From assembly GCF_016433145.1 (NCBI RefSeq), contig NC_058133.1, forward strand, positions 256,020,801-256,084,800: 64,000 nt of DNA, written 5' to 3'. Position 1 is the stretch's first letter. The number at the start of each line of letters is the position of its first letter. Shown here one piece after another: positions 1-64,000 of the stretch. Under the pieces are notes generated by a model. That model worked only from the letters and a program-made list of their open reading frames with translations. It was not told the origin of the DNA and ran no database searches. The translations under genes were made by a program, and so were the position numbers. Origin of the DNA: Gracilinanus agilis. Taxonomy: Eukaryota.

Positions 1-1163
1 GAGTCCAACCTATGCAGGTAGTCAAGTAGGCACAATGGGGCAAATGGGGAGGGTAAGGTGGGAAAGGCTGAATAATAGTGGATGGATCCGGGTGAGGATA
101 AAATATGTGGGCAGAGGGGGGGAAAAGTTTTTGGTTTGGTATAGAGAACTCCATCTATATACCCAAAAGTTGTGGTCCCCCCCCTTTTTTTTTTAAAGCA
201 TACCACTTCCTTTAATAACCTTAAATAATCCTTCAATATTTTCTAATGAATTTAGGAACTTTTGCAGGAGAGATCGAAAGGTAGGAGGAATAAGAGAAAA
301 GCACATCAGAAAACTGATGAAAAAACCCAACTCTTTAAAAGTATAATATTCTCATCTATGAAAGGAAAAAAGGATTTATCCGTAGATATGAAAAAAGACT
401 TTTGTGGTGGCACCAGGAAACTAAAGGGATGCCCATTTAGCAGGGGAACGATTGAACAAATTATACTATATTGTGCTTTAAGAAATGACTAAAAAGATGG
501 TTTTAGAGAAACCTGGAAAGATCTGTGTAATCTGAGCAGGAGAGCAGATCCAAAATAATCAACATAATAGCATAAAAAGGAACTGGGACAGTGTGAAGAA
601 CTCAGATTAATGCAGTGACCAACAACCAGGATCCCAGAAGATGACCAAGAACGCCAACTCCCTTCAGGAGCCTGAAATCTTGGATTCAACCTACAGAATG
701 AAGATCATGGCTAATTATACTGCTGCATGAACAGAAAAAATTGGCTGGGGGAGGGGGGGGCTTGTTTTCATGGCTCTAATTCCCCTTCTCTCTACAGTTT
801 CCTGCATAAACACTTTCCCCAATTCAAAAGTTCCATTGGCCTGATGCGCTGGGAAAAGGGGCCCTTCAGAACACATTGGGAAGAGCCAAGATGCTCTTTT
901 CCAGATGCACTCACTCTTATTAGGGTCCCAGCTGTACATACTCATTTTTTTCCTTTACTACTTCAGTTATTCAAAGCAAGCAATTATATACATGCTTCAG
1001 CTGTTCCTCACACTAGTTTGTCAAGTTTGGCATTTTTCCAGAATGAGAAGACATTGAAATCCAGGACTGAGGAAAAAAAGGTGTCATTTCCTAACCTGTC
1101 ACCTATACCATGCAAAGTAATCAAGGCACACAAAGGGTTTTAAATAAGCTTCTCTTTCCACTG

Positions 1164-1169
1164 TTTATT
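1164..1169 (-). terminator. PPP1R10 poly(A) signal AATAAA
   Basis: TTTATT on + strand, about 1.2 kb past the stop; on the transcript it is preceded by UGUA motifs (TTGTATATTTTGTACATTAATAATAAA). Confidence 0.8.
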
Positions 1170-2375
1170 ATTAATGTACAAAATATACAAAACAAAAAGA
1201 AAATAATCATCCTCAATCCATTGTGGCTCTAAACCTGGGGCCCTGCACAAAACCCGATCCATCCACTGCCGTTTTCACAGAAAACAACTGACGCTGGGAT
1301 GGGGCAAAGGAGAAAATTGGGAAAGGGCAGCAATACTGTCCAGGATCCACCTTGGAAAGGGCCAGGTGGGGATTTACAGAAGTGACTGATGGGGTTGGGC
1401 CTAGAGAGGCCTCACACTGATATGGTTTGGGGTAAGAGGGACTGGAGCTGAAAAACTCTCAAAAGGCAGTGCATGTAGTGTGACTATGTCAGACTTGGGA
1501 TCACTGACATATTGACAGAGTGGTCTTAAGAGTGTTTTACAGAACTCCCAGTTAGTAAAAGGGAAGGGAGGACTGACACCAGGGATCTCACCTATACCAG
1601 CTGAAAAAATATCGGGTTTAAAGAATACGGATGACTTTTGTCAAAAGGTATGAAGGACTGATAAAGCTGGTCTGGGTGCTCATACAAGGCTGCAGTGTCA
1701 TACTGTTAAAAAGGATTCAGAGTGCAAAGTACAGGTCCTGATGTGTATATTATATAGGAAGAGAAAGGAGGAAGGCAAAGCATAGTGTGTTGGATAATTC
1801 ACACCTAGCTCGGAGGGAACCTTCTTAGTGCAGTGAAATAAGAAGGCACCCCTTATTCACATCCCCACCCCCATAAGGAATGAATGAACCTGCTTGGTTA
1901 TAGGATGATTTCACAATAAGTGCAAAAGACACCATGTCAGGGGATTGTTCACATGGGTGACCAAAGATAGAAAGGGTCCATATCTTGCCTATCTTGGTTG
2001 TAGAGGGGTCTCTTCCCTGTCCTTCAGGATAACCAGTCATAGTTATATGCAGGGTCCAGGATAATACTGGAAGGAGGTTAGGGCTGGGTTAACAGCCCCT
2101 CACAGGGCAAAGCCCAGTAGGTCTTCTCTTTAGCAGTCCAGGGGTACAGGATGTATCAGTCTTTCTCCTCCCCTGACTGGAGGAAATATGTACAACAATG
2201 CGCACCAGTGATTAGAAAATCCCCAAAACCCCAAACAGGGGGTGAGGAAGGGGGTCCAGCTCCTCATCAGCTGGGGAAAGGGGGAGGTGGGCCTCACAGA
2301 AGCCATAACAGGGCAAAAGGGCCAAGGAGGGAGGGAGGCTGCAGTCATAAACAGGGTACCACTGATTGGTAGCCC

Positions 2376-5300
2376 CTAGGGCAAGGGTGGCCCATTGACA
2401 CCCGGGTGGTAGAAGGCACAGTTGTTCTCGTAGCGGCAGCTGCCCTTCATCATGAAGTGTCGGCATACAGGGCGGCTTGACATATCTGTGGAAGTAGTAG
2501 TATGGTAGTTAGATGGACATTAGAGGCCTCAGAGAGAAGGAATGACCCTTGTCCCTTTCCCCTCCATCACTATCGCTACCACTAGACTTGGGGAAACAAT
2601 TCGGGGTAGAATATGGGAAATTCTAGGACTTCTAAAGGATATAAAAGGAGTTTTAACTATTATGTAGCTATTTCATAGGGTACACTCACCTCCTCCATGG
2701 CCATGGGGGTCATGTCCTCTGTGGCCTCCATGACCAGGCCCATCATGGCCACGATGCTCATGGGGGGGTGGGCCTCGGTGGTCATGGCCTCGATGGCCAG
2801 GGCCATCATGAGGACGATGACCATGGGGTCCACCATGACCAGGGCCATCATGAGGACGGTGGCCACCACCTCCACCCATTCCTCCACCAGGGCCACCTCG
2901 TCCATTGGGAGGTCCTCCCCCAGAGCGGCCTCCCCGGCCTCCTCGAAATGGAGGAGGTTCATTTCCGCCTCGACCCCCTCGGCCTCTATGGTATGGCCCA
3001 GGACCAGGTCCTGGCCCTCCTCGCATTGGACCACCTCGCATGGGATCTCCTGGACCATCCCAGAAGGGGTCACCCCCACGAGGAGGAGGGGGTGGGCCCA
3101 AAAGTCGTGGACCCACTGGACCACCAGGCCCACCAGGACCTCCATGGGGACCTACAAAGAAAGAGACATTTGCATGTTGGTCAGGCTCATGACTATGTTT
3201 CTGTTCACACTTCTTCCTGTATTTAGGTTAATCTCATACTCCCTTTTCAGGATCCTAGAGAAATATCCATCCCACTCACCTGGCATAGGGCCTCCAGGGC
3301 CAGGGGGAAAATGTTGCATGCCTTTGGGGCCACTGGGGCCTCCTGGACCTCCAGGTGGAAAACCATTAGCCATTGGGGCAGGTCCCAAAATCCCATGGGG
3401 CACTAAATTAAGAGAAAGAAAAAAAATTTAAGACAGATTCTAGGATTAATATCACCACCCTGAGGATCTACCTCCCAATAAATACATAGGCCCCAGTTTA
3501 AAAAGTGAGAACTAGTCTAACTCAATCTGATCAAATTAAAATAAAGCCTTAACTTATTTTAGGAACTATTCCATTCTCTCTTTACTCCCTTCCTACTGGC
3601 ATTTTTCTTGTCTCTTTATAAGTTCCTTTTCTAAGACCATTCCCTTACCTCACACCTCCAATTTTTAATTGGGTCATATCTGGCTGTGCTTCACCTCTAA
3701 ACCTAAAGTGGGCTTCCTCCCCTCCTCCCCCAGGTCCCTGGGGCTGGCCCTGCAGGTTACCCAGCAACTGCTTGATCTTATCCGAGTAGTCTGGTTGTTT
3801 CAGCAGCTCCTCTGAAGGGTGACTATTGGGGCTTCCCTGTGAAAAGGGGTAGAGTAGTTAGAAAAGAGGTCAGTCAGGAGATATGGGGATAGCAGAAATC
3901 AAAAGCATAACTGGAGAGGGAAGAATGGCTGAAGGAGAAGGCAATACCAAGTAGGAGGGATAATCAGGGAGATAAAGTTACAGAAGAAGGCAAAAAAGGA
4001 GAACTTTGTGAAATGGTTAATGTCTCACCATTATGGAAGTAAGGATCTCCTGGACATTGATGCCACCACCTCCTGGACCCTGGGGACTCTTTCCAGCACC
4101 CATACTTCCCATAAGGTTGGCCAGGACTGGAGGCAGCTTGGAGCTACCTGACCCATCAGGGGAACCACCTGGTCCACCAGTCTCTAATGCCTCAGAATAT
4201 GGGGTCTCATCCAGGGAACATTCCTAAAGTTATAAAAAATCAGAATAATGATAAATCAAACATGTCAACATGAAACACAGACAACTCCACCCCAACAGCC
4301 ACTTAGACAAATATTGAAAAGACAGAAATACTCCAAATACCCTACCTCATCCAAAGGAATGAGTTTTGGAGGAACAGGTTCATATGACTCGGGGTCAGGC
4401 TCATGAGGACTGTCAGGGACACTGTGCAGGGAAAAAAATGATATTAAGATTACTTTTTCAGTAAGTCCAGATTCCCAGTAATTTCTCACCTTATCCCTTT
4501 CTTAACCAACTGTGCCTCACTGAGTTTTATCCCCTGCTCACCTCTCCTTGGATAAGAAGAGTTCCTGTAGGATTCCTTTCACACGTTCAGCCTGGACATA
4601 GCGCTCTTGGCTATTGCCACCCGGGGAAACAAGGGGCGAAGGTAAGGCCAAGGGCCGGGGGCATACCCATGCCACCTTCTCTTCCATATTGTCATTGCTT
4701 AGACGCCGAGCTGTCTCAAAAGCATGACGGTCCGACAATATCTCTCTCTTGGCTGCTTCACCAAAGTCCTTGATCTTGTTCACATTAACTATTTTTATTT
4801 ATTTTGTTGGGAGGTGTGGGATAGAGGGAAGGAAAAGAAGGAGAAAAGAACACAGAGGAGTTAGGCCATATGGACCTTTCCAAGATCCCATTACCCTCCA
4901 TCTTTTACAGCTCCAAGGTGCCCCTGTGTATCAATCTACCCTCTTACCTCGCTCAGTCTCATCCAGTTCAAAGTAAAAGTATTCTCTCAGTTTACCTTCT
5001 TCAGGCCATGTCACAGTCTTTCTCTTCCGGCCCTTCCTTGTCAACTGGCTTGGATCCCCAGGGCTCTCCACTGGTTTTGCATCCAGCACTCCTGTGTCCA
5101 AGGAGGCTACAAAAGAAAAAAGTATTAAAGGACTATAAGAAGGGGCAGCTGGGTAGCTCAGTGGAGTGAGAGTCAGGCCTAGAGACAGGAGGTCCTAGGT
5201 TCAAATCTGGCCTCAGCCACTTCCCAGCTGTGTGACCCTGGGCAAGTCACTTGACCCTCATTGCCCACCCTTACCAATCTCCCACCTATGAGACAATACA

Positions 5301-8300
5301 CCAAAGTACAAGGGTTTTAAAAAAAAAAGGACTATAAGATTTAAAGCAAGAAGTCAAGAGAGGTTATTATCTCGCCCAATTCCTAATTTTAGGGGTCCCT
5401 AAAAGGTTAAGTGACTTGCTTAAGACCACATGAATGTAAAAGTGCAGAACCATGAGTTAAACTGAGTAAGAGTTCTTGACCCTAAATGAAAGTTTTTCCA
5501 TATCCAATTTTCTAATCCTAGTTCACTTTTCTCAGGACCCAGACATTCTAGAATCCTAGACATTAAGTCTCTACTCTTACCTGTGTCCATAAGCTCTGGA
5601 ATTTCAACGGGAGGGACAGGGGTTCCAGGCCGCTCTATGTCCATGGCCTCAGCAGGGGCCGCTGGCTCTGGTGAAGAAGGTTTGGCTGTGTTCGGCTCTG
5701 TGCTTTGTTTCCCCTCAAAGGGACTTGGCTATGGGAGAAAAAGGGCTCATTAGGATAGGGAAGCCACAGAAAGCATAATGGGGCTTCAAGAGAAACTATA
5801 AAGGAACCCAATCTCTCACAATGGCTCCTAAAGAGACCTACAAACACTTCCCAATCCCTACCCAAGGATTTTCTCCTCCACATTCCACCTCACCATAGCC
5901 CAGGGTTCATACCTTAGTAGCTGTGGGTGACAAAACCTTTTTCTTTTTCTTGATTTTGATGCCTGGAACAGGTGCCGAGTTGAGGGCATCTAGGAAACCC
6001 AGGCCCTCCATAGCTAAAGTGAAGAAAGAAAAGAGTGTTAGTACAACTGATGGAGAGATTGACAGATGGCATATTTCCCTATATAACAACTAGTGACAAA
6101 AGTCTTGCCAAATAGTAGGACAGTGAGATCTCCATCTATCCAAAATAAGATGATAACAATGTCAGAAAGCACAGATGGCATAGAAATAGTTTTGGATACT
6201 AAATGTAGATGAGGGTTGTTAGCTGACAGTAGAAGAGGGGAAGTGTATAACAATGACTGAACAATAAGGGACTGGAAGACTGAAAAATCAGAAATAGAAA
6301 GGGACAAAGAGGGAAAGAAAGATCAGAAATCTGGTAGATTTTTTACAAAATGAGACATGAAAAATAGAGACTTTTTTTAAAAGACTTAGAAAAATGGGAT
6401 AGACTAAATGGAAAGATTAGGGAAAAAAATCAATCTCCATTTCCCTAGCTATAGAATCTACTGCTTTCCCTTGCCCCTGGCCCTACTCACGCTGTGGGGG
6501 TATAATCTTCACTTTAATCTCTTTGGTGGTGTTGGGTGTTGTATTAAGTGGTTTGTATTTCTTTTCAGCTGGAGGAGCCACATCACCAGGTGCAGCTGAA
6601 GAGCTGTAAAAGAAAGGAATAGTTAAAAATCTGCTGCTGTTGGGGCAGCTGGGTAGCTCAGTGGAGTGAGAGTCAGGCCTAGAGACGGGAAGTCCTAGGT
6701 TCAAACCCGGCCTCAGCCACTTCCCAGCTGTGTGACCCTGGGCAAGTCACTTGACCCCCATTGCCCACCCTTACCAATCTTCCACCTATGAGACAATACA
6801 CCGAAGTACAAGGGTTTAAAAAAAAAAAAAATCTGCTGCTGTCAAGTCTCCTCCCTACCAATCCTTTTACAACCTCAGGTTAATACCTGCCACTAGTTCT
6901 AATACATACATACCTCTGCCGCTTGAGGGGGATGGGCTTAAGGTTGTATTTGTCAGAAACAACTACAGTACTGGCATTCTTCTTCACAGGCACCAGGGAT
7001 GGTGTCTCCAGCTCCAAGCCTGAAAAAAGGTATACATGGTGTCAGGTTCTTGATATTGTGTTCTTTTTGGCTTTCCTTTATCTTCCTGCTAAACCAATGT
7101 GTACCACTATTTCTAAAATGCCTGCCCTTACCCTTTTAAGTAGGTCACAAATCAATAACTTCTATCCCCCAAGGCAAGTGTATGTTCAAATCTCAGTGCA
7201 TATGCATGCATATATCACTTGGTGCTCCCTTCCAAGACCAGGACTCGGCCTTACCAGTAGAACGGAACTTGGCATGGCTAGGAGCTGTGGTTCGCAAAGA
7301 TTTAGGCTTCTCCTTCTTCTTCTCTGGTGCCTCTTCGGTTCTTGTTTCTGCCTTCACTTCAGGCAAGGGTCTTTCAAGAGGAGTAGTGCGTCCTTTCCCC
7401 TCTTCCTTCCTTTTCTTCTTGTCTTTTTCTATGGAGGAATAGCCAAAAGAGAAAAGATTTTAAATGGGGAAGCATGGTGTAGTAGACAATGCTGGACTTA
7501 GAGACTAGACTAAGACTTGGGTTCAAAACTTGTCTCTAACACTAGCTGTATGACTATGAGAAAGTTACTTATCCTGTTTGCCTTGGTTTCCTCATCTGCA
7601 AAATGGATATGACGATACACGTAGTAACTAACACATAGGATTGTTGTGAGGATAAATGAAACCATGTGTATAAATTGTTTTGCAACCTTTAATCACCACA
7701 TAATTGTGAGCTATTGTTGTATGGTAAGAAGGCTCCTCTCCAGGACAAAAGAGTAAGATGAACTCCTCCCTAGTACCCTTAGAAGTTAATTATGCCAGGA
7801 ATAAGAACAAAGTAACTCACCAGTAGGCTGGGTGCTACTCTGAGAGCGGATGACAGCCATCCAGTCACTGACAAGAACTGAAGCTAATTTCCGGAGTTCT
7901 TCAAAGAAGACAGAAATATAAAGAGGGAAGACAAATTAGACGGACACTGCCAAACCATGAGACCCCTTCCCATTCCCCCACCTCTGCCTGTTTCTTAGTT
8001 CTATTCTCTTGTCTTTAAGAATGCCTTTGGAATAATCTCAATAAGCCACCAAATCAAACACTCCATAAAAGATTCCTTGAGGAGAGTAGAAAACGGGAAT
8101 TGGCTCTGTATCTTTATAAAAGGCCATGACCACTGTGGAAGGTTGAGCTACTCTAACCTGCAATTCAATAAATCCCTTCAAACTGAAGGGTAGCCTCTGT
8201 GGATCACGAACTTGAAGTCAATCATACTTAAGTTGACTAAATGAATCATTTGCTCTGGTCCTTTCCCTTTTCTTTTGTCTCTTCCCCTCCTTTCCCCTCC

Positions 8301-11300
8301 CCAAATGTTTCTCTAGATACTCTACTTCACTATAATGTAGTGAGATGCAGCATAATAATAATAGTAATAATCCATTATTGGTTTTTCTCCTTTCTGAAAA
8401 CAGTTCTTAAGGAAAATTCTTAAGGAAATTGGTACAATGGAGTAGACAGGAAAAGGAAGAAGATGAGAAGTGAGACTATAAACTCTGGCTGGGATTTAAG
8501 GAAAATCTGTTGCATAAATAGAACAGGAGAGAGACATGGCAAAGATCAAGTGGCTTTAGTGAACTCAGTCCAGCAGCATGATGGGGTAATTATTATATTA
8601 ACAGAAGTCTCTAGAATGAAGGAAAGAATGATCCCTGTGCACTTATTCCATACATCTGTATAAAATTTTGAATGTTGCATTTTAGAAGCATGGAGTCAGA
8701 AGAAGGTGATCAGGATAATGACAAGACTTGAATTCATGTTATAAGAAGAGTCAAAAAAAAACACATAACTAGAAGAGATGTCCTAGTAGTTATAAGGAAG
8801 TTTTCAAAATATTTAAAGATGCAATGTGAAGTGAGCAGAACCAAGAGAACAATCATTATATAGTTATAACAATACTATAAAGACAAACAACTGAAAGACT
8901 TGAGAATTCTGATCAACTCAATGATCAACTACAATTCCAGAGGACTCGTAATAAAACATTTTAACCCCACTTCTGATACAGAGGGGATATGGACTCAAGA
9001 GTACAGATTTAGACTTAAAAAAAAAAAATTTGTTGTTGGGCATGGCTAATGAGGAAATTTGTTGTGCTTGACTGTAATGTCTATAAGAAATTTTATCTTT
9101 CTTGCTTGATGGAGAAAAAAGGGATGTTGGAGGGAAAGAATTAGAAGCTAAATAATAATAAACAATAGAGGGAACAGCTAGAAGGCTCAGTAGTTTCAGA
9201 GCCAGGACCAGAGATGAGAGGTCCTCAGTTCAAATCTGCTGTGTGAGCTTGGGCAAGTCACTGAATTCCCATTGCTTAGCCCTTACTGATCTTTTGCTTT
9301 GGCACAAATATACAGTATTGATTCTAATATAGGAAGTAAAGGTTTAAAAAAGTAATAATAATAGACTGAGCACCACGCCTGGAGTCTGAGGATCTGGATT
9401 GAAATATGGCCTCGGAATACTTTTCAGTGGTGTAACCCTGGACAAGCCACTTAATCCTGATTACCAGTCCTTGCCACTCTCTCTGGTCTTACAACTGATA
9501 CTAAGACAGAAGGAAAGATTTTTTAAAAAGCTAAAAATAAATAAAATTGAAGATCAAAACAAAACCAAAAAAAGCTTGGCTTTGATAATACTATTGCTAT
9601 GGGAATTACTACCCCCCAAAAATGCTATTTAAGAGTCCATGCCATCAACAATGAATCTCAAGGACTAGACTCCAGAGACTATATAAATAGAAAGTTAGGT
9701 ATGAGACAGGGTAAAGACCAAAAAGAGATAAGTAGAAAGGAAAGGGGATAGAAAAAGGAGGATCAGCTGGGTGAGAGGATAAAATGGAACCAAAAGGAAA
9801 AGTAGACAAGAAGAGAACAAAGAAGAATGAACTTACCTTCATCCTCACTTGACTTGCTCAGCTGCTTTACAAGTTTGGCTGTGTTGTTCTAAGAGATGGG
9901 AAACAGAAGAGAAGAAAACATAAGGAGATGGAAGATTCTATCTAGACCCTCCTCCACAACTTATAGTTCCATAAGCCCCAGAAACATGGTCAGTTTATTA
10001 ACATACAATTTTCTTATCAGTTATGCAAGATACTCAGTTGAGAAAGGATAAAAGCCAAATCACCTGCTTGAGATGGTCCACAGTAAGGGGTAGGTGCTGA
10101 AGGGTGAGTAGAATTTGCTGCAAGAGAGGTATGTTGTTGGTTGTCTTTGAGTAAGTCAGCCAATTATTAAGGAGCTTGTAGCCACCAACTCGGATAAACC
10201 TGCAGATAGACAGGAAGGTGTATTAGAATTCAGGAGTTCTATGCTCCCATTTCCTTTGATGCCCTAATCCCCTATTTAAATTCCATCTCTACTTCCTAGG
10301 TATCTAGCACCCTACTTACTTGGCCAGTACATCTGGTGAACGGGTCTGCAAGAGAATGTTTAGGTAGGTACAACGGCTCACCATCTTTCGAGCTTCCTTC
10401 ATCAAGCTATAAGGGAAATTAAATTTAGGTAAGAGCTGGGACAGAGAAACACATCTTCCATTCACAGAGGAATCTGAATCTCTGTGTTCCACTATGGAAG
10501 GATGATCATGAAGAACTTGGGATCTCAATCTAAGAAACAAGAGAGGAACAGAGCTCTCTAGGAGAAAGGAATATACAAGACAATATGTGGAACTCTAATA
10601 GAGAGAAATACATAAAATTAAATCTTGGGAGTATTTTGCATTTTTTCCCTTGCCACTCCCCATAACCTTCCAAATAATCAGCCACATACTAACATGTCAT
10701 CACTGGTTACTATATTTGTTACCGATTTTAGCTAGCCAATTTCTTTTTAGCAAGGGCTATGAGTGCTTTTAATTCTCTTCCTTTTTTTAAACTAAGGGCA
10801 ACTATATTGGCAAAACTGAGGCTACAAACAAGAATGCCATTCATGTAATTAATACAATAACAAAAAATAGCATCAGATGTCCTTTCAGTTTACTGGATTT
10901 TAGGATTTGGTTTGCCAGCTATAAAATATAAAGTCTGTATATAGATTTAATATACAGGCCTTGCTAGGAAATCAAGGGAAGGTGAGGGGAGTTATTTATT
11001 CAGATTACTACCACTGCTACTGAAATTTCATGTTGATGGGGCAGCTGGGTAGCTCAGTGGATTGAGTCAGGCCTAGAGACAGGAGGTCCTAGGTTCAAAT
11101 CCGGCCTCAGACACTTCCCAGCTGTGTGATCCTGGGCAAGTCACTTGACCCCCATTGCCTAGTCCTTACCACTCTTCTACCAATAAGCCAATACACAGAA
11201 GTTAAGGGTTTAAAAAAAAAATTCCATGTTGATTAGAAATATTTAATAAAAAAAAATAAAATTTTACTAATTGTGTTATATGTAATGACAATGAATATAG

Positions 11301-11534
11301 CCCCCCTTTTCCCTAATGTTACTGTTCTCAAGACTTCCTACGACAATCATAATCATGTACTATAGATCCACTTCTTTTTTTGGTCATCTAATCTTAGAAA
11401 TCCATTTTAATGGCAATTTATACATACCTAAAGATCTTGGCTATTCCTTCTGCACTTTTGACTTCTCCATCTCGACCAAGGAAGCTGTCTAGGCCTTTAA
11501 GGAGTTCTTTAGGGTCAATGGGGCCCGAGCCCAT
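2376..11534 (-). CDS. PPP1R10: PP1 regulatory subunit 10 (PNUTS), 18 coding exons, 845 aa
   Basis: Coding exons in transcript order: 11534-11428, 10406-10320, 10199-10064, 9888-9837, 7898-7821, 7428-7255, 7019-6914, 6603-6491, 6013-5913, 5728-5581, 5106-4948, 4788-4542, 4409-4346, 4223-4029, 3836-3761, 3402-3280, 3151-2690, 2485-2376; all GT-AG, sum 2538 nt, open. Starts [16 protein letters not shown]; TFIIS-N-like region; RVxF-type PP1 motif RKRKTVTW; RGG and His/Gly region; C-terminal CCCH finger [20 protein letters not shown]. Confidence 0.97.
5142..5328 (+). mobile_element. tRNA-derived SINE (SINE1_Mdo type), young copy
   Basis: GGGGCAGCTGGGTAGCTCAGTGG head, GGTTCAAAT B-box, A tail, TSD AAAGGACTATAAGA. 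Confidence 0.9.
6642..6830 (+). mobile_element. tRNA-derived SINE (SINE1_Mdo type), young copy
   Basis: Near-identical to the 5142 copy; TSD AAAAATCTGCTGCTGT. Confidence 0.9.
7465..7720 (+). mobile_element. MIR/CORE SINE
   Basis: CORE motif TTGGTTTCCTCATCTGCAAAATGG ... GGATTGTTGTGAGGATAAATGA. Similar copies at about 33600-33830, 44090-44200 (-) and 62860-63080. Confidence 0.75.
8810..9130 (+). mobile_element. Old marsupial L1-like 3' fragment
   Basis: GATGCAATGTGAAGTGAGCAGAACCAAGAGAACAAT..GAATTCTGATCAA pattern; a related copy lies at about 60900-61340. Confidence 0.55.
9175..9357 (+). mobile_element. tRNA-derived SINE, older diverged copy
   Basis: Degenerate head, GGGCAAGTCAC core and A-rich tail. 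Confidence 0.7.
11039..11220 (+). mobile_element. tRNA-derived SINE (SINE1_Mdo type)
   Basis: Full head, core and A tail; TSD ATT(T/C)CATGTTGAT. Confidence 0.9.
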
Positions 11535-14500
11535 GATGATAAAGCCTGGGGGAAGGGAGAAGATTGAGTAAAAGATTGTATGTCAAAGATTGTATCAGGA
11601 TTATTTTCAATAATGCACTATTCTTCCTAATCATCCATCTGATATTAACATGACAAACTAGAGTGCTTAATAATTCTTTTAATTTCTACCAAGCAAGAGG
11701 CCAAGTGGCTATTTAGCCACTCTTAGTGATCCAGAAATGAAGAAACTTGAGACTGTAATCACTAAAAAGAGAAGTGAGGGCACAACATATGGTTATATAT
11801 GTTTATAAGATGTGAACACCATTGCTGGAAATATTTCTTTCCTTTCCATATTCATCCCCAGGCTGTAGATAAAGGGCCCAAGACCCAAGGTCCTAAAATA
11901 ATATGCCTTTAAAAGGCTAATTTTATGTCAGATGAATCTGACTGTTCCCAAAACACAAACATCGTATTAGATATTTGGTTAAATATTCCTAGATCTGAAT
12001 ATGGTTCATTTATTCTTAGATTCCCACCTAGATAAACAAGTCTTAAGAACTGGGAGCTATCAACATCAGGTTTCAATATTTCTGTTCTAAATTATTCTTA
12101 TAAATTTAGCTTAGGGGATGGGAAATACAGTGAAGTCCTTAAAAAGTTATCCTCCTAAGGATTCAGGCATCACCCAGTACATAGGTAGAATGTGATAGAT
12201 TACATTGATAATACTGGGAACAAGGAACAAATTTAAAATTGGGAAAACAGTATGGGAAAGAGGTAGAAGCAGAGACATTTAAGAAGCTATAAATTAGAGA
12301 AGTTTGCTCTCTTATCTCATATAGAATAAAAGTTTGGGCTACATGTACAGTTATTTATTAATAACAAATCAATAATAAAAATATTTTGGTCAACTTGAAA
12401 ATTTCAGAAGTAATGATGGTAATCAAAGAATTTCATCAGCTTCCTCAATTTCCAAGGCCTATGTATAGGAATTTATGAACTGAATATAAAATAAGGGAGC
12501 CAGGAGTGAAAAAATGACATTTAAAAAAAAGTAGTTCTCTTCTATTTCTTCATCAAAAGACAGTTATGAAAGGAAGAATTGCTATAAGAGACAAAGATTA
12601 GGGTACGAATAATTTCTATGAAAGATTCTACAAATTATGTAAGGTTAGATAGGAGATAAGCTTAGGATAGGGTTTTCAAACAATATTTCTCCAAACAAAG
12701 GCTCTTTTGAATCAGAGGAATATCTTTGTACTGGGTCCAAGGGTGATATAAGCTTTATTGCTTATTTTCTATGACTGCCCACGGCCTACCCCCAACATCT
12801 GTAAGAAAGTGCAGATATGTCTCAAGAGAAAAGGTGGTTTTCCTTCTTGTCCCTTGAGGAAACCTATAGTTTATCCAATTTTAAGAAAGTAAACTTAGAG
12901 GCAAAAAGGCTACTTTTTGAAAACAAAGAAATGTGCTTTTAAGGTCAGAATCCTTAAGATGATTCGGAAGACAAAAGCCAAGTATTAACACTCAAACTTT
13001 ATCTCTTATCTTCCAGCTCTCCCAAGTGAGTAACTTATGAGTGAATAAAAGAGGAGCAGAAGGGCCATGAGAACCAAAAAATAAGAGATATGGGGAAAGA
13101 CATTTGTAGAGAACCATTTCTTGGACTCTGCAACTTGATGCACTGAATTTAAGATATAGAAATGAGGGGGAAATTCTGAAAAGTTAATAGAGCTTTGGAA
13201 ATTGTAAGGGATTTAAAAAAGTTCCTGTTGAATTACCAATGTTGCTTTTTTGTTCCTTCCATGGGGGAAGGAAATAAGCTGGGCCAGAGATCAAAGGAAA
13301 GGAGGGAGCTTTAAATAAAATTTCCCTAATAGAATGAAATTCTGATGTTATCAATTTTTTGGTTTGGCACACTCCTATTAATCCTTATACAAATTTGAAT
13401 GGTCAAAGAGATAAAGGGTTTTCTCTCAAGTAGCATGGGCCAGGATCATAAGATATGCAGAGGCTTTCTGATATGTGAAATTGTAATAGCATTAAATCTG
13501 AATATCATACTAACGACCACCAAGAGACAAGTTAAAAAAGCAAAATAATTATGGTCCATACCAGATAATCTGTTGAGGATGAAGTACCTTAGGGTGACAA
13601 GTCCTAACTTTATGAAAGAATACTGTTTTCCATTCTATTCCAATACATACTTGACCTCTACTTATCTATTGAAGAACCAGGTACAAGGAACACTTAAGAT
13701 TCTTTCCATTCCCAAATCACTGACCCTTTCCTACAAAAAGCTAGGCCTGCTACCCCAACTAGATTATCTTCAAGGACCTGAAGGAAACCCCAAATATTAC
13801 CTTCTTTTTATTGAATAGAAAGCAAAATAACCCATTAGCTTCAAGCTACAAGATTAATGCCCATCAAAATAAATTCAAATAGGAACGGAAAATAACTTCT
13901 AACCTATACAAAAAGCTAAGCAATGGAGAGAAGAGAGAACAGCAGAAATTAGATGTAGCCATCAGAGAAAAGTGTCATGTTCACCTCCATCCCAAGTCTA
14001 ATCTCAAAGAAGTGAGTAGTTTTAAACAATTACCATAAAAAAGTTTTCATGAGAACCTGTCACTACCACTGGAGATAGGAGATAACCTCCCAGGAAAACT
14101 GTAGCTTTAGACCAAATAAAGTTCAGCATTCAGTTAAACCTACAAATTTACTTTCAGGTACCATAAAGGACATCTTGTGGTGGGGGAGGGAGAAGCAGAA
14201 CCAGTGTGCCACTGAACCAGAAAAGAACAAAGTAAGAGTTAAATGTTCCTACTCTAGGACTATAGCAGGAAACTCAAGACACAATGGAATGACATCTCTT
14301 AATTGATATGAAGTTATGGACTTCCAAATTCATAATGATAACTGGTTATTAAAAATACTCTTGTTTTAGAGATTGGTATGTAAAAATCAGGAGAGTAAAT
14401 GAGCTTGAGGTAATTTCTGGAAAAAAAGGGTCCAAAAATGAAGTCAAATGAGCTCATTCCCTTAAAGAATGGGAAAACTTACAAAAAATATGGAGTAGAA

Positions 14501-17500
14501 GTGGGAAGAAAATGGAGAAAAACTCTTCACTCCTCTGGGAGAGAAGCCAGCCAGATTCATGCATCCCAATAAGCAGGCCAACTTTCCTGGGGGAGCAGGA
14601 AGAGAGTCCCTGACCAAAGAAGTAAACAAAATAAAAATAAAACAAATCCCTACTCTCTCAGAGACTTTACTCTCATAGCCACCCTAATACAGGATTCTAA
14701 TACCTGTTGCCAGATTCTCATTATACAGATTGGAGTGCTTTATCTTTTGGCTTTCCTTTTAAAAAGCTAGGAAAGCTTGGGGCAGCACACAGAAATGAGT
14801 CCTTAAGGGTATGCAAAGGATCCAGCCTTGAAATCTTATTCTATTCTGTTGATTTCACTAATGATGGAATAAAAGACTGTGTTAATCAACTGGTTGGAGT
14901 AAAAGTAAACTCTAAATTTCATTATTACTAAGAGGATGAGTGGGTCCAGGGTTAACCCACATTTAACTTCAAAGTGAGATCTCTTAAATATTGCCTATCC
15001 CAAAGATACAATTATTTCCTTTTAACAAGAGGGGAAAGGATGCCATGTTTAGCATGGGTCATATTCTATTGTATTTCTGGACAAATTTTGTTATTGGCCT
15101 AAAATTCACATTGCTTTCCCCCCCTAGAGACTTAAAAGGCACCTGTTATTTGGTGGTCAAATTATTCTGAGTTGTGCCTTGCCCTGACAGAACAACTTAG
15201 TAAGATTACATAGCTAGCTCTTAGGAGAAATACGAATCGTGGCCTATATTCATGCAGCAAAGTTCTGGATTCAGTGTCTTTCAGTACCTGTTCTCTCATT
15301 TATATCCCTACCAGGCTTTTATGCACTTGGATTGCAGGAGGATTCCAGCCTGCTTATCTTTAATAGAGAGAAATGCCAGGATCAATTGTTTTATAAGGCA
15401 GCAAAGGAGCCAATAATATTTAACTCAAGCTTATGATTAGTAAGTAGGTTGGCACTCCCAAGTTGGTTTCTAAAGCTTTTTATTCCTCAACTTTCACACT
15501 GCAGAGAAACTCCCATAATTATCTCCCCAGTCTAGTTTAAAGGAACTAAATGGGGTATTATTTTCACATCCCCAGGCATATAGCAGAGACAATAATTTCT
15601 CCACCATCTAGAGTGCTGGGGGCTAACTAAAACCTCAAAAACAATGGGAGTGTTGATAGGTCCAACATAGGGTGCAAAGTATCTTGGACCTTCTCAAATA
15701 TGAACTTAGGAAATCCTTAAGGGTATTATATACATCCAGCAGAAAATTTGCTGGGGAAGAGAATGATCAAGTTCATAATGGCTTCTGAACTTTGCCATGA
15801 ACCTGAGGATCTTAAAACTTAAAAAGATTTTTGGAAAAGATTTTATAATTTGGGGGGGAAAATAGAGGAAAGGACAGGACACAAACACCAGCCTTGAGTA
15901 CCTGCCATGGCTTGGACATGCACTGGTTGCTACAGCACTGCATGAGTTGAAAATGGAGAACAGAACATTGTTTCCATTATTAGCTAGAAGTTTGGGCGGG
16001 AGAAAAAAAGGAAAAAAAATCCAAAAAAAAAAATGATTCTTTGGAAAACAGAAATGAAGGTTGTGAAATGTAATTAATACCAGAAAGGTTTTGCTTACCA
16101 GAAAACGAAGCTTGACTCCCCCTGCCTTGAGTTTACAACTGCGGCCTTTTTCCTAAAGATTCACTCCTCATCCTAGTACCAATGTACAGGAGGCTAAGCA
16201 ACTGGAGGTGGTACAGCACGGAACACAAAAGTTTACCCCAAAAACCAGAAAAGATGGGAAGGAGGAAGATGGGAAGTTTAGAGGAAAACCTTCTAGCACC
16301 CACCCTTACCCCTCAAAAAGGTGAAAATGTCCCCAGACTAAGGTTTGGCTCTAATAAAAGCCTAACAATGGAAATTCATATTTAGACCAGAGATTTAATC
16401 TTTCCTTTCCAGACTTGTAAACTCACCCAGATTACTTTTATCCTTTGGGCTCAGAGCTACTTTAGGATAAGGAAAAGAAATGGGTAAACTCCATTCTGTT
16501 TCCCAAATGTGTACATGTAAAGGAATTCCTAGGATATTGTATACAGAAGAAAAACTGGTCCTGTTGCTAAGCCTCAAACCTACCCACAGGCACCCCCTGT
16601 AGAAGAGAAGCAACTCCTACAGACCTAACAGATTTCTACTGGCTTGTTGGATAAAAAGGGGTGTTTTGTGAAAGTTAAAAGAACAGAAACAATTAAGATC
16701 AAATCTGTAGAGATAGAAAAAGAAGATAATCAAGTCCCAGGCTCCATTCCTCCCAAGTTTGAGCATGCCTCAAAAGGCAAAAACTCAGGGGGTGGAGTTT
16801 CAGGAGGGTGGAGAGGAGTGAAGGAAAGCGGATTACATCACCTTTCCAGACTGCTCCTCCCCCTTTAACCAACCTCCTAAACCAGCCCTATGCTCCGGCT
16901 GGCAAGAGGGAAGAGGAGGGAGAAAAACAACAAAGCAGGGACGCCATCTTGCAATGGAGAAGAGACCCAAGGAGGAAAAAACATCTACGGTTTGCCGTAA
17001 AGGTTACAGTACAAACAGCCCATTAACACCCGTTCCCAGTTTTAAAAAAGAAACAAAACAAAACAAAAAACACCCCCCCCCAAACTGTGTTTAACTTTTT
17101 AAACCTCATTTGATTTGGCAAGAACTTTGTAAAAACAAAGGCAATTAAAATGTTACTTAAAAGTTTCTCCTGCATGGAGTAGGGTAAGAATTTGCAGTTG
17201 AGGGTCAAAACTGCTAATACAGCCCACCCCCGTTCTATACTACAGATAAAGGGGGAGGGTATATGGGCCCCTCCCAACAAAGGAGGCCAAGGTGGGAAAA
17301 GGACAGGAGAAAAATGGGTAAAGACACAACCTGCAACGCCGCTCAGAAGAGACAAAAGGACAAGGAAAAGTCGCCATATTGAAGCAGGGAAGAAAAAAAA
17401 ATTCCTTTTAACGACACAAATCTTTTAGAAATCTAGCATTCAATTGCACTAAATGGCCTTTAAAAATTACACGCCTTAATTCCCCACATTGCCCCCCCCC

Positions 17501-18257
17501 AAATTTCCACCCCCTGTAACTGCACCCATTTAAAAAATCAAGTTAAAGGTTATAACCATTTTTTTCTTCTTTAAAAAAAAATCTGCAAACTGCAACAATT
17601 ACAAGACATTCTTTACCTTCCCAACTAACACTTTTGGATGTATTGGCACTACCCTGGTTTTAAGTGTCTTGCAATCTTTATTCGTAGATTGCCACCTATG
17701 TAAAGCACACAAATATATATACCTCAAGCAAATTACATTAAAATATAAAGAGAGGATTTTAACCATTAAGTCGTAGCCAGCTACTTTCTAATATTATATC
17801 TGCGCATCTCCTTACCCTGCAATCTTTATGTACAGATTGCTTATTAATCTGGCAAATTGAAAGGCGCCCCTGCTTGTCTCACACACAAAGAAGTGGTACT
17901 TTTAGGCCACAAGATCCACGTCTTTTGTATGTGAGCTCATTAACCCTTCCGAAAGACTGCTGGCATCGAGAGGAAGGGATCCCATTCCTCCTTATAAAAA
18001 GAAATCGAACTCTTATGGCTTTGGCAGTCTGGAAAATTGGCTGGATTACCAAGGGTTAACCATCAAGAAAATCCTCACTTGTCGGCCCCCCCACCCTCTC
18101 CGTGCCTGCACCAGGGCAGGGAAGAGGGAGGTGGTAGGGGAGAGAGAACAAGACTTTTAAGACCTAATGTTTTTTGTTTTTTTTTAATGGAGACTCAAGC
18201 GACCGGATTGGTCGTTCTCCAGCTCAATTATTTTTTGTCTACGATCTCATTTCTTCC

Positions 18258-18388
18258 NNNNNNNNNNNNNNNNNNNNNNNNNNNNNNNNNNNNNNNNNNN
18301 NNNNNNNNNNNNNNNNNNNNNNNNNNNNNNNNNNNNNNNNNNNNNNNNNNNNNNNNNNNNNNNNNNNNNNNNNNNNNNNNNNNNNNNN
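18258..18388. other. Assembly gap (131 N)
   Basis: Run of N bases seen directly. Confidence 1.
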
Positions 18389-18851
18389 AAAAAATAAAAC
18401 CAACCAGGACCCAAAGCTTAATTACTTGGGGGACCTCATTGGATCAAAAAGTCTTTTAAAAAATAAAGCCAACTCAGGATTCATTACCCACTCCACTTAA
18501 GGAGAGGGTCTTAGAAACAAAAACAAAAACAAAAACAAAAAACTGAGTGGATTCAAAAAGGAGACGATGGATGGGCAGATTTGGCGGGAGTTGGGAGTTG
18601 GAGTAAAGGTGGTTGATTATTTTTGATAGATTTTGTGGTGATGGTCCTTCAGCCACAGATTTGAGTCCCAAGAAGCTTGGGCTGGGAGAGGGGACGGGAA
18701 ACAAGATAGGGTGATGGGGCAGAGAAGACACAAGTGGTTGGGTTGGTAGCTGCTGCTTCCCCCCCCCTCGAAGGATCCTTTAGATTTAGATGCTGTTACG
18801 GCTGCTTCTTTTTTCCTCGTGGCCGGGCCGTTTCCTCCGATTAAATTCGAA

Positions 18852-19124
18852 CCTGGGAAGAGGAAATAAGGGAGGAAACGAAAACGTCATTATTACTGGC
18901 TACAATATTTTCTACGCCTCGTTTTCAACCTAACAGGCTTCCCCAGAAGCACCCTCCAGCCTCCAAAATCTAAGAAAGATTAAAATAAGCTCCATTGTCG
19001 CCCGCCGCCATTTCGCTACTCTACCACTACAGAGCCCCGCAACATACCAACCGACATATAACCCGTACTCACCTCTAAACGAACCCCAGAATGGCGGCGG
19101 CTCGCTCGGAAGACGCCTTTTATA
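18852..19124 (-). other. PPP1R10: PPP1R10 5'-UTR exon 1 / intron 1 / start of non-coding exon 2
   Basis: TATAAAA on - strand at 19124-19118; strong donor GAG|GTGAGT (exon ends 19073); strong acceptor TTATTTCCTCTTCCCAG| (exon starts 18852). The 3' end of exon 2 is unresolved and may lie in or near the N gap. Confidence 0.6.
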
Positions 19125-19730
19125 CAAGGGCACCGCCCCGCGCACACTAGCGCGCTCACGAGATACTGACACCTCGCGCCATTGTGCGCGAGGCGCAAGC
19201 TAATTGGTCAACCACATCAAGGATCCACAAGCTGATTGGCTGTCCTACCATAACCTACGCTCCGCCTATCCCTCAACTCACTCTTCCGCTTTCCACACCC
19301 AACCCTCGGCTCGCGACTAGGATTGCGACGATTGGTTGGGACCCGCCCTCTCTTCTTTCCCTGATCTTCTTCCTCCCCACCCTTTAGGCGTCAAGCCTTA
19401 CGCTAGGTTGGCCCAACTGGCCTCGCGCATGCGCACTAGTCGCACCAGGGTCCAAAATCAACCGCAAAATTATTCAGAAGCACAAGATTCAGTAGTGGTT
19501 CTAGGATCCATAGCGAACTGGCTAAAGCAATTGTAATTTTGATAGCGAATTCTATTGTGACGCAGTTGAAATTGGTCGTCTTCGCTCCTACGCCCCTACT
19601 GGCGCATGCGCATCTAGTCACATCCCAGCATTGCGCGTTCGTCGCATTAGTCCCACCCAGCTTTCTTACGGACATGCGCAGTTTCTTCTGGTCCCCATTC
19701 CTCCCTTAGCCGTACGCCAAGATGGCATCC
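19000..19730. promoter_or_regulatory. Bidirectional CpG-rich promoter of PPP1R10 and MRPS18B
   Basis: CpG-rich; TATA (- strand, 19118-19124); GC box 19130-19139; ATTGG/CCAAT at 19203, 19235 and 19331; NRF1-type GCGCATGCGCA at 19425-19435 and 19602-19612, partial at 19673-19680; YY1-type CGCCATTT/AATGGCGGC near 19006 and 19090 and AAGATGGC over the MRPS18B ATG. Confidence 0.88.
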
Positions 19731-22503
19731 TCTCTCCTAACCCTGCTACTTAGGCGGCTCCCGGGCCTCACACCTATCGAAGGTGTCCGCTGGGTGCAGG
19801 TATCTATGCAGTTTCCTCTCTACCGCTCTTTTTCCCCTTCGCAGGATGCGGCCCTGGTTAAAGTTGGCTTCGGCTGCCTGTCTTCTCCTTCCCGCCCGGC
19901 CCGGAAGGAGCTTCCTTCTAGGGTCGGGAAAGGAAGGAGAAAGCTTACCGCTTTCCTGTCTAGATAGTTTTGGCTATACCACTACCTACTCTCTTGCGTC
20001 TTGCCCCCTGGACTTGGTGCGCATGCTGAGGGGTGCTACATAGTTCCTGAGAGTTGTCTCTTTCCTGAGTACTTTTTACATGTTCCCATGGCAACAGGCA
20101 ACAAGGGGAATATGGGTGTGCTGCGTTGCCATGGTGGCCTAGCAGGAGCCCTTCTCTTTCCACGTGGCCGAAGCACCCCCCCACATACACACACTCTTTA
20201 TCTTTGCAAGCACTGTTTTCATAATGTCGGGTAGTGAAGGAGAAAAAAAAGGTTTGACCAAGAAATTCCATTCTTATACTTAATGTAAGCTCTTAAGAAC
20301 TCCTCGAATATTAACTAGCTCCTTCTATCCATTGATACACACATTGTATACAGGCCTAACTAGCTCCTTGAATAAACAACGTTTTAATTCTTGGATACCA
20401 GGAGCGGCCCTTGATGCTTCTGACATTTTAAATGGTGCTTATGATCAAGTTAACACTGATGTATTTATCTCTACTATGGATGTAGAGAGGATATGAGAGG
20501 CTTAACAAGCAGTTCCATCTTGTCCTGAAGGTCTCTTTCCAGTCAGACTACTATCCACAACCCTTCTAGAGAACTTTGGGATCCAAATATTACTTCCCCA
20601 GCTCCCTGCTGCCCAGGTATCTTGAACCCCATGGCATTACTACTCACCACTTTGAAGGTCCTTAGTTGGGGTTAAGGGGGAGGGCTGCTTCCCACAGTTG
20701 CTATTCCCTGAAATGGGGCAAGTTAGCATCAATGGTGAATTAGTTATGGTCATTATGGGGTTAATTACAGGGCTGAGGCCTTTGATCTCAGCGTTGGGAC
20801 TCAAATTGTTCACTCTTCTGGAATGGGAAACTGATTTTTATAAAGCAGGATAGGACCAATGATTCAGAGACAAGAGTAGAGATGATGAACATATGTATAT
20901 CACAAGTATTCTGTGATCTTAATGTAGCAACCTTTTCCTGGATACTTTATGCAACTCTTAGCAACTTAGGTATCCCTTTCCTTTAATTACCTGAAACAGC
21001 TACCCAGTTTATTCCCCCCCTGACATCATTTTCTTTTCTAGGAATATAGATTTCTTGTATCCTTAATGTTCTCTTCTTTCTGTTCAAATAGATGAGATAG
21101 GAATGATCTTTTAATAACTTAAAACTGCACTAAGACTTTTGGGACACCTCTCTCAGAATCTAATTTACCTATTTGTCATCTCACATTACTTCATCACCTT
21201 TGGGCCTTTTGCTAAGATCAAAGTGTACTTTCTGTACATTCTTCCTATACATCACTATATAAACTTTGACACCTTTACTGTACCTCAAGAATTCTTGAGG
21301 GACAGATAGGGAATGACGAACTAGATATTTAATTTCCCTCCTAAACCTTCCCCCTTACTCTCTTTTCATAGGCTACTCCTCGGGCACTGTGTACCAAAGC
21401 TCCCCCTGAGGAAGAATCTTCCACCCCAGTCTCTCCTTATCAGGATGCTCCCTGGGAATATCTGGAGACAGAAGGTACATATCATCATAAGGAAAATGGG
21501 AAGAAGGAAAGGAAAATGTAAAGACTAAGGGAAGGCAGAGTAACCAATTCAGAAGATTGTGATGGGTAGAACCTAAAGGGAAATGCTCTCTCTATCCAGT
21601 TATTCCTCTTCTCAACTTTTATGTGCACTATATTCTATACTTCTTACCTCAACTTTTTCACACATTATTCCTTGTACCTTTTTACATGTTGAATTTCTAT
21701 ATATCCTCTTCTATCTCTATTCTTCTCAAGTAGTGCCTCTTTCATATATAATGTTTTGGGATTTTGACATACTTATCATTTATATTGTATATTATAGTTA
21801 ACAGTATTTGTTTCCTATAGAATTTAAGTTCTATGAATGCAAGAAAATGAGTGTTTTTGCTAAATTTTATGTCTCCCCCAGAATTTAACTCTATACCAAA
21901 TGCTTAATAAATATTTTAGTAAGAATACAAAGGCGCCATCGCCAGGGAAAAATTATTAAAATAGAGCAAAAGTTGAAAATGGTCAGTATAAAAGAGAAGA
22001 GCAAAAAAAGTAGACTTAAAAAAAAGCTCTCTGGAAAAAATAGAGGGAAAGATTACCACCAAGTTAGATGTAAAAAATACTACTCAAGGGGGCATCTGGA
22101 TGGTTTAGTACAGTTATGGTCATACTACAGCCAGATGCAGCCCCCTGAAATGCTCTATCCAGAGAAGGGACATTATTTCTAATCTGACGAATACAATGAG
22201 TAGGATACAATACAATGAAACTTCCAAAGAATTGCCTTAGAAACAGACTGACAGATGAGCATTTCCTTTCCTTTGGCCCCCCTCTTTAAAAAGTTTGCCC
22301 ATCACTGGTTTAGTAGATTGAGAGCTAGGCCCAGAGACAGAAGGTCCTGGGTTCAAATGTGACCTCAGACACTTCCTGTGTGTTCCTGGGCAAGTCACTT
22401 GACCCCCATTGCCTAACCCTTACCACTCTTCTGCCTTCGAGCTAATACATAGTATTGATTCCAAGATGGAAGGAAAGGGTTATTTAAGGGGGGGGGGGGG
22501 AGG

Positions 22504-22535
<32 letters not shown>

Positions 22536-25500
22536 CAACTCAAGGATGTGGCAATTAAGGTCTTAAAGGATAGGGATTTCAACAGGTGAAGATTAGAAAG
22601 GAGAGAAAGCATGCAAAGGCATAGATATCTAGGACAATTTTGTAAGATGATATAGTTTGTATCTATGGGGTATGAACTTAGGTTATAAAGGTAAAGTGGA
22701 GCCCTAAAAAAAAAGTTCTAGTAATGATTATAGATAAGATGAGACATTTATAAAGTGTTTAGCATAGTAAGCACTTAATAAATTCTTATTCCTCTCTCCC
22801 CTTCTTTTCCTTTCTAGAATACATCTCTCGTTATGGCTCCCATCCAGTCTGGGCTGACTATCGACGCAACCACAAAGGTGGCATCCCACCACAGCGAACC
22901 CGAAGGACATGCATTGTGAGTAGAAGGGGGAAGGGAGTTGAGTCTCTGGCACAAAGATTCAGGGGTGACAAGGTGGGATTGAAAGGACCTTGAAAAGGCA
23001 TGTGTGTTAATTCCTGAAATTTCTACCCATCTCTTATATCTCCTACAGAGAGGGAATAAAGTTTCTGGAAACCCTTGCCCCATCTGCCGGGATCAGAAGC
23101 TCCATGTGGATTTTAGAGTAAGGAACCTTCAAATCGACTCTTTACTCCTCTCAGGGACTAGAGTTATTTATACTATGTTAAATGGTTATATTTTTGCTAT
23201 CCATCCACTCTACCTTTAATACCTTAAAATGACTGAGTGTTATCCCCTATTCTTCCAGTTTTTGAAAAGGAGGTGACTTTTGTTACTCCTCTCCTCTACC
23301 TTTGCACCTCAAAATGATTGAGGCTATAAATCTCAGAGAAGATACAACCCTGTATTGGCAGGGAAGGTTTTTTCATCTGGGAATTTTCTATATCAGTGAA
23401 ATCACAGTTTCAGTCTCTATCCCAATCACCTACATTATCACCAATGTGTTCCCTTAGTGCCACCTTGTATAACAAAGAATTTAAAAAGAGGAACAGAATA
23501 GAGATTAGCAAAATTAACCAATGTTGAAAAAGTCTGACAATATTGGTGGTATTCTACACCCATAGTCCCAGGGATGCCTTCTCATGTGGTGTCTTAGGGG
23601 GTCAAACTTGATGGTGGCAGAGGAAGGTAAGAGTCTGGAAGAGGTGCTGATATTTTTAATCTTTAGTATAATATTACTAAAAACCTTCAACCTCTGACCC
23701 CAAGAATTTATAATAAAAAGTGGCATTCAAAACAGATGAATATCCAAATGTTAGAATGTTCATATTGCCCTCTCACACATATACTGTATATATTGGACTG
23801 CATAAGGAAGATGAATCTAGCAGTTCTGTGGAGGATTAGGATAAATGTGGAATTGGGGTGGTCAATGTCCCTGAATAAAAGACTTTGTGGAGGTAAGCAT
23901 TCCTTCCAGGAAACTAGAAAAAGTAGGAAGGAACCAGATAATGACAGACTTTGAACACCAAAATGAGGATTTTATATTTGATTGTGTTAATAATATGGAT
24001 CCACTGAAGTTTATTGGGGAGCTAGGTGCTGAAATGGAGAGAGATTTGAGGCAAAAAGACTGTTTAGAAGTCTATTGCAATAGTTCAAGCATGAAGTAAT
24101 GAGGGTAGCCAGGGTAGTGAGTATCAGAGGAGAGAAAAGGGTCTATATGAGAGATATTACATATCAGAGTTTTAGAAGGATAGAATCCACAGGCCTTGAC
24201 ACCAGATTAGATATAGGACTGGGAGAGAATGAGGAGTTATGGATGGCACTTAAGTTATGGATTCAAAGAATGATGGTTCTCTTAACAGTAATAGAGAAGT
24301 TAAGAAGAGGAAAGTTTGTGGGTGTGGGGTAGGGTTGGCAGGGGGAGTGCACTGCAGAGATCCTGAGTTCAGTTTTAGACATAGTAAGTTTAAGATATCC
24401 AATTCCATTTGTCCAGTAGGAAGTTGAATATCAGGATAGAGGTTAAGACTGGATAAATAGATCTGAGAATCATCTGCATAGAGATGATTATTGAACCTGT
24501 TAGGAACTGATCAAGAAAATAGGATAGAGGAAGAAGAGAAGAGGACCCAGGACACAACCTTAGGGGGCTACTCAAGGGTTAGTGGCACAACCTGGATGAA
24601 TATCCAGCAAAGAAGTCTTAAGAAGTAGTAGTTATAACTACTACAAATAGGAGGAGAACCAGGAAATAGTGTCATGAATACCTAAAGAGAAGAGACTATT
24701 AAGATCATTTCTCACGTAGTTGCACCACTTTAATACTTCTCCTACTTGTTTCTACTCTGCCCCAGGAAGCTCATTACTGGGATAACCTCAATATCCTGTA
24801 AGTTCTCATCAGCCATGGTATTCTTTATCTCAGGGGTCGGCCACGTATGGCTCTCGAGCCATATCTGGCTCTTTTGAGACCAGATATGGCTCTTTCTGCA
24901 GGAGCCATAAAGTCATTTTTTTTTTCAGGCACTGTTACAGGAGCGTGCACTGTGAGCACTGTACGGCTCTCACGAAATTACATTTTAAAAAATGTGGCGT
25001 TTATGGCTCTCACAGCCAAAAAGGTTGCTGACCCCTGCTTTTATCTCATCACTACTGTCTGCCTTTCTCATTAGAGGTTGGGGTCATGAATGCTGAGCCT
25101 CTATTTAAGGAGAGACCTCAGCTTTAATAATTTTTTACTGGCTGCACTACTTTGAGATTTCCCTGACTTCATCTCTCTCCTGACTTTCTAAGGGCCCAAG
25201 TACTTAATTTTTCCACATTTGTATTCTTGGTACTTGGCACTTAACAGGTGATTAGTACTTATTGAACTTAATTCCTAGTATCAGTTTGCAGAAGTCAAGA
25301 AGGGGGCAGCTGGGTAGCTCAGTGGATTGAGAACCAAGCCTAGAGATGGGAGGTCCTAGATTCAAATTTGACCTCAGACACTTTCCAGTTGTGTGACCCT
25401 GGGCAAGTCACTTAAGCCCCATTGCCTAGCCCTTACCACTCTTCTGCCTTGGAGCCAATCAAGACAGAAGGTAAGAGTTTTATTTTAAAAAAAAAATCAA

Positions 25501-28305
25501 GAACGATGTGGATTGAGAAAGGGCTATTAGATTAAATTCATTAAGATATTATTAATAACTTTAGAGAGAACAATTTCAGTTGAAAGATGAGGTAGGGAAC
25601 CAGAATGTAGAGAGTTAAGAGAATGAGAGGAAAGGAAGTAGAAGCACCAATTGAAATAGCCTTCTCTAAGAGTTTAGCCATAAAAGGGAGGGGAGATATA
25701 GAATGATAGCTCTCAGAGATGGATGAATCAAGGGAAGAATTTTGAAGATGGGGAAGATATGGGCATATTTTTAGGCAGCAGGAAAACAACCAATAGATAA
25801 GGAAAGATTAAAGGGTAATGAAAGAGTAGGTATTAATAAAGAAGCATTCTGCTGATGAAGATGGGGTAGACTGGGATCATTTGTGCAGGGTGATGGGTTT
25901 GTCTTTGCAAAAAGAAAGGCTTCCTCTTCTAGTGAAGAAATGGAGATGAAGAAGGAAGAGATTGTGGGGAAGGCATTTTGAGCAATTGGAGGATGAGGGG
26001 AGAAGAAACTCCTGGCTAATGGCCTCAGTTTTTTAATCAAATATGAGCATAGGTTCTCAACAGAGAAGAGAGAATGGAGGATAGAGAGAGGAAGCCATAA
26101 TAGGTTTTGAAGAGGGCCAAGTTAATATTATGTAATAATTTTGTAGTGGACCTAAGTTGTTAGCAGTTTTATGGTTTTTCTCTAGCTTTGTTTAGATGCA
26201 TATAAGAGTGAAAAATTGAATAATGTGGGTAATCTGAAACTGGGGCAATAGAAAGGCAGGGGTAGAAGTATAAAAGGAAGGATGAAAGAGCAGCCATATT
26301 GGGAGTATTGTCTTTTAGGAATGAGGAAAACTTGTTAGGTTAATACTATCACAGAATCTCATAATTTTAGTGATTTTGGAGGTCATTTAATCCAACCCCT
26401 TCCTGAAACATGAGTTCACTCTTCCAACCATACCACTTAAAAGGTTTAATCTTCTCTCTTCTTATTCCTTCAGTCAGGGGACTCTAAAATGGATGAGGTA
26501 AGAATTTCAAAATTGTAGGATTTCCAGATGGGGTGTTTTGTCAGCATAAAAAGAGAAATGGAAACAAAAAAAAAACAAAACCAAAAAAAACCTTGATTAA
26601 AGCATTCTTCTCTTCCCCTCAACTGTCCAGTGATATTAAGGTAGAAAGATGGTTATTGGGACATTTTCTCCTTTCTTATTTTTAGGATTCTACAACATGC
26701 AAAGTGACTGGCTTTCATTACTAATACTGAACATTGTTTATTCCTTGTATGTTCTGGAGTATTAGCTAAACCAGTGGTTCCCAAACTTTTTTGGCCTACC
26801 GCCTCCTTTCCAGGAAAAATATTACTTAGCCCCCTGGAAATTAATTTTTAAAAAATTTTAATAGCAATTAATAGGAAAGATAAATGCTGCTGTGGCCATC
26901 ACCGCCTCCCTGGATTGCTGCAGCACCCACCAGGAGGCGGTGGCACCCACTTTGGGAATCACTGAGCTAAACCATTATGTCAGGGAAAAATGAGGGACCT
27001 ATTTGAATGAGCTAAAGAGGTTGCCAGGAGGGATTACATGAGACAAGTGTGGGAGCTTGAACTTGAAAGTTTTAAGGTCTAAGTATGGTTACCCTTCTTG
27101 CTAGGAACACTCCCAGCCCTAGAGGCCTAGGCCTGGAGACTTCCCCTAAATGAACATCACAGCTATTGGAGAGATAAATCATACAATACTCCTACAGAAA
27201 GCAGATAAACTATCAACTTAATTTTCAGTAAAGTGGGTATAAGTGACCTACTTAAGGTCACATGGCTAGGAAGTGGCAAAATCTGAACTGGCAGAATTCA
27301 GGCCTTTTAGAATTTTCAGTCCTTCCTTACTTGAGGGCAAAAACTATTTTCCCCCCTTTGTATTCCTAGTGCTTTGCTTAAATTAGGACCTTAATATTTC
27401 TTGATTAATTGATCATAAGTCTCATCTTTCTAGCCCATAGGAAGGGATAAAAAAATCTGGCAATAGTAATACAGTTGGGCCCTGTACCTAATGATTCCAT
27501 ATCCACTGTTCAGTTACCCTTGGGTAACCATGGGGTAAAAATAGATTTAAGTGAAGCAGGTTTGCATGAAGTTGTCAGCCTCACCCTCTTCTAGAGTCAT
27601 TGAAGTCCAGGGGCAAGACAGAATTCAGGAGACCTGGTGATGGCTTGAGATTTGGTTACCACTTTCATGGTCATTGGAGCAAATTGACCTCATTCACCCA
27701 TTCTGCTAGGGAAAGTCTTCACATGCCCCCAAGGTAGAAACCCCACTGATGCACCAATGGATTTGTGGGCCTGTTGGTTACCTTCAACCTGGTTTAGCCC
27801 ATCTGCTGAGATGGATTTACCAAGGTGTGGCTGCTGTGCATTCTATAGCTTCTTGAAACCACAGGTGAAAGTTGAGTACCAGGTGGACACTAAAGGTGAG
27901 TGAGCAATGGGTTGATGGGGATATGATTGGGAATATAGACTCTAAACCAGTGGTTCCCAAACTTTTTTGGCCTACCGCCCCCTTTCCAGAAAAAAATATT
28001 ACTTAGCCCCCTGGAAATTAATTTTTAAAAAATTTTAATAGCAATTAATAGGAAAGATAAATGCACCTGTGGCCATCACCACTTCCCCTGGATCGCTGTA
28101 GCACCCACCAGGGGGCGGTGGCGCCCACTTTGAGAATCACTGCTCTAAAGGATCACCTAGTACAAATATCAATAATATGGAAATAGGTCTTGATCAGTGA
28201 CACAGGTAACACCCAGTGGAATTGTGTGTTGGCTAAGGGAGTGGGGTGGAAGGAGGAAAGGGAAAGAACATAAATCACGTAACCATGGAAGAATTTTCTT
28301 AATAA

Positions 28306-28336
<31 letters not shown>

Positions 28337-30369
28337 AAGGTGAGTGAGCAGCCCTGAAAAGGCCCTCATACCGGAAGTGCTAGTCCTCCCTGAATATTCC
28401 CATATACTCTTGAGAGAATACAGTACTGTGTAATGTGCAATGTTATTACTGTCTTTATTGTTGTAATCTTACTGTGTGTTTAATTTATCAAACTCGATTA
28501 TATGTATGTACAAGAAAACCATGTTATATATAGGATCAGCAAGTGTTCACTTATATCTGAGGTTTCAGCCATCCTCTGAGGTAGGTCTGAAGTAGAAATG
28601 TATCCTCTACTAGTATATAGATCCTACTATATATAGAAAAAAGTTAAATTTGGCATAACCGTGTTTGGTATGGGTTTTGGGTACTAGGTTTATCAAAAGA
28701 AGGGTAGAGCACTGTTGTCTTAAAGTTAAGGAAAACTTTATGGATGAGCTGAATATGGGGAGAGGTTGGGGATTTTGGAATAGAATGTGGAAGGACATAC
28801 CTATTTTGATATTCTTGCCTATTTTGATATTACTATAACCTCCATTTCCCTCCATTTCTTTATTTCTTTTCAGAATGTGAAGCTCTTGGAACAGTTTGTC
28901 TGTGCTCACACAGGTGTCATCTTCCATGCCCCATATACAGGTTAGATCCCAACCCGTTAGAGGGCGGTTCTTTCCTTATAGTTTCTCCTGAATCTACAGA
29001 AAACAATTCCCTTCCTTATTTAGATTCTCAGAGACTTATAAAAAGCATAGAACATATAGGCACCAGTCTTTAGAAAATGTCCAGTCCAGGGGCAGCTGGG
29101 TAGCTCAGTGGATTGAGAGTCAGGCCTAGAGAATGGAGGTCCTAGGTTCAAATCCGGCCTCAGACACTTCCCAGCTATGTGACCCTGGGCAAGTCACTTG
29201 ACCCCCATTGCCCACCCTTGCCACTCTTCCACCTATGAACCAATACACAGAAGTTAAGGGTTAAAAGAAAAGAAAAGAAAATGACCAGTCCAGTAGCAAA
29301 GATACAAAGGTTACACATAAATGTGGATTGAGATGCATATGAACAAGGGCAAAATTTTGAGCAAACCCAACTTTGGAAAGTAGAACTATATCTAAAAAGT
29401 AAATGAAGGGACAATTGATTTCAAAAGGGTTAGGCATTTCACTTTGAATGATAGGATTTCTTTAAATTGTAAGGTTTCTTGAGCACTTAAATGAGTCTCA
29501 GTTCCTAAAATTGGATCCTACATATCTGTTACAGAAGACATGGCATTTAATACTTGAATTGTTCAAATAAGCTAATGTACTTAATCTGTACATTGAGAAG
29601 AATCTTTTTAAAGTCCTAGTCCACCACCACCCTATTCTATTCCCAGAGGTAAGATTATGCCAACATAAAATGATTACATCTCTTTTTTATTCCTTCATTT
29701 TTTCCTTTTACAAGGTGTCTGTATGAAGCAGCATAAAAAGCTGACAGAGGCTATCATGAAGGCCAGAGACCATGGTGAGTATTCAGAAGGGGACAAGGTG
29801 TTTTAGAAGCAGGCAGAGGACCTGGGCCTAAATGGATGAGTGTATGTGTGTGTATTCTGAGAGTCTGAGAAGAAGTGTAGATCTTTCTCTTCCCATTGTC
29901 TTTTCTATACAAGTTATATTTACCATTTCAGGGTCTCATTAAGGCCTCATCTCCTTATCCCTAAACTCCATCAGTTGACCTCCCTTCTCTCTCATCACTT
30001 TCATCTCAACCTTCCTTGCCTCATGATACCCCTATTTAATGCCTTCTGTAATTATACAGTGCCTTCTATTTCATTCTTTTCCCCATATTTTTCATCTCTC
30101 CAGGCTTACTCAACTACCATATCCCACTGGTACAGCCACGGGATACTGATTTCAGCAACTCCCATGGAGCTGTGGGCTGTACGCCAATGGCTCCTGCCCT
30201 AGCTGCAGGTACTGCCTGGTATCCATGGTACACATGGCAGCAGCCACCTGAGAGAGAGCTGGCCCGTCTTCGACGTTTGTATCAAGGCCACCTTAAGGAA
30301 GAGAGTGGACCCCCACCTGAGATGATGCCCATAGTTCCATCTCAAACCAATGTTCTCACTGAAGGATAG
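19722..30369 (+). CDS. MRPS18B: Mitochondrial ribosomal protein S18B (mS40), 7 exons, 246 aa
   Basis: Exons 19722-19799, 21372-21474, 22818-22915, 23049-23117, 28874-28940, 29715-29774, 30104-30369; GT-AG, 741 nt, open. Arg/Leu-rich presequence [14 protein letters not shown]; [28 protein letters not shown] and [22 protein letters not shown] motifs. Confidence 0.96.
22088..22480 (+). mobile_element. tRNA-derived SINE interrupted by a hAT MITE
   Basis: SINE head breaks after GTTTAGTA (22110) and resumes at 22308 with the same 8-mer. Confidence 0.85.
22111..22307. mobile_element. Non-autonomous hAT DNA transposon (MITE), family A
   Basis: Ends CAGTTATGG ... TTTGCCCATCACTG; perfect 8-bp TSD GTTTAGTA. 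Confidence 0.88.
24831..25037. mobile_element. Non-autonomous hAT DNA transposon (MITE), family B
   Basis: TIRs CAGGGGTCGGCCAC ... GTTGCTGACCCCTG; TSD CTTTATCT / CTTTTATCT; internal palindrome TATGGCTCTCGAGCCATA. Confidence 0.88.
25302..25497 (+). mobile_element. tRNA-derived SINE
   Basis: Full head, core and A tail. Confidence 0.85.
26772..26964. mobile_element. Non-autonomous hAT DNA transposon (MITE), family C copy 1
   Basis: TIRs CAGTGGTTCCCAAA ... TTTGGGAATCACTG; perfect TSD AGCTAAAC. Confidence 0.9.
27555..27900 (-). mobile_element. RTE non-LTR retrotransposon 5' fragment
   Basis: Reverse complement resembles the recalled marsupial RTE 5' end (CCTTTAGTGTCCACCTGG..CTCACCTGTGG..GGGCTAAACCAGGTTGAAGGTAACC). 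Confidence 0.55.
27905..28335 (+). mobile_element. Marsupial L1 3' terminus
   Basis: GGAAATAGGTCTTGATCA..CCCAGTGGAATTG..GGGAAAGAACAT..GTAACCATGG followed by an A/TA tail; similar to 61658-62542. Confidence 0.8.
27948..28142. mobile_element. Non-autonomous hAT DNA transposon (MITE), family C copy 2, nested in an L1 3' end
   Basis: Same TIRs and closely similar body to 26772-26964; TSD CTCTAAAC/CTCTAAAG. Confidence 0.9.
29089..29276 (+). mobile_element. tRNA-derived SINE (SINE1_Mdo type)
   Basis: Full length; TSD AGAAAATG(T/A)CCAGTCCA. Confidence 0.9.
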
Positions 30370-30635
30370 GAAACCACTAATATCCAGTAGAAAGAACTGA
30401 TTTACTTTGGGATGCTCCAGTGCATAAGAGATGGATGTGAGAATGTCCTGAAGCCTGGACTAAACTGATCCTTGTCCCTAGTCTCTTTAGAAATGGCTAG
30501 GATATTGGTATGTGCTAGCCTAGGGGAGAAGGTAAATGAAGCTTGTCTGAATAAGTGTTTTGATTTACTTTTCTTTCTATTGCCCCTACCCACATTTTTT
30601 AAGTTACAGGGATAGGGATGTTCCTGACCCTTCAT

Positions 30636-30641
30636 AATAAA
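30636..30641 (+). terminator. MRPS18B poly(A) signal AATAAA (second candidate 30825-30830)
   Basis: AATAAA followed by U/GU-rich TTCTTTTGTTATTGATGTGT. Confidence 0.65.
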
Positions 30642-31099
30642 AATTCTTTTGTTATTGATGTGTCTCTGACTTGTTTTTAGATTGTTGGCAGCACATTCTT
30701 ATGCTTTTGCTATTCCTCCCAAAAATGAGTTAGGGAAGGAGGAGTAGGGAATGCTGTAGATATAAATGGAGTTATTTATGTATCATGATTTCTGAGTGAG
30801 TTGTGCATCCCTGGTTCTTCACGCTAATAAAATCATTGGTCCAGATCAAATCTTATCCTGAAACTGATTTCTTTAGTTAGGGACCGGATTTGGATCTCTA
30901 AGAAAAATTGTTTGGCTAGTTACCTTTTTTGGGGCACCCTGAGGCTGCTTAAATTGGTTACCCAGATATGGGGCTAGAAGGAAGATTTTTATTATGGAAG
31001 GGAGTGTTAACCACGAGGTTTCTTGGGCGAGAGGGGAGAAGGATCACTAGGTCACAGCAATTGGCTTTGTGGATATAACAGAACCTCCTGGAGAATTAA

Positions 31100-39900
<8,801 letters not shown>

Positions 39901-39988
39901 CCAGGAACCCCCGGCTCATCCTTCCAGGGCTAAGCTCCAAGACTGGAAATACCCCCATGGAGAAATACAGAGCCCCAGCCTCGGGAAC

Positions 39989-40028
39989 GTTGGTTGGTTG
40001 GTTGGTTGGTTGGTTGGTTGGTTGGTTG
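39989..40028 (+). repeat. (GTTG)10 microsatellite in the ATAT1 long-isoform 3' UTR
   Basis: Perfect tetranucleotide repeat between the stop (39900) and ATTAAA (40113-40118). Confidence 0.95.
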
Positions 40029-40429
40029 GAGCTGGACACTTTCTTTTCCCATTCACTTGTCTTATCTGCCTAAATTGCCTTTTATTTTTAAACAGAGCAC
40101 TTTATTTTTCATATTAAAGGCTGGTGGTCAGGAGCCTGGATTTCAGTGTGATGTGTTGGGAAGATTCGTTCTGGGGTCTGGAGGTGGTTCAGGCTCTGGC
40201 CTTATATACCCCGAGTGACTTTAGGCAGGTCATTTTCACTTCCTTAACCTTAGTGTTCTCACCTGTAAAGCAAATGGGAAGCAAAATGAGCCTGAGGCCC
40301 CTTCTACGTTTATGTGGTCCAGCATCTCTGTTCCTAGGCCCACCTTTGACATTGTCTACTCTTTATTTCCTCTTCATATTGACATTTTTGCTCGCTTTTC
40401 ACTGCGGTTCCAGTGCTGTGGTTCGCAGT

Positions 40430-41160
40430 GGGTGTTCCTACATGCGCTTTTTCCCCATACGAGCCCCACCTGCCCCCGTTTGCCTTTTGCGCAAGCGCTG
40501 TGGGGTGCAACCTTGCAAGCCCCACTTTTTTTCCCCCCTGCAAAGCGCAGGCGCTCTTCCCGTAGTCTTAGCCCGCTACCTCTGGAGTTTGTAGTGCGCA
40601 GGCGCCTCGTCTCTGTTTCCTTTCCTCTCACTTTCTCCCCCTCCCCCCTTCCCCTTCACGAAGCCGGCCTTGGGGTGAGCTCACTCCGGTGCGGAGGCTA
40701 CTGAACGCCGGATTCGGGAGACATTCTCCCCACTCCCCGAAAATCATGTACCAGCCAAGTCGAGGAGCGGCCCGGAGGTTCGGCTGCTGCCTCCGCGCCT
40801 ACCAGGCCAGACTTCAGGTGAGGGGCAAGAAGGGGAGGGGGAAGAGAGGGGCAGCGCGAGCCCCCCTGCTGCTGCTCTGGTGCCGAGTTGGGCGGTGCGC
40901 GCCCTTGAGAAGAGGGAGCAGGCGCAGTGGCCTCCAACTCACCTCTCCCTTCCGGCCTCCCGCCCACGCCGACTTCCCTGCGCTGAGGACCCCTAAGGCT
41001 TCTGGCCCAGGGCGCCTAGTGGCATGGTATTGGACTCCCCAGACCACCCACCTGAGGATCTAGGCTGGTCTCGTGAAATTCGTGGGGGAGTGGCTTCCCT
41101 TCGGGTAGTTTAAGAATGTCTGTGGTGGTGTCCCCGGCCCGCTTTCTTCCTCCGTATCCG
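40430..41160 (+). promoter_or_regulatory. C6orf136 CpG-rich promoter and first exon region
   Basis: CpG-rich with several NRF1-like GCGCA(A/G)GCGC motifs (about 40488, 40544, 40596) upstream of the ATG at 40746. Confidence 0.7.
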
Positions 41161-44100
41161 GGAGGTTACCTGTAATTTGGAGGTGATTTGAAGGGCAGAG
41201 GGATAATAGAGCTTCAGGAAAGGGGTGGAGGGTCTAGCTGTAAAGCCCTAATTTTGCAAATCAACTCAAGGCAAGAGTGTGACATTCTATGCAAATATTG
41301 CATCTTGACACTGTATTATTCAGCTCCTTAAGGGGACCCATCCCCTCTCCCCAGTAGTCTTTTTTAGAACTGGGCCTGTTAGACCAGCGGAGCACCCTAG
41401 ACTGCCAGAGGGCGCTGAAATTTAGAGGTGTCGGTAGCTCATTCCTGCTCCAGAAATAATAGTCTAGCAGCTAGTTAACAAGAATTGCTAGAATGGGAAA
41501 TTGTCGGATTACTTCTGCTAGATGAGCAATTCCCAGACCCTGTTTGCTCTTCTATAGCTTCTTTCTCTTTACTCCCCAACCCTATGCACGAATTCTTACT
41601 TAATTAACCCTTTGCGTTTCCATGACCACCAACTGAATTAGATTTTAAAAGCCTCTTTGTGGATTTTGTGGCTTATGTTCCAAAATTGATGGTTAAGATT
41701 CTTGGCAAGCACTTCTCCACCAAGCTGTCACCATAACTGCCAAGATGCTCCCGAAACAAGAGAGTTCAATTTAATGGAGATATTTTCAGAGAAAGGTATT
41801 TCTGCACAGTTCATTTCTCCATAATTGCCGGTCCTGCTATTAAATGCTTTCTGGACATTTCTAGATTCAGAGTATCCAAATTTTTTCTTTTTTTAATCGT
41901 TTCCTTGAAATACATCTATTTTGGGGCAGCTAAGTGGCTTGGGGGATGTGGGTGTGGGTGTGGACAGGAGGTCCTGGGTTCAAATATGACTTTTGATATT
42001 TCCTAGATATATGATCCTGAGCAAGCCTCTTAACCCCAGTTGCCCTGCCCTTACCGATTTTCTGCCATAGAACCAATGGGTTCTGAGATAGAAGGTAAAG
42101 GTTTATTTAAAAAAGAAAAAGAAGGGCTCACTATTCTTCTAGTCACCTTGGTTCAAAACCTCCAAGTCATCCTTGACCCCTCAACTCTTTTTCATCACCA
42201 CCAGTAGTTCCTTCCTTATCCCCCATATCCAGTCATTTACTAAGTCTTGTTGATTCTACCTACACAATAAATCTTAAGTGCACCCTCTTCTTTCTACTCT
42301 TGGTTTAGGCCTTTAACAATTCTTACATGGACTTTAGCCAAATCGATATTCCTAAAGCACCACATACTCATCTGCTCAAGAAACCTTAGAGGCTTATAAT
42401 ATAAAATTCAGACTCCTCTTTGGCATTTAAATCCCTTCCCAAACTTGGCTTCTACCTATCTTTCCAGACTTAACTCACCTTACTTCCCTTTACACACTGT
42501 GTATTTCAGTCAAACTGGCCTAACTCAGTGTTCCCCATATACAACAGTAGTCCAGCTCCCATCTCCATGACTTCCCAAGCTGTCCCCTTGAGCCACAACG
42601 TTTTTTCCCTCACTTTCACCTGGAATCTGTAGTTGATGGTTCAGTTCGAGGACCACTTCTTACAAAAGCTTTTGCTGAGGGGCAGCTGGGTAGCTCAGTG
42701 GATAGAGAGTCAGGCCTAGAGACAGAAGGTCCTAGGTTCAAATCTGGCCTCAGACACTTCCCAACTGTGTGACCCTGGGCAAGTCACTTGACCCCCGTTG
42801 CCCACCCTTACCACTCTTCCACCTAGGAGCCAATACACAGAAGTTAAGGGTTTAAAAAAAAAAAAAAGAAAAACAAAGAAAAAAAAAAGCTTTTGCTGAT
42901 CCCCCCAGGTGTTAGTGATGTCTACCCCCAAATTACTTTGTACTTATTTTATACACATTTTGTATTTATGGGGGAGGAGCTTAATCTGTGATTTTATTAG
43001 CACAAGGAGGTCCTTGAAGGAAACTCCCTCTATCAATGCAGGTCAGCATTTCTCTGCAATATTAGTTCTTTTAAAGGATTGCCTAGAATAGCCACAGAGG
43101 CAGAACTTAGGCCTTTGTGTGTCCCTCACTCTATGAAGGAGGCCATATTTCTTTTATTATATTTATATTTTGTTTTTTTTTTTTGTAAAATGTAAGATTC
43201 TTATCCTCAGGGACACCTTTTGTTTTCTTTTGTGATCTACTGGAAAGAGTTTTAGTTTTAAGTCAGGCTTGGCAGCTAGCTTTATTCTGTGTCTATCTCC
43301 TCACTACCTGTGACCTTGAAAAAGTTGATTGGTTCTTTATTTAGAAAGAATAATCTATTTCCCAGAAACCTTTTAATATTAGAGCAAAATTAAAGTACCC
43401 TTGAAACCCTTATAGTGCTGACTTGGGAAAAAATCCTTTGTGTATAGGGTGGGGAGGGGAGAAAGAAAAGAATACTACATCGCTTAATTTCATCTATGTG
43501 TTCATCAAGATGTTATAATTGAATTTTACTGTAAATATGTGAAAATGAATTATTTCAACAGCAAAATCAGCACCTACTTTTGTTCAGTGTATGGTTTTGG
43601 GTAAGATAGGAGTTGATACAAAGTTTAAATATAATTCATGGACTCTTATCACCACAAAGCCTATAGATATAGCAGGGGAATAGGATACATAGATGATTAC
43701 ACAAATACAAAATTACACAAATGCATAAAAAAGAAAGTGGAAGGGGAAATTATTGGGACTTATCAAGGAGGCTTCCAGAGCATTTGAGCTTTAAAGAATG
43801 TTTAAACTGAGGGAAAGTAAAGTGAGGCAGAGAGGTTTGGCATTATTGGCTTCCCCTTTTATTCACTGGAAAATTGTCTTTCAAATCTTTTTCTCACCAA
43901 CCCACCTTTTTTTCTCTGGGAGCTGGTGACTTGACTTTTTACTTAACTGAGAAGATTGAGACCATGTGATGTAAGCTCTCTTTCACCTTTTCTTTCAATA
44001 CTTAAAACTCCATTATCATTATCTTCTCTTCTAATTTGTCTTCACAGGAAAAGAAATCTCCCTTCTCATTTAGGTTAATCTTACAGATGGGTTCTAATCG

Positions 44101-46596
44101 TTATCATTTAAATTTTCTTAGCCTCAATTTTTTCTCTGTAATTTGGTAATAATAATGCCTGTAGTACCCACCCCAGATGGTTATTGTAGGGATCAAAAGA
44201 GATAAGACTTTTAATGCCATATATATCTTACATGTAGCTTTGATTCCATTTCTTCTACCTTTGCCAGGACCTTGCACTAACAGTAAACTACATTCTTTTC
44301 TCATGCATCCTCAGCCCTCCCACTTGAGTTGTTCTTTCCTCTGCAAACATACTTATCTCCCTGTGCCAAATTGCCACCCAGGCCATGTAAAAATTTATGT
44401 CTCATTCTCCATCTTGAGTTCATCACCTCTCTGTCAAAAAGTGGGTAATTTTCTTCAACAGCAGTCTTCTGGAGTTATGGTTCTCAAGTCTTAAAGTTGT
44501 ATATCTTTATAGCACTTTTATATATAGCACTCATTTTTTTTTTCAATCAGCAAAAATCTACTCTCTCTCCCCAATCCTGCAATTGAAAAAGAAAGAAAAT
44601 AATTCACTAAACATATTGAGCTGCTATGTGTGAGGCACAACAGAGATACAAATATAAATAAAAACAAATAGTCCCTGTCCTCATTATGCTTACATTCCAA
44701 TTGGAGAAGACAACACACAAAAGGAAACAAAGTGGGGAGATGTGTGGAAAAATTACTTGGTTCTAGAGCATGATAGAGTTCCAAAGTAGTTCAAAAGCAG
44801 TGTGACTGACAGAAACAGAGAAAAACTGCTGAACTCTCTCTTTAATAAACAAAGGCCCTGGAGATCATAATCCTGCCCTCCAGTCAGAGGTATAGAGGGT
44901 CATGATGAGATCTGAGTTCCAGGTATATTTAGTCTTGCATCATAAACAAAACCCTTATTACAGACTTGTAAAGTAAAATACATTTCTCACCTGGCATTGT
45001 CCAAAACAGTTATTGTGCACTGAGTCCCTTCACCTCTGTATCAAGAGGTAGATAACATGTTTCATCATAAGACCTCTGGAATTGTGGTTTGTGACTATGC
45101 TGATTTAGAGTTCCTAACCCTTTTTAGAGTTGTTTGTGTTTCTAGTATTGTTGTCATTATATAAATTGTTCTGGTTCTGTTCACTTTATTCTAGCTCAGT
45201 TTATTCATATTTTCCCAGACGAAACATCCTCCTTCATCATTTCTTACTGAACATTAGTATTCTGTCACATCTATATTCTTTAACTTGTTAGGGATTTCTC
45301 CAGTTGATGGACACCCCCGCCCCCAAAGTCTAGTTGTTTGTCACCACAAAAAGATCCACCTTGAATATTTTTGTACCTCCTTAAGAATTTGTTTTGCTGA
45401 GGACAAATCCCTCTATTAATCTACCCTACCCTTTATTTTTCATTCCTATTTAGTAAGATGTATTTCTATGCTCAGTTAGATGCATGTATTCTTTCCTTTA
45501 ACGAAGTCAGATGAAAGCAGGTTTAAGTCATCCCCACCCCATATCTTTTTTTTCCTTTTTTATATGGACTACTTAGGCATCTTAATTATGTCAAATAATT
45601 TTCCTTAATCTTTCCATTCTCCATATTCCAGTTTTAATATTATCAAGGCACAAAGGAATCACTCCTAGGCCCTCTGTCTAAATAGATTCCCTCTATGACC
45701 CCTTATAATGATAGGATTCTAAGGGGACACGTGTATCATAATCTATATTAGAATATGAACAGTTTATCTTGTTTAATTCTTTATGATTATGTTTTCTCAT
45801 GTTTACCTTTTTATTTTTTTCTTGACTCCTGTGTTTTGCACTTCAGAGTATCTACGAAGTTCTGGTCTTTTCAACAGGATTGATTGGAAGTCCTCTATTT
45901 CATTAAAGATCCATTTTTCCCCTGTAGGATTATACTTGGCTTTGCTAGGTAAGTTATTCTTGGTTGTAAGCCTGTATCTTTTACCTTCTGGAATATTGTA
46001 TTCCCAAGGTTACCTCTCCTTTATGGTGGTGTTTCTCTTGTGTGATTCTTAGAACTTGAATTCTTTCTTTCTTGCTGTTCACAGTCTTTTACCTTTGATC
46101 TGGAAACACAGGACTTGGCTATAATGTTACTGAGAGTTTTTGTTTTGGAGTTTCAGGAGATAACTGATAGATTCTTTAAATTTTCATTTTGTCCTGTGGT
46201 TTTAAGAGATCTAGTCAGTTTTCTTTTATAGTTTCTTGAGTCGTGATGTCTAGGTTTTTTTGTTGGTTGTGACTTTTCAGTAATCAGATTCTTAAATGAT
46301 CTCTCCAAGATACGTTACACTTTTCTATTTTTGTATTCTTTTAATTTTGTTCAGTATTTCTTGTTGTTTCGTGGAATCATTATCTTCTAATTGGTCCATT
46401 CTAAATTTTAGAGTTCTTTATTTGGTTAAGATTTTATGCCTCTTCCATAAAGTTAATTCTCTTTCCAATTCTCTCTTCCATAATACTCACTTCTCTGTTG
46501 TTGTTGTTGTTTGTTTTTTTTGCCCTAGAACTCTCCATTTCTTTTCTAATTGTTTTCTCTAGTGCTTTCATTTATAAAAATCATTTTAGTTATGGG

Positions 46597-46633
<37 letters not shown>

Positions 46634-49600
46634 CTCTCTCTTACTTCATCTCTTCTATAGAAATTCTAGTTGAATTTTGTTCAAGTTGTATTTTCTTTTG
46701 GAACTTTGCTAGTAGGTGTTTGGGGATCATCCTCTTCTAGATTTGTGTCTTGAAACTCTTGACACCAAAATAGCTCTTGGCTTAGTCTCATCTGTTTTGC
46801 CCTGAGTCTTAAAAAAAAAGTTTCTATTCTATACCTTATCCATTCTATCTCTTCTCCCTTTCACATCCAGATTTCTAGGAAAAAGCTATTTCTATTTTTA
46901 TTGCCTCTACTTCCTCTTCTGTCACCTCTATTCTTTGCAGTCTGGCTTTCTACATTATCACTCAGTTCAAATTACTCCATCCAGAGTTACCAATGACTTC
47001 TTCATTGCCTAATCTGATGACCTTTATTTAGTTCCACATCCTTCTTGACTTCTCTGCAACATATGGCACTACTGATAGTCTTTCTCTTGGATATGCTAAC
47101 CTCTGGAGTTTTGTGACCCTCAGTTTCACTCCTGCCTCTCTGATTATTCTTTCTCAGGTTTCTGTGCTGGATCATCATCCATATCACATCCTCTAACTGT
47201 GCACATATAGCATAGCTGTATCCTGGGCTTCCATCTCTCACATTCTCTCTCATAGATCTCATCAACTTTTATGGCTCTAATTATCATCTTTATAGCTGTT
47301 TATTCAAGGTTATTTTCTCTTTTGAGAGCCACTTCTCTACATCATCATTTACCTTTTGGGCATTTCCAGCTATATATATTGGATATATTTCAAACTCAAC
47401 ATGGCCATAACAGGACTCATTCTCTTCTTTCCCCCTCTGCCCCAAATCAACCATCTTTTGAACTTCACTGTCAGTGGTACCATAGTCCTTTGCCACCTCA
47501 GTGTCTTCCTTGACTCACCATATTTAATCAGTTGCCAGGTCTTTTTGAGAATATCTTCACAGTATCTCTTATATACTGTCTCTACTTACATGGCCACTAC
47601 TCTAGTTCAAAACCTTTCTATCATCTCACCTGGACCATAGCAGTTAGTCTCCTGATTCCTTCTTCAAGTGTCTTCTCAATAGGAACTTGCCAAAGTGATT
47701 TTCCTAAAGCATAGATTTGACCATGTCACTCCTCTATTTAATAAATTCCAGTGGTTTTTCTTTACCTTTAGGATAAAATATATAGACCCCTCTTTTTGGT
47801 AATTAATTTCCATCATAACCTGACTCCAGTCTAACTTTTTCATTTTGTTATATATTTATTACTCCTCTTCATAACCTCTGGCCCAAAGTTCATCTCAAGA
47901 GCTACTTTCTACATTAAACCTTTTTCATTCCCTCTTCTAACTGCTCTTGTCTTTCCCAAAAAAAATTACCTTGTATTTATTTTGCATATACTTTAATGTG
48001 GAAATGTTGTCTCCCCCAATAGAATAGAAGCCCCCTGAAGTCAAAGATTGTTTCATTTTGTCTGTTTCCCTAGTTCCTAATAGGTGCCATGTTCTGACAA
48101 GTAGTTACTTTGTAGAATTCATTGAGAAATCGCTCTCATTCTCTTTATTACTAAATTCAAAAAAATCATGCTTGGTGCCAGCACTTTGTTCACTGTTCCT
48201 TACACTCTGGTTTTGGCCCTAGCCACTTTACTGAAACAAGGAACTTTTTGTTTGTTTGTTTATTTATTTATTTTAAACCCTTACCTTCCAACTTGGAGTC
48301 AATACTGTGTATTGGCTCCAAGGCAGAAGAGTGGTGAGGGTAGGCAATGGGGGTCAAGTGACTTGCCCAGGGTCACACAGCTAGGAAATATCTGAGGCCA
48401 GACTTGAACCTAGGACCTCCCATCTCTAGGCCTGGCTCTCAATCCACTGAGCTACCCAGCTGCCCCCAAGGAACTTTTTATTTTTAAAAATATTGTTAAC
48501 CTTTTGTTTTGTTATCATACCTTCATTTCCAGTTATAGCCTTCCCTCTACCCTAACCCATTGAACTACTTTGTTCTACTAACAAAGAATAAAAAATCTCT
48601 TCAGTAAAACTAACCAGTTCAGCAACCAGATCTGATAATCTATGTAGTATTTCACATCTATACCACCCCCTCAGTCCTATCTTTGCAAAGAAGTGAGGAA
48701 GGCATAGTTGCTTCTTTTTTTCTGGGCCAAGTTTTGTTATAATTTCACAGCATTGTTACCTTTTATTTTCTTTCTACTTATGTTTTTGAAGTCAGTGTGT
48801 ATGTTGTTTTCCTGATAACTTCATTCCAAATAAGTTCTTGTGTTTTCTATTTACTTTTTTAAAAGCATAATTCCAAATTTATAGAATGATTGAAACAGTT
48901 TACAAAAACATTATAGTGTGCCTGTCTTTCTGACTTGCAGCTACCCCGCCCTCCCAACCCAAACACCCACCCACCAGGACCTAATCACCAAATTCACTGT
49001 CCCTATTCTTTATCCCTTTTAAAAATAAATTCTTCCTTCACATTTCTCCACTTTTTAGGACAGTCAATGACTCCTTCTTACTGCCTAGCCTCCCTAACTT
49101 TGACTTCAGAGACCCTACACACTTCCTCCCTCTTATTTCTTTCCTGATTTTATTGTTCTCTTTCTACTTGCCAGTGTTTTTCCTGGTTCTGACTTTGGGT
49201 TGTTTGCTTGTCTCTATACATGGTTTTCCTTGGCCACAGTTTCTGTTACTATCTCTATGCAGCTAACATAGTCAAATGAAATAATATATATAAAACAATT
49301 TGCAAACTGTAAAGGATTACATAAATGTTTGCTATTATTATGTAGTTGACTCTCCAGGTCATTTTTCCTTTTCTCTCTATTCCTACCCTTCCTGGATGGG
49401 GGCCAGACCTGTATCTCTAGCTGCCTTTAGGACATGTCTACTGGAATGTCTCATGAGCACCTCAGACTCAGATGATCCTAAATCAAGCTAAACATTTTTC
49501 TCCTTAAATCTGCTCTTCCTCCTCGCTTTATAAATTCTGTCAGTGACACATTTAGTTACCCAGTGTCATATTTGTAACTTTGGAATTATCTTTGACAATC

Positions 49601-52600
49601 TCATATCCCATACACTGTTATTTATCAAGTCCTATACCCCACATCACCTTGATATGCCCTCTTTTTTCTTTCCTCCATGCAGAACAAAGCTTCTTATATG
49701 AGGCCTTCATTTCCACCCACCCAATCTGAAATATTGCAATAGTCTTGATAGGTCTTTCTTCCTTGACTCTCACTCCCTATTGCAGTCATACTGCTGCTAG
49801 AGTATTTTTTCTTACAGATGTAATTAGGTTAAAAAATCTGTTGCCACTCTCCTTTGCCTCCTGCCTAAAGTTAGAATTGTTTTCTTAAACTTTCAAAACC
49901 TTCCATAATCTGGCACTACTGATTTTCCAGCCATTTCATATCATTTGTGCTCAGAGGGTTCAAAGATTTATAGCTGGTAGGAAACTCACCTTAGTATTAT
50001 CTAATCTGATCTTCTCATTTTAAAACAAAGAACCCTAGGCCCAGAGGAGCTACATAAGTTGCCAAGGTTCCAGAGGTAGCAGAACCAGGCTTTGAATCCA
50101 GGCCTTTGACTTTAGCACTATCTCCACTATACCATACTGTTCAAGCTAAGTGGATTCATTCTCTGGTCCTTTGCCTTAAACCTGTGGGATCAAATTCAAA
50201 TAGAAATGGATCTCTGTGGGCTTAAGGGCTGCATATTGACTTAGAAAACCACAAATTAGCATTATGTGTTATATTTTTATTTATTTTGTTAATCATTTCC
50301 TAATTATGCTTTAATCCACTTCTTGATTATACTATATAAGTAAAATACCCTTCCTTACCATCATCACCTGCTGAATTTATATCATCCTTTAAATATTACC
50401 TTCATCAAGGTATTTTTCCTGATCCCCTCAGTCAGTAATGACCGTCCCCACCCCCTCCCAGTTTAGGTTTTGCATCTCTCTAATACCATGTCATGTATAT
50501 TAGTTATGTTTGTGTCTTACAGAATATAAGGTCTGAGGGTTGAGACTTTGGTCTTTATTAAATGTTCTGTCTCCCCAGCACCTAGCACAGTACTTTACCT
50601 ACACACACAGAGCTTAATGTTTGAGTTGATAGATCAAAGCATAGGGTATATATACTCTGTGTGACTGGAGTTGATATAGATTCATGTGGATGACTGTTAC
50701 ATGAGAGAGCCAGAAAACTGAGAGTAGAATTAGGAGGTTCTTAAATGCAGACAAAGGGTTTGAAACTTTATTTGGGAGACTGAGGGGCATTGAAGGTTTT
50801 GGAGTAGAGAATGATTTGACCAAACTTGTACATAAGGAAAATGTATTTAGCAAGTGTGACAGTTTGGAGGAAAGTAGAGGGAAGTAAGGCCAGAAGAGGC
50901 CTTTGCAGTAGGCCAGACAAGGTGTTAAGAATATCTATTAGAATGGCAATGGGGATTAAGAAGATAGGTGGACAACTAAGTAGCACAGTGAGAAGAAAGC
51001 AAGATCTGAGTTCAAATGTGGCCTCAGACACTTCCTAGCTTTGTGACCCTGGGAAAGTCACTTTAACCCCCATTGCCACCATTCTTCCATCTTACAATTG
51101 ATACTAAGATAGAAGGTAAAGTTTTAAAAAAGATGAATGAAAAATACTGCAGGGGTAGAATCAACACAAGAGCCTTTCAATCTGTTATAGCTTCCAGCTC
51201 TTTCTCAACAGTTCTGACCCTGTACTGCTGGCACCTTTGGACCTACTTTCCAGGGTCAGTCGAGGGAACTGAGTGGAACTTCATATAATAGGTAAACTGA
51301 AAAACAAAAAAACAACCCAACAGCTAGGTTCTTTATCCATCCAACCCCCTCCTCTCCTTCTAATTACTGTTTCTTTTCTTTCCTCATAGGACCAATGCCC
51401 TCCTCAGGCTCCACCATTCCTACCCTTGTGGCTCAGCTCACCAGCAGTCACTTCTCCCTTGGTGTCTCCACATCTCCGGCTCCCTCCTCTTTCACTGCCT
51501 TCCAGCCAGCCCTTACCCCAAGTTCCCCGACAGCCCCTTCCTCAGGCCCAGGCCTTCATATCACCCTGTGTGGGTCTTCCTTCTGAGAAGGGAGAGAATG
51601 GACCAGGGCCAGGATTACACGGAGGCTGCCTGGATGGGCTTAGAAGCCTCTTTGAGGAATTGCCTTGCCCTCACCCTGGGGCTGTGATCCCATTCCGGGC
51701 CCCTGGAAGTCCTCGCCCCTCTCCTGCTACTCCATCAGGGAACCCCAACATGGAGGAACATCTAGCTGTCATGCATGAAAAACTGAGGCAGGAGGTGAGT
51801 CAGGGGAAAGGGGCTACTATATCTATAGGGGTGTGTGGAATTTAGGCAGACTTTTAAGATCTCCTGACCTTTTTTGAGACATGAAATGGAGACTGTTACA
51901 AAAAATTTCCTTCTCTGGTATACTTTTTAAAATAGATAAACTTATCAGAGTGGGAAAGTAGATTGAATAGTTTAGTATAATAGGAAGGATAATCTCAAGA
52001 AGCATCCAGAGAGCAAGTTCAAATAGAAATAAACAACCCAGTAGATTTTGGGAGGAACATAGGGTGGCTAGGACAAGAAATTTGATCTTCAGATCTAAAT
52101 TGACCTGGTTCCTTCTTGTAGCTCCCCAACCTGTTTCTTCGCTCCCACGATTACAACCTCTACTCATCTGATGTGGAATTCATCAATGAGATCCTGAACA
52201 TTCGAACCAAGTGAGAGCCTGGATACTGGTGGGGAGGGCTGGAGGGTCTTTGTTTATGGGCTCCTTTATAACTGTTCTTTACTGTCTGAGCCTTTATGTT
52301 TCTTCCAGTCCTGGGGTGTGGTTCAGTTTCTCCTTTTTCTGATCTCTTCCCCCAAGAGATAATTTCCTCTTTAACCCCAGGCAGAGATTGATGGTACCTG
52401 GCTTGTCTCTTTTTGTCCTCTCCCAACTAGAGATCAGATATAAAATCTAGCCAGATGTTGTAGAGTGCTGAATATAGAAGTCAAAAGACTAGATTCTGGT
52501 TATTATTTAGTAGCTTGGTAACTTTGGGGTGAATCCCTTAACTCCTCAGAACCCATTTTCTCCTTTGTTAAATGATTTTCTCAGGCCTACCCCTTGGGTT

Positions 52601-53467
52601 TATGCTGAAAACCAAATATGCATGCACTTTATAAAACTACACCATTCTTTGTAAGGGGGATGTTTTTAACCCATCCCTGCCAAATATTGCTCACCTTGAT
52701 TCTTGTCCTTGCCCTGCCCTCCCCTCCCTCCAGCCCTACCTTGTAGATATGTATTCCCTATTCATTCTCTTCCTACAAAGGGAGATTTATACTTTTTCAG
52801 TGATTGGCCGAGTCCCTGACTTACTAAATATTTCTTTCCCTAGAGGCCGCACATGGTACATTCTATCATTGACCCTCTGCCGATTCTTGGCCTGGAATTA
52901 TTTTGCTCAGCTGCAGCTAGAAGTCCTGAGGTTAAGCCAACATCCTGAAGACTGGACGCTGCAGGCACGATGGCGGCTTGTGGGTTTACCTACCCATCTC
53001 CTCTTCCTACGCTTCTACCGCCGGGATAAGGATGAGCTTTATCGGTGAGGGAGAAGGGAAACCTAAGTAGCTAAGCATTGAGTTATAGTTATATTTACCC
53101 AGGCTCTTGCTCCTTTGGGAATCTACAAATTTAGCTTTCTATCTCAGCCCTTCATTGAACTTCTTCTATTCCCCAGGACATATGATGCCTATTCTACTTT
53201 CTACCTAAATTCCGAAGGCCTCATTTATCGTCATCGCCTGGATAAAGTAAGTTGGAACTTATGGTGGGGGTAGTGTTATCTTACACACATCTTGAAGCCC
53301 TCCCCCCAAAACAACATTAATCTTTCCTCATCTTCCCCTCTTTCCAGCTGATGCCCTCACATTCACCTCCAATGCCTGTCAAGAAGCTGCTGGTGGGAGC
53401 CCTGGGAGCTCTAGGCTTGGTAGAGCCAGAGGAGGAAGCTAGCTTACATCTCTGTCCTAAGCCCTGA
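40746..53467 (+). CDS. C6orf136: Uncharacterized protein C6orf136 ortholog (DUF2358-type), 6 exons, 318 aa
   Basis: Exons 40746-40817, 51390-51794, 52122-52210, 52844-53044, 53177-53246, 53348-53467; GT-AG, 957 nt, open. MYQPSRGAARR start, MEEHLAVMHEKLRQE, GRTWYILSLTLCRFLAWNYF and TYDAYSTFYLN segments match the recalled human protein. Confidence 0.92.
41922..42120 (+). mobile_element. tRNA-derived SINE, diverged
   Basis: GGGGCAGCTAAGTGG head, GGTTCAAAT box, A tail. Confidence 0.75.
42679..42884 (+). mobile_element. tRNA-derived SINE (SINE1_Mdo type), young copy
   Basis: Full length, long A tail, TSD AAAAGCTTTTGCTGA. Confidence 0.9.
44950..46740 (-). mobile_element. Degenerate L1 fragment(s)
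   Basis: Long T-rich tract with antisense L1 character; no long ORF; boundaries approximate. Confidence 0.5.
46601..46630 (+). repeat. (TG)n microsatellite
   Basis: Direct dinucleotide repeat. Confidence 0.9.
46820..48150 (+). mobile_element. L2 LINE 3' region (interrupted pieces continue to about 50600)
   Basis: Pyrimidine-rich L2-like phrases (CTTCTTGACTTCTCTGCAACAT, TCAAACTCAACATG, CCTAAAGCATAGATTTGACCATGTCACTC); boundaries approximate. Confidence 0.6.
48275..48466 (-). mobile_element. tRNA-derived SINE, antisense to C6orf136
   Basis: Reverse-complement SINE ending CCCAGCTGCCCC; flanking AAGGAACTTTT duplication. Confidence 0.88.
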
Positions 53468-53685
53468 ATAAGGATGAGGGGAACTTGGGCATAGGTCTGT
53501 TTGCTCGGAGGGGGAGGGAGGGGGGGTATTACAGGCTGCACTGAGCACATTATGCACAGGGGGATGGGATTGAGGGGATTGGGGAGGCTATATTATAGCA
53601 GGCCTGATCTCCTCATTTATCATACCTCCCCATCTTTTCCTTCCTACCTATTCCCATCTCATGCTGTATAATTTAACTTGTACAT

Positions 53686-53804
53686 ATTAAAACTAAATGA
53701 GGACGTAAGAACCTTTAATATAATTCCTCTGCATGTGTGACCTATGTTATATACTGGTCTTCATATCAAAACTCTCAACTTCTTCCCAAAATAGCTTTAA
53801 TAAA
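53686..53804. terminator. Convergent poly(A) signal cluster for C6orf136 (+) and DHX16 (-)
   Basis: + strand ATTAAA 53686-53691 (after TGTA) and AATAAA 53799-53804; - strand ATTAAA at 53796-53801 and 53714-53719. Confidence 0.65.
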
Positions 53805-53877
53805 TAGGAATCATTAAAAAAAAAAAAAACCTGTACAAAGGAAATGAGAAAAGCTAAAGAAAGGAGAAATAATTCCC

Positions 53878-59529
<5,652 letters not shown>

Positions 59530-61657
59530 CTAGACAGCTGGGACACATGGGGGGAGAAAGAAGCCAAGCTAAGGGCTGAGAGTCTGGGTCCCCAAAAGGA
59601 ACTGTTGGGAGAACGGTCAAAACCAGGGAAAAAGATCTTGCATGAAGTAGCTACTTGATAAATGTATGCTGAAAAGAACCAATCAATAAATTAAGCATAA
59701 CCTCATGCGGTCAGGCAATGTCAACATGTCTGCAGCCAGGATACCCAGCCAAGGCCTCAGCAGGAAAAGAAAAGGACTGGGGGCAGAAGGCCCTTGGAAG
59801 TACATCCTAAGAAAGGACTCTATAAATCTCACAACACTATATAATGTATCTTTTATCCTTTAGGGTTTTTCTTGTATCAAGAGTTGCCTGGTCACCTCAG
59901 AAGTCACTTAGTACAATTTGTCATTTTACAGATGAATAAACTAAGGTCTGGAGAAGTTATCTGACTTGACTAAGAACATGAAGATAGTGAAAAACCAAGC
60001 CTAGATATGGACCTGATGCCTCTGACTTCTAAATGCTGAAATGCTTTCCACCATATCATGCTTCTCCCAACTCCCTTATAATGGTTGGCAAATGGGCAGG
60101 GCTGAACAAGCTTAAAAGGTAGCAGAGGTTCTTTGGAAACAAATGCAATGAAGACAAGCTGGGAAGGACCATCTACTAGGAGGCCTCGAGATGGCAGCAA
60201 CACCTGCCAACTTCACTATTTCAAAAAAGGCTGGGTGAATCAGTCTTCCTGCCTAAAGACAATGTGTCTGTGGAAATCTTATTTAAGTCCATTTTGTTAT
60301 GAAAGATAGCAGGGCCAGCAGAAAGAACACTGGAATTGGAAACATTCAAAGCCTGGCTTTCTTGCTCATTTTCTACATGACTTCAGATAAATGTCACCTC
60401 ATGGGCCTTGGTTTTCTAAAATAAGGGGAAGGAAGACATCAGCTTCTCTGGTCTCTTCCAACTCTAATTCATCAAGCCAGCAGCAGCAGCAGTGTAGCTT
60501 GGCTGCCATTATTCAGGCTCCAAGAAACCTCTGCCATGAACCCTCTGACCTTGTGGCTACCTTCAAAGATTTCTTGGTTTTCTACTTCACCTCCCAGATT
60601 TGCATGGTCAGTTTTTGTTCCCTGGTTTTTCTGCTATGCTTAATTTCTTATGATCTAGGCAACTAGTCTGAGGCCTTCTAACTATATTGTTTAAAATTAT
60701 TCTCTTTGTGGGAGGTGTCGGGGGAAGTTGTAGCAGGGAGTCCTGGGAGATGTAGTCTCCCAGGACTTAGAATAATTTTAAACAACACATAACCCTTAGT
60801 ATGGCTCTGAATAATAATAAACTTTCATGCCACTTTAAGGTTTCTTTCCTTATTACTCTGAGACAGTAATTGGTATAAGTATTACTATCTCCATCTTAGA
60901 GATTGTTAAAAATACTTTATGTGGTATCCAAAAACAAGTCTGCTCATTGACTGGGAAATGACTCAACAAAACTTCGATAGACTAATGTAACAGCACATTT
61001 TACAGAAAGAAATGGGGACTATGAAGAATCCAGAAAACTCTTTGAGATTTGTATGAACTGATAAAAATGAAGAAAACAGAACCCAAAGAATATACATAGT
61101 GACTAAAATAACAAAGAAAAATAATACTACACTAAATTAACATAACCAATCTTAATGACAGAGCATACTTTTTGATAGAGAGGTGGTAGGCTGTTATATA
61201 CTGACAGATTATAGTCCACATTTTAGTTTGTTTTGATAAGTTATTTTCCTTTGTTACAAAAAGAAAGGTTCTTTTGTGGGGCAAGGTAGAGTGGGGATAT
61301 TACTGGAAAGTGCAGGGATGTTTGGAAAAAGGCTCAAGAAAACTTTTTTAATATGTTCTATCAGAAGCACTGGCTTCAATAAGTATTACTATGGAGCTCA
61401 CTATCTGCTGCTTAAAAAGGCAGGCAATATAGTATTATAGTACTTAATTAAGACTTGGAAGGGCCCTTCATCTCCTCCAAGTCCAACCCTCTCATTTTAT
61501 AGAAAAGAAGCCTGAGGCTAAGTTAAGTGATTTAACCAGAGCCACAAAGATAGAAAAGAACCAGGATTAGTTCTCAGATTCCAAATCAGGTCCCTTTCTA
61601 CTGTTCCAAATCTCTCCCCACTTTTTAACATCATTGCCTTAAATAATTCCTCTCCAG

Positions 61658-62542
61658 GAAACATAGAAGAAAAACAACTGCTTGAACACATGGGTTGAGG
61701 TGGACATGATTGGGGATGTAGACTTGAAACTACCACACCAATGCAACTATCAACAATTTGGAAATAGGTCTTGATCAATGACATATGTTAAAACCAGTGG
61801 AAATGTGCATTGGCCATGGGTGGGGTGTGTAAATAGAATTAGCTCTAGCCCATTCATAGTCAAAACTCTACTTACCCTAGGCATCTAGATTATATCATCC
61901 CCACCTCCCTCAGTAGGGAAGGGAGATGAGTTACCCACACAATCAGTGTAGAGGCTGCCATTTGTCCACTTGAATTAGAGGTGGACCCACAGGAAGTGAT
62001 GAAAGACACTATCTCTTCAAGTATGTTGGTTACTTCCTGCTAAGGGAGTTCCTGCTTTGAACTTGGTGCTGAAGGATCTCGAGGGAGACCTCAGGCAGCT
62101 TCTACTCTGAATTGTCACGTGGGTAAGTTAGGCTGACTTCCTTGGCCTACCTTGGCATTTTTCCAAGACTCTACCTTAAGGAGGCTCTAGCCTATCTGAT
62201 TGCTAGGCCTTATAGCTTGTAGCCTCATTTATTTAGCCTTTTAACCTTCTCTCTCTGTCCAGGCTTCTGCAGGCCTGGACTACCCTCTCCCTCTCTTTAT
62301 TTCCTTACCTTTTACCTTCCTAATTGTAAATAAACTACCTTAAACCTGATCCTGACTTGGGTCCATTTTAATTATGGAATCAATCTGAATTGTTGATTCC
62401 TGGCGGCCACACTTTAAATATATATCTATAAATATCTAAAATCTCCCTCTTACATGGGGGAGTGCGGGGGGTGAAGGGGAAAGTAGGAGCATGAATCATG
62501 TAGCCATGTTAAAAATGAATATTAATAAATGCTTAAAAAAAG
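61658..62542 (+). mobile_element. 5'-truncated L1 3' end interrupted by a solo LTR
   Basis: L1 tail motifs, AATAAA and A run; perfect 14-bp TSD TAATTCCTCTCCAG at 61644-61657 and 62543-62556. Confidence 0.88.
61826..62454 (+). mobile_element. ERV solo LTR, about 630 bp
   Basis: TG...CA termini (TGTGTAAAT ... CTCTTACA), flanking TGGGG duplication, internal AATAAA 62329-62334; splits an L1 tail. Confidence 0.8.
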
Positions 62543-63820
62543 TAATTCCTCTCCAGCTTTATCAGCTATAGGCAAGACAGCAAGCAACCTTTCATCCTCT
62601 AAGAAGGTATACTTGACATTCACTTACAAAGCATCCATCTGGCAGGTGTGGTTCTTTGTGAACTACAAACCCAGCTGATAGTCTTTTGAAGCTTTCTCCA
62701 TTAACTGGTCCTAGTCCCAGTTCCTCACATGCTTTCTTGTGCAAAACAGGCCTACAAAATTAGTGAAGTCTGGAAGTGGTGACCAGGAGAAGACCCTTTA
62801 AACCAGTGATCTGATCAAGTTTACCTTGATCCTTTGACTTGATAAGTAATAAGTTTATCTAGCTCAGCTATGAGCCTGTAGTCAGGAAGACTTGAGTTCA
62901 AATTCAACCTTAGACACTTATAGCTATGTGACCTTGTCATTAATTCTGCCTTAGTTTCCTCACATAAAACGGGGGGAATTAACTCAGGGATGTTTTAAGA
63001 ATTAAATGAGTTAAGATCTGTGCCTATTAGCACAGTGCCGGTTACATGGTAAGTTTTACATAAATGCTAGCTATTATTATCAACTTGTCACTCAAGTTTC
63101 TGATTAAGATGCATTTTGTCTGCCCTGTGGAACTCTTGCATGTATTGTATACCCTGCCTTTCATCATCTACTCCTCCAACTCACTGGTTTATGTCTCCAA
63201 ATCCAAGCCAACAACCTTGATTATTATGGATTATTATGGATGATAAAGTTAAAAGTTCTTTCTCTCTGTTGCTTACAACCCCTCTATATGCTGATTAGAA
63301 GGGCCCAATCATAGGTCTCTGCCAATTAAGTAAACACATGCCAGCTAGTTTCCAATGTTAGCAATGGAGATGTACACCTACCAACAGGCTGGAGTGGGAG
63401 TGGTAACAAATGTGGGACGTATAATGCTATGATTTCCATGAGCTGAGTACCAGGTTCTTCTGAATTCCCTTTCTGGCCACACTATTCCCTCAGGAGACAG
63501 AGAGCTTAATCAGGTTGGACTAGCAAAATCAGGCTGGCCCTATCCTAGGTTAAATGACAACAAAGGCTAATATCAAACTAACAAACTGCTAATATCTTCG
63601 TGGTTGCTGATACCCCAGAAATCCAAGAGCACTCTACAATGGGATGCCTTTGACACCAAATTTGAAGACTTATTAAGACTCTACTCTTGACCACTGGCAT
63701 AAACTTTTTATCTCCAATTCTACTTCCTTGGTTTCTAAAGTAAACAATCCAGACCACCTTCCCACATCTCGGCCTCATCTCTCCATTTGTAATCCCTCCT
63801 GGATCTGAATTGGCACATTT

Positions 63821-63914
63821 TTTTTTAACCCTTAACTTCTGTGTATTGGCTCCTAGGTGGAAGAGTGGTAAGGGTGGGCAATGGGGGTCAAGTGACTTGC
63901 CCAGGGTCACACAG
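63821..63914 (-). mobile_element. 5'-truncated tRNA SINE
   Basis: Only the 3' half is present; perfect 15-bp TSD TGAATTGGCACATTT. Confidence 0.88.
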
Positions 63915-64000
63915 TGAATTGGCACATTTGTCCAGCTGGTGCTGAAAGCAACTAGCAGGAGCCCAAAAGTTCTCTCTAGGTCTTGCTTTCTCAGAAAATC

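What the first reader, a model, noticed from the sequence alone, without database searches (positions are those of the whole stretch)
17617..17848. Twin GCAAUCU-N8-AGAUUGC hairpins in candidate micro-exons of the PPP1R10 5'-UTR intron, one overlapping AAUAAA
Seen: two copies 148 bp apart of a perfect 7-bp inverted repeat with an 8-nt spacer (17671-17692 and 17819-17840), sharing TGCAATCTTTAT. On the transcript they read GCAAUCU-GUACAUAA-AGAUUGCA and GCAAUCU-ACGAAUAA-AGAUUGCA; the second contains AAUAAA, the first UGUA plus CAUAAA. Each lies between plausible splice sites: 33 nt at 17848-17816 (UUUGCCAG| ... AGG|GUAAGG) and 79 nt at 17695-17617 (UUUACAUAG| ... AAG|GUAAAG). No transposon character is visible. 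Established: PNUTS-PP1 controls Pol II elongation and termination, and other 3'-end factors such as PCF11 autoregulate through intronic poly(A) sites. Inference: a structured splice/poly(A) switch or protein-binding hairpin pair that attenuates PPP1R10. A dimeric DNA-binding site is the alternative. I know of no description of it.
Basis: partly seen in the sequence, partly recalled or inferred. Interest (0 to 1): 0.78.

Follow-up and report, generated by a model that had tools for sequence, protein, structure and literature searches.

The report
Ancient twin hairpins in PNUTS intron
Two copies of a 22-letter hairpin-forming sequence in the untranslated leader intron of PPP1R10 (PNUTS), a gene that helps stop transcription, are real and almost letter-perfect from carp to frog, crane, mouse and marsupials, so they must do something, but the proposed mini-exons are not the conserved part.

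Summary
GCAATCT-N8-AGATTGC stands at 17819-17840 and 17671-17692 on the minus, gene-sense strand. It is the only duplicated stem-plus-loop hairpin in the window.

The main result is comparative. The same element lies at the same place, between the MRPS18B/PPP1R10 promoter and the ATG exon, in every locus whose fetched flank reaches that region. Tasmanian devil, mouse, crane and frog have 2 copies each; a cyprinid fish has 3. Copy 1 is 22/22 identical in all six species. Across 13 copies the arms show one change, A to G, which keeps a G.U pair. The loop always ends AUAA, so each hairpin shows NAUAAA.

In therians the hairpins sit in a roughly 1-kb block, 93% identical opossum-devil and 77% opossum-mouse. 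In crane, frog and fish little beyond the 22-mers is conserved.

By homology with three eutherian mRNA contigs the intron is intron 2. Those mRNAs skip both "micro-exons". The copy-1 donor is absent in crane, frog and fish.

Best reading (about 0.4): RNA hairpins showing poly(A)-signal-like hexamers, followed by a conserved U1-site-like GGUA, forming a PCF11/CSTF3-type premature-termination control. Main rival (about 0.3): palindromic protein-binding DNA sites in an intronic promoter or enhancer with two conserved YY1-like motifs.

No reads could be laid. No paper describes the element.

The parts
17819..17840 (-). Hairpin copy 1: GCAAUCU-GUACAUAA-AGAUUGC (holds UGUA and CAUAAA).
   Evidence: It is 22/22 identical in devil, mouse, crane, frog and fish. 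It folds alone at -9.5 kcal/mol, z -4.2. It lies inside the longest exact opossum-mouse run of the block, 17805-17866.
17671..17692 (-). Hairpin copy 2: GCAAUCU-ACGAAUAA-AGAUUGC (holds AAUAAA).
   Evidence: The arms and the loop's final AUAA are identical in all species. The first four loop letters vary: ACGA, AGGA, AGCA, AGCC. It folds at -8.4 kcal/mol, z -4.2.
17264..18257 (-). Therian conserved non-coding block in intron 2 that holds both hairpins. Its upstream limit is hidden by the N-run at 18258-18388.
   Evidence: About 93% identity to devil over about 900 nt. 77.5% identity to mouse over 1035 nt. The rest of the intron is 67% identical to devil and mostly unalignable to mouse.
17876..17890 (-). 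Upstream conserved word CTTTGTGTGTGAGAC.
   Evidence: The 16-nt TCTTTGTGTGTGAGAC matches fish L009:5714-5729 exactly, in the same order relative to copy 1.
17931..17947 (-). Upstream conserved word AGGGTTAATGAGCTCAC.
   Evidence: Identical in devil and mouse. TGAGCTCAC is present in fish, and there is a 14/15 match in crane.
17592..17622 (-). Splice-donor-like or U1-site-like AAG|GUAAAG, followed by UGUCUUGUAAUUGUUGC, about 54 nt after copy 2.
   Evidence: Conserved in devil and mouse. Fish has GGGTAT...TGTCTTGTCGATTTTGC about 45 nt after its last copy.
17372..17380 (-). First YY1-like word AATATGGCG.
   Evidence: AA.ATGGCG is found in the same order downstream of the hairpins in devil, mouse, crane and fish. 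That it is a YY1 site rests on my recall of the consensus, not on a motif scan.
16942..16950 (-). Second YY1-like word AAGATGGCG.
   Evidence: paired with the first at 247-430 nt spacing in opossum, devil, mouse, crane and fish.
18389..18854 (-). Non-coding exon 2 of PPP1R10. Its 3' end and donor fall inside the N-run.
   Evidence: Eutherian mRNA contigs L003-L005 align here and to mouse L002:3875-4392. The exon 2 to ATG-exon junction is verified in mouse.
19072..19125 (-). Exon 1 of PPP1R10 (non-coding), downstream of CCAAT and TATA words in the CpG island.
   Evidence: mRNA contig L004:4-58 aligns at 85%. The sequence shows the donor GAG|GTGAGT. CpG island.
11449..11545 (-). Start of the ATG exon (exon 3), with the ATG at 11534-11532.

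Best explanation
Shown. The two 22-mers are orthologous copies of a cis-element at least as old as bony vertebrates: GCARUCU-NNNNAUAA-AGAUUGC. It is present 2-3 times in the 5'-UTR intron that follows non-coding exon 2 of PPP1R10, always in the sense orientation. It is under very strong purifying selection.

Inferred. The element acts in the nascent RNA. Each copy folds into a 7-bp hairpin whose loop displays a poly(A)-signal-type hexamer (CAUAAA, AAUAAA or UAUAAA). The last copy is followed about 50 nt later by a conserved 5'-splice-site-like GGUA (a U1 snRNP site) and by U/GU-rich sequence.

Proposed mechanism. Together these would form a gated, promoter-proximal cleavage/polyadenylation or termination site. 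It would set how many polymerases go on to the ATG exon. That would give homeostatic control of PNUTS, itself a termination factor, in the manner of the conserved intronic poly(A) sites of PCF11 and CSTF3. The invariant arms would be read sequence-specifically by a protein, as SLBP reads the histone hairpin. That would explain the absence of covariation.
For: - Conservation: there are exact matches to the 14 arm letters in 6 of 6 loci that include the region, with 13 copies in all. Roughly 2x10^-4 exact matches per locus would be expected by chance.
- Copy 1 is 22/22 identical in six species.
- In crane, frog and fish the flanks are diverged, so the 22-mers are the conserved core.
- Every copy folds alone, at -8.4 to -9.5 kcal/mol with z -2.8 to -4.2, and pairs 100%.
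- The only arm change, A4 to G in fish copy 3, keeps a G.U pair on the sense strand but breaks the DNA palindrome.
- NAUAAA is present in 13 of 13 copies. By my knowledge, all three variants seen are used poly(A) hexamers.
- U/GU-rich sequence follows the last copy in fish (UUUUUUGUGUUGUGUGCUU), crane and frog.
- GGUA plus UGUCUUGU is conserved between fish and therians after the last copy.
- Precedent: PCF11 has conserved tandem AATAAA in a conserved first intron that mediates autoregulation from zebrafish to human (PMC6458999). CSTF3 has a conserved intronic poly(A) site controlled by U1 (cited in PMC7471841).
- Lead only: 14 transcriptome-sized runs from 9 studies each hold 0.60-0.63 of the sampled words of 17300-18200. 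That is the share expected if an RNA covered 18200 down to about 17620-17650, just past copy 2. Devil shares only 0.20 of these words.
Against:
- The runs are only guessed to be RNA.
- There are no compensatory changes, so RNA pairing is not demonstrated. The single G.U has roughly a 1-in-5 chance of arising anyway.
- Downstream U/GU elements are weak in therians for both copies.
- Copy 1 has no good downstream element in frog.
- The block also carries DNA-type signals: two conserved YY1-like motifs, CCAAT words and a raised CpG ratio. NATAAAG can equally be read as a TATA-like box.
- The canonical mRNA contigs give no hint of a short isoform.
Confidence: 0.4

Rival explanations
1. DNA-level element. 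The 22-mers are palindromic binding sites for a dimeric or paired DNA-binding protein, or TATA-like NATAAAG boxes framed by inverted repeats. They would lie in an ancient promoter-proximal intronic enhancer or alternative promoter of PPP1R10, or of the head-to-head MRPS18B/PPP1R10 pair.
For: - The palindrome is perfect and never extends beyond 7 bp in any of 13 copies.
- There is no covariation.
- The module contains two YY1-like AA.ATGGCG motifs conserved in order from fish to mammals, plus CCAAT words.
- CpG observed/expected is 0.3-0.5 at 17000-18250, against 0-0.2 in the rest of the intron.
- Head-to-head synteny with MRPS18B is kept from fish to mammals.
- The constant 0.6 share in small runs could equally reflect open-chromatin or ChIP libraries.
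Against: - All 22 positions of copy 1, spacer included, are invariant over about 430 My. That is more than known transcription-factor sites usually need.
- Half-sites whose centres are 15 bp apart, on opposite faces of the helix, are unusual for a homodimer.
- I could match the half-site AGATTGC to no factor from memory, and no motif library was available.
- The one arm change breaks the palindrome but keeps RNA pairing.
Confidence: 0.3
2. RNA hairpins bound by an RNA-binding protein that controls splicing or retention of the long 5'-UTR intron 2, or the fate of an exon-2 read-through RNA, without acting as a poly(A) site. One example: copy 1 carries UGUACAUA, which fits the Pumilio consensus UGUANAUA as I recall it.
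For: - The hairpins are stable.
- The loop of copy 1 is invariant in six species.
- The position, about 350-670 nt after the exon-2 donor, is similar in mouse, crane and frog.
- Therians have a strong U1-type site directly after copy 1.
Against: - Copy 2 lacks the UGUA core in every species, so a Pumilio reading covers only one copy.
- There is no expression or binding data.
- Pumilio acts mainly on cytoplasmic 3' UTRs (my knowledge).
Confidence: 0.17
3. One reading: the hairpins lie in two cassette micro-exons, 17848-17816 and 17695-17617, whose inclusion switches or poisons the PPP1R10 transcript.
For: - All four splice dinucleotides are present and are conserved in opossum, devil and mouse.
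- The donors rank 2nd and 6th of 375 in the intron.
- The second donor region is partly conserved to fish.
- A share of 0.63 would also fit an RNA ending at the 17617 donor.
Against: - Three eutherian mRNA contigs skip both candidate exons.
- The acceptor and donor of the first micro-exon are absent in crane, frog and fish, although the 22-mer is identical.
- 19 comparable pseudo-exon pairs exist in the same intron.
- Within therians the whole block is conserved, so conserved splice letters carry no extra weight.
Confidence: 0.1
4. The two copies are a chance pair, a neutral local duplication, or transposon ends.
For: Single 7-bp hairpins are common: 90 in the window.
Against: - 0 of 40 simulations give a duplicated hairpin.
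- The flanks are unrelated.
- There are only two copies in 64 kb.
- Orthologous copies exist in six vertebrate lineages at the same gene position.
Confidence: 0.01

Closest known systems
PCF11 PAS1: conserved tandem AATAAA signals in the conserved first intron of PCF11, which autoregulate by premature cleavage/polyadenylation (PMC6458999).
   Same: It is a termination or 3'-end factor gene with a promoter-proximal intron. It has tandem hexamers of poly(A)-signal type. It is conserved from fish to mammals. The logic would be homeostatic attenuation.
   Different: In PPP1R10 each hexamer sits in the loop of an invariant 7-bp hairpin, and the hexamer's first letter varies (C, A or U). The intron lies in the 5' UTR, so no truncated protein would result. 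Use as a poly(A) site is not shown.
The CSTF3 (CstF-77) conserved intronic poly(A) site, under feedback and U1 snRNP control (Luo et al. 2013, cited in PMC7471841).
   Same: A conserved intronic hexamer has a nearby U1-type site. In therians GGUAAGG follows copy 1 directly, and GGUAAAG lies 54 nt after copy 2, the latter partly conserved to fish.
   Different: No evidence of usage or of a U1 effect was obtained here. No hairpin architecture is described for CSTF3, to my knowledge.
The HIV-1 poly(A) hairpin, where AAUAAA is held in a hairpin whose stability tunes use of the signal (my knowledge, not checked in a paper here).
   Same: A hexamer presented in the loop or upper stem of a small hairpin.
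   Different: The HIV-1 element is viral, single-copy and has a different sequence. In PPP1R10 the arms are invariant rather than merely complementary.
The histone mRNA 3' stem-loop bound by SLBP (my knowledge).
   Same: A short hairpin whose stem letters are almost invariant across paralogous copies and across animals, because a protein reads the sequence. It is also a 3'-end processing signal.
   Different: The histone hairpin has a different sequence and geometry (6-bp stem, 4-nt loop), lies at the mRNA 3' end and uses U7. The PPP1R10 element is not a member.
Vertebrate conserved non-coding elements (ultraconserved-type intronic blocks).
   Same: A roughly 1-kb therian block with a 62-nt exact opossum-mouse run. 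Islands of it are conserved to teleosts.
   Different: The deeply conserved cores are two or three copies of one 22-nt palindrome, not a long unique stretch. The host gene is a housekeeping transcription or RNA-processing factor rather than a developmental regulator.

Membership tests
Intronic poly(A)-site attenuator (PCF11 PAS1 / CSTF3 type) | A conserved hexamer of AAUAAA type in a promoter-proximal intron. | tested here: met
   NAUAAA is present in 13 of 13 copies in six species: CAUAAA, AAUAAA and UAUAAA. The location is 5'-UTR intron 2.
Intronic poly(A)-site attenuator (PCF11 PAS1 / CSTF3 type) | A U/GU-rich downstream element within about 40 nt of the cleavage site. | tested here: inconclusive
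   By eye it is strong after fish copy 3, good after crane copy 2, moderate in frog, and weak or distant in therians. No scoring model was run.
Intronic poly(A)-site attenuator (PCF11 PAS1 / CSTF3 type) | RNA 3' ends or poly(A) reads map just downstream, and usage responds to the level of the factor. | not testable with these tools
The only hint is the constant 0.60-0.63 word share.
Cassette micro-exon / poison exon | Flanking AG and GT splice sites conserved together with the element. | tested here: not met
   The sites are present in opossum, devil and mouse. They are absent next to the identical copy 1 in crane, frog and fish.
Cassette micro-exon / poison exon | Inclusion in spliced transcripts. 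| tested here: not met
   Three eutherian mRNA contigs join exon 2 to the ATG exon and contain neither arm. Minor isoforms are not excluded.
Structured RNA element supported by covariation | A stable fold and compensatory base changes. | tested here: inconclusive
   The fold is stable. Pairing is 100%, with 0 compensatory changes and one G.U. Invariant stems say nothing either way.
Palindromic dimeric transcription-factor site | Inverted half-sites that match a known factor's motif and lie in regulatory chromatin. | tested here: inconclusive
   The palindrome is met, and the context of YY1-like motifs and a raised CpG ratio is met. No motif library or chromatin data were available, and no factor was matched from memory.
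Transposon terminal repeats / MITE | Many copies in the genome, terminal inverted repeats and lineage-limited insertion. | tested here: not met
   There are only two copies in 64 kb. Direct identity (83%) exceeds inverted identity (73%). The element is orthologous in six vertebrate lineages.
Rfam RNA families | A match to a curated covariance model. | tested here: not met
   Window 16500-18250 gave only two sub-threshold chance hits, neither over the hairpins.
Pumilio response element (copy 1 only) | UGUANAUA in single-stranded context. | tested here: inconclusive
   UGUACAUA spans the last arm letter and loop letters 1-7 of copy 1 in all six species. It is absent from copy 2. The consensus is recalled from memory, and binding was not tested.

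The most novel reading that the evidence does not exclude
A roughly 430-million-year-old RNA attenuator. Two or three invariant 7-bp hairpins each display a poly(A)-signal hexamer and are followed by a U1 site. They sit in the leader intron of PNUTS and would sense the cell's cleavage/termination (or U1) activity. They would set PNUTS output by premature termination. That would give a second vertebrate-wide autoregulatory loop of the termination machinery besides PCF11, with a new hairpin-presented signal read by an unknown sequence-specific protein.
Probability: 0.25. Interest if true: 0.85.

Novelty: new variant of a known kind. Interest (0 to 1): 0.76.

Why it matters
PNUTS-PP1 slows RNA polymerase II after poly(A) sites and works with WDR82 and the ZC3H4 Restrictor complex. 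How its own level is set is not described in the papers I could search.

A 22-letter element kept letter-perfect from carp to marsupials, in two or three copies, in this gene's leader intron is among the most constrained short non-coding sequences one can find. It gives a precise, small target for deletion and compensatory-mutation tests.

If it is a gated premature-termination site, termination factors would share a common design of self-control. If it is a DNA site, it defines an unknown and very specific binding activity at a conserved bidirectional housekeeping promoter.

Tried and rejected
No junction, 3'-end or strand evidence exists. Local BLAST queries were split at 16108/16148.
2. Decayed 148-bp tandem duplication. 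Rejected, because the flanks are no more alike than shuffles.
3. Rfam. Nothing over the hairpins.
4. Covarying sister hairpins with other stems and an NNNNAUAA loop. None at the locus in any species.
5. Lone extra arms that could support long-range pairing to exon 2 or the ATG-exon acceptor. None are conserved.
6. Looking for RNA contigs through a called ORF in the block (17882-18052). No homologue in the protein collection.
7. U1A/U2B'' reading of AUUGCA(G/A). Rejected, because the letter after AUUGC is G or U in crane.
8. Gracilinanus look-up. Not on record.
9. Wombat, brushtail possum and wallaby. Loci were found but no DNA was served.
10. Leatherback turtle. The 10-kb flank does not reach MRPS18B and holds no copy, so this is uninformative.
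11. Literature. No paper holds the 22-mer. None links PPP1R10 to intronic polyadenylation of its own gene, poison exons, ultraconserved elements or autoregulation.
13. The N-run 18258-18388 was not filled. I infer only from mouse coordinates that the exon-2 donor falls inside it.
Full report
**Observation**

On the + strand the window reads TGCAATCTTTATTCGTAGATTGC at 17670-17692 and TGCAATCTTTATGTACAGATTGC at 17818-17840. Each is a perfect 7-bp inverted repeat around 8 letters. The two copies lie 148 bp apart and differ only at four spacer letters.

The window has 90 perfect 7-bp hairpins with 3-12-nt loops. This is the only non-trivial stem and loop length that occurs twice, and none of 40 Markov simulations gave such a pair. 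The 120 nt on either side of the two copies are no more alike than shuffled sequence. This is therefore a 22-23-nt unit present twice, not a decayed tandem duplication. Rfam has nothing here.

**Gene context**

The window carries PPP1R10 on the minus strand:
- C-terminal G/P/H-rich exon at about 2676-3227.
- An exon 82/82 identical to marsupial PNUTS proteins.
- ATG at 11534.
- A CpG island at about 18750-20100, with CCAAT and TATA words and the donor GAG|GTGAGT at 19072.

I confirmed only that the protein is marsupial PNUTS.

Three spliced eutherian mRNA contigs from Logan RNA assemblies (L003-L005, encoding 880/881-aa PNUTS) show the leader structure:
- exon 1, aligning to opossum 19125-19072;
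- a roughly 515-nt non-coding exon 2, aligning to opossum 18854 downward and ending inside the N-run 18258-18388;
- then the ATG exon.

The exon 2 to ATG-exon junction is exact against mouse genomic DNA, GGATA|GTAAGT ... CAG|AAGCC. The hairpins therefore lie in intron 2, 476 and 612 nt past the exon-2 donor in mouse and about 490 and 640 nt past it in opossum by alignment.

**Comparative result**

I obtained PNUTS proteins by a profile-free HMMER search with one exon, a word search and cluster listing. I then fetched the genomic loci.

Every locus whose upstream flank reaches the region between MRPS18B and the ATG exon holds exact matches to GCAATCT-N8-AGATTGC, on the gene's sense strand:

| Species (locus) | Copies | Positions |
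|---|---|---|
| Tasmanian devil (L001) | 2 | 4050, 4188 |
| Mouse (L002) | 2 | 4868, 5004 |
| Whooping crane (L006) | 2 | 6486, 6674 |
| Frog, Nanorana (L008) | 2 | 802, 1156 |
| Cyprinid, Sinocyclocheilus (L009) | 3 | 5790, 5898, 6088 |

The leatherback turtle flank does not reach the region. An exact 14-letter match is expected about 2x10^-4 times per locus.

Aligned, the 13 copies show:
- Copy 1 is GCAATCTGTACATAAAGATTGC, 22/22 identical in all six species, with a conserved A before it.
- Copy 2 keeps both arms and the last four loop letters. Its first four loop letters vary: ACGA, AGGA, AGCA, AGCC, and GCAC in fish.
- Fish copy 3 is GCAGTCTGACTATAAAGATTGC.
- Complementarity never extends beyond 7 bp.

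The consensus is GCARUCU-NNNNAUAA-AGAUUGC. Spacing between copies varies from 108 to 354 nt.

**Extent of conservation**

In therians the hairpins are embedded in a large block.
- Opossum 18257-17350 is about 93% identical to devil.
- Opossum 18257-17264 is 77.5% identical to mouse over 1035 nt.
- The rest of the intron is 67% identical to devil and mostly unalignable to mouse.
- The longest exact opossum-mouse run in 17300-18200 is 17805-17866, centred on copy 1.

In crane, frog and fish only islands remain. The islands are:
- the 22-mers themselves;
- TCTTTGTGTGTGAGAC and TGAGCTCAC upstream of copy 1 in fish, with a 14/15 match of the flanking word AGGGTTAATGAGCTC in crane;
- GGTA plus TGTCTTGT..ATT.TTGC about 45-55 nt after the last copy, shared by fish and therians;
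- two YY1-like AA.ATGGCG words 247-430 nt apart further downstream, in opossum, devil, mouse, crane and fish.

The 22-mers are thus the sharpest cores of an ancient multi-part module.

**Micro-exon reading**

The four splice dinucleotides exist. With a crude matrix the donors rank 2nd and 6th of 375 GT sites, but 19 similar pseudo-exon pairs occur in the same intron.

The letters are conserved in devil and mouse, yet so is everything around them. Next to the identical copy 1:
- crane has GAGCGA|...|GGGGCGG;
- frog has CCATGA|...|AGGGAGAGG;
- fish has GTCATAA|...|CACAGG.

None of these has the acceptor or a GT donor. The three mRNA contigs skip both candidate exons and hold neither arm. Cassette exons are therefore not the conserved function. 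A minor therian isoform is not excluded. The second donor region is partly conserved to fish, which fits a U1-binding site as well as a splice site.

**RNA or DNA**

Each copy folds alone into the 7-bp, 8-loop hairpin at -8.4 to -9.5 kcal/mol, with z -2.8 to -4.2. The 271-nt region as a whole is not unusually structured (z -0.76).

On the 13-copy alignment pairing is 100%. There are no compensatory changes and one A-to-G that leaves a G.U pair. That single change is compatible with RNA on the sense strand and breaks the DNA palindrome, but it has roughly a one-in-five chance of doing so anyway.

Invariant stems give no covariation signal. As I know it, they recall protein-read hairpins such as the histone stem-loop.

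Points for RNA:
- The loop always ends AUAA, so with the first arm letter it spells CAUAAA, AAUAAA or UAUAAA. All are poly(A)-signal variants (my knowledge).
- U/GU-rich sequence follows the last copy in fish, crane and frog.
- A U1-type GGUA follows the last copy in fish and therians.

Points for DNA:
- The module carries YY1-like and CCAAT words.
- The CpG ratio is raised.
- The palindrome is strictly 7 bp.
- NATAAAG can also be read as a TATA-like box.

I could not match AGATTGC to a known factor from memory, and no motif library was available.

**Expression lead**

The look-up of sequencing runs listed 14 transcriptome-sized runs (21-751 million letters) from 9 studies. Each holds 0.60-0.63 of the sampled words of 17300-18200. 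A genome-sized run holds 0.96.

Devil shares only 0.20 of these 31-mers, so the holders are the same or a very close species. A constant share independent of run size suggests a fixed boundary. An RNA covering 18200 down to about 17620-17650, just past copy 2 or its GGUAAAG, would give exactly this share.

This is a lead, not evidence.

**Comparison with known systems**

PCF11 has a conserved first intron with conserved tandem AATAAA signals that autoregulate the gene from zebrafish to human (PMC6458999). CSTF3 has a conserved intronic poly(A) site under U1 control (cited in PMC7471841).

The PPP1R10 element resembles these in gene class, position, tandem hexamers and depth of conservation. 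It differs in that each hexamer is framed by invariant hairpin arms and lies in a 5'-UTR intron.

No searched paper holds the 22-mer or describes such an element or PNUTS autoregulation.

**Verdict**

The element is ancient and under strong constraint, which I regard as near certain.

| Reading | Probability |
|---|---|
| Hairpin-presented poly(A)-type signal / premature-termination control | about 0.4 |
| DNA-binding palindrome in an intronic promoter or enhancer | about 0.3 |
| Other RNA-binding-protein role | about 0.17 |
| Therian micro-exons as the main role | about 0.1 |
| Chance, neutral duplication or transposon ends | about 0.01 |

**Limits**

There are no read-level data. Only six species were compared. 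Letters of 16109-16147 were kept out of all search tools.

Noticed in passing
Opossum 16099-16052 is 92% identical to crane L006:7903-7953, and 16107-16038 is 83% identical to mouse L002:6447-6508.
   Followed up: no
window 17372-17380 and 16942-16950 (minus strand): Two YY1-like AA.ATGGCG words, 247-430 nt apart, are conserved in order in opossum, devil, mouse, crane and fish. They may mark alternative start sites or an intronic promoter element.
   Followed up: partly
window 18258-18388: By mouse coordinates, the 131-base N-run covers the 3' end and donor of the non-coding exon 2. That junction region is also weakly conserved to crane and frog. The run was not filled.
   Followed up: no
window 17425-17446 (minus strand); L001:4440-4461: GCAATT(TT)GAATGCTAGATTTC is conserved in therians and resembles a decayed third copy: 2 mismatches in devil, a loop 2 nt shorter in opossum, and no AUAA. 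Fish has three intact copies.
   Followed up: partly
L001, L002, L006, L009 upstream flanks: The head-to-head MRPS18B/PPP1R10 arrangement is kept in devil, mouse, crane and cyprinid fish, with ABCF1 on the other side in devil and crane. The whole leader region is a shared, ancient regulatory neighbourhood.
   Followed up: partly
runs X1-X14: Fourteen small runs from nine studies hold a nearly constant 0.60-0.63 of the words of 17300-18200, whatever their size. This is unexplained. It could be a fixed transcript boundary near copy 2, or enrichment libraries.
   Followed up: partly
L006:6674-6698 (crane copy 2): The crane loop AGCAAUAA creates a second GCAAU. An alternative 9-bp hairpin, CUAGCAAU/AUUGCUAG with an AAAG loop, is predicted at about equal energy.
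   Followed up: no
window 18500-18545 (minus strand): A (TTTTG)n microsatellite lies inside non-coding exon 2.
   Followed up: no
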